From Convolutriloba macropyga (taxonomy: Eukaryota), in assembly GCF_964194025.1 (NCBI RefSeq), contig NC_134481.1:31062001-31126000 (forward strand): DNA of 64,000 nucleotides. The letters run 5' to 3'. Below are positions 1-64,000 of the stretch, in pieces; position 1 is the first letter of the stretch, and each line of letters begins with the position of its first letter. Below the pieces are notes generated by a model. The model had not been told where the DNA came from. It saw nothing but the letters and a program-made list of their open reading frames with translations, and ran no database searches. The translations under genes were made by a program, and so were the position numbers.

Positions 1-1612
1 CACAAACAGAAAAGAGCTAAAATTGAAGTCAATAATTGTTTATCAAATCTCTATTTATGAACTTTTTGAGTAGTCATCTGCCCGTTCATATTGATTTATT
101 TAGCTGAGCGAGTATTCTTTAGTATGGATAAAGCAAAACGAGCATGAAATGAAGTTTGTGAAATGAACTAAAGACCAGTTCAAGCAGAGATTAAAAACGT
201 TGAAAGTCGACAAACGAAGCGAAGTCTGTTATACAAGAAACCCACCGGATACGAATTGTAGCAAAGAAAACAAACCCTTAAAATAATTTTTTAATCTACT
301 AGCGCTGCTAGAAAAAAAAACCGAAGTTTTAGAACAGTAAAACTTCAAAATATGACATTTTTTTATTTATTTTTTTTTTAAATTTACCATCTTACTCTAT
401 TGACAGAATTAACAAACAGATAAACTGGGGCATAAAAGTTTGCTTTATGAAAACCAAATACGATACTGCCAGAGATCTACTTCTGGAGACTAAAATTCTT
501 CCAGCAGAGCTCCAAATAACACGGGTGTCATTAAATAGGTTTTTCAATATTCTCCAACAAACAAGAAATCGCTCTAATAAACATTTCAGATTTTTGGAAA
601 ACGTGCCAATTATTGCAAACAAACGAACCCATAACCTTTTCTTAGAACAAAATGTAAGTAAAAATGGAGTATTGGTTCAATTGTTCGTAACTTTATTAGA
701 AAATGAAACACAGTTCCAATTACAATTAGAAAAGAAACGTCGAAGACCAAATTTAAACAAAAAGTTATAGCGGGAAGGCTTAAACGACAAGAAAGAGTTC
801 CAATAGACAGAAGGGTTGCAGGATTAAAACATATTTTTTATTAAACTATTTTAAGAAAACCGAACCTTAGTTTGTTATGAATTAGAAAATAATAATGTTT
901 GATTATTAAATTTATAACATATGTAACAATAACCAAGTGGCTATTTTAATTTACAAGTTTCAGATTTTAAAAATATATCGATTTATAATACGATTGCAAA
1001 GCAAGCGAAAACAATTTCTCTCATAAAAACAAGAGTAGTAAATTTGTCGTATAGCATTAGATGAGCGACGTCATGCCCTTAAATTTGCCATAGTTTTGAT
1101 AACAAATAAGGAAACCTCAGATATTGACAAAAGAGTACATTTTTCAAAAGTAGATTTTTCCTCAACATTGTCATTTTGCAACAAAAAACTGTTCTGCACC
1201 AATAAAAAGGTGACAACATTGTCCCTGAAAAGAGTGAGCAGAAGCTGCTATTAACTTCCCAACAAATAGATAAAAAACAAACAAAAGACCAAAGATTGCT
1301 AAAATACTCTAAAATTCCGCAAACAAGTTGAAAATCCCCAAATTTAGCGTGAAACTTGCTTCAGTTACCAAAAATTTCAGCGCACTACCAAAACCTCCTT
1401 AATACGATCACTATAATCTATTAAAAACGTTTAAGCAAAAAATATTACATTTAACCCAAAATAATTGCCTGAAAAAGGAGCTCTGTAGGCTACAAAAAAT
1501 CGTTCCAAACCTATATCTTGCCCTCGAAAACAGAGCGGTATAAATGAAACAATAATCAGTATGAGTATAATGAGAAAAACTTAAATGTAAGCAGGATAGA
1601 AATTGAGTTGAC

Positions 1613-1715
1613 CTTTGTCGCAGGGATGGTGATACTGACTGCCACATCAGCTGTTCTAGAGGTATCCGTGACAGAAGTGGCTACCACATCGAATGACACG
1701 CTGCTCACTTGCTCT
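1613..1715 (-). CDS. Cadherin exon (last found): (R)EQVSSVSFDVVATSVTDTSRTADVAVSITIPATK
   Basis: tttag acceptor, gtcaac donor; completes the IDRE motif begun in the 5730-6028 exon. Confidence 0.8.
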
Positions 1716-4700
1716 CTAAAGTTGAAATCGCTTCGAGTGAGAAGAGATATTAAATTTAATAAACTGTAGAGACTTCGGACGTGATTTCTCTTTGAAATAA
1801 GGAATAAAAATCAAAATGAATAAACCAATTTAAAGTCGGTGATGAATGGTCAAATGCAATAAATTATTTGAAGTTCGGCTACGTCGAATGTAGGCGAATT
1901 GAGCGCATAAAATTACACCGCTCAATTTCTTGGCCAATCAGATTCATTGAAAATTCCATATCGCCACCACGGTGGCCGCCGTATTGGCCGACAGGGCGTT
2001 TAGCCGACAACCGAAAAATGACAATTTAACCGACAATTTAAGTAAAATGAGCAAAAAAACTTATTCTGAAGCTGTGGCTGGCCAATTTAAAACACTACTT
2101 CATAAGCGGAGAAATATACCGCAGTTCTTTCATCAACTTGTGTAACGAAAGTCTATCCGTGGTCGGGCCGTATTTTACCGCATCTGGCCATGCCTCGCGG
2201 GCCATGGCCATGCCTCAGCGGCCCGTGGGACTTGATATGAATCTATCACATCCGAACTACTGAGACTTTTATGGACCAATGAGACTTTTATGACCAATTA
2301 TGATAAAACTGTCGGCTAAATTTCTCATTTTTTCCTTGTCAGCTAAACGCCCTGTCGGCCAATTTTCCTAGCACCATCGCCACCACACAATGCCCTTATT
2401 TGTAAATTTCGGCGATAAGGACGTTTTCAGGTTAATTAATACATGCGATGCAATCATAACTAGATTATAACGTAATCAGTAATACAAAACTGAATTTTCA
2501 AGCTTTCCGTTGTTCGGTTTGATAAAAGGTTCTGTGGTTTTATATTTCTCGATATTTGATGTAAACAAAATTGACTAACGGTAATTCGGTGAAACTATGG
2601 TACAATATAAGGACGAGGGAGTCGTGTTACAAGTTTGATATCCTTAGTACAAAACCATGAGTGTCCTGTACACATGTCGGTTTTTTTACCCCCCCCCCCC
2701 CCAACTTTTACACGAAGACAAGAAAGAGGCTCGGTAATGTGCGTTTGCACATAACGTTCCGACACTGCTCAACCGCATTTTTGACTTAATTGTCCATCAA
2801 ATGAAGGTGAGATAGGAAAATGTAAACAAAAAAATTGCATACTGTTTGAATATAAATGGTGTATGAGCAAAAAATGAACAAAATGAAACCAGTAAACTAA
2901 TTAAAAAGGCAGATTACCAAACCGATGGGACTTACCTAAAAGACAAGAAAAAAATCAAAAACAACCACAAAATAAACAAAAAGCATTAATAACGGCAAAA
3001 AAATCAGTATCTATTTTTTTCAAATACATCGGAGCAAATTCAGATGAAACCTACAAATTCAGTTGTCGTTCGCCAGAAAGTAGATGGGACCTTCCTTTAA
3101 TGGGACTAGGTAACAATTTGAAAAAAAAACTAAAAGGGGAAAGTTCAAAAAACATTGAACCTTTGAAACCAAATTAAATCAAACTTGTCTTAAAAAATTA
3201 GATAGGTTCGCATATGACTCCTTAGAATGCCAAGTGGACCCATTGGTGACACCACGACAAAAGAACCCATATCAACAAGAAACAGGCGAAATTTAAGAAA
3301 TACGAAAAGAAGGATACTTGAAGTCATTCTTTTTGATGTCCATTCATTGAAAAGATAATATTTGTTCACTCCTGTTCCTGTGATCATCAATGGCACCTGC
3401 TCTTAAAGAGACTATGTCAAAAACAAAAAAGAAAATGAGTTCAGTATCCAAAAAAGTAAAAAATTTGCAATGACAACACAGTGTTTGAATCAGAAGACAT
3501 CGATTAAAATTAAATCGAAATCATTTTCAATGTTCATTTTAAAAGTGGATGAGAACTTCAGTGTGTGAACAAAATCCAAATTGACAAAAAGAAAAAAGGA
3601 TTGCTGATGTTTTTGATGATGTTCAAAAACATCATTGCTGATGTTTTTGAAAAAATCCAAAATCAAGGTTGTTATATTTTTAGCTGACAAGGGAAGGCTT
3701 CAAAAAAGTCCATGTACACCTCAATAGGAAGAGAATGACACGCGCCCTCGACCAAAAAATTTTTACGACTACCAAAAAAGAAAAAACGGAATACAAAAAG
3801 TTCAATGAGAACACTGCGAGAAGAAACTTTTGAAGCCACTAAAAACAGCGTTTTCACTCTAAAAACAGCCTTCAGCTTCTTTTAATCCCAATAAAACTTG
3901 TCATGCTTGCGATAGCGCGAAAAAACTTCATAAGCTTTAAGTACTTTCTAACAATCATCAAAGACATTAAAATTGTGACTAATCAGGAAATACAGGATAG
4001 AATCAACAAATACAGGAAATAACAATAGGATATAAAAGTGTCAGAAGCAATTGTCGAAGTTTTTAAAATAATAAGACATTCACACAAAATATTACATGTG
4101 TTCAATTGGGCATCTTTTGAACGCCAGGATTTGGATGGAAGGATTATTTGAGAATTTTCCAGAAAAGAAAGGCACAAATAATTTAAAGAAAAATAACAAC
4201 TTTTTTTTTCAAAACTCGTAGTTCCAACGTGTTATAAAACTATTAGTTATTTCGAAAAATGGCTCAACGCAGTGAAAATCTATTCTTTAGAAAGAAGATG
4301 AGAACTGAAATTATTGAGATCAAGCTTTAAGTTATTTCCAACAGCCATTCGTATCTGCTGAGAGCATTATATATGTTTACGTATTCGCCTTTAAGAGGTC
4401 AAAAGGTCTTTGTTTAGTTAGAGTAAGACAGAAACCAATAAAAGCAACTGCAAAAAGTGCGGGTACAACTCGAAATTTTACAAACTTTACACAATAAATA
4501 ACATGAGCTAGCGCCTGAAATCTTTATTTATTTTACTTAGGTTTAAATCAAACCCATTCGAGCGTCAATAAAAGCTTTTTATGAAAATGGACTTGTCTGT
4601 TTTTGACACATGAAAGTGTGATAAGATTTAATAAAAACAGCGGCCCAATGGATTTTGAATAATTTTGATTGCTAGAATTAACGATGATTCCAAAACCATT

Positions 4701-7700
4701 CTTTCGTCCTCTACGCGTCTACTTAAACACGTATTTGGTTAATGAGTTTAAATAGTATACTACTTAAATTGAAACAACAATTATTCAGTAAGTCAAATTG
4801 AAAAAAATAACGCCAAAAATTAAAAAAAAAACTACGACAAATCATATTAATGTTCTCATCAAATTTAAACCTCAATAATTTTTTGACAAAAAGTAATTTA
4901 AAAAATGTTGGTATTAAAATTTTAGAGATGTATTAAAATTTTAGGAACTTTCTAGTGATGCCACACAAAACTCAATATGACGACTAAGCAAAACTAATTT
5001 TGGATGAGCAAAAAAAACCAGTTGAGCGCATAGTTGCTCCCCCACTAAGTTGGGGTAAGAACCAATATTGTTTGCAATTCAAACTTGCATAAAAAATTGT
5101 GTAGAAATGGCATTTACAGTTTAATGCTGCCGCGACGCCTTGAAATAAAGACATTTAATCTATCATAAAAATTTGATTAAAATGTAATCCAAAGACCCAA
5201 GTGTGTTTTGACCATTTTTGCGCCTATCTTCCACGTAATTCTTCCACAAGATTAGCTTTACGCCTCTATTTCTTTGACAACCGGACATAAAAATCCATCT
5301 TTTTGGCCAGAAAAAGAAAAAAACCGACTTGGCAATCATTAATTTAAGTAGTCGCAATTGAACAAAGGTCAGCAAAGGTCAGAGTAGTCGGGAAGTTGTC
5401 AAAAAATCAGAATAAACAATCCACGAATATATTTTTTAAAACGCTATAAAAAAATTGGTGGGGATAGGGGTTTTTCCTAATTTTGCTCATTTTTCAGCTA
5501 TTACTCTATTATGATTTGTTTATCTCAAGATATTTGAGCATGATATTTATCTGGCGAAAATCGCACTAACCGGTCTAGCAAGGTTCTGTATCCTTAATGC
5601 AAAAAATTGTAAGTTCTTGCAAGTGTAAGCCAGATTCTATAAATTTAAACCTTCCACTTGAGAGTTCTTAAAAGATAACTATTCCTCTTACTTACTTAGT
5701 TTGATTTCACAGCAACGAGTATGTCATACCTATCAATAGGCGCTTTAAGTGTAATGGCTCCTGTGAAACTGTTGATGGAGAAATACTCTTGCGATGAATT
5801 TATGGCATATGACACCTCATGGTCGTCTCCAATGTCTACAGTACCCGGGTTGGTTGTCGTCAGCACCCCCGTTTGACCGACCAACGTCCCAATTTCGGAC
5901 GACTCGTTCAGAGTGAATGAGTAGGAGACTTGATCGAACACCGGGTTGTATTCGTTCACGCGGGTGATTTTGACAAAGACATAAGAGTCGGCGTGACGGT
6001 TGCAAGGGTTGGCGTCGCACACTCGGACCTAAAATTAGGTTTATGAAGCTGCAGTCTCAATTTCTGTGTGGTTAATTATACGTAATCGTACTTTTTTGCA
6101 ACCCAACTACGTACATCAGTCTTTCTTGCACCCCCCCCCCCCCCCCTCCAACAGCACAAAAATTTTGATCTATACGATAACTTTTCTTTGTGCCTGGTAA
6201 CTAGTGGCCAACTTTAAAGCAAAGGCATTTTTGACACAAATAACTGACAAAATTCGATCCTATGAAGCAAGGGATCAAATAAAGTATACAATAGAGGGAC
6301 TGAAAATTAAAAAAAAACAATAATTTAGTGTTTGATTTTAATCATTAACTTATATTCAATTTGAGATTTACTAACATCTATTAATCTCAAGACTTGAAAT
6401 AGCTCAACTCAACTTTTTAAACCATTTTTTCATGAGAAGAGAACCAATCACGACCAATAACAGACCACCGATATAAAGTCAACTGAGATACGACCCAATG
6501 ATGAAAGCATAAAGTTTTGCATATATTTAAAGAAGCAAACTTTCAGGGGACACTGTAAAACTTCTTTGGGTTTTCGCGAAAAACCAAATAAATCACGCAG
6601 AGCCCAAAGAATTTTGAATTTTAATCCAAATCATTTGCTATTAGCCACTGACCTAGGGTAACCTAAGAATAGTACAAATCTAAAAACAGTGGTTTTATTT
6701 TTGTAACGTATCAATGATTAGATAACAGTCTTGGTCAGAAACAGTTCTTGCAGACTGTTGAAACAAATCTGTTCATTCAATATATTTTTATTAAGTCAAC
6801 TGAACAATCGAAACTAATTATTTCAGTCACTTTGACTGGCTTTGTAAGTTCTAGAACCAAAGAGACATTAAAGAGCTTTCAATACAAAAATTTGAAAATT
6901 TTGCTTAATTTTTTTCCTAATTTTTGCTGAGGGACCAAAAAATCGTCACGCGAACAATTTAACTGATATCATTTTGTCATCATTAGTCAGCATTTACAAA
7001 AAGTTTCAGAAAAGCTGCTTGAGAAATACTTACAGTAGTTAAATAGCATAAAAGGCAGGAATTTTATAAGTTTGTAATTTTTGACAAATAAAGATATGGA
7101 CAGTGTGCTTCAATGACGATGATAATCAATTTGCCATATTTTTTCGATTATCTGATATCTGAATTGCAGTCAAATTTAACAATATTTTATTCAAGAAACT
7201 TTGATTCATCGAAAGTATTGATTCTAAATTCAGAACGTATTTGATAGGAGAGTGACTCTTGAGCAATAAAAAATGTGAAGCATGAAAGCTTGGCGGGGAA
7301 AAATACAAACAAGCTCACTTTTCTCGACTAATGCTTGACATTCAAGAAAATATCTCTTAATTCAAGAAATATTATCTCTTAATACGGTGCCATAACAGAG
7401 CTGATACTGAGACAGATGTATGAATATAAAAGCTGCTAAAATGTGCAAAAACGGCAGATAGTTTACAGTACCAGAAGAGGGGGCGTTTGATCTAGAAACC
7501 GATGATCGAGCCTAAGCAGGGGTGGTGAGTGTTATGTAATAAATGCACTGAAGTTATGGAAAATGGGTAAGGAAAAAGTGCCAACCACATCTCATAAGCG
7601 TTGAAAGTCTGGAAAATGCACTGACACCAACTGAAAAATAAATTTTACAGCGATAAAATCGTCCATAATTTTCCGTTTAAACTGTTAACAAGTGCTGATA

Positions 7701-10700
7701 TTATATAGGAAGTAAGAAATGTGTTAAAAAATCAACATATTAAGCGAAAAGTTATTCAAGATTTATCTGCTGAAATATAAATTCCTCTCAGCAGCTGTCA
7801 ATCCGTTTCTTAAATAAATTTCAGCAATAAAACGCGCCAAGAGTTCCGAATTGGAAATAAAAATCCAATATATACAATCAAATAATTCAACTATTAATTT
7901 CTATTTTCTGAATTCCGTTTTTTTTCGGCTCCGGGCCGCTCGGCTTTTTATCCTAGCTCCTTCAAACAGATATGCAATTGTGAATAGTAAATGCAATTGA
8001 TTAGAAGCAAATTTATTCCTGGGCGTTGCACATTTGCTTGGAGGGGGGAGGATAGCAGGAAAAATTTGGTTCTCAAATTTGATGCATTAACGGACTTGAA
8101 GTACAGTTTTGATTGAAATGCCATAACTTTTGCTAACTGAGGAGCTGCGGCATTTGTCAGGTAAAAAATTGCGTCCGAAAAGGATCACAAATGACGTGGA
8201 TTGCATAAGACCCCGCTACAATTTAAACATACTCTGACCATTAAAATTACTTCTCGTGAATACCTAAAATTGCATTGAGAGATTAAAAAGCACATCGGAT
8301 GGCGAAGATAGTAAAGTGAGAGCTGATCAGAAAGAAGTCATTACGAGGCCAATCCTACATTTTGAGCCAGCAAATTTGCTTGGCGAAGTCAGCATTGTCC
8401 ACTCTCCCAAGTTTTAAGATAGGTTTTTATAGGCTTTTGCGGACAACAGTAACAGTGGCGCAAACTAGTTCAAATTTGCTCTGAATTGAAAGAATTTGTC
8501 ACAGATTTCTTCTTAAACTGATTAAAGGAGAAATAGTTGGCTATAATTGGATCTTTTTAATCAAAATTCAGTAAAGGGTAATTATAATTTTAATCCGTCA
8601 AAATTTTGAACATAAATTAAAGGTTCAAAACTTATCTTAAAGTGGGTTGAACTTAAAGTGAGGGATAATTATTCGTTTAATCAGTCAAGGCTTCTGAAAC
8701 GGATTAGAGATGAAAAATCGAGATATAATTAGTACTTCTCATCAAAATGGAGTGAGGGGTAATTATAATAATAATCAGTCAAAGTTTTGAACATATATTC
8801 AAAGTTAAAATGCAGTGATGACAATATCCCTGGTCACAAATTGGGGACATTTGTGACATAAAAACGTGATTTTTCGAGATCAGTGACAAAATTTTGTAGC
8901 GATTGTACGGAGCTTTTTTTTTGTCACTGTTGTCCACAATTTAACCAATTTTATGCCACGCGAGATGGGATGACAAAATATTGTCACTCGTGTTCGCAAA
9001 CGCCGATTCTGGTGAATTTGTAGGATTGGCGGCGTATTGGTAATTGAGAAGTTACCCCAACTAAGACAGCCTGGGTTCCATAAGTCTCGGCATCAATCGC
9101 AGTTGTGACATCAACTCGGCCATTAGACTGAATTGTGACAAAGTTGTTTGAGCTGCTCTGGCTCGGAGACAGAACCTCGCTCTGCTCTGAGAAGATGAGA
9201 CTACCAGTGTCCAAGTCCTCTGCCTCGATGGTCGCCAAGTTGTTCTGAGTTGTACCTTCATCGATATGAAGAGTCCTGAAAATAGGGCATAATGAGAATA
9301 ATGGCGTATATTCAAATGCTGACCTCTTTTCAACAATTGCCTCCCATATTGCAAAAGGAGATTCAATTTTTGAATATAATTAAAACAATCAATTTATTGA
9401 CCAACAGAACTAGGCTACTATGCAAATTTTTGAGTACTATATAATACAACGTTGAGTATAGTTTAAAAGGGGAAGCAATTCACCACGAAGTACCATAAGT
9501 GAGGTTGAAAAAAGATCAATTATTCATACTTGAAACTGTTGAAAAATGAAATAAGTTACACTCTCTTATTAGAGTTTTAATTTAAGCATGTTCTTAAATC
9601 AGCCTTAAATGTAATTTTTTTTATCTTTATGGTAAAGTACCTCATGATTTACAAAATTAAAAATATTTAGGGTTTATTTTTATATATGAGAATATAAACA
9701 AACAGCAATCCATTTGAATTCCTTAACTGTTCTCTCTGAGTGTGTCTCATTTTCTTGTACAACCCAAAGATAATTTTCTAATATTAAACCAGAAAAAAAT
9801 TAATATTTTGGCATATTAAAAAACATTTTTGTGTCAAAAAATACGTTCACCACAATCTGCAATTTTGAAGCTGAATTTTGCTAAGCAAGTTTGACTTGCG
9901 GTGAAGCGTGAATTTTTGATGTTCCGAACGAGATTTCATTCTTGTTTATCGGTTTACACTGAAAATATTGTTAGGTTTTACTCTTTTACTGTTTGCCAAG
10001 CTGTTACTTTTTGTTGCCAATGCAAATGCGTTCAAGCGAGAGGAAATAACATGTGCGTTCGCACAGATTGTTCTATAGCCCATTTCGCCGAGCGGTTAAG
10101 ACCTCTGGCCCGCGCCCCAGAGGTCGCTGGTTCGAAACCCGTCAAAGTCAGAACTTTTTTGCCCCCATAAAATTTTGTTTATGGTTTTTAGGTTAAACTT
10201 AATAGGTTTTTGACCCCTTTTTGACCTTCAACTAGAGATCAAAGATACGTTTGGCGGACGACCTTCTGGTTGTCTAATGCAGTAAAAAACATGCGGTTTT
10301 CTCTCGTATAGAGAGCTTATGGTTTTTTGTGTGTTATCGGAGGTAATGTTATTGTCTTGTACATTCGAGATACGCTTGTTACACATGTTTCTATACGTAA
10401 ATAGATCATGAAAATTTCTTCGTGAGTTTGTCTATGTCCCGATACATAGTAAAGCCTTACAAATTGAGTCTTGAATTTTATATACTTTTTCTTTCAAGAA
10501 ATATTCAAACTTATTTACTCGATACGAGAACGAGGCACAACATTTGGTCAACCGACCCGGATCTTCTTACTCTCAACAAGAAGGATCTCCTGCCAGATTG
10601 GAACCTAGCTAAGTTTAATGGTAATCCCTTGCAGTGGCATGAATGGTACGGCCAATTTAAGAGCGCTATTGATTCGCAGGCCCTAAGTGATGACATCAAG

Positions 10701-13700
10701 TTGACATATTTGAAAACTCTCGTAGTAGGTAAAGCCAAAGATGCCATTGCAGAATTCGCTTATTGTGGAAAAATGTACAGAGATGCACTGAAAACACTTA
10801 AGCGAAAGTTCGGACAACCCCAAGCAGTTGCCACTGCTCACCTTGACAAATTGGCAAACTACCCTTCAATTAAGATGCACAGCTCTGATCAAATCAACCA
10901 TTTTTCCACAACTGTCTCTAGTCTTGTTGGCGTCTTCAGGTCTTTGTCCTATGATGCAGATCTTCAGAGTTCATCACTCTTGAATCAGGCAGTTCAGAAA
11001 TTGCCACCAAATTTGAAGGAATCATGGTCACTGCACACCGTGAAAAGAGACTTGATTCGCCCTACAATGTTGGATTTCAACGACTGGTTGAAGGAAAGAG
11101 CGGAGGGTCATGATCGCATGAAAACCACTTCTTTCAGAAGCAAACCAGAAGACACCAACAGCAATGGTGCAGTAAAGACCAAAGTGTCTTCGAAAGTATT
11201 CGCGTCCAACTCGAAGTCATATAGTGTTAATAGGCAGTCTCAAAGTTCAAAGAATGATCACGCACCTTGCGTACTTTGTAAATCACAACATCCGATTTGG
11301 CGATGTCAGACTTTTAAGGAAAAAACTCCGACGCAGCGTGCTAAAATAGCCGCAGAGAACCAACTCTGCTTTTCTTGCTTGAATGGTAAGCATTCGTTTC
11401 GTACGTGTCCGAATCAGCGCAAATGTAATCGCGAAGGCTGTCGCAGTACCCATAACATCTTGCTGCATGGTGCTGAGCGGATTTTCCCAGCAAGCGGCCA
11501 AAACAAATCTGCTGATGCATCACAACCAAAAGTCAACACAACAAAAACGTCAACAACCACTGTAGACGATGCAAGTACTCACGGAACAAGCAGCACATCA
11601 GGACTCACATCGATCACTGATGTCAAGGGTCTTTTGCAGGTCCTCGAAGTCGATCTAGAGGGACAGTCACAGAAGTGCGCACGAGCACTTGTTCTCTGCG
11701 ATACAGCATGCAGTCACTCCTGGATCTCCAGTGAACTCGCAAAACGTCTCCATTTGAGAGGAACACCGTTCAATTTGACGGTGAACGGTATCAATACGCA
11801 AGAGACAATCAACACTGAAGCTGTTCAGGCCAAAGTGACCCCAATTGGTGAGAATACCTGTTCTCCGTTTGAGTTGTTGCCGTACGTGAAAGAAAACCTT
11901 CGCGTTGGGTCTGACAAAATTGATATCGTTACCCTGCAAGATAAATATCTTCATTTGAGTGTGTTACCTCCAAAGAGTTATGATTACGCGAACGTAGAGA
12001 TGATACTTGGTCAAGACGCGTACCACGCCATCCGCCCGCTCGAGTATTTCGAAACCGACTCGAAATCCTCTCCCGTTGCCGTTCGTTTACGGTTAGGATG
12101 GGTACTAAGTGGTCCAATGCCGTCAGCGTCCGGTCTAATCTCGACAAGTTTTAAAGCGGTAGTTGAACATGACTCTGAGTTGGCAACACAAATCAAATCG
12201 TGGTATGACATGGAATCATACGTGGCTGTTAAGCAAGTGGATCTGCGCTCAGCGTCCGACCGTCGAGCCGTCGAAATTCTCGATCAGTCAACCGTACACG
12301 AGAAAGGTCGTTACTTCGTTGGTATGTTGTGGTCTTCCGATGAAGTCAAACTTCCCAACAATTATTTTTCTGCATTGGTCCAGCTGAAGTCCTTAGAGAA
12401 GAGACTTAGTAAAGATCCCGACTTACGCGAACGCTACGCACAAACAATACGAGAAGATTTGAGTAAAAAGTATGTTGTTAAAGTGCAAACCGGTGAGAAA
12501 ACTGAGCATCAACCCGGCAGGAAATGGTATTTGCCGCATCATCCGGTCATGAACCCAAACAAACCTGGTAAGGTGCGAAGGGTCCTCAATGGTGCCTCCA
12601 AGTTTCAAGGAGTTTCTTTGAACAAAGTGCTGCTAACTGGTCCAGATCTTCTACAGAAATTGATTCACACGCTGATCAGATTCCGTCAGCATCAAATTGC
12701 GGTATCCGCTGACATCGAGGGAATGTTCCTGCAGGTAGGTGTGTTGCCATCTGATCAACCAGCTCTCCGTTTTTTGTGGCGGGAGGACCCCTCAAAGACC
12801 GTTGAGGTGTATCAGTACACTCGACACATCTTCGGCGCCAAAGACTCACCGACTTGCGCAAATTACGCGTTGCAGCGAACAGCACGAGATCATGAAAAAG
12901 AGTATCCAGACGCAGCAAAGGCAGTTCATGAAAAATTCTATATGGATGATTACCTGGACTCAATGGAATCTCCTGATGAGGTGCTCAAGCGGTCACGAGA
13001 CTTGGTCAAATTACTTAGTAAGGGTGGTTTCAAACTAACTAAGTTTATTAGTAACGTGCCAGGTTTTACTAGAAGAGCTTGAAGATCAATCAGTTGAGTC
13101 TGTTCGGAAAGTCATTGGTGCATCAATGGAAGAGTCATCCTCCCATGTTTTGGGATTAAAATGGGATCATACCAAAGACACTCTAGTAGTAAGTCGCGGC
13201 ACTTCTTGGGATTGCAGTAAAGCTGTCACGCAAAGGTTGGTTTTGAGTTTAGTAGCCAAAGTATTCGATCCCATTGGCTTAGTTGCTCCTTTTACCGTCA
13301 CAGCACGACTTCTCCTGAAAAATGTTTGGCGTTTACATGGTCAGAGCTGGGATAAAAGACTCCCCAATGAAATGACTGATCAATTCTCCTCCTGGAGTTC
13401 TGAGTTACCAACGCTGGCTTTGTTAACCATACCTCGCTGCTATTTTTCCGGTCCTTTTGAACACCTCGAATTGCACGTATTCGGAGATAGTTCTCAGGAA
13501 GTTTTTAGCGCAGTTGCGTTTTTGCGTGCACTTGTCAGTCCACCATCTGAAAATAAACGTACCGAACTTGCATTCGTGATTGGAAAAGCACGTGTCGCCC
13601 CAATGAAGACACTCACCGTGCCGAAGCTTGAACTACAGGCAATTTTGCTCGCAGCCCGATTGAGAGAAGAAATATGCAAAGCACTTACCGTACCTGTTCA

Positions 13701-16700
13701 AAACACGTTTATGTGGACAGATAGCACTACTGTCCTCCAATGGTTGAACTCACTGGACAAGCAACCGATATTTGTCGCAAACCGCGTCTCGGAGATTCTT
13801 GAAGGGACAAGTGTTGATCAATGGCATCATGTTGCATCTCATGCTAATCCAGCCGACGCAGGTACCAGAGGAATGTCTTCTGAAGCGCTCCAAAAAAGCA
13901 GTTGGTTGCATGGTCCCCAGTTTCTCCGAACGTCCGATTTCCCGTTCCAGCCGAATACCTATGTAGTCAAAAACATCAAATTGAAGAGTCATTCAACTGA
14001 AGCATCCCCTTCAGAGAAGACTTCCACTTTGATAACCGACGTTTTCAAAAGTGACTTTAGCCTTCCGTTCCGTAAGTTCAGTTCGTATCCTAAACTGCTT
14101 AGGATTCTTGCGTATTGCATGCGATTACTTCCTCGTCATCTCGCCTATCGGTCTTCTGGAAAGGAAATAGTTGATCCGGAAGAACTTAGCGCTGCAGAAC
14201 AAAAGCTGCAGTTAATTATTCAGTCTGAATCATTTCCCATTGAGCGACAGCAGCTTGCTCAAGAAAAACAAATTAACATGAAAAGCCGTATTGCCGTTTA
14301 CTCGCCGTTCATTGGACCTAGTGGCCTACTACGGTCCGCCGGTCGCATTAAACGACTCGCCGAAATTGACTTTGACTTGAAGCATCCAATAATACTTGAT
14401 GGACGCCATCCATTAGTTCTGTTGTTCCTACGCCACATGCATCTGAAACATCACCATGAAGGTATCGATTATCTCCGTGCACTTATCCAACAAAGATTTG
14501 CGCTCCTGAAACTTCGTTCAACACTCCGTTCTATTCGCTTCAGTTGCGTTCTTTGCCGAAAAAGAAATGCAACACCCGTCCAGCCGATGATGGCTGATCT
14601 TCCGTCTGAACGACTTGGGTTTCAGAGTCCGCCTTTCACCAACGTGGGTCTAGATTACTTTGGACCTTTTTACGTAACGATACGCCGCTCATCTGAGAAA
14701 AGATGGGGCTTCTTGTTCACATGTCTCACGACTCTTGCCGTGCATGTTGAGATAGCGCACTCGATGGATGCAAACACCTGCGTGATGGGTATCGAGCGAT
14801 TCATCGCACGCCGTGGAATGCCATCAGTAATCTGGTCAGATAATGGGACGAACTTTGTCGGTGCAGAAAAGGACCTATTGGCATGTCTGCTCAATTGGGA
14901 TGCAAAATTGATAGCTTCAAAACTCGCACAGAAGGGAATCAAATGGAAATTTAATCCGCCTGCGTCGCCGCATCATGGAGGCGTCTGGGAAAGGCTTGTG
15001 CGTAGTTTCAAGCGAACTTTGTACGCCATACTCGACAACCGCCGACTTACTGATGAAATACTTCATACGACTTTCTGTTTAGTCGAACAGACGCTGAATA
15101 ACCGCTCGCTGACGCCGGTTAGTTCCGACGCTAACGACTTCGACGCCTTGACGCCGAACCACTTCCTCCTTGGAAATCGCAGTTCCTGTTTGCCTTCACT
15201 CGCTCCGGTTGATGACTTTAACCATCGTAAGAGGTATGCTAGAGCGCAAGCTTACGCGAATGAGATTTGGAAGCGTTGGTTAAAAGAGTACGTCCCTGCG
15301 TTGAACCGCCGCCCCAAATGGAGAACTCAACCAACCGGAATGCTGAAAACTGGCGACTTAGTCTGGATAGTCGATGACAACAGCCCAAGGGGCCACTATC
15401 CGCTCGCTAGAGTTTCGAGTCTGCGTTACGGTAACGATGGAATTGCGCGATCTGCCGAAGTGCAAACACCAAACGGCACCCTATCCCGCCCCGTAATTAA
15501 TCTAATGCCTGTCTTAGAATCATCACTTTTGGGGTCGGAGGATGTTGCCAATGCAAATGCGTTCAAGCGAGAGGAAATAACATGTGCGTTCGCACAGATT
15601 GTTCTATAGCCCATTTCGCCGAGCGGTTAAGACCTCTGGCCCGCGCCCCAGAGGTCGCTGGTTCGAATCCCGTCAAAGTCAGAACTTTTTGCCCCCATAA
15701 AATTTTGTTTATGGTTTTTAGGTTAAACTTAATAGGTTTTTGACCCCTTTTTGACCTTCAACTAGAGATCAAAGATACGTTTGGCGGACGACCTTCTGGT
15801 TGTCTAATGCAGTAAAAAACATGCGGTTTTCTCTCGTATAGAGAGCTTATGGTTTTTTGTGTGTTATCGGAGGTAGTGTTATTGTCTTGTACATTCGAGA
15901 TACGCTTGTTACACATGTTTCTATACGTAAATAGATCATGAAAATTTCTTCGTGAGTTTGTCTATGTCCCGATACATAGTAAAGCCTTACAAATTGAGTC
16001 TTGAATTTTATATACTTTTTCTTTCAAGAAATATTCAAACTTATTTACTCGATACGAGAACGAGGCACAACACTTTTCAAAATGTCCAATTTATTTCTGT
16101 GTACAAACTATACAAGAGCACTCAGTTTAAATTCAAGGTCGAATGCCCTGAGAGAATGTTTCCAACGAAATTGTTCATGTTCTTCCTAGAAATGGAACAA
16201 CAAAAATATTTTTCATCAAAAAAAAGAAGTTTCAAAAATAGAGTCACTTACATTTTGGGGTGCAATACAATCAGATGGACGGAATCCACCTGTTAGATGT
16301 CCAAATAATCCCAAAGCTTAACATTACCTAGAAATTTTTAGAAACCAACAAAAAAAAATGGTTTTTTTTTCGAGACCCTGATTTTCAACTAGCGTACTGT
16401 CATTGATTTCGTACAGAAAAAAGATTTCTTGGAGTTGCCTGCCTTTAGTTCGGATTTTAAAACAGTTAAAATTTCGTTGATCATTTTGAAGCAGCAATTT
16501 ATAAAAACGGGTAATTAGTTGTGTAAATTTAGAGCGTAAAGTGTCAGAAATTCGGATTGATTTTTTAAACAGATGTTGTTGCAAGCATGTATGATAACTT
16601 TATGAAACTGTCTGCTAGAGTCTCAGAGAACTAAACGCGCAATGATTGGTTAGTAAAGAACTGGTTTGAACTCAGATGTTCTTTCATTTGATGTTTGTTG

Positions 16701-19700
16701 AAATATTCAAAATTTCTTCTCGTGTACGTAGCCTTATGGTACCATGGGGTATCAGAGTTTTGATCTTGTTCATTTATACTCAGTTGTTCATTCAAACTCA
16801 GTTTTGATGTTCTTTTTTGATATTGTTCATTGTCCATTCGACTATAAAAATTATTATATCAAATAAATAGATTGCACAAATTACAAATTTAAAGAACCGT
16901 GAATAAAGAAAATTTGGAACGGATTGAGATTATCATAAAAAATATTGCGATAAACTGCAGTTCTGCGTCATAATAAATCAGTGCACTTGGCAACAACGGC
17001 AAAGAGGTAAGTTAACTACATTTTGAGGTATCAACGACAAATTTTCAGGATAAAAAGCGCCTCCTCGTGGAAATTTCATGCAATCAAAAAAACCTGCGTG
17101 CGGTGCAAATAATTAAGTTACCCACAACGTCGAGACAACTGAATTTTAAGAGCGAGGCCTCGACAGGCAAATTGTTGAATTTCAGACATAGCTTGCGGAA
17201 ATATAGTCGCCGATTGCTTTCGTTGGCCAAGGTTGAAAACGAAATCCAATAAGCGTGAAAAAATTGAGTTACGCTCAATTTTTGCAAGCTAGGAATTTTC
17301 AGTGTAAAATCTGGACAACAGTTGTCTTTGAACGAGCCAAAAAACTACACGTAGCTTGAATAATAAATTTTATTTCTGTCTCATTCTCACTAACATAGGC
17401 AGGTTTGTAAAGTAGGGTGGCTCGTCATCAACATCATTGACAGTGACTGTTACGGTAGCTGTGTTATAGGCCAGACCAGGTGGGCAACCATGAATTGACA
17501 AGTCTTTCACTCTCACCTAATACACAACTCACTAGAGTAGAAAAATAGATAAATTTACAAGAGCGTACGTAATATTTTGTCCGTTAACGAAATAATACGA
17601 GTAAAACTGCCCGACTCTAGTCAGCAATCGGACCTAAATTAAGTTCGTTTGGTCAAAAATTAGTTAATTAACCCGTAAAAGTCCAAAACTATTAAGATGT
17701 AACAATTTGAATTTTCTGTTTCTCGGCGAATAGTAAGTTCTTCAGCAAATTGAAAAAGGCTGAAGCAAATCTAGCAATCGAGCAAACTTTTTGAGTCAGT
17801 TTTTTTACGAACCAAAATTTCGATCTCGTAGCTATTCGACGAAATGGTCACATCTTCGTAGTCCAATACCACTCGATTGCGTATATCACCATTGGGCCCA
17901 ATGGCTAAGAAGTCATTCGGTTCCATTTGTTCAAAAGCTATCTGAAAGACGAAAGTTCAGTAAGCATAAAATTCTAAATTTTGTTTGTGTTTATTTACTT
18001 AAATATGCTACTGTTTTCCAAGATAGCTTGCTAACAACGTGATCAGTTTATGCCGATCAGTTTAAACAGTATATACCAGTTTATGATGTTCATGATATTT
18101 TCATTAGCAGCCAGCTCCGCTGCCTTTAATTAATATAACGGGAATTTGTGGAACTTGGCGAAAAGTGACAAAGACATTGTATGATTATAAATCAGTGTAC
18201 TCATTTCCTTTGTCGCCATATTCCACACTGTAAGGCCCTTTTTACATATATTGAGATAAGTTTTGTGGAATGAAAGAGGTAAACTGGAAGAAATCGTCCA
18301 CTTTATGTGGTATGGTCTCTGGCTCGCAAGAACTGACCTGTCCGTGATGATTTGCACTTGAATCTGTGTCGGTGGCTGTAAGTGTGGCTATCAGTGTGTT
18401 GATGCTTAATCCCTCATTTGTAGAGAAAGGTCCGTTTGCTACACAAATACAAATCTTGTCAAGTAGAATTATTTATTTGATACCCAAAAATTGTTTCAAA
18501 AACTATCTCTATACTGCGTTTTCGACCTTAATACTCGAAACGCCCGTGGCATGCACGAACAAATTTGGCTTGCAGTAAAATAATTGCAGTGAATAGTGGT
18601 TAAAAATATTCAGGGATCTTTTCAACAATTGCCTCCCCCCCTTTGGTCCCGAGTAGAGAATCGCCACCCCTTCTGTGCTATACCTTACCACGATATTACT
18701 TGGCCTACAGTTTAGATAGCCGAATATCAGTTTAAGCGCAATTGCGGACCGCTGTTCACGGCCATGCCTCTCACGCGCTGTGGGATGTAATCCGGAAATC
18801 GCGGGTCGGTTATCGCGGCGAAGCCGCGAAGCGCGCCCACCGACCCGCCAGTCGGAAATTCTTTTCGCTTTGTATTCCAGTTCGGCTAGTTGCCATACCA
18901 TGGCGTATTTTATTCAATTCAATTTAACATAGTATGCGCATGCGTGGAAATTTATTAGTCGTCTCTGATTGGTTAATAAATGGCTCGCTTAAATTCTATT
19001 CAAGAATAGCCCCCCCTTTTGCAAAAGGGGGGGCAATTGTTGAAAAGATCCATATTCAGTGAGGCGCCTGCAAGTATAAGCGGTGACTGAGATGAAAATG
19101 CAGAAGAATTTTTGTAAGAATTGCGCTGAATTTATCGGTAAAAATTGGTAAAATTTGGTAACACTTTCGTAAAATTTTTCAGCAGATTATAGCATGTCAT
19201 CATTTTGAAGTTTCCATTAAAAATATGGTTTCAGAATCGAATCTTCAGTAGTTTATATAGATATTAAAGAAATCAAAATTAATAGACTAATAGAAGTACA
19301 TTTGTGTTAGAGGATCAGTTCTACTATTAACTGAAATATGCACTATATACAGCATACTACTGCAATAGCAAAAAACTTCTGGAGAGAATAATTTTTCAAA
19401 TTCAATCGCTGAACAGCCTTCAAAAATTTTGTGTTAATTCTTATTTTGTGCTGGAAACATTTAGAATATACTATTTTGGGGAAAAACAGCCAATTCGGTG
19501 CTTGCTATATGTTTTAATCAAACCCTATCTTCTATAGTGCCCTCTATTTCTATCCCACAAACTTCTCTTAAGCTAGTCTAGTCCTGGATTTACTAAAAGA
19601 TCTTCCTCAACCGATTTAAGGCATAAAAAACTCTGCCCTCGAATGATTTTTAGTATGAAAAGAATTTGCATGGACTTCACGTGATGTCCTCAACTTTGGC

Positions 19701-22700
19701 TGGCACTAAAACAACCGTCCTCGACTTTGGCTAGACGATAAAACGCGACCTGGAATTTAGCTGGACAATGAAAATACAGGAATTGTTGGCAAAATACTGA
19801 AAATAACAGCAATGTCTTCGCGAAGCACGATCTCAATAATTCACTCGTAATATTTGCTTAACCAATTGACGAGCTAATGGTCGAATACAATTTTGTTTTA
19901 AAACCAACCTTTCGGGTATTTGTTTGCGTTTTAAATTTTACCTCGCAAATGCAAATTTCAGCAGTATCAAGAGCAAAAAAATCAGCAGTGTCAGCAGTAT
20001 CTGACGAACGATAATTGCCACTTTATTTTTTACTTGCACAAGTTTTTGGACAAACTTGTTTATTTGAGGAACCAATTAAACGGTGGGTTACAATCCAATA
20101 TATGATATGCATAAATAGCGTAGACAGTATAGATTGGAAAAGTGCCACTGATTATATTGTATCTTTGGTAGTCATACCTTCTACATAAACTTTGGTCTCA
20201 ATTGTGACGAAAATAATTTCATTAGAAAAAGGTTATAAGTCAAATAAGTCAACGGGCTCATTAGAGAAATCTTGGATCTATTCTGTTTTGCCCCCCCCCA
20301 GCTTAGTGACCATATATATTTTATGACCCCCAGGCGCACGTGCTATCTTCTTACATAGTAACGTGCTATAAAACAACTATATTTTGTTACTGGGGGTCAT
20401 AAAAAAACTGGGGGGGGGGTTGAAAAAGAATAGATCCGACATGTTTTAAGCAACCTCAGTCCACCTTAGCAGAACGCACGAATTTACCGCTCAGTCTATT
20501 GTTGATAAGGCAAGTGTCTTAGCTTAAAACGAAAACAAAAACAATTTACTTTTGTAAGATTTAGAAGCCAGTTTTTCTATTAGTTGTTTCGGATTTAAAG
20601 TTCCACTTTTGTTTTACGAACAATGTAATTGGGAATAGTTTTTTTCACTGCCAAATTAGATCGGGCTGATACAAATCACACAATACGGGATCTCTTTATG
20701 TATGCTGGTCTAACTTGATGAAAGATATAACAAATCGAAGGCAAAGATATATGCCAAGTGTTAATTTATAAAAGAAAAAAAAATAAAATTCCGTGCTTAC
20801 TAATTACCAATTGAGTAGTAGTTTTGTCGAGATGAGCAGGGAGGTGCTGATTTTAAGACTTCTTGTTGCGCGCTGATTACAAAAACTTAGAAAAATAGTA
20901 TGTTAAGTTGCTTAGTTTTGTCAGTTGTCAGATGGTTATTTACTGCTTAAACAGTACATTTTTCATGAGACATTTTATTTAAAATTTACTAGAAGGGAAT
21001 AAGGACCGTTTTCTGCGGTCTAGCTCATAACACTAATAATCTCACCCTGCTTCTTTTTCTCAATAATATCAGCGAAATATCGAGCCGATAGGGGGCGGAA
21101 AACCACGTTCACGTTCATAGTAAAAAATTTTCCTTATTTTCCTATTGGCCGAGAAATTGAGAGATTAAACTCTGCTCATCTCATGAAACTATTATTGTTT
21201 TTCCTTTAAAAAACATTAAAAAACGGGAGCTTTTGCGCCTGTTTCGTTCCTGCGTAGGCGCCTTAATTCTTCCCATTCTGCCTCTGTAACTTTGAAGTTT
21301 GTGGGGGAATTTATGGTTTTTCTTCAGATGCCCCTGCATTGCTTTTAGTAGTTCCCCTGAGTAGGAAAGGTCCGTCAAAGAGCAGGGAATTAGAGCAGTA
21401 TTAGCCTAGCTTACTCATATTTAGTTCTAGTTCTAGTTTGAATTTGGTCCTGGAAAATCCAGGCCAAAACTGTGGCTCGTTTATTAATAAAAAACGTAAA
21501 GGCTCAAAAATAAAATATTGTTAGCCTAAGCGCGCGTTAATTTGTTTGGTGGGCGCTAAGAGTACTCGTAGTTAACGCTTAAAAATACGTGATCAATTTG
21601 TTTTGCAGAATTAGTTATCTGTTCGTTCGCTTACAGCTGCTCTGTAATACTGCATCACCCTTTTAAAGTGTTTTTCATCATAGAAACACGATTTAATCTA
21701 AAATTTGCCTGGAGTTTCACAGTTTTTTCACAGTCAAAAACTTCTTGGTGTTTGACCTAGTAAAAATGAAAACAAAAAAAAGAATCTGTTACAAAACTAT
21801 AGGTCTCAAACGGCTGGTGGAAATCGCTGATCATGATAATTTTGACATTCCTTGTTTTACATGGATTTTGATTAAGGTCCTAGTAGATTTTTAGTATCTA
21901 CTTTGGGGTCATCTTGATCTTTTAAGAAATGTTTTTTGTAGCTATGTGTTTGTGTTGTAATCGCAATACTTGGATAGTACGAGAAAGTTTTTCGGGAAAC
22001 ATCAAATCTCTAACAAAAATTGATTTTGATATCTAAGCAGACTCAGCTACTGTGAAATGGATCCGGTACCGGATTCCAATTAGCATATCTTTTTTGCAAG
22101 CCTAGTTTGGTAACCCTTACATCAACTGGTTGCTTGCTATCGAATTTGGGCATTTCTTAAACGCCCTGGTTTTAACGAGAATCCAAGTCAGATCTGTTGA
22201 AGACTTTTCAAGTTGTTGTAAGATTGCCGTCGATAATTGACTGAACAAGCTACGGTTGCAAAATCAAAGCTTTGGGTTATAACTGATTTAACTAACAGAT
22301 CTTGCCCTGGTTGGCCCACTTTAGATACCATAATTAATACCATTTATGGTTCCATCCACGGAGGGCCAAATATTAATGTACGATCTTACCATGGTATCCA
22401 AGATACCATAAATAGTCAGGGGTATGATATCTGAGAAAGCAATTAATGAAAACTCTATGGCATCCAAGATCACCATTCATGGTAACTCTATGGTAGGCAA
22501 GATCACCATTAATGGTAATTCTATGGCATCAAAACCATTTATGGAAGGTTCATGGTATTTAAGAGAGCCATTAATGGTCGGCTTGTGGTTTCTAAGAAAG
22601 CCATTTTTGGTAGGTATATAGTTTATAAGAAAAAAATTGCAGGAGTAGGGTACTAAAAACACAGTAACTGGCGAGACTTTTGTATCATGGCCGAAAAAGA

Positions 22701-25700
22701 TGGCCAAAAAATGAAGTTGCACAAAAAAAGTTTTATGATTTTGGATGGGCCATAAAAGTCGATAGTCTTGGATATGGTATCCAAGACATCATAGAAAAAA
22801 ATTCTTTTTGTTGAAGGCCAGTGGCATCTACGATATAGTCGATGTACTACGTGATCCAAGAGACGTCATTTTAGATCAGCTTCAAGTTTTTTTGTATGGT
22901 CTTGTGTATGGTATCAAAGAAGCCATACAACCATACATGTCTTACGTATGGTTTTCAAGAAACATTTATGGTGGTCAACCCGGTGTGAAAATGTCCCGTA
23001 GGGTTTAAGTTCCAACCCATCTTACCATTCGTGAAGGTGGGCACAGCCTCGTTGACAGGTACACACGTGAACAAGGCATGAAATTCATCAGTTTGGACTG
23101 AGTCAGATGCTGTCACAATGAACTCTTCAAATCTAAAGGAAACATTCCTTAAGCAACGAAAGAACAGAAGAAATGGACAATTTTTTTAATCGGAAACCAA
23201 TTCTTTGGTATGGATAAAAGTTCAAAAATGCTGGTCTCACGTAATGTTGCTGATTTTTCATTTCAGCTAACCTTGAGGTCCTTCTGCTGTACGGCTACAA
23301 TCCAGCCAATCCAGTTTAAGACCTAGTCAAATGCCAATTGCGGTACCCCAAAACCAGTTGGTTTCTGAGCCAATGGTGCCCTGAGCTAGTCACAATTGGC
23401 CAGCTTTATGGATTATAGAGAGAATATAGTTATAAACGAATGAGAAGAAGGTAACATTTATGACATAACTCAACATGCCCTTAGCTCTCATGCCGCTATT
23501 TCGCTAATCACCTGGTCAAAATCAAGAGTGATATATATGGTTTAGAGCTATATATGCTTTCAGGCTATTTATAACGTTTGTCTGGCTATTTTTGACTTTT
23601 TTGTTGGCTATTTTTGACGTTTTCCCGGCTTTTTTGACATAGTTTTTGGACTATCTTTGACGTTTTCTAGCTATTTTGGGCAATTTTTAAGACCGTTTAT
23701 AAATGCCAAGAATTGGATTTAGACTTGTCGAGTCTTGGATAAGACATGCACAAGAGTGACAAGTTTAAAAAATTATACATTCAATCATAACTGATATTAG
23801 AGAGGCAATTAGACTTTCACGGTACTGATATTGACTTGCAGTTAGTTCCGGGCGCACAGTTTTTTCAATGGACAGACTCTAGTGTTAAATATGTAACACA
23901 AAAAATGGCGAACTGATCACTTTGGTATATATTGTGGACCAGCTTTTCTGTTGAAAAAATTTAGGGATTATGTCGAAGGTTATCTAACTACTGTTTGTTG
24001 GCTTAAAGCAATTTTATGCTTAAACAGCTAGCATTACTTTAGATTGACAGTTTTTTTTAAAATCTGAATATGCTTATCAAACTTCTAACGAACATTTGAA
24101 CTAACATTGGGAAATGTAGAAAAATTATTCTCACCAAGGTCATTTTCAAATCCAGTACTTTGGAAGAAAGCACTGTGATAATTTCAAAATAATCAGCAGT
24201 CCCGAAATTTTATCCAATATCTGACAATGTTAGCGGAACAGTGTTGGTCCCTAAACATATCATGAATTTCTTAGAGATGGAACCTATCAAAACTTTGTAG
24301 ACTCTCGTTTCATTAAACGATTGTCTCATCAGTTGTAATATTTTGAAAATTTCTAGCCCGGGTCGATTTTCAGCACTGAATGCGGTGAAAGCGGTGGAAA
24401 AAAGAGTTCGCTGCTAAGAATCGCAAATCGTAAAAAATAACCGCTATATTCATTAAATATCTTCACCGTAGAAAACGCTGCAAAAAAGTTTGTTATTCAT
24501 CCGTTTTTAGTTGCGTATAAGCGAATAAATTTTTCAAAAAAGTGGTTTTCAATTGGAGCAAGGATTTAGCCAAACGAGTTCAAACACTCATAGTCTGAGA
24601 TCCCTTATGTATGGTCAGTCTAAAACATCGAGTTGTTTTGGAGTATTTGTTCTAGAAAAAAAGTTCTATGTTCATCGGTGAAAGTGGTGAGGAGAAATAT
24701 CACGCATAAAAACCGCATATCTCGAACCAGTTTAATGCTAAAACTCAGTGTAAATTTCTTCGCGTTGAAAATTTGCAATATTCGCGGTTTTTAGCAAATG
24801 TTACAATATTTCAACGCATTTTTGTCTCATCATCACAAGAAACATCATAGAAGTTATGTGAAAGATGGAGCAGTGGAATAAGAGGATGTTGACATGCAGG
24901 AGGCGCCAAGTTGGAACACCTCGTACGGCATTTTCTTTTTTAATGAATTCCAGTGAATGCGGTGAAAACAAAAATTTCACCGCTAAAGACCGCAACTCTT
25001 AAAAAAAATTCACCGCTATAAACCGCAAATCTCACAAAAATTTACCGCTAAAAACAGAAAGTCGCATAAAATTGCACCCTATTCATCGCCATAAGATGCG
25101 GGCACTTTGCGTTGAAAAAAATATTCACTGCATTTCATACAATATTTCTTCGACAAAACCTCGATACGGGAGGAGAGTAGCAATGCCACCACTCTCACAT
25201 TTGACTAATCAATGCTTTGCCTTTACTAATTCTCCTCCGGTACAGAAATTGGCTTAAGAACCATTGTTGGAGGACGGCTCAAAAACGCTTCCAGGTTATT
25301 GTTATAAGTACATTTCTACAATACAAACAAAGTACACATAAGTATCCCGTTATTGGAGATATCTGTGTGCGAACTGTACCAAACAAGAATTTTACCAAGA
25401 AAAATATTCTTTAAGAACTGAAAGGAAATGTTTACAAAGGCAAATTATAAACTATGGCTCTCATTTCTGTAGCGGCGAACAATTTATTAGTATTAACCTG
25501 AGAGCATTATCAACAAGATCCGTCAACAGTTAAAAACGTTTCCAAAAAATTTCAAATTTAAATTATTTTTTCTTAGTTTTCCCTCCAATTAATTTATGTT
25601 TCGCTCAGTGTACTCACCGGATTTCCATTTAAGGAGAAATAGGTCTATTTGGGATGTCCTCCAGGCAGTTATATCTTACACTTGCTGTTTTATTTTACTT

Positions 25701-28700
25701 TCTGGCCATTTGTTAAGTCAATTCAATTTATTTATTTCATTTAACTGTTTTTCAGACTGTTTGAGGGATTCTGGGAACAAACGAAAGGCAAAGACTCAAT
25801 TGCGTGGGTACCATGGTGATTTGCGGATACCAGCCTGATCGTAATAAAATTTTCTGAGAATCGATTGAACTTAGAGCTGATTTCAACCATGAGTTCCCCA
25901 ACCAAGCATACCTTAACTTATTTGCATAAACCGATTTAATTTAAAAAGATAAAAAGACATTTCTTTTTTCAGACCTAACAGAGCAAATCTAGTGCAGCGT
26001 TCCAGCAGACAGGTATCTGACTTTAAAGCACAACCTTTTGTTTTAAACCACATTCCTGAAATTGAAAAAGGAGAGAAATTCGCAGGAGAACAAAAAACGC
26101 CTGTTTATGTGCCAGAAGCAGGTTTTAACGCTAGATTTTTGTCTATAAGTCAACATAACTAAAATTGAACAAGCCTTTTTCAATTTCAGCTGAAAGTCGA
26201 TTCGTATTGACGATTCTTATTGTTTATAGAACGCATGTTTTAGACAAAATTTATAAAACCTTAACATGTTTTGTAAACAAGCAAGCGCAGTTTTAAACTC
26301 AGAAAGGGTTCTCCATAGAACAGTGTAGGTTTATTAATAATTTTGTTGTTTTGTTTGTAAATTTTTTGCATCAATATGATGAAATATTGAAGTATACTAA
26401 CTCAACAGATGCGTCGAAATCCCAGATAGCTGCTGCTTGTATATCGACAGTACATGGAACATCTGGTGAAGATACAGAACAAGAAACAGCCGAGAGTTGC
26501 AACAGCGTCACTCCAGCATCCTAAACAGATTCGAACACCAATTTGAATTCGAGATGCGAATATAAAATAGTTTTTTAAAAACAATCAAAACTGTAACCCA
26601 TAAACCTTTTTTAAGTTTCAAATCGAAGCCTTCAGATCGTCAAGATCAGAATTTTGATGATGGTTCATGTTTTATCAGAAAAATGATGAATCAAAGCCCA
26701 TTATTAATTGATGACATAAAAATCTTGAAAAATTGATGACCCACGCTTTACTACATGCTTATGCGTCCGACAAACGTAATTATTGGCGCAAATGAAAGAT
26801 TAAGTCTTCTTCAAAATATTAGATCAAAACTAAAAAAAATTGCTGAGTTTGTTGAAACGATATTAAAACTAGACCATAGACCTATATTAACATGTCTTAC
26901 TGAAATATGGCTCAATGGTAGTTGCAACACACACTGTTTTGAATAACGTGGCTATCCGAATACTAATTGGGTGTAAAAGAGAAGCGAAAGGAGGAGGAGT
27001 TGCTACCTATATTCAAAGAATTAATTAATGGCATGAATTTTCTGGCTGCAAAAAAATTTATGTCAAATTTTTCCTGACATTTAAAAGTCAACAACAGGGT
27101 TGTCATATCACAAACACTTACCTGAAAGCCTACGTTCATAAAAAGTTTCACAGAAGTACTTCATGACTAACTCAAAAAAGTGAAAGAAAATCTGGTGATA
27201 TCAATTTCCTATGCGGCGATTCAATATCGGCCATAACAAACCATGCAGCAAATTAATAGGTTCAAAAATGTTCACTACGCGTCTGAATTGTTTAATTGTC
27301 AGCATAAAAGAAACATGCACTATTAAAAGCTGCTTTGATGAAATGTAGTAATGACTTTGAGACCTCAACCATCGAGACAACTATCACTGACCCATTTAGA
27401 TTCAAAACAACCCTTTACAGTGAAATCTGCGAAACATTTAATGATTCGTCACTTTTGAGAGACATGAAGAAGTCATCAACTCAAATCAGTTTATCCCTAC
27501 TAAACTAATCAAACCATTAAACTGCAAATAAGTTTGGCTGGATAAAGAAGTTAATAATTTACTTCACTGAAAAATAACCCTTATCAAACTTTGTTACGTG
27601 ACAAATCCGAATCAGGTAAATTAAAGTTCTATCGAATAAGAAACAAATTACAAATACTAATTGAAAAATATAAACGCATTTTTTTTATCAGGGAACAATG
27701 AATTCAAACGTAGGAGATAATTTAAAAGCTCGTTTAGAGAAGGTCAGGAAGTTGAGGGAAATTTCACAAGCCGCTTTAGGCATGGAGAAGATCATGGAGC
27801 CTATGGTTCTCCAATGATTCTCTTTTGCAGATGCATCTAATTGAACACCTACTTCCACAAATCACCATCAAATGATGAGATCCAATAGAACAAAAACTCA
27901 ATGTTATAAAGCTTTGTAAACAAAACAATATTGACGAAAATCATTCAAATATTGCCTAAAAAATTTTCATACGATAAATAGTTAATTATTAATTTAGAAA
28001 TGAGAATCCTAGAAGAAGACAATTGTTAATCCTTTCTTTAAATTCGGAAAATTTGACGATTTAAACAATTTTATGCGTATTTCTATGTTAACCACATCAG
28101 CAAAATTGTTGAAAAAAAAATGTTCTTTCGAATAAGCAGGTTTTTGACAAAAATAATCCCCCTTCTCTATAACAGTACGGTTGCAGAAGACAAATTTCCT
28201 TGATTAACGATCTAGTCAAGCTAGCTTCTGAAATGCAAAAGTCATGGGAAATGAATAATTTAACAGAAAGAGCAACATTTTCGGATTTACCGATAGGTTT
28301 TGATGCGTTGAAATATAAATACATGGTTAATGTACTGCTTGATCTGGGCTTCAGAGGACCGGTACAAGAACTCATGTCTTCCTCTCTATCAAATAAAATC
28401 AGAGAACTAGAATAGGTAGTCAGCTATCATCATGGAAAACTATTGTAAATGCTATGCCAAGAGGTTCAGTTCTGGGGCCTCTACTTTTTTTAAATATGAG
28501 ATCACTCAAATTTCCAATGGTTCTGACTCTATACTATTTGCCAATGACACAGTTTTCCTGCCGAAAGAAATGAATGAAGGAATACATTATCAGAAACGCG
28601 TAAAAAAATGACGCTGTCTCTTGGTTAATTATTAAATCCATGACAAAAATTGTAAATAAAAATACTGGCAGGTTTTTCAGTAGAGATAACAGAAGTAATG

Positions 28701-31700
28701 AAGGTACTGTTCAACCTGTCAAAATGCTCTAGGAAACTGTCGAACGAAAACATTGTGTATACGACCTTGGAGTTGTTCCTGGTAGTCATTTGAAGTTTGC
28801 CGAGCATGTTCAACACTTAAATCAAAAGTTGAACAAGTTTATAAGTTCTTTTTATCGCTTGAAAAATTGCTGACTTTTTTACAAGTACTCTTTTAATTTA
28901 CGGTGTATGTACAAACGATTGTTCATTACGCTGTGCTTTAGTATGGAGCGGCGTGCAAAACAGCACTAGAACCTCAGTAATCTAAACTGGCTCATTTGGT
29001 TAGAATTATATGCGGTTTGTTAAAGCACGATTCAGGTCGTTCTGTGAGAGAACGGAATCAGATCTTTACTGTAAAAGAAACGTATTTGAAAGAAAGTCAT
29101 CAACGATAGTTTTGAAAACTGGGGGCCATTGTTGAAATTGAGAATGTATTACACGTGGAACCATCAAACCATCCAATAACGCAACTGGCTGTAGTTTCAA
29201 ATCTATTGGCTTAAGTGCAAAGAAATTACTCAACATCATGCTCAAGTATCATCTCAACCTTGCAAAAAGTATAAAAGCAATAAAAAGAAACGGACTAGAC
29301 AAATTTCTCTCTATTTGTGTTACATTCATTGCAATGCTGTACAACTTTCAAAATTTTACTGATCTTTATTTCTTTAAGTTTATTGTTTTTTTAGATCCAC
29401 TTTTGTCAATTAGTGGAGATTTATTATATTTTAAGAAGGATTTCTGGCCAATTACCTTTAAACTGCTTCAAGGCATCACTAGGCTAGGCTTCTTTGCAGC
29501 CTAATGATGACTTGTTGGAACTGAGTGATGATTTGTGCCGAGTGAATAACATTTCCTTAGCTTCTGAAAACTAATGTAATGTAGTGTTAATTCATAAAAA
29601 TTTAAAATCAGGCGTCACCTTATTTATTTGCCAAAATCAACATCAACATTGAGCGCAGTTTTGCAGTCGTGTAACTCTCGCAATTTGGTCTGTTTCACTT
29701 AATTCAGCGGGGAGAAAATTGGGGATGGGCAAGTCCGGATTTCAACGCGCTAAATCGGACGGAGGGGAGAGCTCCTGATGGGCAAGCGCTAAAAATGGGA
29801 GCGGAGGGATTGGTCTTGTTTCTAACCAGAGTGAAAGCTACAGTAGTTGGAGTTCCAGCACTTGCGTCCAAGTCATAGCATGAGAGCACCCCGACCACAG
29901 TGTTGGCTGCTGTCTGGTCTGTGATGCGCCCAAGTGGGAACTGGGTAGCGAAGGAGATACTGCAATCGGGAGGATTATCGTTGTCATTGGTGAATGTGTA
30001 TGTGACCTAAACCAGGTGAGAATTAAATTGGTTTACAACATGTTGAATGGTTGAAACTACAACCATGTTTAGGCCCCGAATTATCAAAAGACCACGCTCG
30101 ACTCAAATAGTCCATCAATTTACTTAAGCTCGGCCAACGTTTTTGCTGTTGGACTTCTTGAATTCAATTTTCTGAACACTTTTGGCAAAATTCGAACTGA
30201 TTTTTTATGGTATTCGACTGTTTGATGGAAAACCAATTTAGTGTTGCGTGTTAAAAAAGATAGCGGCATCAATCCCAATTTTTTTTCTCGAAATATCATA
30301 CGTTTTTTAGTGTTGATTGCGGTTAATATGGTAAATTTAATTATGATCGCCTCTAATCCTAAAGCACATGCAATGATAACGCACAATGATATACTTTGTA
30401 TAGTAAATCCCGTTATGCATCCCCCCTCCCCCAGTACGTTATGCACACCCAATCACAGACACGTGCCTTTACACAGTAAATCGCATTATGTAAAAACATG
30501 GCACGTGTGCGTCAGAAGCGGATCCGTATAATGCACGTGCTCTGTAACTGACGGCTGCACAACGTAGAGGGGGGGGGGTGGGCAGACTAAAATCAGATAC
30601 TGTTATGAGCATACCTGGACATGGTCAGTCCTTGCAGGCACTCCTCTATCACTGGCGGTTATGTAGAGTGTCTGCTGTAGCTGAGAACTGTCCATTGACT
30701 CGTAGTCAACTGGCTTCACAAGACGAATGACACCTAAGCATGCTATATAAAATAGCGGTGAATTGCGGTGAATTTTTGTAAGTTCACCGCTTACTCTAGT
30801 GGTGAAACCACATTATTTCACGGCATTCACCGCATTTCAGCGCAAAAAAATGTACGAAATTTGCGTTAAAAAATTTTTCACCGCTTATCTTACAAATTTT
30901 TTCGATTTTTCCTCGACCCGGATCAGATCAAAGCAATACTTGTATTTAATTTTAATCTATAAACTGTAAAAATTTCACCGCTATAGCTCCCCCTCCGCCG
31001 AACTCGAGATTAAAAACCAGATTTTTGACAATCGAGGGCTTATAGTTCTGGAGTATCTTGTAAAGCAGTTATTAGAATTTACGATGCAATATAGTGTTGT
31101 TTGCAATGGTTACGTGACTCTGCTTGAAGTCACTGAGAACTTCTGACGTTTATCGAGAACCGCGAAGCGGTTCGAGATATAATGTCAGAATTTCGAAGTG
31201 ACGTCTGCAGAGTCACGTAACCATTTTAAAACAAGCACTGTGCAAGTTCAGTCGGAAGCTTTGCGGAAGTGATTTTAACCGATTAAACAATCAAAATAGA
31301 ATTTTTTTCTGATTAGTGGAAAGGAGAATCACTTTCGCAGACAAATGGCTCTTTTTTTCCAAAGCACTAAAGGAACAAAACAATTTCTCAATTTCGTTGT
31401 TCTTTAATTTTTCTGTTTGATATAAAAAAAGGGCCAATTGTCCCTAAAAAATAATGACCGATGATGATTCCATTCTTGCAAAAGCAACGTGTGACAATAT
31501 TCGATGGTTGGACAATCTGTGGAAACGATGGATTCAAGTTAAAAAAGGGAAGACCCAAAGTTTTTTGGGACATCTATGGATATGATTTTTGCCATGAGTC
31601 TTGACCTAGCTGACCAATACCTTTGTCAATTGATACGAGGGATTTTTCCATTTCTCCATCCCCCAGAATTTTTTTTTGCTTTTGCAATCCCCCCCCCCGC

Positions 31701-34700
31701 CCCCACCCATCAGTACTCTCATCCTCCTGTAAACCAGTAACAGCACAATTAACATTACAGAATGAAAAACCCAAAATCAAAATCCTGTTAGGGGACAGAA
31801 TTGCATGCACCAACAAGCAGTGGCCAAAACCGGAAAAAAATTTTTCAAGAAAAGCGAACAAATAAAGGGGAGGAATATCACTCAAGCAGTCGCTACAACA
31901 TTGCAATGATGGTTCAAAAATATATCAAATAACGTGTCGATAAAACAATCAAAATAATGGAGAACAATGATTTTCATGGTTTTTGTACCAAAAAAGTTTT
32001 CATTTACTGGAGCTGTATTTTATAATTGTACAATTAATTATAAACAAAGAACGCTTTTCAGATTTTTTGGAGTCAATTTTTAAAAATTTCAATTTCTGGC
32101 TAATTATATAGGAACTTCAGGCACTTCAACTTCTGGCTAAGTATATAGGAACTTCAGGCATTTCAACTTCTGGCACTCGCGATTTTCGGCATTGTAAAAC
32201 TTGCACGTGCGTGTTTTAAATGTCATTTGGCGGTTTTACCTCAGAATCCTTCAGCTATTTTTGAAAAAAAGATCTTGATTGAGTTCATGTTAATACAGTT
32301 AATCTTACTCATGTTATAGATAGCCGGCTAATTAAACTTTCATCAATTTGAAGATGTTAAGTAATTAGAAAACAATAACTGAAGGTCTGATTTTGGGTTC
32401 TCTGGAATGACATAAGTTATATTTGGAGTCGCATAGTCTGGAAATGCAGTTTTTTTAACTTTGGAATTTTGTTTTTTGATTCTTTGGTCCCTAGCTTCTA
32501 TCTAAGCACAAGGATGCAAAGTTTGATGAATATTTTATTCTGAAAAACAGTTTGTGAAGACAATTTTTATTGTCAATAAAAATGACGGCTTTGGAAGGAC
32601 TGAGAAAGGAAAGATCAGGCAACTATGGCAATTTTTGTCAGGGTTTTTGTAGGTTTTCTATTCAGAGAGTAGTTTGCGTGATTTCAAAAATTTCAATCCT
32701 TTGAAATCTTTTCAACAGGTTTAAATATAAAAGTTGATTATTTTGTTTTTGTTTTGCTATTCGTCTGCTTAGGTCTCAGACGAGGCTCAAAAATAATGTT
32801 AAAACGAGGAAAAAGGTGCACATTAGCCATTTGAGGATTTCCAATTAAAAACTTCATTTCTTCTAGACCCTCAGCTTTAAATTCTATTTTTTTTCAAATA
32901 ATTTATAAATTGCTTACAAAAATTATATTCCAAGGAAAACTGATCCCTCAACGGATCGTTTTTTTTTGGTTGTCCTTTTCTGCCCTCAAGTTCTCCTTAT
33001 CAAGCACTTCCAGATAGAAAATTATATGTGCCAACTTTTTCCTCGGATTTTTTGTGTTTTGGTCTAATTTCGGTATCCAGTATTTATTTTGAAATGTTTA
33101 AATACTTAAAATTTTTATTTTATAGGACACTAGAAGTTCTCGACTGGCTAATCAGGAGCTACTCTATTTTTTAGAATCGACGAACAAAACTGTTCAGCAT
33201 GTTTTGCGTGAGAAATTCACAGATAAATTCACTTTCTAAACTGAGAGCAATTGATTAAATGCACAGGCATTACGTTGAGATGCAGTCAGATAGCTTGTTT
33301 TTTTTGAGATATCCTGATTTCGTCTAATATACGAATAGAATTGGGAAAAAAAATCAACTTCTGGTACAAAGGACTAAAATTTTTGAAGTTTTCGAGCTCA
33401 CTCTTTTAGTTTCCACGCATGTTTTTTCAAGTTTGTTAAGTTTTGTATCTCTAGATTTCTCAGAGTTTTCGTTAGATTTTGAACTGGCCTGCTTTTTTAA
33501 AATTTTTTGTTTTAAACAATGACACGAAATTCACTTGTCAAATCTTTTACTACGCTACATTTTTTATTTTAAATTTTGATGATGATAGCAATAATTTTGA
33601 TAAATTGAGATTAATTAAATATTTGGTCTATGATTTTCAAAATTTTCCATTTTTTTTCTCTGAATGTCAATTTAATTGTCTAGAAAAGTTATGTCTCGAA
33701 AAAAAATGCTTTGTTCAGGCAAACGTTATTAGCTTTGAATAAATCGCTGGGAATCAATAGTTTGAGAAGTCGACGGTAAATATTCGGGTGCTCATATTTT
33801 TTCGTGAAAATTTGTCCTTAATTGCTTTCGTTTCAAATTTAAACTATTTTTCTTAGTCTACTCATTCTGCCAAATTTCTGCTAAATCCGTTTGGAAAAGG
33901 AAGATTTTTACAATCAGGGCGCAAGTTGAAAAATTTATACAACGGAATTTCTTGTGATGAAGAGCTCAAGCTGGCCAAACCGCAAGAAAATTGAAATGAA
34001 ATTCTACGATAATCCCAGACTTGAACTTCATAGTTCCTCAAGGCTGAATAAAGTATTATGCTTCAATAGGAGAACTTAAATCTGTTTATAAACAATTCAA
34101 TTCAAAATCGTGTGAAATTTTTGTATGAGTAGTATCTCTTCAACATGGATCGATTAAATTTGTTGAGCTCGCTTTGAATATTATCGTCAAACATAAACGA
34201 TGTCAGTATTTTTTTTTCTTTTCATTGAGGTTTCAGCAGTAAAAACCATTTTTTTTGTAGCTAATACCTTGCAAAAAATCTGTCATCGCGTCATGTTTCC
34301 TTTAATTTGTAGATAAGTACCGCAGAAAAAATTAACTTTAGTGCACACGACTCGTTGTAAAAATTGAACATCAAACTAGCCCGACATGTAAAAACGGAGT
34401 TTTTAACTAAACTTTTTGTGTTTTAGACCGCTCTCTTTGCTCGTGATGACAAATTTCATTAATATTGACATTTTTTAGATCGTTTGCAGGATCTTTTTTT
34501 CGGAGAGAAATTTGAATTATTTTGCACTTCTCTTGCTGAAGTTTAAATCGAAGCCCTGTATTTTTTGATTGATCTCTTTTTTTTTCAATGTTTCAAGACT
34601 TTCGATATTACACATTCAACAGGTTCAATTTCGGTAGAAGTTTAAATTTCTGCAAATGTTGCAACAATCAGGTAAGTCGCTTTCAAGGCTTGATAACACA

Positions 34701-37700
34701 AATTAACTGTTCATGTATTGAAAACTTCAACCAATTATACTTGGTAATAAATTATCGTACGTATGGTGTATCCAGCTATTTCTAAATATTACAACTGCGA
34801 TGATCTTGAAGTAGTAAATCTGATAGTTCTTTTGTGGTTTTGGAACATTTGAATTTTTCAATGCCATTTGTGAACATCAGTTTTACTATCATTTGTTTTC
34901 GGGAAGTGTTTCCTTCCCGCACGAACAAATTTTTTGCTTTAATTACCCATAGAGGCCTGTGAGACTTGATGTCAAAACACTAGGCCGAAAAATTATCCTG
35001 CCTAAAATACTACGTTATCGTGGGGTTTTATTTATAAGGAGCTATTTACATGAGGGTTTATTTCTTATTAGAAACAACAGGGGGGTTCTTATAGATTGGG
35101 GATTATTTGCTAGGCCAAGAACCAGCTGCTGATATTAACACATACAAATGGATACAAATACCAGATATGAGGAACCATAACTCACTGTTTCAGAACAAAA
35201 ACCAGTGAAAATTAGGAATTTGGTTGTCTGCAGATAACTTTATGATTGTTTCATTTCTTTTTTATGGATCTTCTCCATGGTGGTTTTTAGTTGTAGCTCA
35301 GTTATAAGGTAGAACTATTTCCATTAACACTAAGCTGGAAATTGAATTACGAACATTTTTGCGTTGTCTTCTCACCCAATGAGCGGGGATGACTGAAATC
35401 CTACTACAAAAGACGCAATTGGACTGGTCGTGAATAATTGCTGCAACCCTATTGTGTGGGTTGCAGTTCTAAAATAGTCTCGAGCGATGTTTTCAGTATT
35501 TCATGAGTCACTGATGATGCATGGTGAACTGATGACAGCTTTCCGATTAACAGAAACTGATTATAAAATTCTCAACTTGAAAAAAATTTCAAAAAAAATG
35601 CTTACCTGATTGGGGTCCGATTGAAAAGAACTGGTCTCCCCCTGTCATTGAGTACCTGACCATGCCTTCTGGTGTTGAACTCTCATCCGCATCCGGACAG
35701 GAAACTGTCGCAATCACTGAAACAAAACTCTGATGCTTTATCAAAAGAGTCGGTGAATTGGTGGATCTGTTCTGCCCCCCCCCCCCCCCAGCTTAGTGGG
35801 CAAGTAGCTTTTACGCCCCCCAGGCGCATGTGCTATTTTTTACATAGTAACGTGCTAAATTACAACACAAACTTTGTAATTGGGTCCGTAAAAAGCACTG
35901 AGGGGGGGGGGGTAGAATAGATCCGCTTCGGCTAGATTTTAAACTTTGCTGCTAATCTTTTCTTGGGATATATTCCCCCGTCCCCAGTTTATTGGGCTTG
36001 TATCTTTTACGCCCCCAGGCGCACGTGCTATTTTTTTTTACTTAGTAACGTGCTATAAAACAACATGTTATTTGTAGCTGGGGGAGTAAAACACTGGGGG
36101 GGGGATTTTCTGCCTGACCTGTGTTGACAGCAGTTAATTCGGGTACAGTGGTGTCACTGAGAGCAGTACACACAGGTGCATTGCTATTGGCCTGTTGGAC
36201 CAGCACTTGCACTGTCACTGTGGTAGGAGTGGTCGAATCAGTTGCTATTATTTTGAGCGAGTAGGCACGTGTCGTCGAAAAATCCGCCTCCAAAGCTGCA
36301 ACAAAGTTCAGATTTAACTGGAGTCATCGACATAATTTCCCATCTCAGATGTGACGGGATGGTTATCTTGCAAGATCTTTCGAAACGATGGTTATCTTGA
36401 ATTCGAGTGGGGAAAAGCGCCTGCTTTTTTGGAATCCGCGATTTGCAAAAGATTTTTTTATATGAGCAGGTTAAGGCATGAGAGTCGTGAGATCTTTTTA
36501 ATCAAGCAATGAAATGAATAGTTTTGTAGATAATTTAGATCTTTAATACAAAAAGTTAGTTTAAATAACTTTGAAAATTGATCTAAATGGATGCTTTCAA
36601 TTTTTAGTTAAAAAATTACACATCATTTTTTTTCAAAATGATAAACTAATTTTATGCTTTACAGCACCAACATAGCAACTAAACGCCTCTGAAAAATGTA
36701 CAAGGCCATCAAAATGTATAAAGAGATAAATTGATCACACGCACTTGCGCCAGTTTTGACAGTGAGAGCCCCAGTGGTGCTGGACACTTGGAAACTTGAA
36801 CTGGCAGTACTGAGAGAGTAGGAAAGTGTGTCACCCGAGTTTGCATCACTGCATGAGAGAGCATCTGAGCCAATCAGAATGCTTCCAATGGCGATATTGG
36901 CTGAAGGTAGTTTAAACCGGTTTCATTTTTTTTCAGTTTTAATGAGCTGAACCAAAAATCTGTTCAATTTCACTCTGTGTATCACGTTTCAAGTCGGTTA
37001 TTGCAGTTAAGATAATTGAATGATATCATGATATTCCTTAACAAAGAAAACTAAAAAGTTCTTATTTTAATCAAACAATTTTCTTTTGACAACGTTTGAC
37101 CTCGTGTAAAAATGAAAATGAAATTTTAAGATACTTACAAAACCAATCTTAATAATAGTATAAACAAGACCTGTAATTATCCAGAGTATTTCTTGCATCT
37201 ACAAATAGAACGTCAATTATGACAAAATCAAATTAATTTACTTTTTTTTTGTGAAAAACCGGTGTCGAAGCCAGTAAGGTCATAACAAATTCTTTAAAAA
37301 AAGATTTTGGGACACAAATCCGTTTTGTTCCCTTGACACCCATAATGTCATTTTTGACCAGTAATTAACTAACGAGATTAGGTAACAAAAAGAAATATAA
37401 AAAGAACACAATTGCGAAGTTAAAAAGTTTTTTTTTTTTAATTTTGGAAAACGATTGTTTTCAAAGTCATGAAAGCCATCAGCTATCAACTAATATCAGA
37501 ATGTCGGTTCTTCTATTCTTCCATGAAAAGCCAATGAAAGCTATCACTCTACAGGAAATTTCACACGACCGAAACGACAAAGTATAAATGACAGTTAGAG
37601 ACAAAATTAAAAAATTCAATTGATTTCTTCAAGAAAGAGGCGTCGAGGCCGTTAAAACGATGATGTATGTCTTTCAAGATTTTAATATCTTCAATTGTGT

Positions 37701-40700
37701 CTTATTCTCAATGCTAATAAGGTGACATGGAACTGTCAATAATGTGATAATGTGACAAAATTAGAAAACGTGAAAAACTGGCAAATATCAAAACAAACAA
37801 AAATCTGAAATCTTGTAGTATCAAAGCCAGAAAACAATAACTTCAGGCTTAAAACTGCAACCGAGAAAAAATATTAACTCAGTAGAAAAAAGAAGCAGTC
37901 TTTCTTTGCTGACACTAAGCTGGAAGTTGAGCAAATTAAGAAAAAAATAGAGGAAAAGTTAATTAAGCCATTACTTATTTAAAAGTCAATTATTTTTAAA
38001 AAAAGAAACGACCATAAACTTTCAATTAAAAAACTAAATGCATTAACTTGGAGGTGCTTAGCAAGCGAATCGGTTGGACTTATCACTCTTGAGCTTTGAT
38101 TTGATATGTTCTGTTCTTTATTATTAAAAAAAAAGTCTTTTTTTTTTTAAAAAAAAAAGACCGACTGATTACAACCCGATTTCTTTTGGATTGTAACAGT
38201 CCAAGAATGGCCCAAAACTAGCCCTGCTAATATTTATTGTCCGTTAGGAACAATTGAGTTTTCGAATGTTGTAGATATAGATAATTTGTTAGTTGAAAAC
38301 TCAAAATAAATTCTGCATTTTTGATAATCAGCGAGTAAAGTTAGCAAAAAACGGCAAAGTTTTAACTACAGTGCACTCTCAGCGGACTCTGAAGTAGAAA
38401 TAGCCCCCCTCTGAGTCTAAAAAGATTGTATGAGTGTTGTGTGGGGGTGTACGGCAAATTTAATCAAAGTGGACCAAAGTAGCTTATTTCGTGCAGGTTT
38501 TGATGAAAAAGGCTAAATTTTGAAATGTTTATCCAGATTTTTTGACCAAAAAAATTAAATCAAAACAATCAACAATGCTTGTTCGTCTTCAAAAATGAAA
38601 TCAACGACACTATTCTTAAAAATAATAACAAATTTTACCAAAATTGACGAAAATTTAGGCAAAAATTCCGGAAAATATGAATAAAAACAACGTGAATTCA
38701 CTCTTCTTTTCTCAGAAGTTTAAACCTCGATAACTCCCTGTAGAAAACGAAAATTAAAAAAATCTTTTTAATTCCATATTCTACGCTGGACGAGCTTTCT
38801 AATGATACCAGTCTCAACTCTCTACGATGAATATATCGAGCGGCGAAAATTCACGGAACAAAAAAAAACCCAGTTGAGTATATAGTTCCTCCCCCCTCTA
38901 GAGGGTCGGAACAATAATAATTCGTAGTGCAAATATAAACCAGTTAGTCATGGAAAAACATAAAATTTACAGTACAATCGACATTACAAGGTCGCAATTA
39001 TACCTAACTGGTTTCTTTTCAAGCGCCTCGCGGAAAAGTTGTACAATTTTTGAGAAAAAAAATAAAAATTTTGGCTAAATATTCTGAGAAACCATCTTTA
39101 CACTCAAATTTAAAATCCACTGCGTTTTTTTTTTAAAAAACCAAAAATATCCAGGCGAAATGAAATATCTTTTTCTTGCCCGATATTTCACATGATTTCG
39201 CATGATTTCTCGATACTGTTCTGTATCAAAAAGGAAACCGTTCCTGGAATCGTGATCGAGAAATACTCGGGACTGCAAACAGGTGCTTTGTTGACTTCTG
39301 TGATTGTGATTGTGAGGGTGGCTTCTGAGGACGACGACCCGGCTCTGTCCACCAAACGCAGCTTCAGAGCACAGGATGTCAACGAAGCCACACTTCTCAC
39401 AACGGTCACATCTCCGTCATCCAATCCCACGTCGAAGGGACACTCTGCGAGACCTATGATCAAAAAAGAATTCGACAAGAAACTATTTTTCGGCGGTATT
39501 GTGGGTACGAGATGTGAAAAATTTTCCCCAGTGGTCGATGAACTTATGATTCAGGTAGTATCTTGCAAGCAATTTTACAGGGGAATACGTATATTTCTTG
39601 CAAGATCCTTGCAAGATTTTGAATTCAACTCACTGCAGCTGATATGACATATATAGGGACTTTTTGTTTTTAAATGTCTGTAAGTTTTTAAAATTGTGTA
39701 TAAGCTGGACAACCTGGGTTATTTTGCATTTTATAAAGGCGAAGCACAAGATAATCTTTATCCCAGATTTATTTTTATTTCTATATTTTTATTTTGAAAA
39801 ACTATCGCCGGAAGTGTCACCAAAACTCCAGTTCTGAATCAAAGAGAAAAAGAGAATCCAATTTTTGGCTCAACTTACAACATGCAGTCATTTGAAAAGC
39901 CAGCAATCCATGTGGATTGTAAACAGAGGTGGAGGTCTCGTCTGGCTCAGTGAAGGCCAGAGCAGTATTCGGGGTGACTGTATCTCCTATTGAGGCTGCT
40001 TGGGTTATTGTGGATGTGTAGGTTGTAGTGGTCCAGGCTGGGGGTCCATCATTTTTAGGTTTAACTATTACTTTGACAGTGTGCACCTGGGAATACGCCA
40101 TAAATTAACTATAAGTTGAATTTGCTTTTGAGAAATCTTTATTTATCACAAAACAATATTTTTGATTAATTATAAAACGTCAGTATCGCTGTTCACAAAA
40201 TATCGTTCAAATCGTACCTCGTAGTTTTATAAAACGTTTTGTAGGATTTGTAAATCAAGCCAGTGGTGAACCAAAAAGATCGGCGTTGGCTGCTTTCTTG
40301 TTCGCCGTTTACATAAAGGATTTTTTAGTCCAGTCTTCCTTGGCGAATATTTTTAATATGCTGACAATATAAAAACCATTGGTTCGGAAAAGCTGTAAGA
40401 ATGTCATCAATTGAACCGAACCAAAATGGACTTAAATTGAACTTAACAAAATTCAAGTTATTTCTGAAGATCCACTCTGATCATGATGACAGGCTTCGAT
40501 CAAAAGAACATTAATTTCAAAATGTAAAAATCATTAAGGGATCGTGTCGTAATTTTGTGCACTTTTTTCATAGGATCATCAAATAGATTTTTTACAGAAA
40601 AGATAAAATCAAAATCTGGCGGCCCATCATTGACGGGTGCTACCTTCCAAAGCAAAAATTAGAGTCAAGTGCATTATGAGTAAAAATTATGTCCTCTAAA

Positions 40701-42897
40701 CGCTTTACCATTGTTCCCGTGTTTGGTGCCTCAAAAACCTGAAATTAGGGCGCTTAAAATATTCATAGACCATTGTTAAAAGGTAACAGTGAACTATCTG
40801 AGTCCGAATACATACAAAATATCACTGAGCCAAATCCTCTACCAGAGCTGGTTATAGACTTGTTCTTTTGGATCAGTTTCCTTTGAGCAGACTTTCAGTA
40901 AAACAAATAGTGCTGAATCCAAAAGACTTCAGGAATCTCAGTGTCAGTGATTCCGATACACGCCCCAGAGTTCAATTTTTAGCGTAAGCCAATGGGACAA
41001 AGCAAGAGCGGCGAGGAGGAAAATGTTTTGTTTGTAATTTCAATTGTAAAAGAGCATTTTTGTTTTCCTAGTTTGTCCGGCACGCACAACTGCAAACTAG
41101 TACAATTTAGAAAAAATTAAAATTGTTATTAAAGCAAACGCTGTAAGAAAATTCAATTTTTTCCTTACAGGACTTGGTAATGAAACTGAATCTTCACATT
41201 TACGAGCAAACCAATGTATTGAGAAAAATGATTTGATATAATTAGTTTCTTTTATTATCTTTCTAGTTTTTCGTAAAACCTTTTAACGAAATTTTCAAAT
41301 TTTAATTGAAGATGTTAGAAAAACGTGCAACCGGTGGAGATTGTTTTGAGACTTAAAGAGTTTTTAAAGACTTTGCTAGGTGTAGTAAAAATATCTGGAA
41401 AAAAACGAGAAAAAATCCTTTTTATTTCCCGCTATTTACAGTTTTCAAACTTCGTGGCAACCTGGACTCAAATTACTTCATGTCTATTATTTGAATTGTA
41501 TGTAAATAACATCATAAAAACTTGCAAATTTAATAAAATATTACTTGTTGCATCTATATTCTATCATATGTGATTACTGGTGTCCCTATTCCTTTTTAAA
41601 AAGCTATTCGAAATATTTGCCACCTGGTTCTTCTTTTTTAAGTTGTTTTGGTTGAAGGGTTGTTTTTAAACTAAAGTTCTGAAGATATGGAAGGATTATT
41701 TTTACGCAATTAAAAGAAGCACGCTTCTTGGTATCAATTTGAATTATATTTCGCATTGGCTTTCTTAGCTCCGTAAACGAATTTACTTATTTTAATATTG
41801 TTAGCAATTTTCATCTTACAAAATCTATAGTTATTGTCAACTTGCTTTAATTATAAACTGCAAGGCATATATTTGTGAATAAAATTTTATTATGGAATTC
41901 TTCTATCTCTGCAACCACCGTAGACATCACATTTTTTGTAGTTGTCATCGAAGCTATTTCACGATAATACGGTAAATGATTTCAGTAGAAAATCAGCATC
42001 TCAGTCTTAATGTATTTTTTGTGCTTATGTGTTCTTAAAAAATTTTTAATTTGAGCCTTGTAACAACAAACTACAGAAATGGGTGTCATTGGAGGACCCT
42101 CTTTGTCCCATATTTAAGATACCAATTTTAAAAAGCACGGCTGGAAGATTTCAAGAAAGCTTTCTAAATGCAATCACCAAACTTTAATCTCTGAAAACAC
42201 TTTAACACAAAAGTCAACGGAATAAAACAATATTCTAGAACATGTTTTCATACGATCTGTTTTGGTGTCGGTAATTTATTTGAAGGCTAAGGCTGCTGTC
42301 TAGTCGTTAACTTTTTTTAAAAAAATCTAAGTTGACCTTAACTGGTCAAATTAAAGCACGCAAAAATTATTTCGAAAGAAAGGAAATGTCAAAGGAATGC
42401 GAACGCAAAAAGTTTAAGAGCTGGGAAGTCTTTTTTAGAAAAGTTCTTTACTTTTGACATATCATATTAACCAAGATTACCAAACAATCGCGATAGATTC
42501 AGATGTGATTTCACAAATGCAATTCACTCTAAAAAATGCCAAAATAAAAGGACTACTTTTTTTATATGAACTAGCTACTTCATTGACTATTCAGTTAGAA
42601 AAAATTCAGGCAAGGCAAAAACTAATGGAACAAAAGAAAAGTTTTCTCATACAAACGGATGAAATCTATCGAAGCTCTCAATTTAAAAACTTATTTTCAA
42701 CTAACTGAGGGATATCGTTTATGTTACAATGACCAGCAATGTCATAAGCAACACTTATAAAAACTCGAAGGCAAGTTATCATTGGGAGAGGCAACGAAAC
42801 ACAAATTGCACAACATTCCTTCATTTTTTCACCAATGGCCCTCGAATACTGTTTTGATTGAATACTTTTGAATTCACTTTATGCGATAAAATCTAAA

Positions 42898-42932
<35 letters not shown>

Positions 42933-45622
42933 CGAAAAAACCATCAAGTTTTACTTTAGCATCAACGAACTTATTAATTTTCACTTAATTATTAATCATT
43001 CAGTTGTTTCCGCCTCAGAGCAATGACAATTTAAAAAATTGAAAATTAGACACAGGAATAAGTATTTGAAGCTGTGGACAAAAAACAGAGAATTAACAAG
43101 AAAGTATCAAAAGAAGAAAACACAGAAGTTTGGCAATATTTTACAAGAATTACTACTACAAATCAGACTAGAGAAGATAAAAACCACCACAGAAACCAAA
43201 AGTCTTACTTTTCCCCAAAAATTATCAAAAAAATCATTAATATGGGTGCAGATAATCAGTTGCGTGGATGAAAATTAAATTGATAGAAAGAAGTTTTATG
43301 AAAACACCGTACATTAACAAAAATTTTTATTCGCTTAGCGAAAATTCTTTCATGGCAGCGTTTCTCGTCATATTCCAAAATTTCTTCTTTGAGTCGTATG
43401 AAAAGCACAAAAAGCTAATAATAGCCCCTCTCAACCGCCGCTAACAGAGCTATTAAAAATATCTATGAAATGTGCAAGTTTGGAAAAAATGTTTGTTACT
43501 TGCAGCCACCATTTATGTTCGATAAATAAAAGGTTTTAAAATTTTCTTCCAAAAATGATTCAGTTTTTCGGCAGATCTTCAATTAGATCAGTTTTGTATA
43601 TGTCTTTAAAGGATATCGGCCGGCCGAAATTGGCCTAGAAGAAAAAGTAGGGCTGTTTTTCTTGCCTGAGATTATTGGGGGTTAAAATACTAGAATCAAA
43701 ACACGAGGTTTTGAAATTGAGGCTGCATACGCAAGTTTTGTTCTTTCTGTCAGTATGCAGCTGCATGGTTGAATGAATTAGTGAGAGCTGACCTCGAAAA
43801 GTGCTCATCCCTTGCCGAACCTCATGTCTAAATCATCAGTAGGCATTTAAATTAAAGTCCTCCACCATTTTTCAGTATTGGGCAAATCTTAACATAAATT
43901 TTACAAGTCTGACAAGTCATGGTCAAGACTTGACAAACACTTGCAAGTTGATTCCCAAGTCAAAACCAACTTTTCAAAATTTTCGATTCAAAGTTTTGAA
44001 TTTCGAAAATATTAGTAACGTGCCACTATTTCCGGTTTTTTTTTCACCCATTTTCTCGTGGTCATAAAAATTGATACCAAAGTGGCACCAGGTGATACCA
44101 AACAGTACTTTAGAACCTTGGAGACCACAATGGGTCATTTCAAATTTCTATGGGCAATTTTCAGCCGTTTCAGCACACACAAAGATCCCAATTTCAGCAC
44201 ATTAAGCGCATTATTATTAGAGTTATCCGTTGAAAAATGTTTTCTTTCAGCCGCTGTCAGCGAATTTCTAATCTAATTTTCAGCAAAGATCTCGACCGGG
44301 AGTAGTTGCAATGGTATTCGATTTCGTATTGAGGATTTTTTTACGACCGGTTGGAAAAATGGACCATTTCTGACGTTTTTGGGTAATTTTTAATGTTTTC
44401 TGACTGTTTTTGACGTTTTGCCGGTTATTTTTGACAATTTTTTTTGGTAGTTTTTGAAGTCTTTTAAGACTACTTTAGACTAAGTTTTCCCGGCAATTTT
44501 AGACGTTTTTCCGGTTAATTTTGATATTTTTTGGATATCTTTGACTGCCAAAACTTGGATTAAGACTTGCCAGGTCTTGCAAAAGACTTGGATTAAGAAT
44601 TGCAATGTCTTGACCAAGACTTACAGAAGAATGACAAGTCCAAAATGCGTTATGATCATGGCTCTGAATCCTTACTGATACCTAGACCTGATATTAGACT
44701 TGTCCAGTACTCATATTGATTTGGCGTTAAATACGGGAATTTTTAGTGAAAAAGAAAACGAAAATATTGAATTTATGTTAAATTTGCCAGCACATGGAAC
44801 CAATTTGAAAAGCTTGTATCATTTTACTGATGCTTTTCATCTTGATGATTTTGGTTCAAATTTTTGTACTCTTCTTTCGACAATCTTGAAGAATACAAGC
44901 TTCGGCCAAAAAATAAAATTAACTAAAAGTTTGTTCTCTAATATTAGTGCAGAAAAAAATAGGAAATATGGAAGATAACAACGACACAGGTGATGTGTTC
45001 ACAGAACTTGCAAAAACTTTTAAATCAATCTCAGATGAAATCTTTTTCAAGAAAAACTCTCTCAATGAATAATTTTACTTCTCAAATGTTTTATCGCAAA
45101 TCGAACGCAATGCGTAAAATTGGGTATTGACTTATCAGATAAAATAACGATTAATCATGGTGTTCCACAAGGAACTGTGTTATTTGCGGATGACACTAGT
45201 ATTATGTGCAAATTTAAAACTAACGAAAATATTTCACAGAAAATTGAAAAGATATTAAAACAAACAGACAAATACCTGACAAATACCCCTTCAACAATAG
45301 AACAAATTGCCCTCTTCATAAAGGACTTTTAACAAAAAAAACTTGCTTTAAAAATGTTTTAAAAGAGTTTTTGCTCGATCAGCACAAGAAAGTACCCACT
45401 AACAGACAAATAAGAGCCTTCAAATCCTACTTTTACCTATGAGAACGAAGAGCCACAATTTTAAGATTATCATATTGATACCAATACTGATAAATTTATT
45501 TAACATTTTAAAGCATGTAGATATCTAACCTAAGGGTTATATCCTGATTAATTTACATATTTCAACAAAAAATAATTCATGAAAATTTGTCTGCTTTTCG
45601 GATTTGAAATGGATCCTAGGAT

Positions 45623-45694
<72 letters not shown>

Positions 45695-47031
45695 AGATGC
45701 AAAAAAAAATTTCAATTTTTTCAAAAGGTTTTCAGACTTGTCCAACTTGAAGTTTTGACGAAATTATAAAACAAATGATTAGATGCTAAGAGGAATAGAC
45801 TGTGGGTTTTCAACGCGAATAAAAATCTCAGCTGGTATGATTTCTATCTCCCTCAGCTAAATTTAGTTCAACAACCAGTAAACGTTTTTTTTACAGGTGC
45901 CTCAAGCTAAATTTTCCCAGATATTTTAATGCGAAACTTCATTTAAGGATCATTCCTAAAATAGGTGTTATTTGTGACCTGGTTGAAAGCTGCGTTGGCT
46001 GCAGTCACTCCAGACCCACCAGACTCAGCCACAGTAACTACTGCTGTGTGCACTGTAGTCCCTCCATCATAATCCACTAGACAAACGGGAAATTCTTCAG
46101 GGTACCAAATATTAATTACTTGGTTATAAAACTCATGGTTAATTTTGATAATGAAATAAATATACAGAATAACTCAACAACAGTTCAACTCGCGAAACGA
46201 TTCATTTAATTACGACGTCAACATAGCGGCAGTTGGAACCACACACTCAATCTGCTTTTTAGGGCAAAATTAAAAATCCACTCTAAACATTCTAAGTTAC
46301 TTATAGGATGGACACTTGGAAGACACATTGATTGCCTTCAATAAAATCTTATGAGATCCTATATGATAAAAATTGTTATCTTAATTAAGTAATGTGCTTA
46401 GTGCTCAAAAGTATTTACTTGTTAGGAGGGGGGAGGGTGCGGGGGTCAAATCACGCAAAACTACCGTGAAAATGGACCAAAGTATTTGAGTGAACATCCC
46501 TCACTTGCAAGCCTACACGCCTAATAAGCTAGCATCATCTGGTATTAAGCTCTCGAACTTGGGCATCTCTCGTACCTCTTTCTTTCTTTCTTTTCTTCAA
46601 GACTTCATTTTTCTAGTGTACGCCAAGTGCACATTGAACAAGTAGATCTTCTTGTCAATATACGTCAATCCTATCTTATGCATAATTTATGCATTCTTAT
46701 TCATCTTTTGCATAGGTTGTTCTCTCTTAAACTTCTAACAATACCTATTTGACTCACAAGTGTTTGCATCTAACTGCAAAATATCAGATCCAGTAAGAGT
46801 AAATCCAGCAGTCGCTGGCATCGACGCAGCAATTGCGGTTCCGTCCAAATCTTTGCAAACCGAGAAATCCAGCAAATTGACAGCTGCAGTGTTGGTGTCT
46901 TCGTCCATGACAAAGGTGGTTTCTTTCATGATTCCAGGGCACTCTGGTGGGTTGTCGTTAGCTTGGGTTATGGCCAAGGGGATTGAGATAGTTCCCTCTT
47001 TGCCCCTTCCTCTTTCATCGATGCCCGAGAT
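1613..47031 (-). CDS. Multi-exon cadherin-repeat protein (protocadherin/Fat-like or cadherin-related), partial: 17 exons, about 911 codons, 8 full EC repeats
   Basis: Exons with AG/GT boundaries join with consistent phases. The translation has repeated cadherin motifs: NDNPP, DxD (DLD, DAD, DTD), LDYE/VDYE/IDRE/LDYD, DDEPP, NEYNP. One donor (39244/39217) is ambiguous. The 5' and 3' ends were not located. Confidence 0.9.
1983..2364. mobile_element. MITE-like element with about 60-bp imperfect terminal inverted repeats
   Basis: attggccgacagggcgtttagccgacaa... at left; ...ttgtcagctaaacgccctgtcggccaat at right; non-coding interior. Confidence 0.65.
5730..6028 (-). CDS. Cadherin exon: VRVCDANPC...RVNEYNPVF...YFSINSFTGAITLKAPIDR
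   Basis: ttttag acceptor, gtatga donor; overlaps ORF 5696-6022; cadherin motifs. Confidence 0.9.
9056..9275 (-). CDS. Cadherin exon: TLHIDEGTTQNNLATIEAEDLD...IDAETYGTQAVLVG
   Basis: ttttcag acceptor, gtaact donor; AEDLD motif; phases match both neighbouring exons. Confidence 0.88.
10012..10542 (+). repeat. 5' LTR (531 bp)
   Basis: TG...CA ends; differs from the 3' LTR by 2 substitutions and one T indel by my reading. Confidence 0.97.
10078..10160 (+). ncRNA. tRNA-derived Pol III-like cassette in the 5' LTR (not a functional tRNA)
   Basis: A-box-like TCGCCGAGCGG 10085-10095; perfect 9-bp stem GACCTCTGG/CCAGAGGTC 10100-10125; B box GGTTCGAAACCC 10129-10140; T6 10155-10160; acceptor stem poorly paired. 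Confidence 0.75.
10434..13082 (+). CDS. BEL/Pao gag-protease-reverse transcriptase, 5' part of a frameshifted polyprotein; N-terminus appears deleted
   Basis: DUF1759-like LAKFNGNPLQW; knuckles CVLCKSQHPIWRC, CFSCLNGKHSFRTC, CNREGCRSTHNILLH; protease LCDTAC; RT WYLPHHPV, ADIEGMF, FGAKDSP, YMDD. First ATG (10434) lies inside the LTR. Confidence 0.92.
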   Translation: MSRYIVKPYKLSLEFYILFLSRNIQTYLLDTRTRHNIWSTDPDLLTLNKKDLLPDWNLAKFNGNPLQWHEWYGQFKSAIDSQALSDDIKLTYLKTLVVGKAKDAIAEFAYCGKMYRDALKTLKRKFGQPQAVATAHLDKLANYPSIKMHSSDQINHFSTTVSSLVGVFRSLSYDADLQSSSLLNQAVQKLPPNLKESWSLHTVKRDLIRPTMLDFNDWLKERAEGHDRMKTTSFRSKPEDTNSNGAVKTKVSSKVFASNSKSYSVNRQSQSSKNDHAPCVLCKSQHPIWRCQTFKEKTPTQRAKIAAENQLCFSCLNGKHSFRTCPNQRKCNREGCRSTHNILLHGAERIFPASGQNKSADASQPKVNTTKTSTTTVDDASTHGTSSTSGLTSITDVKGLLQVLEVDLEGQSQKCARALVLCDTACSHSWISSELAKRLHLRGTPFNLTVNGINTQETINTEAVQAKVTPIGENTCSPFELLPYVKENLRVGSDKIDIVTLQDKYLHLSVLPPKSYDYANVEMILGQDAYHAIRPLEYFETDSKSSPVAVRLRLGWVLSGPMPSASGLISTSFKAVVEHDSELATQIKSWYDMESYVAVKQVDLRSASDRRAVEILDQSTVHEKGRYFVGMLWSSDEVKLPNNYFSALVQLKSLEKRLSKDPDLRERYAQTIREDLSKKYVVKVQTGEKTEHQPGRKWYLPHHPVMNPNKPGKVRRVLNGASKFQGVSLNKVLLTGPDLLQKLIHTLIRFRQHQIAVSADIEGMFLQVGVLPSDQPALRFLWREDPSKTVEVYQYTRHIFGAKDSPTCANYALQRTARDHEKEYPDAAKAVHEKFYMDDYLDSMESPDEVLKRSRDLVKLLSKGGFKLTKFISNVPGFTRRA
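10545..10562 (+). promoter_or_regulatory. Primer-binding site, probably for tRNA-Tyr
   Basis: TGGTCAACCGACCCGGAT 2 nt after the LTR. Its complement ends ...G72-A73-CCA and resembles the tRNA-Tyr PBS TGGTCCTTCGAGCCGGAT. Confidence 0.75.
13066..15609 (+). CDS. BEL/Pao RT thumb-RNase H-integrase, 3' part of the polyprotein (+1 frame)
   Basis: VLGLKWD, FDPIG, LHVFGDSS, PKLEL, WTDS, NPAD; integrase HHCC, GLDYFGP, SDNGTNF, WERLV. The frame is open from 13066 and stops inside the 3' LTR. Confidence 0.92.
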   Translation, partial: LLEELEDQSVESVRKVIGASMEESSSHVLGLKWDHTKDTLVVSRGTSWDCSKAVTQRLVLSLVAKVFDPIGLVAPFTVTARLLLKNVWRLHGQSWDKRLPNEMTDQFSSWSSELPTLALLTIPRCYFSGPFEHLELHVFGDSSQEVFSAVAFLRALVSPPSENKRTELAFVIGKARVAPMKTLTVPKLELQAILLAARLREEICKALTVPVQNTFMWTDSTTVLQWLNSLDKQPIFVANRVSEILEGTSVDQWHHVASHANPADAGTRGMSSEALQKSSWLHGPQFLRTSDFPFQPNTYVVKNIKLKSHSTEASPSEKTSTLITDVFKSDFSLPFRKFSSYPKLLRILAYCMRLLPRHLAYRSSGKEIVDPEELSAAEQKLQLIIQSESFPIERQQLAQEKQINMKSRIAVYSPFIGPSGLLRSAGRIKRLAEIDFDLKHPIILDGRHPLVLLFLRHMHLKHHHEGIDYLRALIQQRFALLKLRSTLRSIRFSCVLCRKRNATPVQPMMADLPSERLGFQSPPFTNVGLDYFGPFYVTIRRSSEKRWGFLFTCLTTLAVHVEIAHSMDANTCVMGIERFIARRGMPSVIWSDNGTNFVGAEKDLLACLLNWDAKLIASKLAQKGIKWKFNPPASPHHGGVWERLVRSFKRTLYAILDNRRLTDEILHTTFCLVEQTLNNRSLTPVSSDANDFDALTPNHFLLGNRSSCLPSLAPVDDFNHRKRYARAQAYANEIWKRWLKEYVPALNRRPKWRTQPTGMLKTGDLVWIVDDNSPRGHYPLARVSSLRYGNDGIARSAEVQTPNGTLSRPVINLMPVLESSLLGSEDVANANAFKREEITCAFAQIVL
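15531..15542 (+). promoter_or_regulatory. Polypurine tract
   Basis: GGGGTCGGAGGA immediately before the TG of the 3' LTR. Confidence 0.8.
15543..16072 (+). repeat. 3' LTR (530 bp)
   Basis: Direct repeat of 10012-10542, followed by the TSD CTTTT. Confidence 0.97.
15609..15690 (+). ncRNA. tRNA-derived Pol III-like cassette in the 3' LTR
   Basis: A box 15616-15626; B box GGTTCGAATCCC 15660-15671; T5 15686-15690; first base coincides with the G of the pol TAG. Confidence 0.75.
17395..17516 (-). CDS. Cadherin exon: VRVKDLSIHGCPPGLAYNTATVTVTVNDVDDEPPYFTNLP
   Basis: ttag acceptor, gttagt donor; DVDDEPPYF motif. Confidence 0.9.
17813..17941 (-). CDS. Cadherin exon: IAFEQMEPNDFLAIGPNGDIRNRVVLDYEDVTISSNSYEIEIL
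   Basis: tttcag acceptor, gttcgt donor; LDYE motif; phase 0-0. Confidence 0.88.
18338..18438 (-). CDS. Cadherin exon: NGPFSTNEGLSINTLIATLTATDTDSSANHHGQ
   Basis: gtgtag acceptor, gtcagt donor; ATDTD motif. Confidence 0.88.
18614..19051. mobile_element. Non-autonomous DNA transposon (MITE), Merlin-like
   Basis: TIR GGATCTTTTCAACAATTGCC / GGCAATTGTTGAAAAGATCC; exact 8-bp TSD ATATTCAG (18606-18613, 19052-19059). Confidence 0.85.
20274..20437. mobile_element. Short MITE with GGATCTATTCT TIRs (family also at 35763-35924, about 35975-36105 and in the 50937-51326 palindrome)
   Basis: ggatctattct...agaatagatcc; shared core cccccaggcgcacgtgctat...agtaacgtgcta; flanks gaaatctt/gacatgtt match at 6 of 8. 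Confidence 0.75.
22320..22620. repeat. Degenerate about 30-bp minisatellite (ccattaatggt...tctatggcatccaagat)
   Basis: Recurrent ccatt(a/t/c)atgg at about 30-bp spacing; weaker copies continue to about 22970. Confidence 0.65.
23026..23132 (-). CDS. Cadherin exon: FEEFIVTASDSVQTDEFHALFTCVPVNEAVPTFTN
   Basis: ctttag acceptor, gtaaga donor; VTASD and PVNE..P.F motifs. Confidence 0.88.
26402..26520 (-). CDS. Cadherin exon: DAGVTLLQLSAVSCSVSSPDVPCTVDIQAAAIWDFDASV
   Basis: gtttag acceptor, gttagt donor; phase 0-2 bridges the flanking exons; WDFD sits in the LDYE position. Confidence 0.75.
26790..29270 (+). pseudogene. Highly decayed non-LTR (CR1/L2-like LINE) ORF2: APE endonuclease + RT
   Basis: Colinear relic motifs across frames: QNIRS, CLTEIWL, GGGVA, LCGD; QYGCR, FSDLPIGFD, AMPRGSVLGPLLF (28451-28489), LFANDT (28534-28551); many stops and frameshifts. 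Confidence 0.8.
29827..30006 (-). CDS. Cadherin exon: VTYTFTNDNDNPPDC...VVGVLSCYDLDASAGTPTTVAFTL
   Basis: tttag acceptor, gttaga donor; NDNPP and DLD motifs. Confidence 0.9.
30410..30585. mobile_element. Short MITE-like inverted-repeat element
   Basis: ccccc..tacgttatgcac..tcacagacacgtgc at left mirrored by gcacgtgctctgtaactga..tgcacaacgtagaggggg at right. Confidence 0.55.
30615..30733 (-). CDS. Cadherin exon: (G)VIRLVKPVDYESMDSSQLQQTLYITASDRGVPARTDHVQ
   Basis: cttag acceptor, gtatgc donor; VDYE and ASDRGVP motifs. Confidence 0.92.
31105..31225. repeat. About 120-bp imperfect palindrome centred on GCGAAGC
   Basis: aatggttacgtgactctgc...gaaccgcgaagcggttc...gcagagtcacgtaaccatt. Confidence 0.8.
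35606..35716 (-). CDS. Cadherin exon: IATVSCPDADESSTPEGMVRYSMTGGDQFFSIGPQS(G)
   Basis: tttcag acceptor, gtaagc donor; DAD and FSI..SG motifs. Confidence 0.92.
35763..36105. mobile_element. Two adjacent copies of the GGATC-TIR MITE filling most of a 402-bp intron
   Basis: ggatctgttct...agaatagatcc (35763-35924) and a second, more eroded copy with the same core. Confidence 0.7.
36119..36295 (-). CDS. Cadherin exon: LEADFSTTRAYSLKIIATD...QANSNAPVCTALSDTTVPELTAVNT
   Basis: ttgcag acceptor, gtcagg donor; overlaps ORF 36042-36293. Confidence 0.9.
36745..36900 (-). CDS. Cadherin exon: NIAIGSILIGSDALSCSDANSGDTLSYSLSTASSSFQVSSTTGALTVKTGA
   Basis: ccttcag acceptor, gtgcgt donor; LSYSL and FQV..TG motifs. 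Confidence 0.88.
39244..39453 (-). CDS. Cadherin exon: LAECPFDVGLDDGDVTVV...ITEVNKAPVCSPEYFSITIP (3' end 39244 or 39217)
   Basis: catag acceptor; overlaps ORF 39188-39478; donor ambiguous (see findings). Confidence 0.8.
39879..40086 (-). CDS. Cadherin exon: VHTVKVIVKPKNDGPPAW...HGLLAFQMTAC
   Basis: cccag acceptor, gtaagt donor; NDGPP motif. Confidence 0.9.
40255..40450 (+). pseudogene. LINE RT relic
   Basis: SGEPKRSALAAFLFAVYIKD (40262-40321, cf. SGVPQGSVLGPLLFxxYIND) then YADNIK. Confidence 0.55.
43870..44738. mobile_element. Degenerate interspersed element with caagtcttg/caagacttg subrepeats (copies at about 23560-23850 and 60770-61493)
   Basis: Shared blocks cttgcaag.tgattcccaagtcaaaaccaactttt and ttagacttg.ccagtact.atattg..ttggcgttaa.tacg. 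Confidence 0.7.
44985..45290 (+). pseudogene. LINE RT relic with internal deletion
   Basis: VFTELAKTFKSI (cf. FxDLxKAFDxV) and HGVPQGTV joined directly to LFADDT. Confidence 0.65.
45626..45692. repeat. (TA)n microsatellite; shorter one at 42901-42931
   Basis: Perfect AT dinucleotide run. Confidence 0.95.
45979..46076 (-). CDS. Cadherin exon: (L)DYDGGTTVHTAVVTVAESGGSGVTAANAAFNQ
   Basis: gtctag acceptor, gtcaca donor; completes LDYD. Confidence 0.85.
46758..47031 (-). CDS. Cadherin exon (most 5' found): ISGIDERGRG...QANDNPPEC...VCKDLD...LDANT
   Basis: tttag acceptor, gtgagt donor; NDNPP and DLD motifs. Confidence 0.9.
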
Positions 47032-50000
47032 CTAAATTTATCTTTAAAACTTCATTCAATAACTTAAGCAAAACCTAATTGATCAGTTTTTTTTCTTATA
47101 GAATATAGAGACGAAAATTATAAAAATGCAGCTGCAACCGTCCTCGTGTTGAGGTATCAGCGGTGTAGCTTGATTCAGCGCAAAATCCCCGCAAAAAGAG
47201 CGATGATTAAGAGTCCAAGAAGGGGTTTAAAAAATTTTGGGCATTGATAAATCATAATCAAAATTTAGTTGCTTGGATTTTCCGGTTTTTTTCTTCACTT
47301 AGTAACAAATTCATCATTACTAGCCAGTGCCATTTGGTCCACTCTACCTCTTCAGTTCCACAAAATGTATGCTTAAATATGTAAAAAGAGCCTTACATTG
47401 TAGAGCATGGCGTAAAAAGAACGATTTGTCTATCGATCATTCTTTTGTTACGCGACACCAGAATACAAAAAATTACGCTTTTGTGGAATCGGGTGACAAG
47501 ATTTATCTCTTGGATTTCAAAGCGTGCAAAATCATATTTCACAGTTAGGGGCCATCAATCCTCCATTTAGAGGTTTCCAATTAGAAGTCTTCATTCTCCA
47601 TTTCTCATTTGAGCATGCAATTTATACATTCGTATTTGAGTATAAAAAGATATGTTTTTTAGGGTTGGCCTGCTCCAACTTTGGAAGCCTTTGGCCTTTT
47701 GGAGGCAAAAATTTACTCGCAGTGGGCTCCCTATTGTCTTTTATAGTTAAAAATTTAACCCTTATATATCAATATAGCAAACATAGTAAAACTACGCAAT
47801 TTGTATCAGAACGAATCATTTTCTGAATAATCCATTCACACTTAAAAAACTTCAGGTAATTTTGCCTGAACTCTGTTCAGGTCAGTGCAGGTTCAGTGAA
47901 CTTCAGGTGTACAGATTCCTGAAAGGCGCCTAAACTGCTGTTGAGGCATTTTTTTCGCCTGAACTGATGATTCATGTGAGTTACCTGAAACTAGAGTTTG
48001 TGCTCAAAAGTGCATCAAATAATTTTTGCAGCTGTTATAAACCTTGTTACAAAATTCCAAATTCATTTTTTGCTCTCAATAGTGCAACCAGAAAAAAAAT
48101 GCATTTCAAATTGAAATTACGCTGTTTCTGCTTTATTAGGAATGGCGTTAGTTGGTTAAATTAAGTCAAATTAGGTTAAATTAGTCACCGACAATATTGC
48201 TCTTTACTGGGCTGAAAAGGAAATTTACGGAATTAACAAAAATACTTGAAACGATTCAAGTAAATTCAGGTGTTTTTTCAGGTAAATTTACTTGAACTTC
48301 ATTTAAAGTGTGTTTGTGCCATTATTTCTATAGGGACAGAAAGTTTCAGAGCGAAATGTCAAACAACAAAATTGCCTTTTCGCTCTTAAGCAGAAAAAGA
48401 GCGTATCCTTCTCTGTTGGCAGTTCACAAAAGGCCCGTGAAATGAACGGGAAAGGTAAAAAGGACAATTTTTTTGGCAGATAAATCAAAGTTGATTTTCT
48501 TAACAGACTATTTTATTTTAACAACATTCAGACTTGATCATTTTGACGCGGAGTGAGATGATTACTGCTCTAGGTGCCAACTTCTATGTGCAAAAAAGGT
48601 GCACTAAACTTGAGTGGGCATAAATTTATGTCAGCCTTTCACAAGATTTGTTCATTGTACCGCTCCAATATTCTTTGAAATGAAATTAGCAGGAGTTTAT
48701 CCCATAAAATTGGCAAAGCAAGCGTTAAAAATTACATAAAATATCCAGAAAGCATTCTCTAATTTTGTTCAATTGAGCGACCTAAATGTTGAACTGGGTT
48801 TTACAATTGGTTTCCCATTGTCAGTTGGCGAATTCCCATAGCTCATGAATCATTCTGGACGTTAAAAGTTGAAAAGAAGTGAACAGGGGTATTTTCGTTG
48901 AGACTTAACTTACATTCTTACATGTAGTGGATTAAACAAGCCATTTTAACTTTCAGCTCACTTTCTACATAAACTAAATTCTAAAATGAGACAAATGTCA
49001 GAGATTGACAAGATGAGAGGAGAATTGTCGGAGATCACTTAAAGGAGAGGGAAAAGATATCGCAAAAGATAGTTAAGCTCTGTGAGCAGAAAACGCAAAT
49101 AATTGGTTCAATTAAATGTAAAAAAACTTTAAAAAACGAAAGCTGAAGGAGAAGAGAATTCGAAATTTTTGAGTGCAACTAGCTAAAAAAACTGAAACTT
49201 CAGCTAGATTTTTTATCGCATAAGCATATTGCAAAAACTTTCTAAAGAAACGTACGCGCTAAATTTTGTCATAATTGTCACTATTAGCAAATGGCACAAT
49301 TAATAAACTCTACAAGGAAATCAATGCTGCTTCACCCTGAAACTTGACGCTGCCTTGATACTAAGACGGGAAGTTATCTGTATTTGAATTAAACAAAGGC
49401 CAATTCATTAGGGTTCTTACTTGTTGTATGTTGCTTCAAGAAATTGAAAAAAATTGTATCAAAATCCATGAAATAAACAGCACATGGACGTGTCGATACA
49501 GATACGAATCGATGCTGAATCAAGAACACTCTCAAGTTAATTTTCAGGCATTACTTGCAATTAGTTGTTTTTGAAAACCAATCTTTTATGGCTATCTTTC
49601 GCGGAAAAGTATTTTCGGGTAAAGATATGCAAAATCTGGCCGTTTTCAATTTCGAGACTTATATAGCGAAAAAAAACTAGGCACGAAGTTTTTTCAATTA
49701 TGGATTGATACAATTTTCACATTTATTATCAGTGCAATCGAAACACACGGAAGCTTAACATTGAATCAAATTAAATTATGATGATTGTTTAGATTCCACG
49801 TAGCCTGGCGACTCAATTGCGAAATAAATTATATAACAATTTCAATGCAGTTTCAGCGAAATGAATACTTCTACAAATGTTGGTTCGAAAAAATTCATTC
49901 TTTCAATTTTTGTTTTTTTAATGTTTTTTTATGTATTATGTTTTACTGCTTCTCAACAAGCTATAACTGTTGGAGAATTTAGGACTTTTTTAAAAAAGAA

Positions 50001-50936
50001 GATCTACATAAACCGATTGCTGATTTTACTCGGTCGTTTACGACGCATTCTGTTACTACAATACTTTCTGAGTTTCTTTAAAATTTGTTGCAATGCTTTT
50101 AGCATAATTTATGGGACTTTTTGAAATGAATACACTTGAAGGCTTAATCATTACTTAATTAAGGGATCTTGGACTTAACTTCGTAATGGCTATCGTCAAG
50201 TGCTCTGTAACTGCCGTTTGCATAACCTACAGGGGACACAAGTGGAAAATATCCTGAAACTCATTAAAAACATTATCTATCAGACGAAGATTTTTTTTAA
50301 TTCACTTACACCTACGTAATAGACTATTCAGACCTGTCATTAATCAGACAATGTTTTAAGCTACAATATGATATTTAAAAAAAAATTAAAAATCGAAAGC
50401 TCGATTAAAGTTTGCGAGAATTTTTGAAGCCATTAATTTGATATGCCAATTAAACTCTTTTAAATATGCTCTATTGGTCCTCATTACGACGCAGAGCCAT
50501 ACCCCAAAATTTCCTCCTTAGTAAAATTCGCGCGAAAAAAAATACATAAAGTGAACGAAATTAGGAGACGGTCTTCGTATCTTACTTTTCGCAAAAGGGG
50601 CTACGCCATTTTGTGAATTGAGATACTTAAAAATGGCTGACAAATCTTGTAGCACGTTTTGGCTCATTTTAGGTATCAATTTTTGGCGTTAAAAATATCT
50701 CTAATCCGCAGATTAGCCTAATTAAACGCGCGATTTGAGAATGCAAACATGATTTGAAGACTTATTAATTGAGCATCCAAAAAAGATTTGAAGCTTTATT
50801 AATTGAGCAAGCTACAGTTATTTAAAGATTTTAATTTGATTTGAAAGTTGAATTAATGAGACGACGAAACATAATTGTTTTGAATTGTGCTCGTTGTTGT
50901 AAATATCTGTAGGCGTCTGTAAACATCTGCTTCTTC

Positions 50937-51071
50937 ATTTATTGTAATATGGCACGTTTCCAAGTAAAAAAAATAGCACGTGCTCCTGGGGGCGTAAGAG
51001 ACATAAGCCCACTTAGCTGGGGGGATCAAAAAGGAATATATTCGTTTTTTTTCAAAAATTCTTCCATTATG

Positions 51072-51116
<45 letters not shown>

Positions 51117-51156
51117 AAAGTCTTATAAGAAAATGAATTCATTCTTATAAGACTTT

Positions 51157-51188
<32 letters not shown>

Positions 51189-51326
51189 TGCATAATGGAA
51201 GAATTTTTGAAAAAAAAACGAATATATTCTTTTTTGATCCCCCCAGCTTAGTGGGCTTATGTCTCTTACGCCCCCAGGAGCACGTGCTATTTTTTTTACT
51301 TGGAAACTTGCCATATTACAATAAAT
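50937..51326. repeat. 390-bp near-perfect palindrome built from MITE sequence and a (TC)n/(GA)n tract
   Basis: Arms mirror each other around aatgaattcatt (GAATTC at 51135-51140). Confidence 0.93.
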
Positions 51327-51808
51327 AATTTTTAACTGGGACCGTAAAACTCGCGGGATAGATCCGGAATAGTTATTAGACAGCTGCAAACATGCATATA
51401 GATGAAAATTAAAACACGCCCATGAACCTGTAAAAAAACGCAAAAAAAATTTGAATCAAAAATTAATAGACTCATGAAAACGTGTAAAAAAACGTAAAAT
51501 GTAGTGGCAAACTGAAAAGATTTGTCACAAAAAAATGTACATATAAAACAGACGCAGAATTGAGCTTTAAACCGGTAATTAGACAAAAAATATCGAATGA
51601 ACTCAATTTAACAAATTCATTTGTCGAATGCAAAAGAGAATCACTCATAAAATTAGATTTGGCAAGAAAACTAATCATTTCACATGGGTTTTTTTAACCG
51701 AAATTTCCCCTTGAAAATTTTTATCTGGCTATGGACAAACAAGAACAGTTATGCAATTGCTACAGGCAAAACCTTCATTTTATAGATGCAAAAGTTTACG
51801 GATGTAGC

Positions 51809-54419
51809 GCGGCAACAATCAAAAGTCTCAGTTGATGGTAATTCCATTTTCCTTTATTTTAAAATGAAACCAAGGTATATTTCACAGAAATTATTTTGGT
51901 CAAATAGCATAAACTGATGTTAAATGAATGATGCTTGAATACAATTAAAGTCCTGAAAAACCATGAAAAAGAAGTGGGGCGACTATTAAGAATATCAAAT
52001 GATGGTAATTTCATTTTCAATTATAATGCATTGAAACGTAGGGATTTTTCTCAAATTATTTCAATGAAAAAATCAGTAAAATTATCTCAAAACAATGATG
52101 CTTGAATACAGTTAAAAGCCTGAAAAACCATGATGTTCGTACGATATGGTATATTACTAACATGTAATCCACGTTTGATCTCTTAATTGCTATCAGTTAT
52201 TAAAGCTTTAAACCTGTTTTACAGGCTCAAAAAAGCACATTTAATAGGCTTAACTGCGGATTGCAGACAGATTTAGTGCGAAAATTAGATACATTCGGTG
52301 CGAAAACGAGTTACCTTGCGTGCAAAAACTAGATACATAATTAGAACAGATTTGTGATACATAGCGCGCAAAAATTAGGATACACAGCTTGTATCTCAAT
52401 TTCGCGGATAAAATTTGGATAATTTTGCAAACACGGGTTGCGCAGTTCCCTTCAGTTTTGCCTGTTTTTGCTAAATTTTCTTTTTTTTGCAATGTTGTTG
52501 CTTTTTCAATGTAATAACATACGAAAAGCGAACAAGAGATACAGAGATCGGGCAAATTTGACCGTGACGATTTGGGTATACTTCTGCGGCAATATGCTTC
52601 TTTCAATGCAGATTTGACAGGTCGTTAATGTGATAATGTGACAAGAAACCGAAAATGAACTTCAAATACAAATAAGCATCTATACAATAATAAATTTATT
52701 ATTAAAGACCAATGGTTAAAACATAAAACTGTTTAATTGAATTAATTATATTTTATTTCATTCGTTCGAGGACGGGACGTTGAATTAATGAGATTAAACT
52801 ACCAATTGAGAGTAGTAAGATTAACGATTTTTAAGTTCAAAATTGTCTGATAGTTTTTGAAACTTGCAGATATATTTTTGTCCTTAAATCGTCAAGCAAA
52901 TTCACAAATGAAACCCATAAGCCTTGTTGGGTCAACGCCAATTTCTCTTTTGGGTCATAAATCGAAACCTTACGGACATTTTCCAAAATTTTAAAAAGAG
53001 AATATTAATTACTAAATAAATGAACATACAGAATGTGCTTATTTAGGGAGTCTTTTTAGTTTTGTTTTTGAGAATTCATTTCTCTTTCCCGAAGTTTTCG
53101 AGCTCTATATCTGCGGCAACAATCAAAAGTCTCAGTTGATGGTAATTCCATTTTCCTTTATTTTAGAATGAAACCAAGGTATATTTCACAGAAATTATTT
53201 TGGTCAAATAGCATAAACTGATGTTAAATGAATGATGCTTGAATACAATTAAAGTCCTGAAAAACCATGAAAAAGAAGTGGGGCGACTATTAAGAATATC
53301 AAATGATGGTAATTTCATTTTCAATTATAATGCATTGAAACGTAGGGATTTTTCTCAAATTATTTCAATGAAAAAATCAGTAAAATTATCTCAAAACAAT
53401 GATGCTTGAATACAGTTAAAAGCCTGAAAAACCATGATGTTCGTACGAAATGGTATATTACTAACATGTAATCCACGTTTGATCTCTTAATTGCTATCAG
53501 TTATTAAAGCTTTAAACCTGTTTTACAGGCTCAAAAAAGCACATTTAATAGGCTTAACTGCGGATTGCAGATAGATTTAGTGCGAAAATTAGATACATTC
53601 GGTGCGAAAACGAGTTACCTTGCGTGCAAAAACTAGATACATAATTAGAACAGATTTGTGATACATAGCGCGCAAAAATTAGGATACACAGCTTGTATCT
53701 CAATTTCGCGGATAAAATTTGGATAATTTTGCAAACACGGGTTGCGCAGTTCCCTTCAGTTTTGCCTGTTTTTGCTAAATTTTCTTTTTTTTTGCAATGT
53801 TGTTGCTTTTTCAATGTAATAACATACGAAAAGCGAACAAGAGATACAGAGATCGGGCAAATTTGCCCGTGACGATTTGGGTATACTTCTGCGGCAATAT
53901 GCTTCTTTCAATGCAGATTTGACAGGTCGTTAATGTGATAATGTGACAAGAAACCGAAAATGAACTTCAAATACAAATAAGCATCTATACAATAATAAAT
54001 TTATTATTAAAGACCAATGGTTAAAACATAAAACTGTTTAATTGAATTAATTATATTTTATTTCATTCGTTCGAGGACGGGACGTTGAATTAATGAGATT
54101 AAACTACCAATTGAGAGTAGTAAGATTAACGATTTTTAAGTTCAAAATTGTCTGATAGTTTTTGAAACTTGCAGATATATTTTTGTCCTTAAATCGTCAA
54201 GCAAATTCACAAATGAAACCCATAAGCCTTGTTGGGTCAACGCCAATTTCTCTTTTGGGTCATAAATCGAAACCTTACGGACATTTTCCAAAATTTTAAA
54301 AAGAGAATATTAATTACTAAATAAATGAACATACAGAATGTGCTTATTTAGGGAGTCTTTTTAGTTTTGTTTTTGAGAATTCATTTCTCTTTCCCGAAGT
54401 TTTCGAGCTCTATATCTGC
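51809..54419. repeat. Head-to-tail tandem duplication, about 1305-bp unit (51809-53114, 53113-54419)
   Basis: Copies differ by about 4 substitutions and 1 indel; 2-bp GC junction microhomology; includes the last codons and stop of the oxidoreductase. Confidence 0.95.
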
Positions 54420-55683
54420 TCGATATTGGAGCAAACCACAGGATTTTTGAAATAAAACCTGTGATACTCAAGACCCATGGGATAATTTTATCTCTTCTGA
54501 TCAATTCGCCAATGTTATGAATCGTGTTGATAAATAAGTTATGAATTGTGTTTGCAGTTTTGCCGCGTGTCATCAAGCTATAATTTAATATTATTATGCC
54601 GTCGTTTGGACCAGATGGAATTATCTGCATCACTTCTGGATATTTTGGAATTGCCTGAAGTCGCGATTTGCCGTGAACAAGTTTGCATAAATTGTTGAAC
54701 AAAGTATCTCCAAATTGGATCACAGCAGGGATGCCTTTTTCTTCGTTTAAACCTGTGTTACAACAATCACCAAACGCAAAAACGTTTTGAAAGTTCTCAA
54801 CTTGCATAAATTTGTTCACTTTAACACCGCCTTTGCTGTCGAGTGAATCTTTAAACTGCTCATTTTGCAGAAAACTCGAACCCGGTTTTGTAATTTCGGG
54901 CAAAAATAGAGTTGTTTCTTCGTCTAAATTGACCTTGTGTTTTAGGTCATTGACCTCTGACCGCAAGTGAACTTCAACTTTTGACCTCGCAAGTGATTCT
55001 AACATATATTGTCCTGCGTTTTCAGGCAAACGATCTAAAAGTTGGGCACCCCGTGTAACTAAATGTACTTTTGAACCAGATTTAGTTAAATTTTGGTCAT
55101 TTTGAGTTTTGGAAAATTGACATGATATTTCTCCAGCTAGCTCAACGCCTACAGCACCACCACCTAACACAACAACGCTTTCCGATTCCACAATTTTGTT
55201 GTTCCAATTCAGTAATTCTTCTTTTCGCTGTTCCCACTTTCGAAAATCGCTCTTAATCGGGTTTCCGTACTGAACGCCGCTGCAAATAACCAAAAAATTG
55301 TAATCCATAATTTGGGATTCACCTGAAAAATTTTGGAAATGAATTTGACCGCCTTTGTCGTAGCCAGAGCTAACAACGTTAGTGACCTCCGCGTGAACGA
55401 ATTCCATATTTTTAGATTCCAATTCATGCTTTTGGAAATATTCGCCAGTTTTCCATAAATAGAAGTCGGTTTCATCCGGTTGTGTTATGTAGACTTTAAG
55501 ATCTTGGAACCATTCAATGTAATCATTTTTGTCAATAAATGTGATTTTGGAAAAATTTTTCCATTCTTTGGTTGAGAGTAACCGTCGTATAATGTACATG
55601 CCTCCGATGTTGCAGCCAATAACAATTAAGTGGGGTTTGGAACCATTTTGTTGGTTCTGGTTATGGCTTGTGGTAGAACCCAT
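54361..55683 (-). CDS. Intronless AIFM2/FSP1(AMID)-like pyridine nucleotide-disulfide oxidoreductase, 440 aa
   Basis: MGSTTS myristoylation-type start; FAD fold LIVIGCNIGG...ITFID; YNFLVICSG; NAD(P)H fold VVVLGGGAVGVELAGE; NVFAFGDC. Confidence 0.88.
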   Translation of the reverse strand: MGSTTSHNQNQQNGSKPHLIVIGCNIGGMYIIRRLLSTKEWKNFSKITFIDKNDYIEWFQDLKVYITQPDETDFYLWKTGEYFQKHELESKNMEFVHAEVTNVVSSGYDKGGQIHFQNFSGESQIMDYNFLVICSGVQYGNPIKSDFRKWEQRKEELLNWNNKIVESESVVVLGGGAVGVELAGEISCQFSKTQNDQNLTKSGSKVHLVTRGAQLLDRLPENAGQYMLESLARSKVEVHLRSEVNDLKHKVNLDEETTLFLPEITKPGSSFLQNEQFKDSLDSKGGVKVNKFMQVENFQNVFAFGDCCNTGLNEEKGIPAVIQFGDTLFNNLCKLVHGKSRLQAIPKYPEVMQIIPSGPNDGIIILNYSLMTRGKTANTIHNLFINTIHNIGELIRRDKIIPWVLSITGFISKILWFAPISSRYRARKLREREMNSQKQN

Positions 55684-57121
55684 TACGTTTAAATCAATTA
55701 AAGATTTTAATTCAGTTCAAATATGTAAGGTTTATTATGGTTTGTGAATTATTGACAAAGTTGTTTGTGAACAAAAGTGACGAGAATTGCTATACTGAAT
55801 AGTATACGACGTTTCATAACGTTGATAAAACAGATAGTCACTTTGCGTGTTAAATCATGCTACTTGCCAACGTACAATATAGTGAATAAAATTGGTCAAA
55901 TGAATCATTTTGACTTTTCTGTTTGCCTTTTAGCTGCAAAAAGCTATTCTTTAACGATAAGCGAGAAAAAGCTTTAAAATTTAAAGATGAGCGAGAAAGA
56001 GCTAAAAGTTACCAATTGAAAACTGAAAAAGTATTGACTGAAAATAGTATTGATTTAATAGGTTGAAAGGAATATTAGAACCGCTCAGTGGTATTGGATC
56101 ACCATAAATAATCATTTATTGTATGAAAACCTTACATCAGGTGTTTTAGCAAATAATACAGACGGCCGATAACTGATTACAATAAGATAGATACTGCGGC
56201 TGTAAATTAAGAAAAGCGTAAGATAAAAGCGCCAATATTGTTATGCTAGCAAAATATGAAAATTTCAACGAATTTGCCGCAATCAACACAATTACTTTCA
56301 TGTGTAATTTCAACAAATTTGTCCCAAGTGTTATCATAAAAACAATGAGTAAAACTGTAACGTCAATAGTGCAATCAATGCTGAAAGGATTGATTCATGC
56401 ACCTAACCACGATTAATGCAAATTTCAAGCTAAGTTCAGGGCACCCGGACCCTGGTGCCATAGTATATCAGTGCTGAAACGTTGTAATCCAATTGTATAT
56501 CGTCGGCCCAGTTCTGTATCAGTGTGTCCTAAGAGTATTTTCTTACTCATGATGTGCAGTATAAATCACATAGATACTTTTTATTCTGAAAATAGACTGA
56601 ATATTCTTGGCTTTGATTCCCATGATGTTCATAGCAAAAATTGTAAAAATTTCGGAAAAAATTGAAATTTTGGGCGAAGCAATTTTTGAGCATGACTTAC
56701 AGTCTTAAAACGTTGCAAGAAACGTATTTATATCAGCGAAAAAAATCACCGAAACCAGTAAATACACGCCGGAAGCCGAAAATACACGTCGAGTGCCTGG
56801 AACCTGACAAATTTGGACCGAAACTGCAGACTTTCGTGGTTTCTGCTTCAGATTGTAATGGAATTTTGTAGGAATGTCTTAGTTTTAGCTCAACGAAAAC
56901 GGATACAGTTTTGGACCGACGACATATAGTTGGAATGCAATGTTGCAGTACGGATTTACTACGGCACAAGGGCTCCGGGAAGACGTATACCAGCTTGATG
57001 TCAGGGGTAACTTGATGCAGTCAGTACAAGGGGTATTGAATTGTTGTATTAAAAAAAAACGGGGGAGGGGGGAGTAGTTGAATCAGAGGAGGGAGGGGGC
57101 TGGTTAGCTAGGTTAGTTAAC

Positions 57122-57200
57122 GATGCTACTATCGGATGATGCTACTATCAGATTATGCGACTACCAGATGATGCTGCTATCAGATGCTACTATCAGATGC
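57122..57200. repeat. Short tandem repeat of about 13-16 bp (gatgctactatca)
   Basis: About five adjacent imperfect copies. Confidence 0.8.
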
Positions 57201-58149
57201 AACGAGTTGCTACAGTTACCGCATCATGTCAGAGGGCATGATAGTTACCAGAAAGAAACAGTAGTAGCAGAAAGAAGTCAATAGATTCATGCAAGAGGTC
57301 TTGACAACCAGCCAGATCAACAAACTCCAAATACTTCAAATTTTTAAATAAATTTATGCGTAATATTTTCAATAATCAAAAATTAACTATTATTCAGTTG
57401 GTTTCTTCCTCCAAGTAGAGTTAATTGGAGTTACTTTTTCTGTAACGATTTATTGTAGTAATTTAAGGGCTGTGATCAGAGAAAAAAGGCTAATAACAAT
57501 TCTGAACATTTTAAGCTAAGTTTAAGAATTTTTACACTGAACAGAATTCGTTTTACTTTTTTCATAGTAAAAAGTGACATGATCATAATATGTTCATCGT
57601 AAAAGTACTGACCGAAAAATACTTTGATTGAGCGCTGATTTATTGTCACTCTGATCCGGGCAGAAATCAATCCCAATTTTTGATTTTTATTACAATTGTT
57701 CATGTATATTTTGATTAAAGAAGTTGACAAGAATACTGTTGGTTTCTTGTAAACTTTTCACGCATTGCAAAATTTAAATGAGTAGGTTGAAAGCATTTTC
57801 TTACCATTTGGTATAAAATTGAGCAACGTTACAAATACTTTTTCTATATTGGCAACAGGGCCTGAGAAATGTAGGCATCTTTTGCACCAGATATTGAAAT
57901 CCTGTTTGAGAGGCATGGTTGTTTATGACTTACAATGTTATTAAATCAATGGTAGTGGCAAAAACAACTAGAACCAGATTTAGCGATTTTCTCAAAATAA
58001 AAATATTTCAATCTCTTATAACAAAGAAACACTTGTTAGGTTTACCTAATAGTTAAAAAATTTGCAATCCTCTGTCTATATTTAGTTGTAGACTGAATTA
58101 ACCGTATATAACGACAAAAGACAGAGTACCAATAATCAGGTAAACTCCC

Positions 58150-60040
58150 ATTATTGACAAATTATTAATTTCTCTTTATTATTTAGTTAAACAAAAAAAT
58201 CAATGATTATTTTTAACACCAAGGAAAAGAAATGAATCGAGAGAATGGTCGTTTTTTTAGTGAAAAGAGTTCTCTTAAGATTAAATAAGTGAAATTGGAA
58301 TTTTTCTATGGCAGCGATCTATGCTTGACATGAAAACATTAAAAATGAAGAGTTAAAAAAACGAGCTATCACTAGTAGCTGTTCATTTGGAAAAGGCAAC
58401 CGGCCAGTATACAAAGAAAACATCTACAAACATTTACTGTTTACGCTAAAAGGATTTTTCCGAAAATTTTTCAAAAAAATGAAATATGTTTAACTGATAT
58501 AAAAACTGAAGGAGAAAAAAAATGGGTAATTCATCATACAAACGTCTGCTGTTTTTGCGATGTCTTGAGCAGACACAATTTTCCAATTACAAGAGGCTGC
58601 ACAACATTTTCAGTCAACTTCGATTAGTACTCATAAGTTTGCTTAGTATCAAAGCTCTAGGGGCATTTTTCCTTTCGTTTCTGTTGAAAAGATTGTTATT
58701 GACTACGTCCAATTTTTCAGGACATAATGGTTGTTAGAAAACAAATTTGCAGAGGATCTCATTGTTTGCATGAATTTGACAGTTTTTTCGCATTCTCCGC
58801 AGAGAAAACTTTAGAATCTGTGAAAATTTTTGGTGTTCAACTCATGGATTCGTTTATAACAGTTTTGAACCACCGAAACTTGGAAAATTTTATCTAAGAA
58901 CAATACCTTAATACCTTTCTCCTTATATGGACACATTATTTTTTTCTGTATTGGTTAAAAAAGCCATAATTTTAAAAATTGTTATTAACACCAGGTAGAA
59001 GTCTTGAATGGTGAGAATGGTAACATTTTAGTGACAAGAGTACTCCTTAGATGAATTAAATGACGTTGAAATTGTTGTATGGCAAGGTTGTATGCTTGAC
59101 TTGAAATTATTAAAAACGGAAAGTTAAAAAATGACCTAACACTAGTAGCTGGTTATTTGAAAAAAGCATCCAATAAATATGCAAAAAAACTTTAAAAACA
59201 GATTTATGTTTACGCTACAAGCATTTTTCCGCAAATTTTTCAGCAAAAATTGAATTAAGTTCAACTGATATAAAAGACGAATGAGAAAAAATAACGGGCA
59301 ATTCCTCATGCACAAGTCTGTTGCTTTTGCGATGTCTTGAGGAGACTCGGTTTTCCAATTACAAGAGGCTGCACAACAATTTAAGTCCACTACGCTTAGT
59401 ACTCATAAGTTTGCATAGTACCAAAACTCTACGGGCATTTTTGATTTTGTTTCTGTTGATAAGATTGTTTCTGACTATGTCCAATTTTTCAGGACAAAAT
59501 AGTTGTTAGAAAACGACAATTTGCATTCTCCGCAGAGAAAACTTTAGGATCTGTGAAAATTTTTGGTGTTCAACTCATGGATTCATTTATTACAGTTTTA
59601 AACCACCGAAACTTGGAAAATTTTATCTAAGAACAATACCTTAATACTTTTCTCCTTTTATTGACACATTAATATTTTTTCTTTATTAGTTAAAAAAGCC
59701 ATACTTTCAAAGGTTATTTTAACACCAAGGAGAAGTCTTGAATAGTGAGAACGGCCACTCTTTTAGTGACCAGAGTTCTCCTTAGAATAGTTAAATGACA
59801 TTGAAATCGTTGTATGACAGTGTTGTATGCTTGACATGAAATTATTAAAATTGAAGAGTTAAAAAAATGACCTAACACTAGTAGCTGGTTATTTGATAAA
59901 GGCAACCAATCAATATGCAAAAAAACCATTAAAAACAATTTATAATTTATGCCCTAAAGATTTTTTCCGCACGCTTTTCAACCAAAAATGAAATATGTTA
60001 AATTGATACAAAAACCGAAGAAAATAATGGATACTTCATC
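58150..60040. repeat. Diverged tandem array, unit about 730-775 bp, about 2.5 copies
   Basis: Anchor ttaacacca.g..gaa recurs at about 58213, 58986 and 59719, with colinear downstream blocks (actagtagctg, ttttccaattacaagaggctgcacaaca, gcattctccgcagagaaaacttt). Confidence 0.88.
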
Positions 60041-62094
60041 ATATACAAGATGTGATCAAAAACACGGAAAACTAAATTAGGTTGGTCGAAAACTTAAAAC
60101 TTTCCGAGATTGTTTTTGAGAAACTTTTCTTAGAATCGCATAGTCTCGTGCAGAAATATACGATTTTGCTTCTTTTTCAACAACTCTTTTGATGTCCAAA
60201 AAATGAATTCACTATCTAGTTTTAATAGTTTTTTTGTACGTTTTTTTTAGTTTGCAAATCAGCTGGTTGAACTTTACCAGTTGAACTTTCATTCGCTTTC
60301 TTGTGTTTAGCAAAAATCAAAAATCAGTGGGTAGGTGTATTGCTTTTCAAATAAAAAGTGGCAAGTTTAGATCGATGAAATAGATGCTATTTTAACATCT
60401 ACTCAAATTGTTGATGCTCTTATGACTCTTTTAAATTTTTAATAAAGAAATTTAATATCAATTCTGAAATTTTGTTGCTGATGTTTGTTTCAAAAAAGTT
60501 ATTCGGTTTTGCGGATCTTTTATTAGTTTGCAATTTTTACGCTACTGAAAAAAATAATCAGTTTAGAAACACTCATGAGGGCGGTTAACAGATCAGCTCA
60601 TAATGAGTATTTTATCATTTTTTATATGATTTAACCAACTGACATATCTCTTCATTTTTTCCATTGAGGACTTAAAAAATTTTTTGGAAACATGGAAACC
60701 GGAAAAATATTTTTTTTTTGAGAAAGACAAAGACTTGAACAACATTTTTGGTTTCCTGTACCGATCTCAAAGTCTAAATCAGTGCTATGCAAGTCTTATT
60801 GCAAGTCTTATATCGTTTTGAAGTACTGGGCGATAAATACAACTCTTAATACAAGTCTTACTAGTCTAACAAGTCTTGGCCAAGACTTGGGTAGCACTTG
60901 CAAGGTGATTCCCAAGTCAAAACCAACTTTTAAAAACTTTTAGATTGAAAATTTAGAATTTCAAAAGTTTTCGTAACATACCACGATTTCGAGGTTTAAT
61001 TTCACCCACTTTCACGCGGTCTTGAAAACTGATACCGGCTAGTACGAAATGATACCAAAGAATTCTGTGGGACACCATGAGGTCGCAATAGGTCATTTCA
61101 AGCAGATACGGGCCGTTTAAGGCCGTTTTTCGACCAGTTTTTAGCCGAATTAGCCCCAGAAAAAACAAAAATAGCAAACATATTTTTAACATTTTTTTCC
61201 AGCGATTTTTGACGTTTTTTTCCGGCTATTTCTGACCCAATTTTCTGCCGTTTTTAACCTAATCTTCGAATATTTTTGACTTTTTATTGTGCTTATTTTT
61301 TACGGCCAAGGCATGGATTTAGACTTGCCAAGTCTTGGCCAAGACTTGGGCTAAGACTTGCCAAGTTTTGGCAAATACTTTCACAAGACTGACAATTCTA
61401 AAAAATTTATGATCAAAACTCTGAAGCAGTACTTATGCCTAGACTTTTCATTAGACTTGCCCAGTACTGATATTGGCTTGGCGTTAAGTACGCGTTTCAA
61501 ACGGTAATTGATGCAGTAAGTTATTTTGATGTGATTGCATTAAGCACTTACTTAATTTTTGTTCTTAAATTAGTTGAAATGCTCAAATATCTGCTCAATA
61601 AAATTGATAAGTCCGCTTAAAAGTTAATACTAATCAGTTATTTTTTTCAGTTCTCTTGCTCATTTCTTACGCGTGTTTTGTCTAAAAATTGAGGACATAA
61701 CTGTTTCAATTATTTTTTGTTTTTCGGTTTTTGTTTTGTTTCTGGTTGCATCCAAATTATCATCATCAAAAATTTAAAAACTTTTGTGTTTTCATTTTCT
61801 TTAGAGTCATCGATGCGAAGAAGAAGATCGGGAAGACATAAAACCGTCTTTTGACAAAAAACACTGCTTTATTTTTGCCCGCTATGACAAGTTTCGAATA
61901 GAATATTCAGCAGCTTTTGCAGCCCAAACAAAAAAACAAAAAGCCTCCAAAAAATTGATATTTGTCCCCCAAAAAACCTTTTTTTGTTACTATAACACCT
62001 CGATTGATAAACCTTGACAATTTTTTTTTCAAAGCGGGTAAAGGCATTTTTCTCAGTTTTAAAGAAAAATCTGCGAAGAAAAACACAAAAAGCA

Positions 62095-62705
62095 GAGAAA
62101 TGTTCCTTAAATCAGAAAATTTCAAAAGACACAATTTAGTTTTCTGACTACATATCCCTTTGAATTGAGGCAAAACCTATTAAACCATTCTTCTGAATTG
62201 GGTTTCGATCAAACAAAAGCCACTTTTATCGATACATATCAGCATTATATAAATGAGAAGTGTCAGAAAAATTTTTGTTTGAATTCAGAAAATTCAAAAG
62301 CACAATTTAGTTTTCTGAATACATATCAGTTTCAATTGCGGAATGAACCATGAAACCACTCTTTTGAATTGACTTGTAATCAAACAGAAAGCTATTTCCA
62401 TCGGTTTATCAAATCAGTATCATATCAATAAGACATGTCAGAAAAAATTTTTTGAATTCAGAAAATTCAAAAAACACAATTTAGTTTTCTGACTACACAT
62501 CCGTTTCAATTGCGGAATAAACCATTTAACCATTCTCTTGAGTTAGTTTGTAATCAAACAGAAAGCTATTTCCATCGGTTTATCAAATCAGTATCATATC
62601 AATGAGAAATGTCCGAAAAAAACTTTTTGAATTCAGAAAATTCAAAAAACACAAGGTTTTTTCTGAATACATATTCATTTGAATTGCCGAATAAACCACT
62701 AAACA
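62095..62705. repeat. Satellite-like tandem repeat, about 174-bp unit, about 3.5 copies
   Basis: tcagaaaatt(t)caaaa..cacaa recurs at about 62112, 62285, 62458 and 62633. Confidence 0.88.
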
Positions 62706-64000
62706 AACCCCTGAAATACGTCATTGCCAGTCGGTTTGATAGTTGCACCTGCATAGGGAAGTAGATAGGCGCCACACCAAATATCAAAACTTTCCTTTGA
62801 CGAAAATAAATACCATTTTAATTTTTTTCGGAAAAAACTTCCAAAACTTGATTTTTTTGCAGAAGTCCTCGGTCTCAGACGTTGCCGTCTGTTAAATCCC
62901 TATATTTGTATTGGTTTCAGACGTTACCATCAGCAGAAGAGGAGTTTTCGAAGAAAACTGGTTCCAGTAGTCACCAGAAAATTTTATGTTTTTTTCCTAC
63001 TTTCAATTTTTTTGAAAGGCAGATCTCAGACATTATCTGTCGGAGAAAACTTTGGAAGTGTAGTACAGTCTATGCATATTAAGGACAACGAAGAAAGAGT
63101 GAAAAACACCAGATAAAGTCACACAGTTTTAAAGAAATCGAAAAAATTTTTGCAAAACCTGAAAAAAGACAAAACACCAAAGAGTTCTAAAGATTTCCAC
63201 AATATGACCCGTGTCTGCAATTTTTTAGCATTTAGTAGCCCTTATGCTCTTGTCTTTAGCTCTTGTTGCCTAAACGCATTGCTTTTCTACAAATTTCTTA
63301 TCTTTAGCCGTCACAACAACAATAAACTCCTAGAAAAAGAACAGGTTTCAAAGTTATAAATTCGCAAAAAACTGTGACAGGTATCTATTAATCATAGTGC
63401 TCGGTTAGGGCTGGGGAGCTAAAGAAAAGTTTCTTGGGTAGTTGTGTAAGTTTCTGATTGGTATTTTTTTCGTATTCGAGAGAAACAGACGAGTTTATTG
63501 AAGTTTTCAAGAAAAAGGAGTTTAATGTAACAATTATTTGAGTTCGGGTCTAATATTGGTTCAACTGCATAATTGTAGCAAAGCACAGTTTTCCTATCAA
63601 CCACAGTAGCCATACACACTTGTTCAAACAGTTAAAGCCAGCTATTTAAGCAAAACTTGTGTTAAATGAACAAAAAACAAGCAATTATTCAGGTCTTTTG
63701 AACGAAAAACGGTTAAAGCGCGCGAACGTTCGGAAAAGCTTTTAGGTTTTTTTAGTGCAAAAAGCCATATTTAGCAGACAAACCACATCCTAGGACAACA
63801 CTTTTGGGAAAAGTTGCGTCTATGGTCTTTTGAACAAAAAAAACTAGGATCATTAGCATTGAAACCTTAGACAACCTTTTTTAAATCAAAAATTTGCGTC
63901 GCTCCGGTTCTCAAAGCCATTTTTTCACCTTCAGTAACGAGATTATTCACCAACAGCATCAACAATCAGCTTCAACAAATCAGCAGCCACCAAGATGTCG

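Follow-up and report, generated by a model that had tools for sequence, protein, structure and literature searches.

A decayed, tRNA-derived unit with Pol III box geometry in the LTRs of a BEL/Pao retrotransposon family of the acoel Convolutriloba macropyga

Pieces of small RNA genes have so far been reported in LTRs only in tiny non-coding elements, such as Cassandra, Helenus and Ajax, in which they are read as Pol III promoters. The LTRs of Helenus (TRIMp3) carry tRNA-derived sequence with Pol III boxes, presumably with no functional tRNA, and it was proposed that this unit originated from the insertion of a SINE or tRNA-like sequence into the LTR (Kojima 2024, PMC10886601). These elements are 311-1263 bp long, non-coding and in need of Gypsy or Copia helpers, and it was argued that their autonomous partners need a Pol II promoter and probably do not have such LTR sequence in common with them (PMC10886601).

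The DNA analysed here, a 64-kb window of the genome of the acoel worm Convolutriloba macropyga (the whole stretch, to which all coordinates refer), contains a BEL/Pao retrotransposon copy with a tRNA-derived unit in both LTRs. Its features are the following:

10007..10011, + strand: target site duplication (TSD) CTTTT, 5′ copy, identical to the 5 nt at 16073-16077
10012..10542, + strand: 5′ LTR, 531 bp, TGTTG...CAACA, delimited by local alignment with 15543-16072
10078..10150, + strand: tRNA-derived unit, 73 nt, in U3 of the 5′ LTR; tRNA-Arg(TCT) match, no tRNA call
10085..10095, + strand: A-box-like TCGCCGAGCGG of the 5′ LTR unit, at unit position +8
10100..10125, + strand: 9-bp stem GACCTCTGG/CCAGAGGTC with an 8-nt loop, in the place of the anticodon arm (stem arms 10100-10108 and 10117-10125)
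10129..10139, + strand: B box GGTTCGAAACC of the 5′ LTR unit (family form GGTTCGAATCC)
10155..10160, + strand: T6 run, possible Pol III terminator, 5′ LTR
10161-10172, + strand: TATA-like GCCCCCATAAAA, directly after the T6 run
10422..13082, + strand: open frame with gag (DUF1759), protease and part of RT, lacking the N-terminal part
10545..10560, + strand: primer-binding site (PBS) TGGTCAACCGACCCGG
13126..15609, + strand: open frame with Peptidase_A17 (Pao), integrase and DUF5641
15531..15542, + strand: polypurine tract (PPT) GGGGTCGGAGGA
15543..16072, + strand: 3′ LTR, 530 bp, delimited by local alignment with the 5′ LTR
15609..15681, + strand: tRNA-derived unit in U3 of the 3′ LTR
15616..15626, + strand: A-box-like TCGCCGAGCGG of the 3′ LTR unit
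15660..15670, + strand: B box GGTTCGAATCC of the 3′ LTR unit
15686..15690, + strand: T5 run, 3′ LTR
16073..16077, + strand: TSD CTTTT, 3′ copy

The element combines a Pao-type pol (Peptidase_A17, DUF5641, integrase and RT) with a DUF1759 gag, as recognised by Pfam (PF05380, 1.2e-42; PF18701, 2.1e-22; PF03564, 3.2e-19; plus RVT_1 and rve), and it also has TG..CA ends, a 5-bp TSD, a PBS and a PPT. In local alignment, the two LTRs differ by 2 substitutions and 1 indel (one T). The 13126..15609 open frame, which differs in frame from that of 10422..13082, stops 67 nt into the 3′ LTR, and the G of its TAG stop is base 1 of the 3′ LTR unit. The original prediction had described a coding BEL/Pao element, and this stands for the BEL/Pao assignment and for the family, whose standard form is 9.6 kb with gag-pol (a single 2262-codon frame in one long copy), but not for the window copy. 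The latter is defective and not coding-competent: it lacks ~3.6 kb beside the PBS, with the deletion junction at about 10556-10563, and its frame is broken between 13082 and 13126. Neither the upstream 207-aa ORF nor the N-terminal 576 aa of the long polyprotein gave a Pfam match.

The unit lies 67 nt into the LTR, immediately behind the pol stop codon, and the sequence and coordinates predicted for it, its A box, stem, B box and T runs were confirmed in both LTRs. This double occurrence is not independent evidence, because reverse transcription copies the LTRs. The A-box-like TCGCCGAGCGG scores 9/11 against TRGCNNAGTGG, and the B box begins at unit position +52, placing the two box starts 44 nt apart. 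In its family form, GGTTCGAATCC, the B box is perfect; the A of AAACC occurs in the window 5′ LTR alone, the family form being AATCC. The T5/T6 run is found 15 nt past the B box and is kept in most family copies. These DNA signals agree with the standard layout of type-2 Pol III genes, in which an A box is expected near +8 to +19, a B box near +52 to +62 and a run of at least four T shortly downstream.

The origin of the unit can be traced to a tRNA. In older LTR copies of the family, 27 of 27 nt of CCAGAGGTCGCGGGTTCGAATCCCGTC are identical to the 3′ half of genomic tRNA-Arg(TCT) genes (26 of 27 in the window copy), and the T arm matches tRNA-Arg(TCT) of the C. macropyga genome. The 3′ two-thirds of the unit is closest to this tRNA; the Ser/Leu-type D arm once attributed to it is without support. 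ARAGORN detected 0 tRNA genes in the window, and Rfam, with matches up to E = 10 considered, returned no tRNA for the unit, nor for a 111-nt stretch. Neither program called a tRNA in older family copies, in sister-family units or in copies of the repeat Fam2 described below, and these searches yielded solely T-arm fragments matching tmRNA, plus chance matches. The unit's MFE fold differs from a cloverleaf (z -1.2 to -1.6), and the folds of the units compared are not cloverleaves either (z -0.1 to -1.2, against -2.6 for a real tRNA-Arg). Nor is there a 7-bp acceptor stem: 4 of its 7 pairs stay open in half or nearly all of the family copies. The loop in the anticodon place has 8 rather than 7 nt. 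The rejection by ARAGORN and Rfam agrees with the earlier statement that this is not a translating tRNA; the same negative searches, and a fold without cloverleaf, speak against calling it tRNA-shaped. On these sequence comparisons, the unit is a decayed, tRNA-derived copy that has ceased to encode a tRNA or an RNA shaped like one.

Its distribution was followed in an LTR sample drawn with a probe from the LTR 3′ end, outside the unit, which gave 74 LTR ends. The unit was present in 68 of the 72 aligned LTRs, including copies at 78-83% identity; the remaining 4 carry private deletions, and every LTR with an intact 5′ part has the unit. LTR-pair divergence in the family spans 0 to 10.6%, and across this range no active lineage of the window family was without it. 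These findings support a unit ancestral to the whole LTR family. There were 62 genome matches to the 5′ half of the unit, and all examined ones lay inside LTRs, 67 nt in. As its exact form was seen only inside LTRs, no free SINE copy was seen among these 62 examined matches; free copies with a tRNA-like 5′ head, as expected of a tRNA-derived SINE, were not found. The unit is LTR-restricted and family-wide in these samples, a point that the original prediction had proposed to check, and the head of an abundant free SINE, which it had named as a refutation, was not encountered among the matches examined.

Elsewhere in the genome, the T arm matches a tRNA-Arg array and Fam2, an abundant ~430-bp repeat of C. 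macropyga. The Fam2 core resembles the window LTR in its T arm, 14-nt spacer, T run and GCNCCCATAAA, and its downstream similarity to the LTR reached 11.6 vs 6.6 for shuffles (sd 1.4). For the 5′ half with the upstream flank, the value of 8.2 was not above that of shuffles (7.7), and further similarity outside the part from T arm to GCNCCCATAAA was not found. The possibility that Fam2 shares the whole module with the LTR was rejected, since the shuffle test supports only the stretch from T arm to GCNCCCATAAA.

The sister BEL families, which had also been proposed for comparison, proved informative. Among 11 sampled BEL/Pao families, that of the window included, 6 carry a tRNA-like unit at the same place in U3 (LTR +58 to +150). 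In all 6 units the B box is perfect, the A box scores 9-11/11 and the A-to-B distance is 42-44 nt, and at least 5 different tRNA-like bodies are represented among them. A run of T4 or more follows within 15-22 nt in 4 of the 6, with no nearby T run in the other 2. The pol tree places the unit-bearing families in two clades, and 3 were taken from an assembly with an LTR that matches nothing in the C. macropyga genome. In 5 sampled sister families, L161, L164 and L165 among them, the unit is absent, and 2 of the 5 (L161 and L169) have a CCAAT motif there. The LTRs of the window family and of the L159 family are 59% identical overall, yet GGTTCGAATCCCG is shared at 13/13. The families L162 and L163 are close in pol (branch lengths 0.011 and 0.03) and 81-83% identical in the LTR flanks, and their unit bodies are 50% identical, with a T arm matching at 15/15. 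Since different tRNA copies occupy this spot in five related families, the recurrence is probably not an accident.

The reading that we favour, with evenly balanced confidence, is that the U3 unit is a recurrent, tRNA-derived module in which Pol III/TFIIIC promoter elements have been retained. On this reading, a decayed tRNA copy was built into the U3 of a BEL/Pao LTR, directly past the pol stop, was already there in the common ancestor of the family and has been copied along in each transposition. At the corresponding U3 place, related BEL/Pao families have other tRNA-derived bodies with an unchanged A-to-B geometry. What matters would be the box pair, above all the B box, which may act on the DNA as an entry site for TFIIIC/Pol III beside the TATA-like promoter of the LTR, for example by keeping the LTR open or insulated. 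At most, a short RNA of ~80-90 nt without tRNA function would be produced. Four sequencing runs of unlabelled kind contained LTR sequence, with flat, fragmented, multi-copy coverage like that of DNA unitigs and no starts or ends. Recurrence at one place might reflect a permissive site rather than selection, which counts against the module reading, as do the changes at LTR rate, a mutated A box that still transposed, the unit-less families and the units without a T run.

A substantial minority of our confidence is kept for a neutral passenger, that is, a tRNA retrocopy or SINE head that landed past the pol stop in the 3′ U3 of a master copy, where additional DNA is harmless, and has been slowly decaying since, the same accident having occurred elsewhere at a permissive site. 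The pattern of change within the family is what such a passenger would show, as the unit substitution rate equals or exceeds the LTR average. Internal/terminal branch changes amounted to 63/148 for the unit vs 304/913 for the whole LTR, and to 12/29 for the A box and 7/26 for the B box, counts near the LTR background that therefore indicate no extra constraint on the boxes within the family. The unit is thus not slower to change than the remaining LTR, and the conservation of A box, B box and stem relative to the LTR, which had been proposed as a test, was not observed, all of them changing at the background rate. Pairs of the GACCTCTGG/CCAGAGGTC stem are kept in 54-67 of 64-67 copies, with one compensatory event in its 9 bp; for the suggested closure of the domain by GTTCT/AGAAC there were zero such events in family copies. 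A single compensatory event overall is too little to argue for structure. Mutations were also inherited through transposition: a lineage with the A box ...AGCAG, in which one G of the GG pair is lost, still yielded insertions, and a young subfamily broke the T-stem pair 51-63 and passed this on. The sister families without the unit also speak for a passenger, and since tRNA-like cores are very common in other genome repeats (at least 2065 first-look candidates for one family; 305 exact module matches), donors are plentiful. SINE insertion into an LTR is, in fact, the proposed origin of such units (Kojima 2024, PMC10886601). However, a passenger does not readily explain why a perfect B box and, 42-44 nt from it, a near-consensus A box persist in all six families, which have at least five bodies between them, nor why no active window-family lineage has dropped the unit. 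It is also opposed by the B box standing as a conserved island between families with such divergent LTRs, and again in L162 vs L163 despite their differing bodies.

It is improbable that the unit serves as a Pol III promoter for short non-autonomous offspring of the TRIMp3/Helenus kind that share the LTRs, the long elements being Pol II-transcribed and mere carriers. Exactly such LTR units are present in known TRIMp3 families (PMC10886601), and internal deletion derivatives do arise in this family, the window copy being one and a 5-kb copy in L042 another. However, no miniature member was found among ~75 family LTRs, in which the shortest pair spacing was 4.5 kb, one 2-kb spacing being a tandem duplication of the 3′ part, and the T run after the unit would stop Pol III inside the 5′ LTR. 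A tRNA-like RNA that lures away tRNA-fragment defence, signals packaging or priming, or offers a site for RNase P/Z processing is very improbable: its length and motif order are tRNA-like, and the sister unit L162 keeps the T arm and 4 acceptor pairs (fold z = -2.7), but the searches call none of the units and no cloverleaf folds, in all copies most acceptor-like positions do not pair, the 3′ acceptor/CCA end common to tRNA fragments and PBS is absent and cutting inside U3 would strip R from the genomic RNA, so that the structural mimic or decoy first suggested is unlikely for a unit that is not tRNA-shaped.

Beyond the module reading itself, a broader claim is put forward tentatively, and we regard it as rather doubtful: that autonomous acoel BEL/Pao elements repeatedly took tRNA-derived Pol III promoter modules into U3, even swapping them, and depend on TFIIIC/Pol III binding there, e.g., in resisting silencing or supporting the adjacent Pol II promoter. 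If this recruitment is true, the TRIMp3 idea would extend from miniature parasites to their coding relatives, which was deemed unlikely in 2024. If the boxes bind TFIIIC/Pol III, a Pol II-transcribed retroelement would be using the Pol III machinery in cis, and a plausible starting point for the origin of TRIMp3 would be at hand. For annotation, such units inflate the counts of tRNA-like and SINE-like sequence.

Among known systems, TFIIIC boundary elements fit a conserved B box within a drifting body. A lone B box can recruit TFIIIC and act on chromatin without a useful RNA, as in the yeast ETC sites and tRNA-gene insulators; the likeness is a functional analogy only. SINE2 heads are similar in being decayed tRNAs that keep A and B boxes at tRNA spacing and are missed by tRNA finders, their acceptor and anticodon parts drifting. 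However, a SINE2 head forms the 5′ end of a free, LINE-dependent element with no terminator directly behind, whereas this unit was seen only inside LTRs, at a fixed 67 nt from the start and with a T run behind. Cassandra and Ajax share with the window family a small-RNA-gene segment with a Pol III promoter in both LTRs, but their source is 5S rRNA and they are non-autonomous TRIMs of plants and nemerteans. The window family also resembles TRIMp3/Helenus, through tRNA-derived sequence with Pol III boxes in the LTRs. The novelty suggested at the outset is supported within the searchable literature, in which such units are described only in non-autonomous TRIMs (PMC10886601). Unlike those elements of less than ~1.3 kb, which are non-coding and mobilised in trans, the window family is a 9.6-kb coding BEL/Pao, and its unit, as judged by these features, is a further form of the Helenus/Cassandra kind, here in autonomous elements.

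Each LTR of the window's BEL/Pao element carries, 67 nt inside its boundary, a 73-nt unit (10078-10150 and 15609-15681), whose sequence was found as the original prediction had described it and which has the geometry of a Pol III gene. At unit position +8 lies an A-box-like TCGCCGAGCGG, after which come a 9-bp stem closed by an 8-nt loop, a B box at position +52, and, 15 nt further on, a T5/T6 run, directly beyond which lies the TATA-like GCCCCCATAAAA. The unit begins with the G that ends the pol stop codon TAG (15607-15609). Finding it in both LTRs does not count twice, since reverse transcription copies one U3. The element encodes the BEL/Pao set of Pfam domains (DUF1759, protease, RT, Peptidase_A17, integrase, and DUF5641) and is laid out as follows.

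Features of the BEL/Pao element (all + strand)
10007-10011 and 16073-16077: target duplication CTTTT, 5 bp, identical copies
10012-16072: whole BEL/Pao element, from the LTR pair
10012-10542: 5′ LTR, 531 bp, from LTR-LTR alignment, ends TGTTG...CAACA
10545: PBS TGGTCAACCGACCCGG
15531-15542: polypurine tract
15543-16072: 3′ LTR, 530 bp, from LTR-LTR alignment

The two LTRs are two substitutions and one T apart. Just upstream of the unit (10047-10068 and 15578-15599), it was observed a 22-nt near-palindrome, TGTGCGTTCGCACAGATTGTTC, which may be a protein-binding site, because it is identical in the related L159 family (about 9160-9181 of L159) and yet coding only in the window family.

The description of the element as coding holds for the family, in which at least one long copy has a single uninterrupted 2262-codon frame, and fails for the window copy. 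In other family copies the LTRs lie ~9.1 kb apart, and comparison with three long copies revealed that the window copy lacks ~3.6 kb directly after the PBS, which takes away the long leader, the upstream ORF of 207 aa, and ~577 N-terminal polyprotein codons. The deletion junction was confirmed by public-run contigs, which part from the window at 10556 and 10563, and a frame break lies between 13082 and 13126. Thus, the family is autonomous in kind and the window copy is a defective derivative. In the long copies (L045-L047), neither the ~207-aa ORF upstream of gag nor the ~577-aa N-terminal polyprotein extension had a Pfam match. Rearranged family copies were also observed (G000:C6:18094538-18104413, G000:C11:50149739-50151000, and G000:C5:24836029-24841184), in which the paired LTRs face opposite ways, the opening ~100 nt of an LTR stand in 3-4 tandem copies ahead of it, or the final 1.5 kb and LTR are duplicated in tandem.

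A genome search with the 5′ half of the unit, allowing up to 3 mismatches, returned 62 matches, and the reversed-pattern control none. Every examined locus matching the unit was a full LTR of the window family (81-100% identity), and not the abundant free SINE that the original prediction had considered as the adverse outcome. For an unbiased sample, a 27-nt probe was taken from the LTR 3′ end, so that copies were not chosen by the unit; it gave 74 matches, and 72 LTRs were aligned. The unit was present in 68 of them, including copies at 78-83% identity, and the remaining four had private deletions. LTR-pair divergence in the family ranges from 0 to 10.6%. The unit is therefore ancestral, was kept by every lineage that went on transposing, and does not stem from a recent SINE insertion.

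The constraint on the 68 LTRs was assessed by Fitch parsimony on a FastTree phylogeny, comparing changes on internal and terminal branches.

Internal / terminal changes and their ratio
tRNA-like unit: 63 / 148, 0.43
Whole LTR: 304 / 913, 0.33
A box: 12 / 29, 0.41
B box: 7 / 26, 0.27

Judged within the family alone, the unit gives no sign of stronger constraint than the remainder of the LTR; the extra conservation of A box, B box, and stem for which the original prediction had proposed to look was not found there, the 9-bp stem presenting one compensatory event. A lineage with the A box ...AGCAG gave several insertions.

Regarding the origin of the unit, a T-arm probe also matched the tandem tRNA-Arg(TCT) gene array. 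Older LTR copies have 27/27 nt in common with these genes and the window copy 26/27, over the anticodon-stem 3′ strand, the variable loop, and the T arm, a likeness that shows, at the sequence level, derivation from a tRNA. The D-arm half bears no close resemblance to Arg(TCT), and a Ser/Leu origin found no support. The array itself is large (period ~778 bp, G000:C6:20.69-21.08 Mb, loci L031 and L044), and one of its units in L031 (2832-2906) was read by ARAGORN with the anticodon CTA.

The tRNA structure has been lost. In the young subfamily, the window copy included, GCGGG became GCTGG, which breaks T-stem pair 51-63 in 50/67 copies. ARAGORN found no tRNA in the unit, nor did Rfam at E values up to 10, even with just 111 nt searched. 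The unit does not fold into a cloverleaf (z -1.2 to -1.6), as a genuine tRNA-Arg of this genome does (z -2.6). The unit is thus not "tRNA-shaped" as first described, and the proposed tRNA-finder check bore out that it is not a translating tRNA.

Outside the window family, the T arm matched an interspersed repeat of ~430 bp, with at least 2065 first-look candidates, whose tRNA-like core precedes a T run and GCACCCATAAAG. The spaced pattern B box-N10-22-TTTTTGCNCCCATAAA had 305 exact genome matches versus 0 in the control. From the T arm onward, the repeat scored 11.6 against the window LTR, versus 6.6 (sd 1.4) for shuffles, and the 5′ half was not above them (8.2 versus 7.7). For this reason, the claim is limited to tRNA-like donors being abundant in this genome and to a 3′ part that may be of common origin. 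Close to both of their ends, copies of the repeat (L137-L158, e.g., G000:C3:42048555-42054478) bear an inverted repeat of 16 nt (AATTGCTCTCGAACGA / TCGTTCGAGAGCAATT); some copies are 5′-truncated, and one array has a 1442-bp period.

A search with the second pol frame revealed hundreds of relatives. Ten related elements from public assemblies represented ten further families; P0018 and P0044 were additional copies of the window family, and assembly ERZ25071359 is of the same species, the acoel Convolutriloba macropyga, one of its loci matching a locus of this genome. The comparison with sister BEL families suggested in the original prediction was productive, since five of the ten carry a tRNA-like unit in U3.

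Further families with a tRNA-like U3 unit
L159: 75% pol identity, unit homologous to the window's
L160: 65% pol identity, unit present
L162, L163, L170: 60-62% pol identity, units present, from assembly ERZ25074608

This genome yielded at least 168 first-look candidates for the L159 LTR family and no match to the LTR from ERZ25074608. Downstream of the L159 element (L159:9680-12140), a 2.5-kb block of nested inverted repeats with many sub-threshold plant-miRNA-like Rfam matches is probably a repeat rich in hairpins rather than a set of miRNA genes. L161, L164, L165, L166, and L169 have no unit, and in L161 and L169 a CCAAT motif occupies its place; in the pol tree, carriers fall in two clades, each with a unit-less sister.

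Across all six carrier families, the window's included, the B box (GGTTCGANNCC) matches perfectly, 9-11 of 11 A-box positions agree with the consensus, and the A-to-B distance stays at 42-44 nt; a T4+ run follows within 15-22 nt in four. The unit bodies differ (at least five kinds among the six), none of the sister units was called a tRNA, and just one folds well. Overall identity between the window and L159 LTRs is 59%, yet GGTTCGAATCCCG agrees at 13/13 positions. Between L162 and L163, pol hardly differs (branch lengths 0.011 and 0.03), the LTR flanks are 81-83% identical, and the T arm agrees at 15/15, but identity is just 50% in the unit body, which, judged by these alignments, has either been replaced or evolves much faster than its surroundings. 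Comparison between families thus shows recurrence of the unit, with the B box aligning as a conserved island. Conserved boxes with a drifting or exchanged body would be expected of a promoter or TFIIIC site, and not of a structured RNA.

We give about an even chance to the reading in which the paired boxes would work at the DNA level as a TFIIIC/Pol III entry site in U3, adjoining the TATA-like motif, and would yield at most a short non-tRNA transcript. The main rival, in which the unit is a neutral passenger in a permissive stretch of U3, is a serious but less probable explanation. A promoter for miniature offspring is improbable, no such offspring having been seen. A structural tRNA mimic is very unlikely. 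The original observation was confirmed, and its interpretation supported in part.

In the open-access literature searched, no coding BEL/Pao element with a unit of this kind was found described, though an earlier Repbase-type note may exist. In a Culex Gypsy element, tandem tRNA copies lie at the PBS, a different case from a unit in U3. Kojima 2024 (PMC10886601) described tRNA- or 5S-derived LTR segments only in the non-coding TRIMs Helenus, Ajax, and Cassandra; according to that paper, their autonomous partners need a promoter for Pol II and probably do not have long LTR sequence in common with them. Like Helenus, the window family has a tRNA-derived LTR segment, but it is neither miniature nor non-coding.
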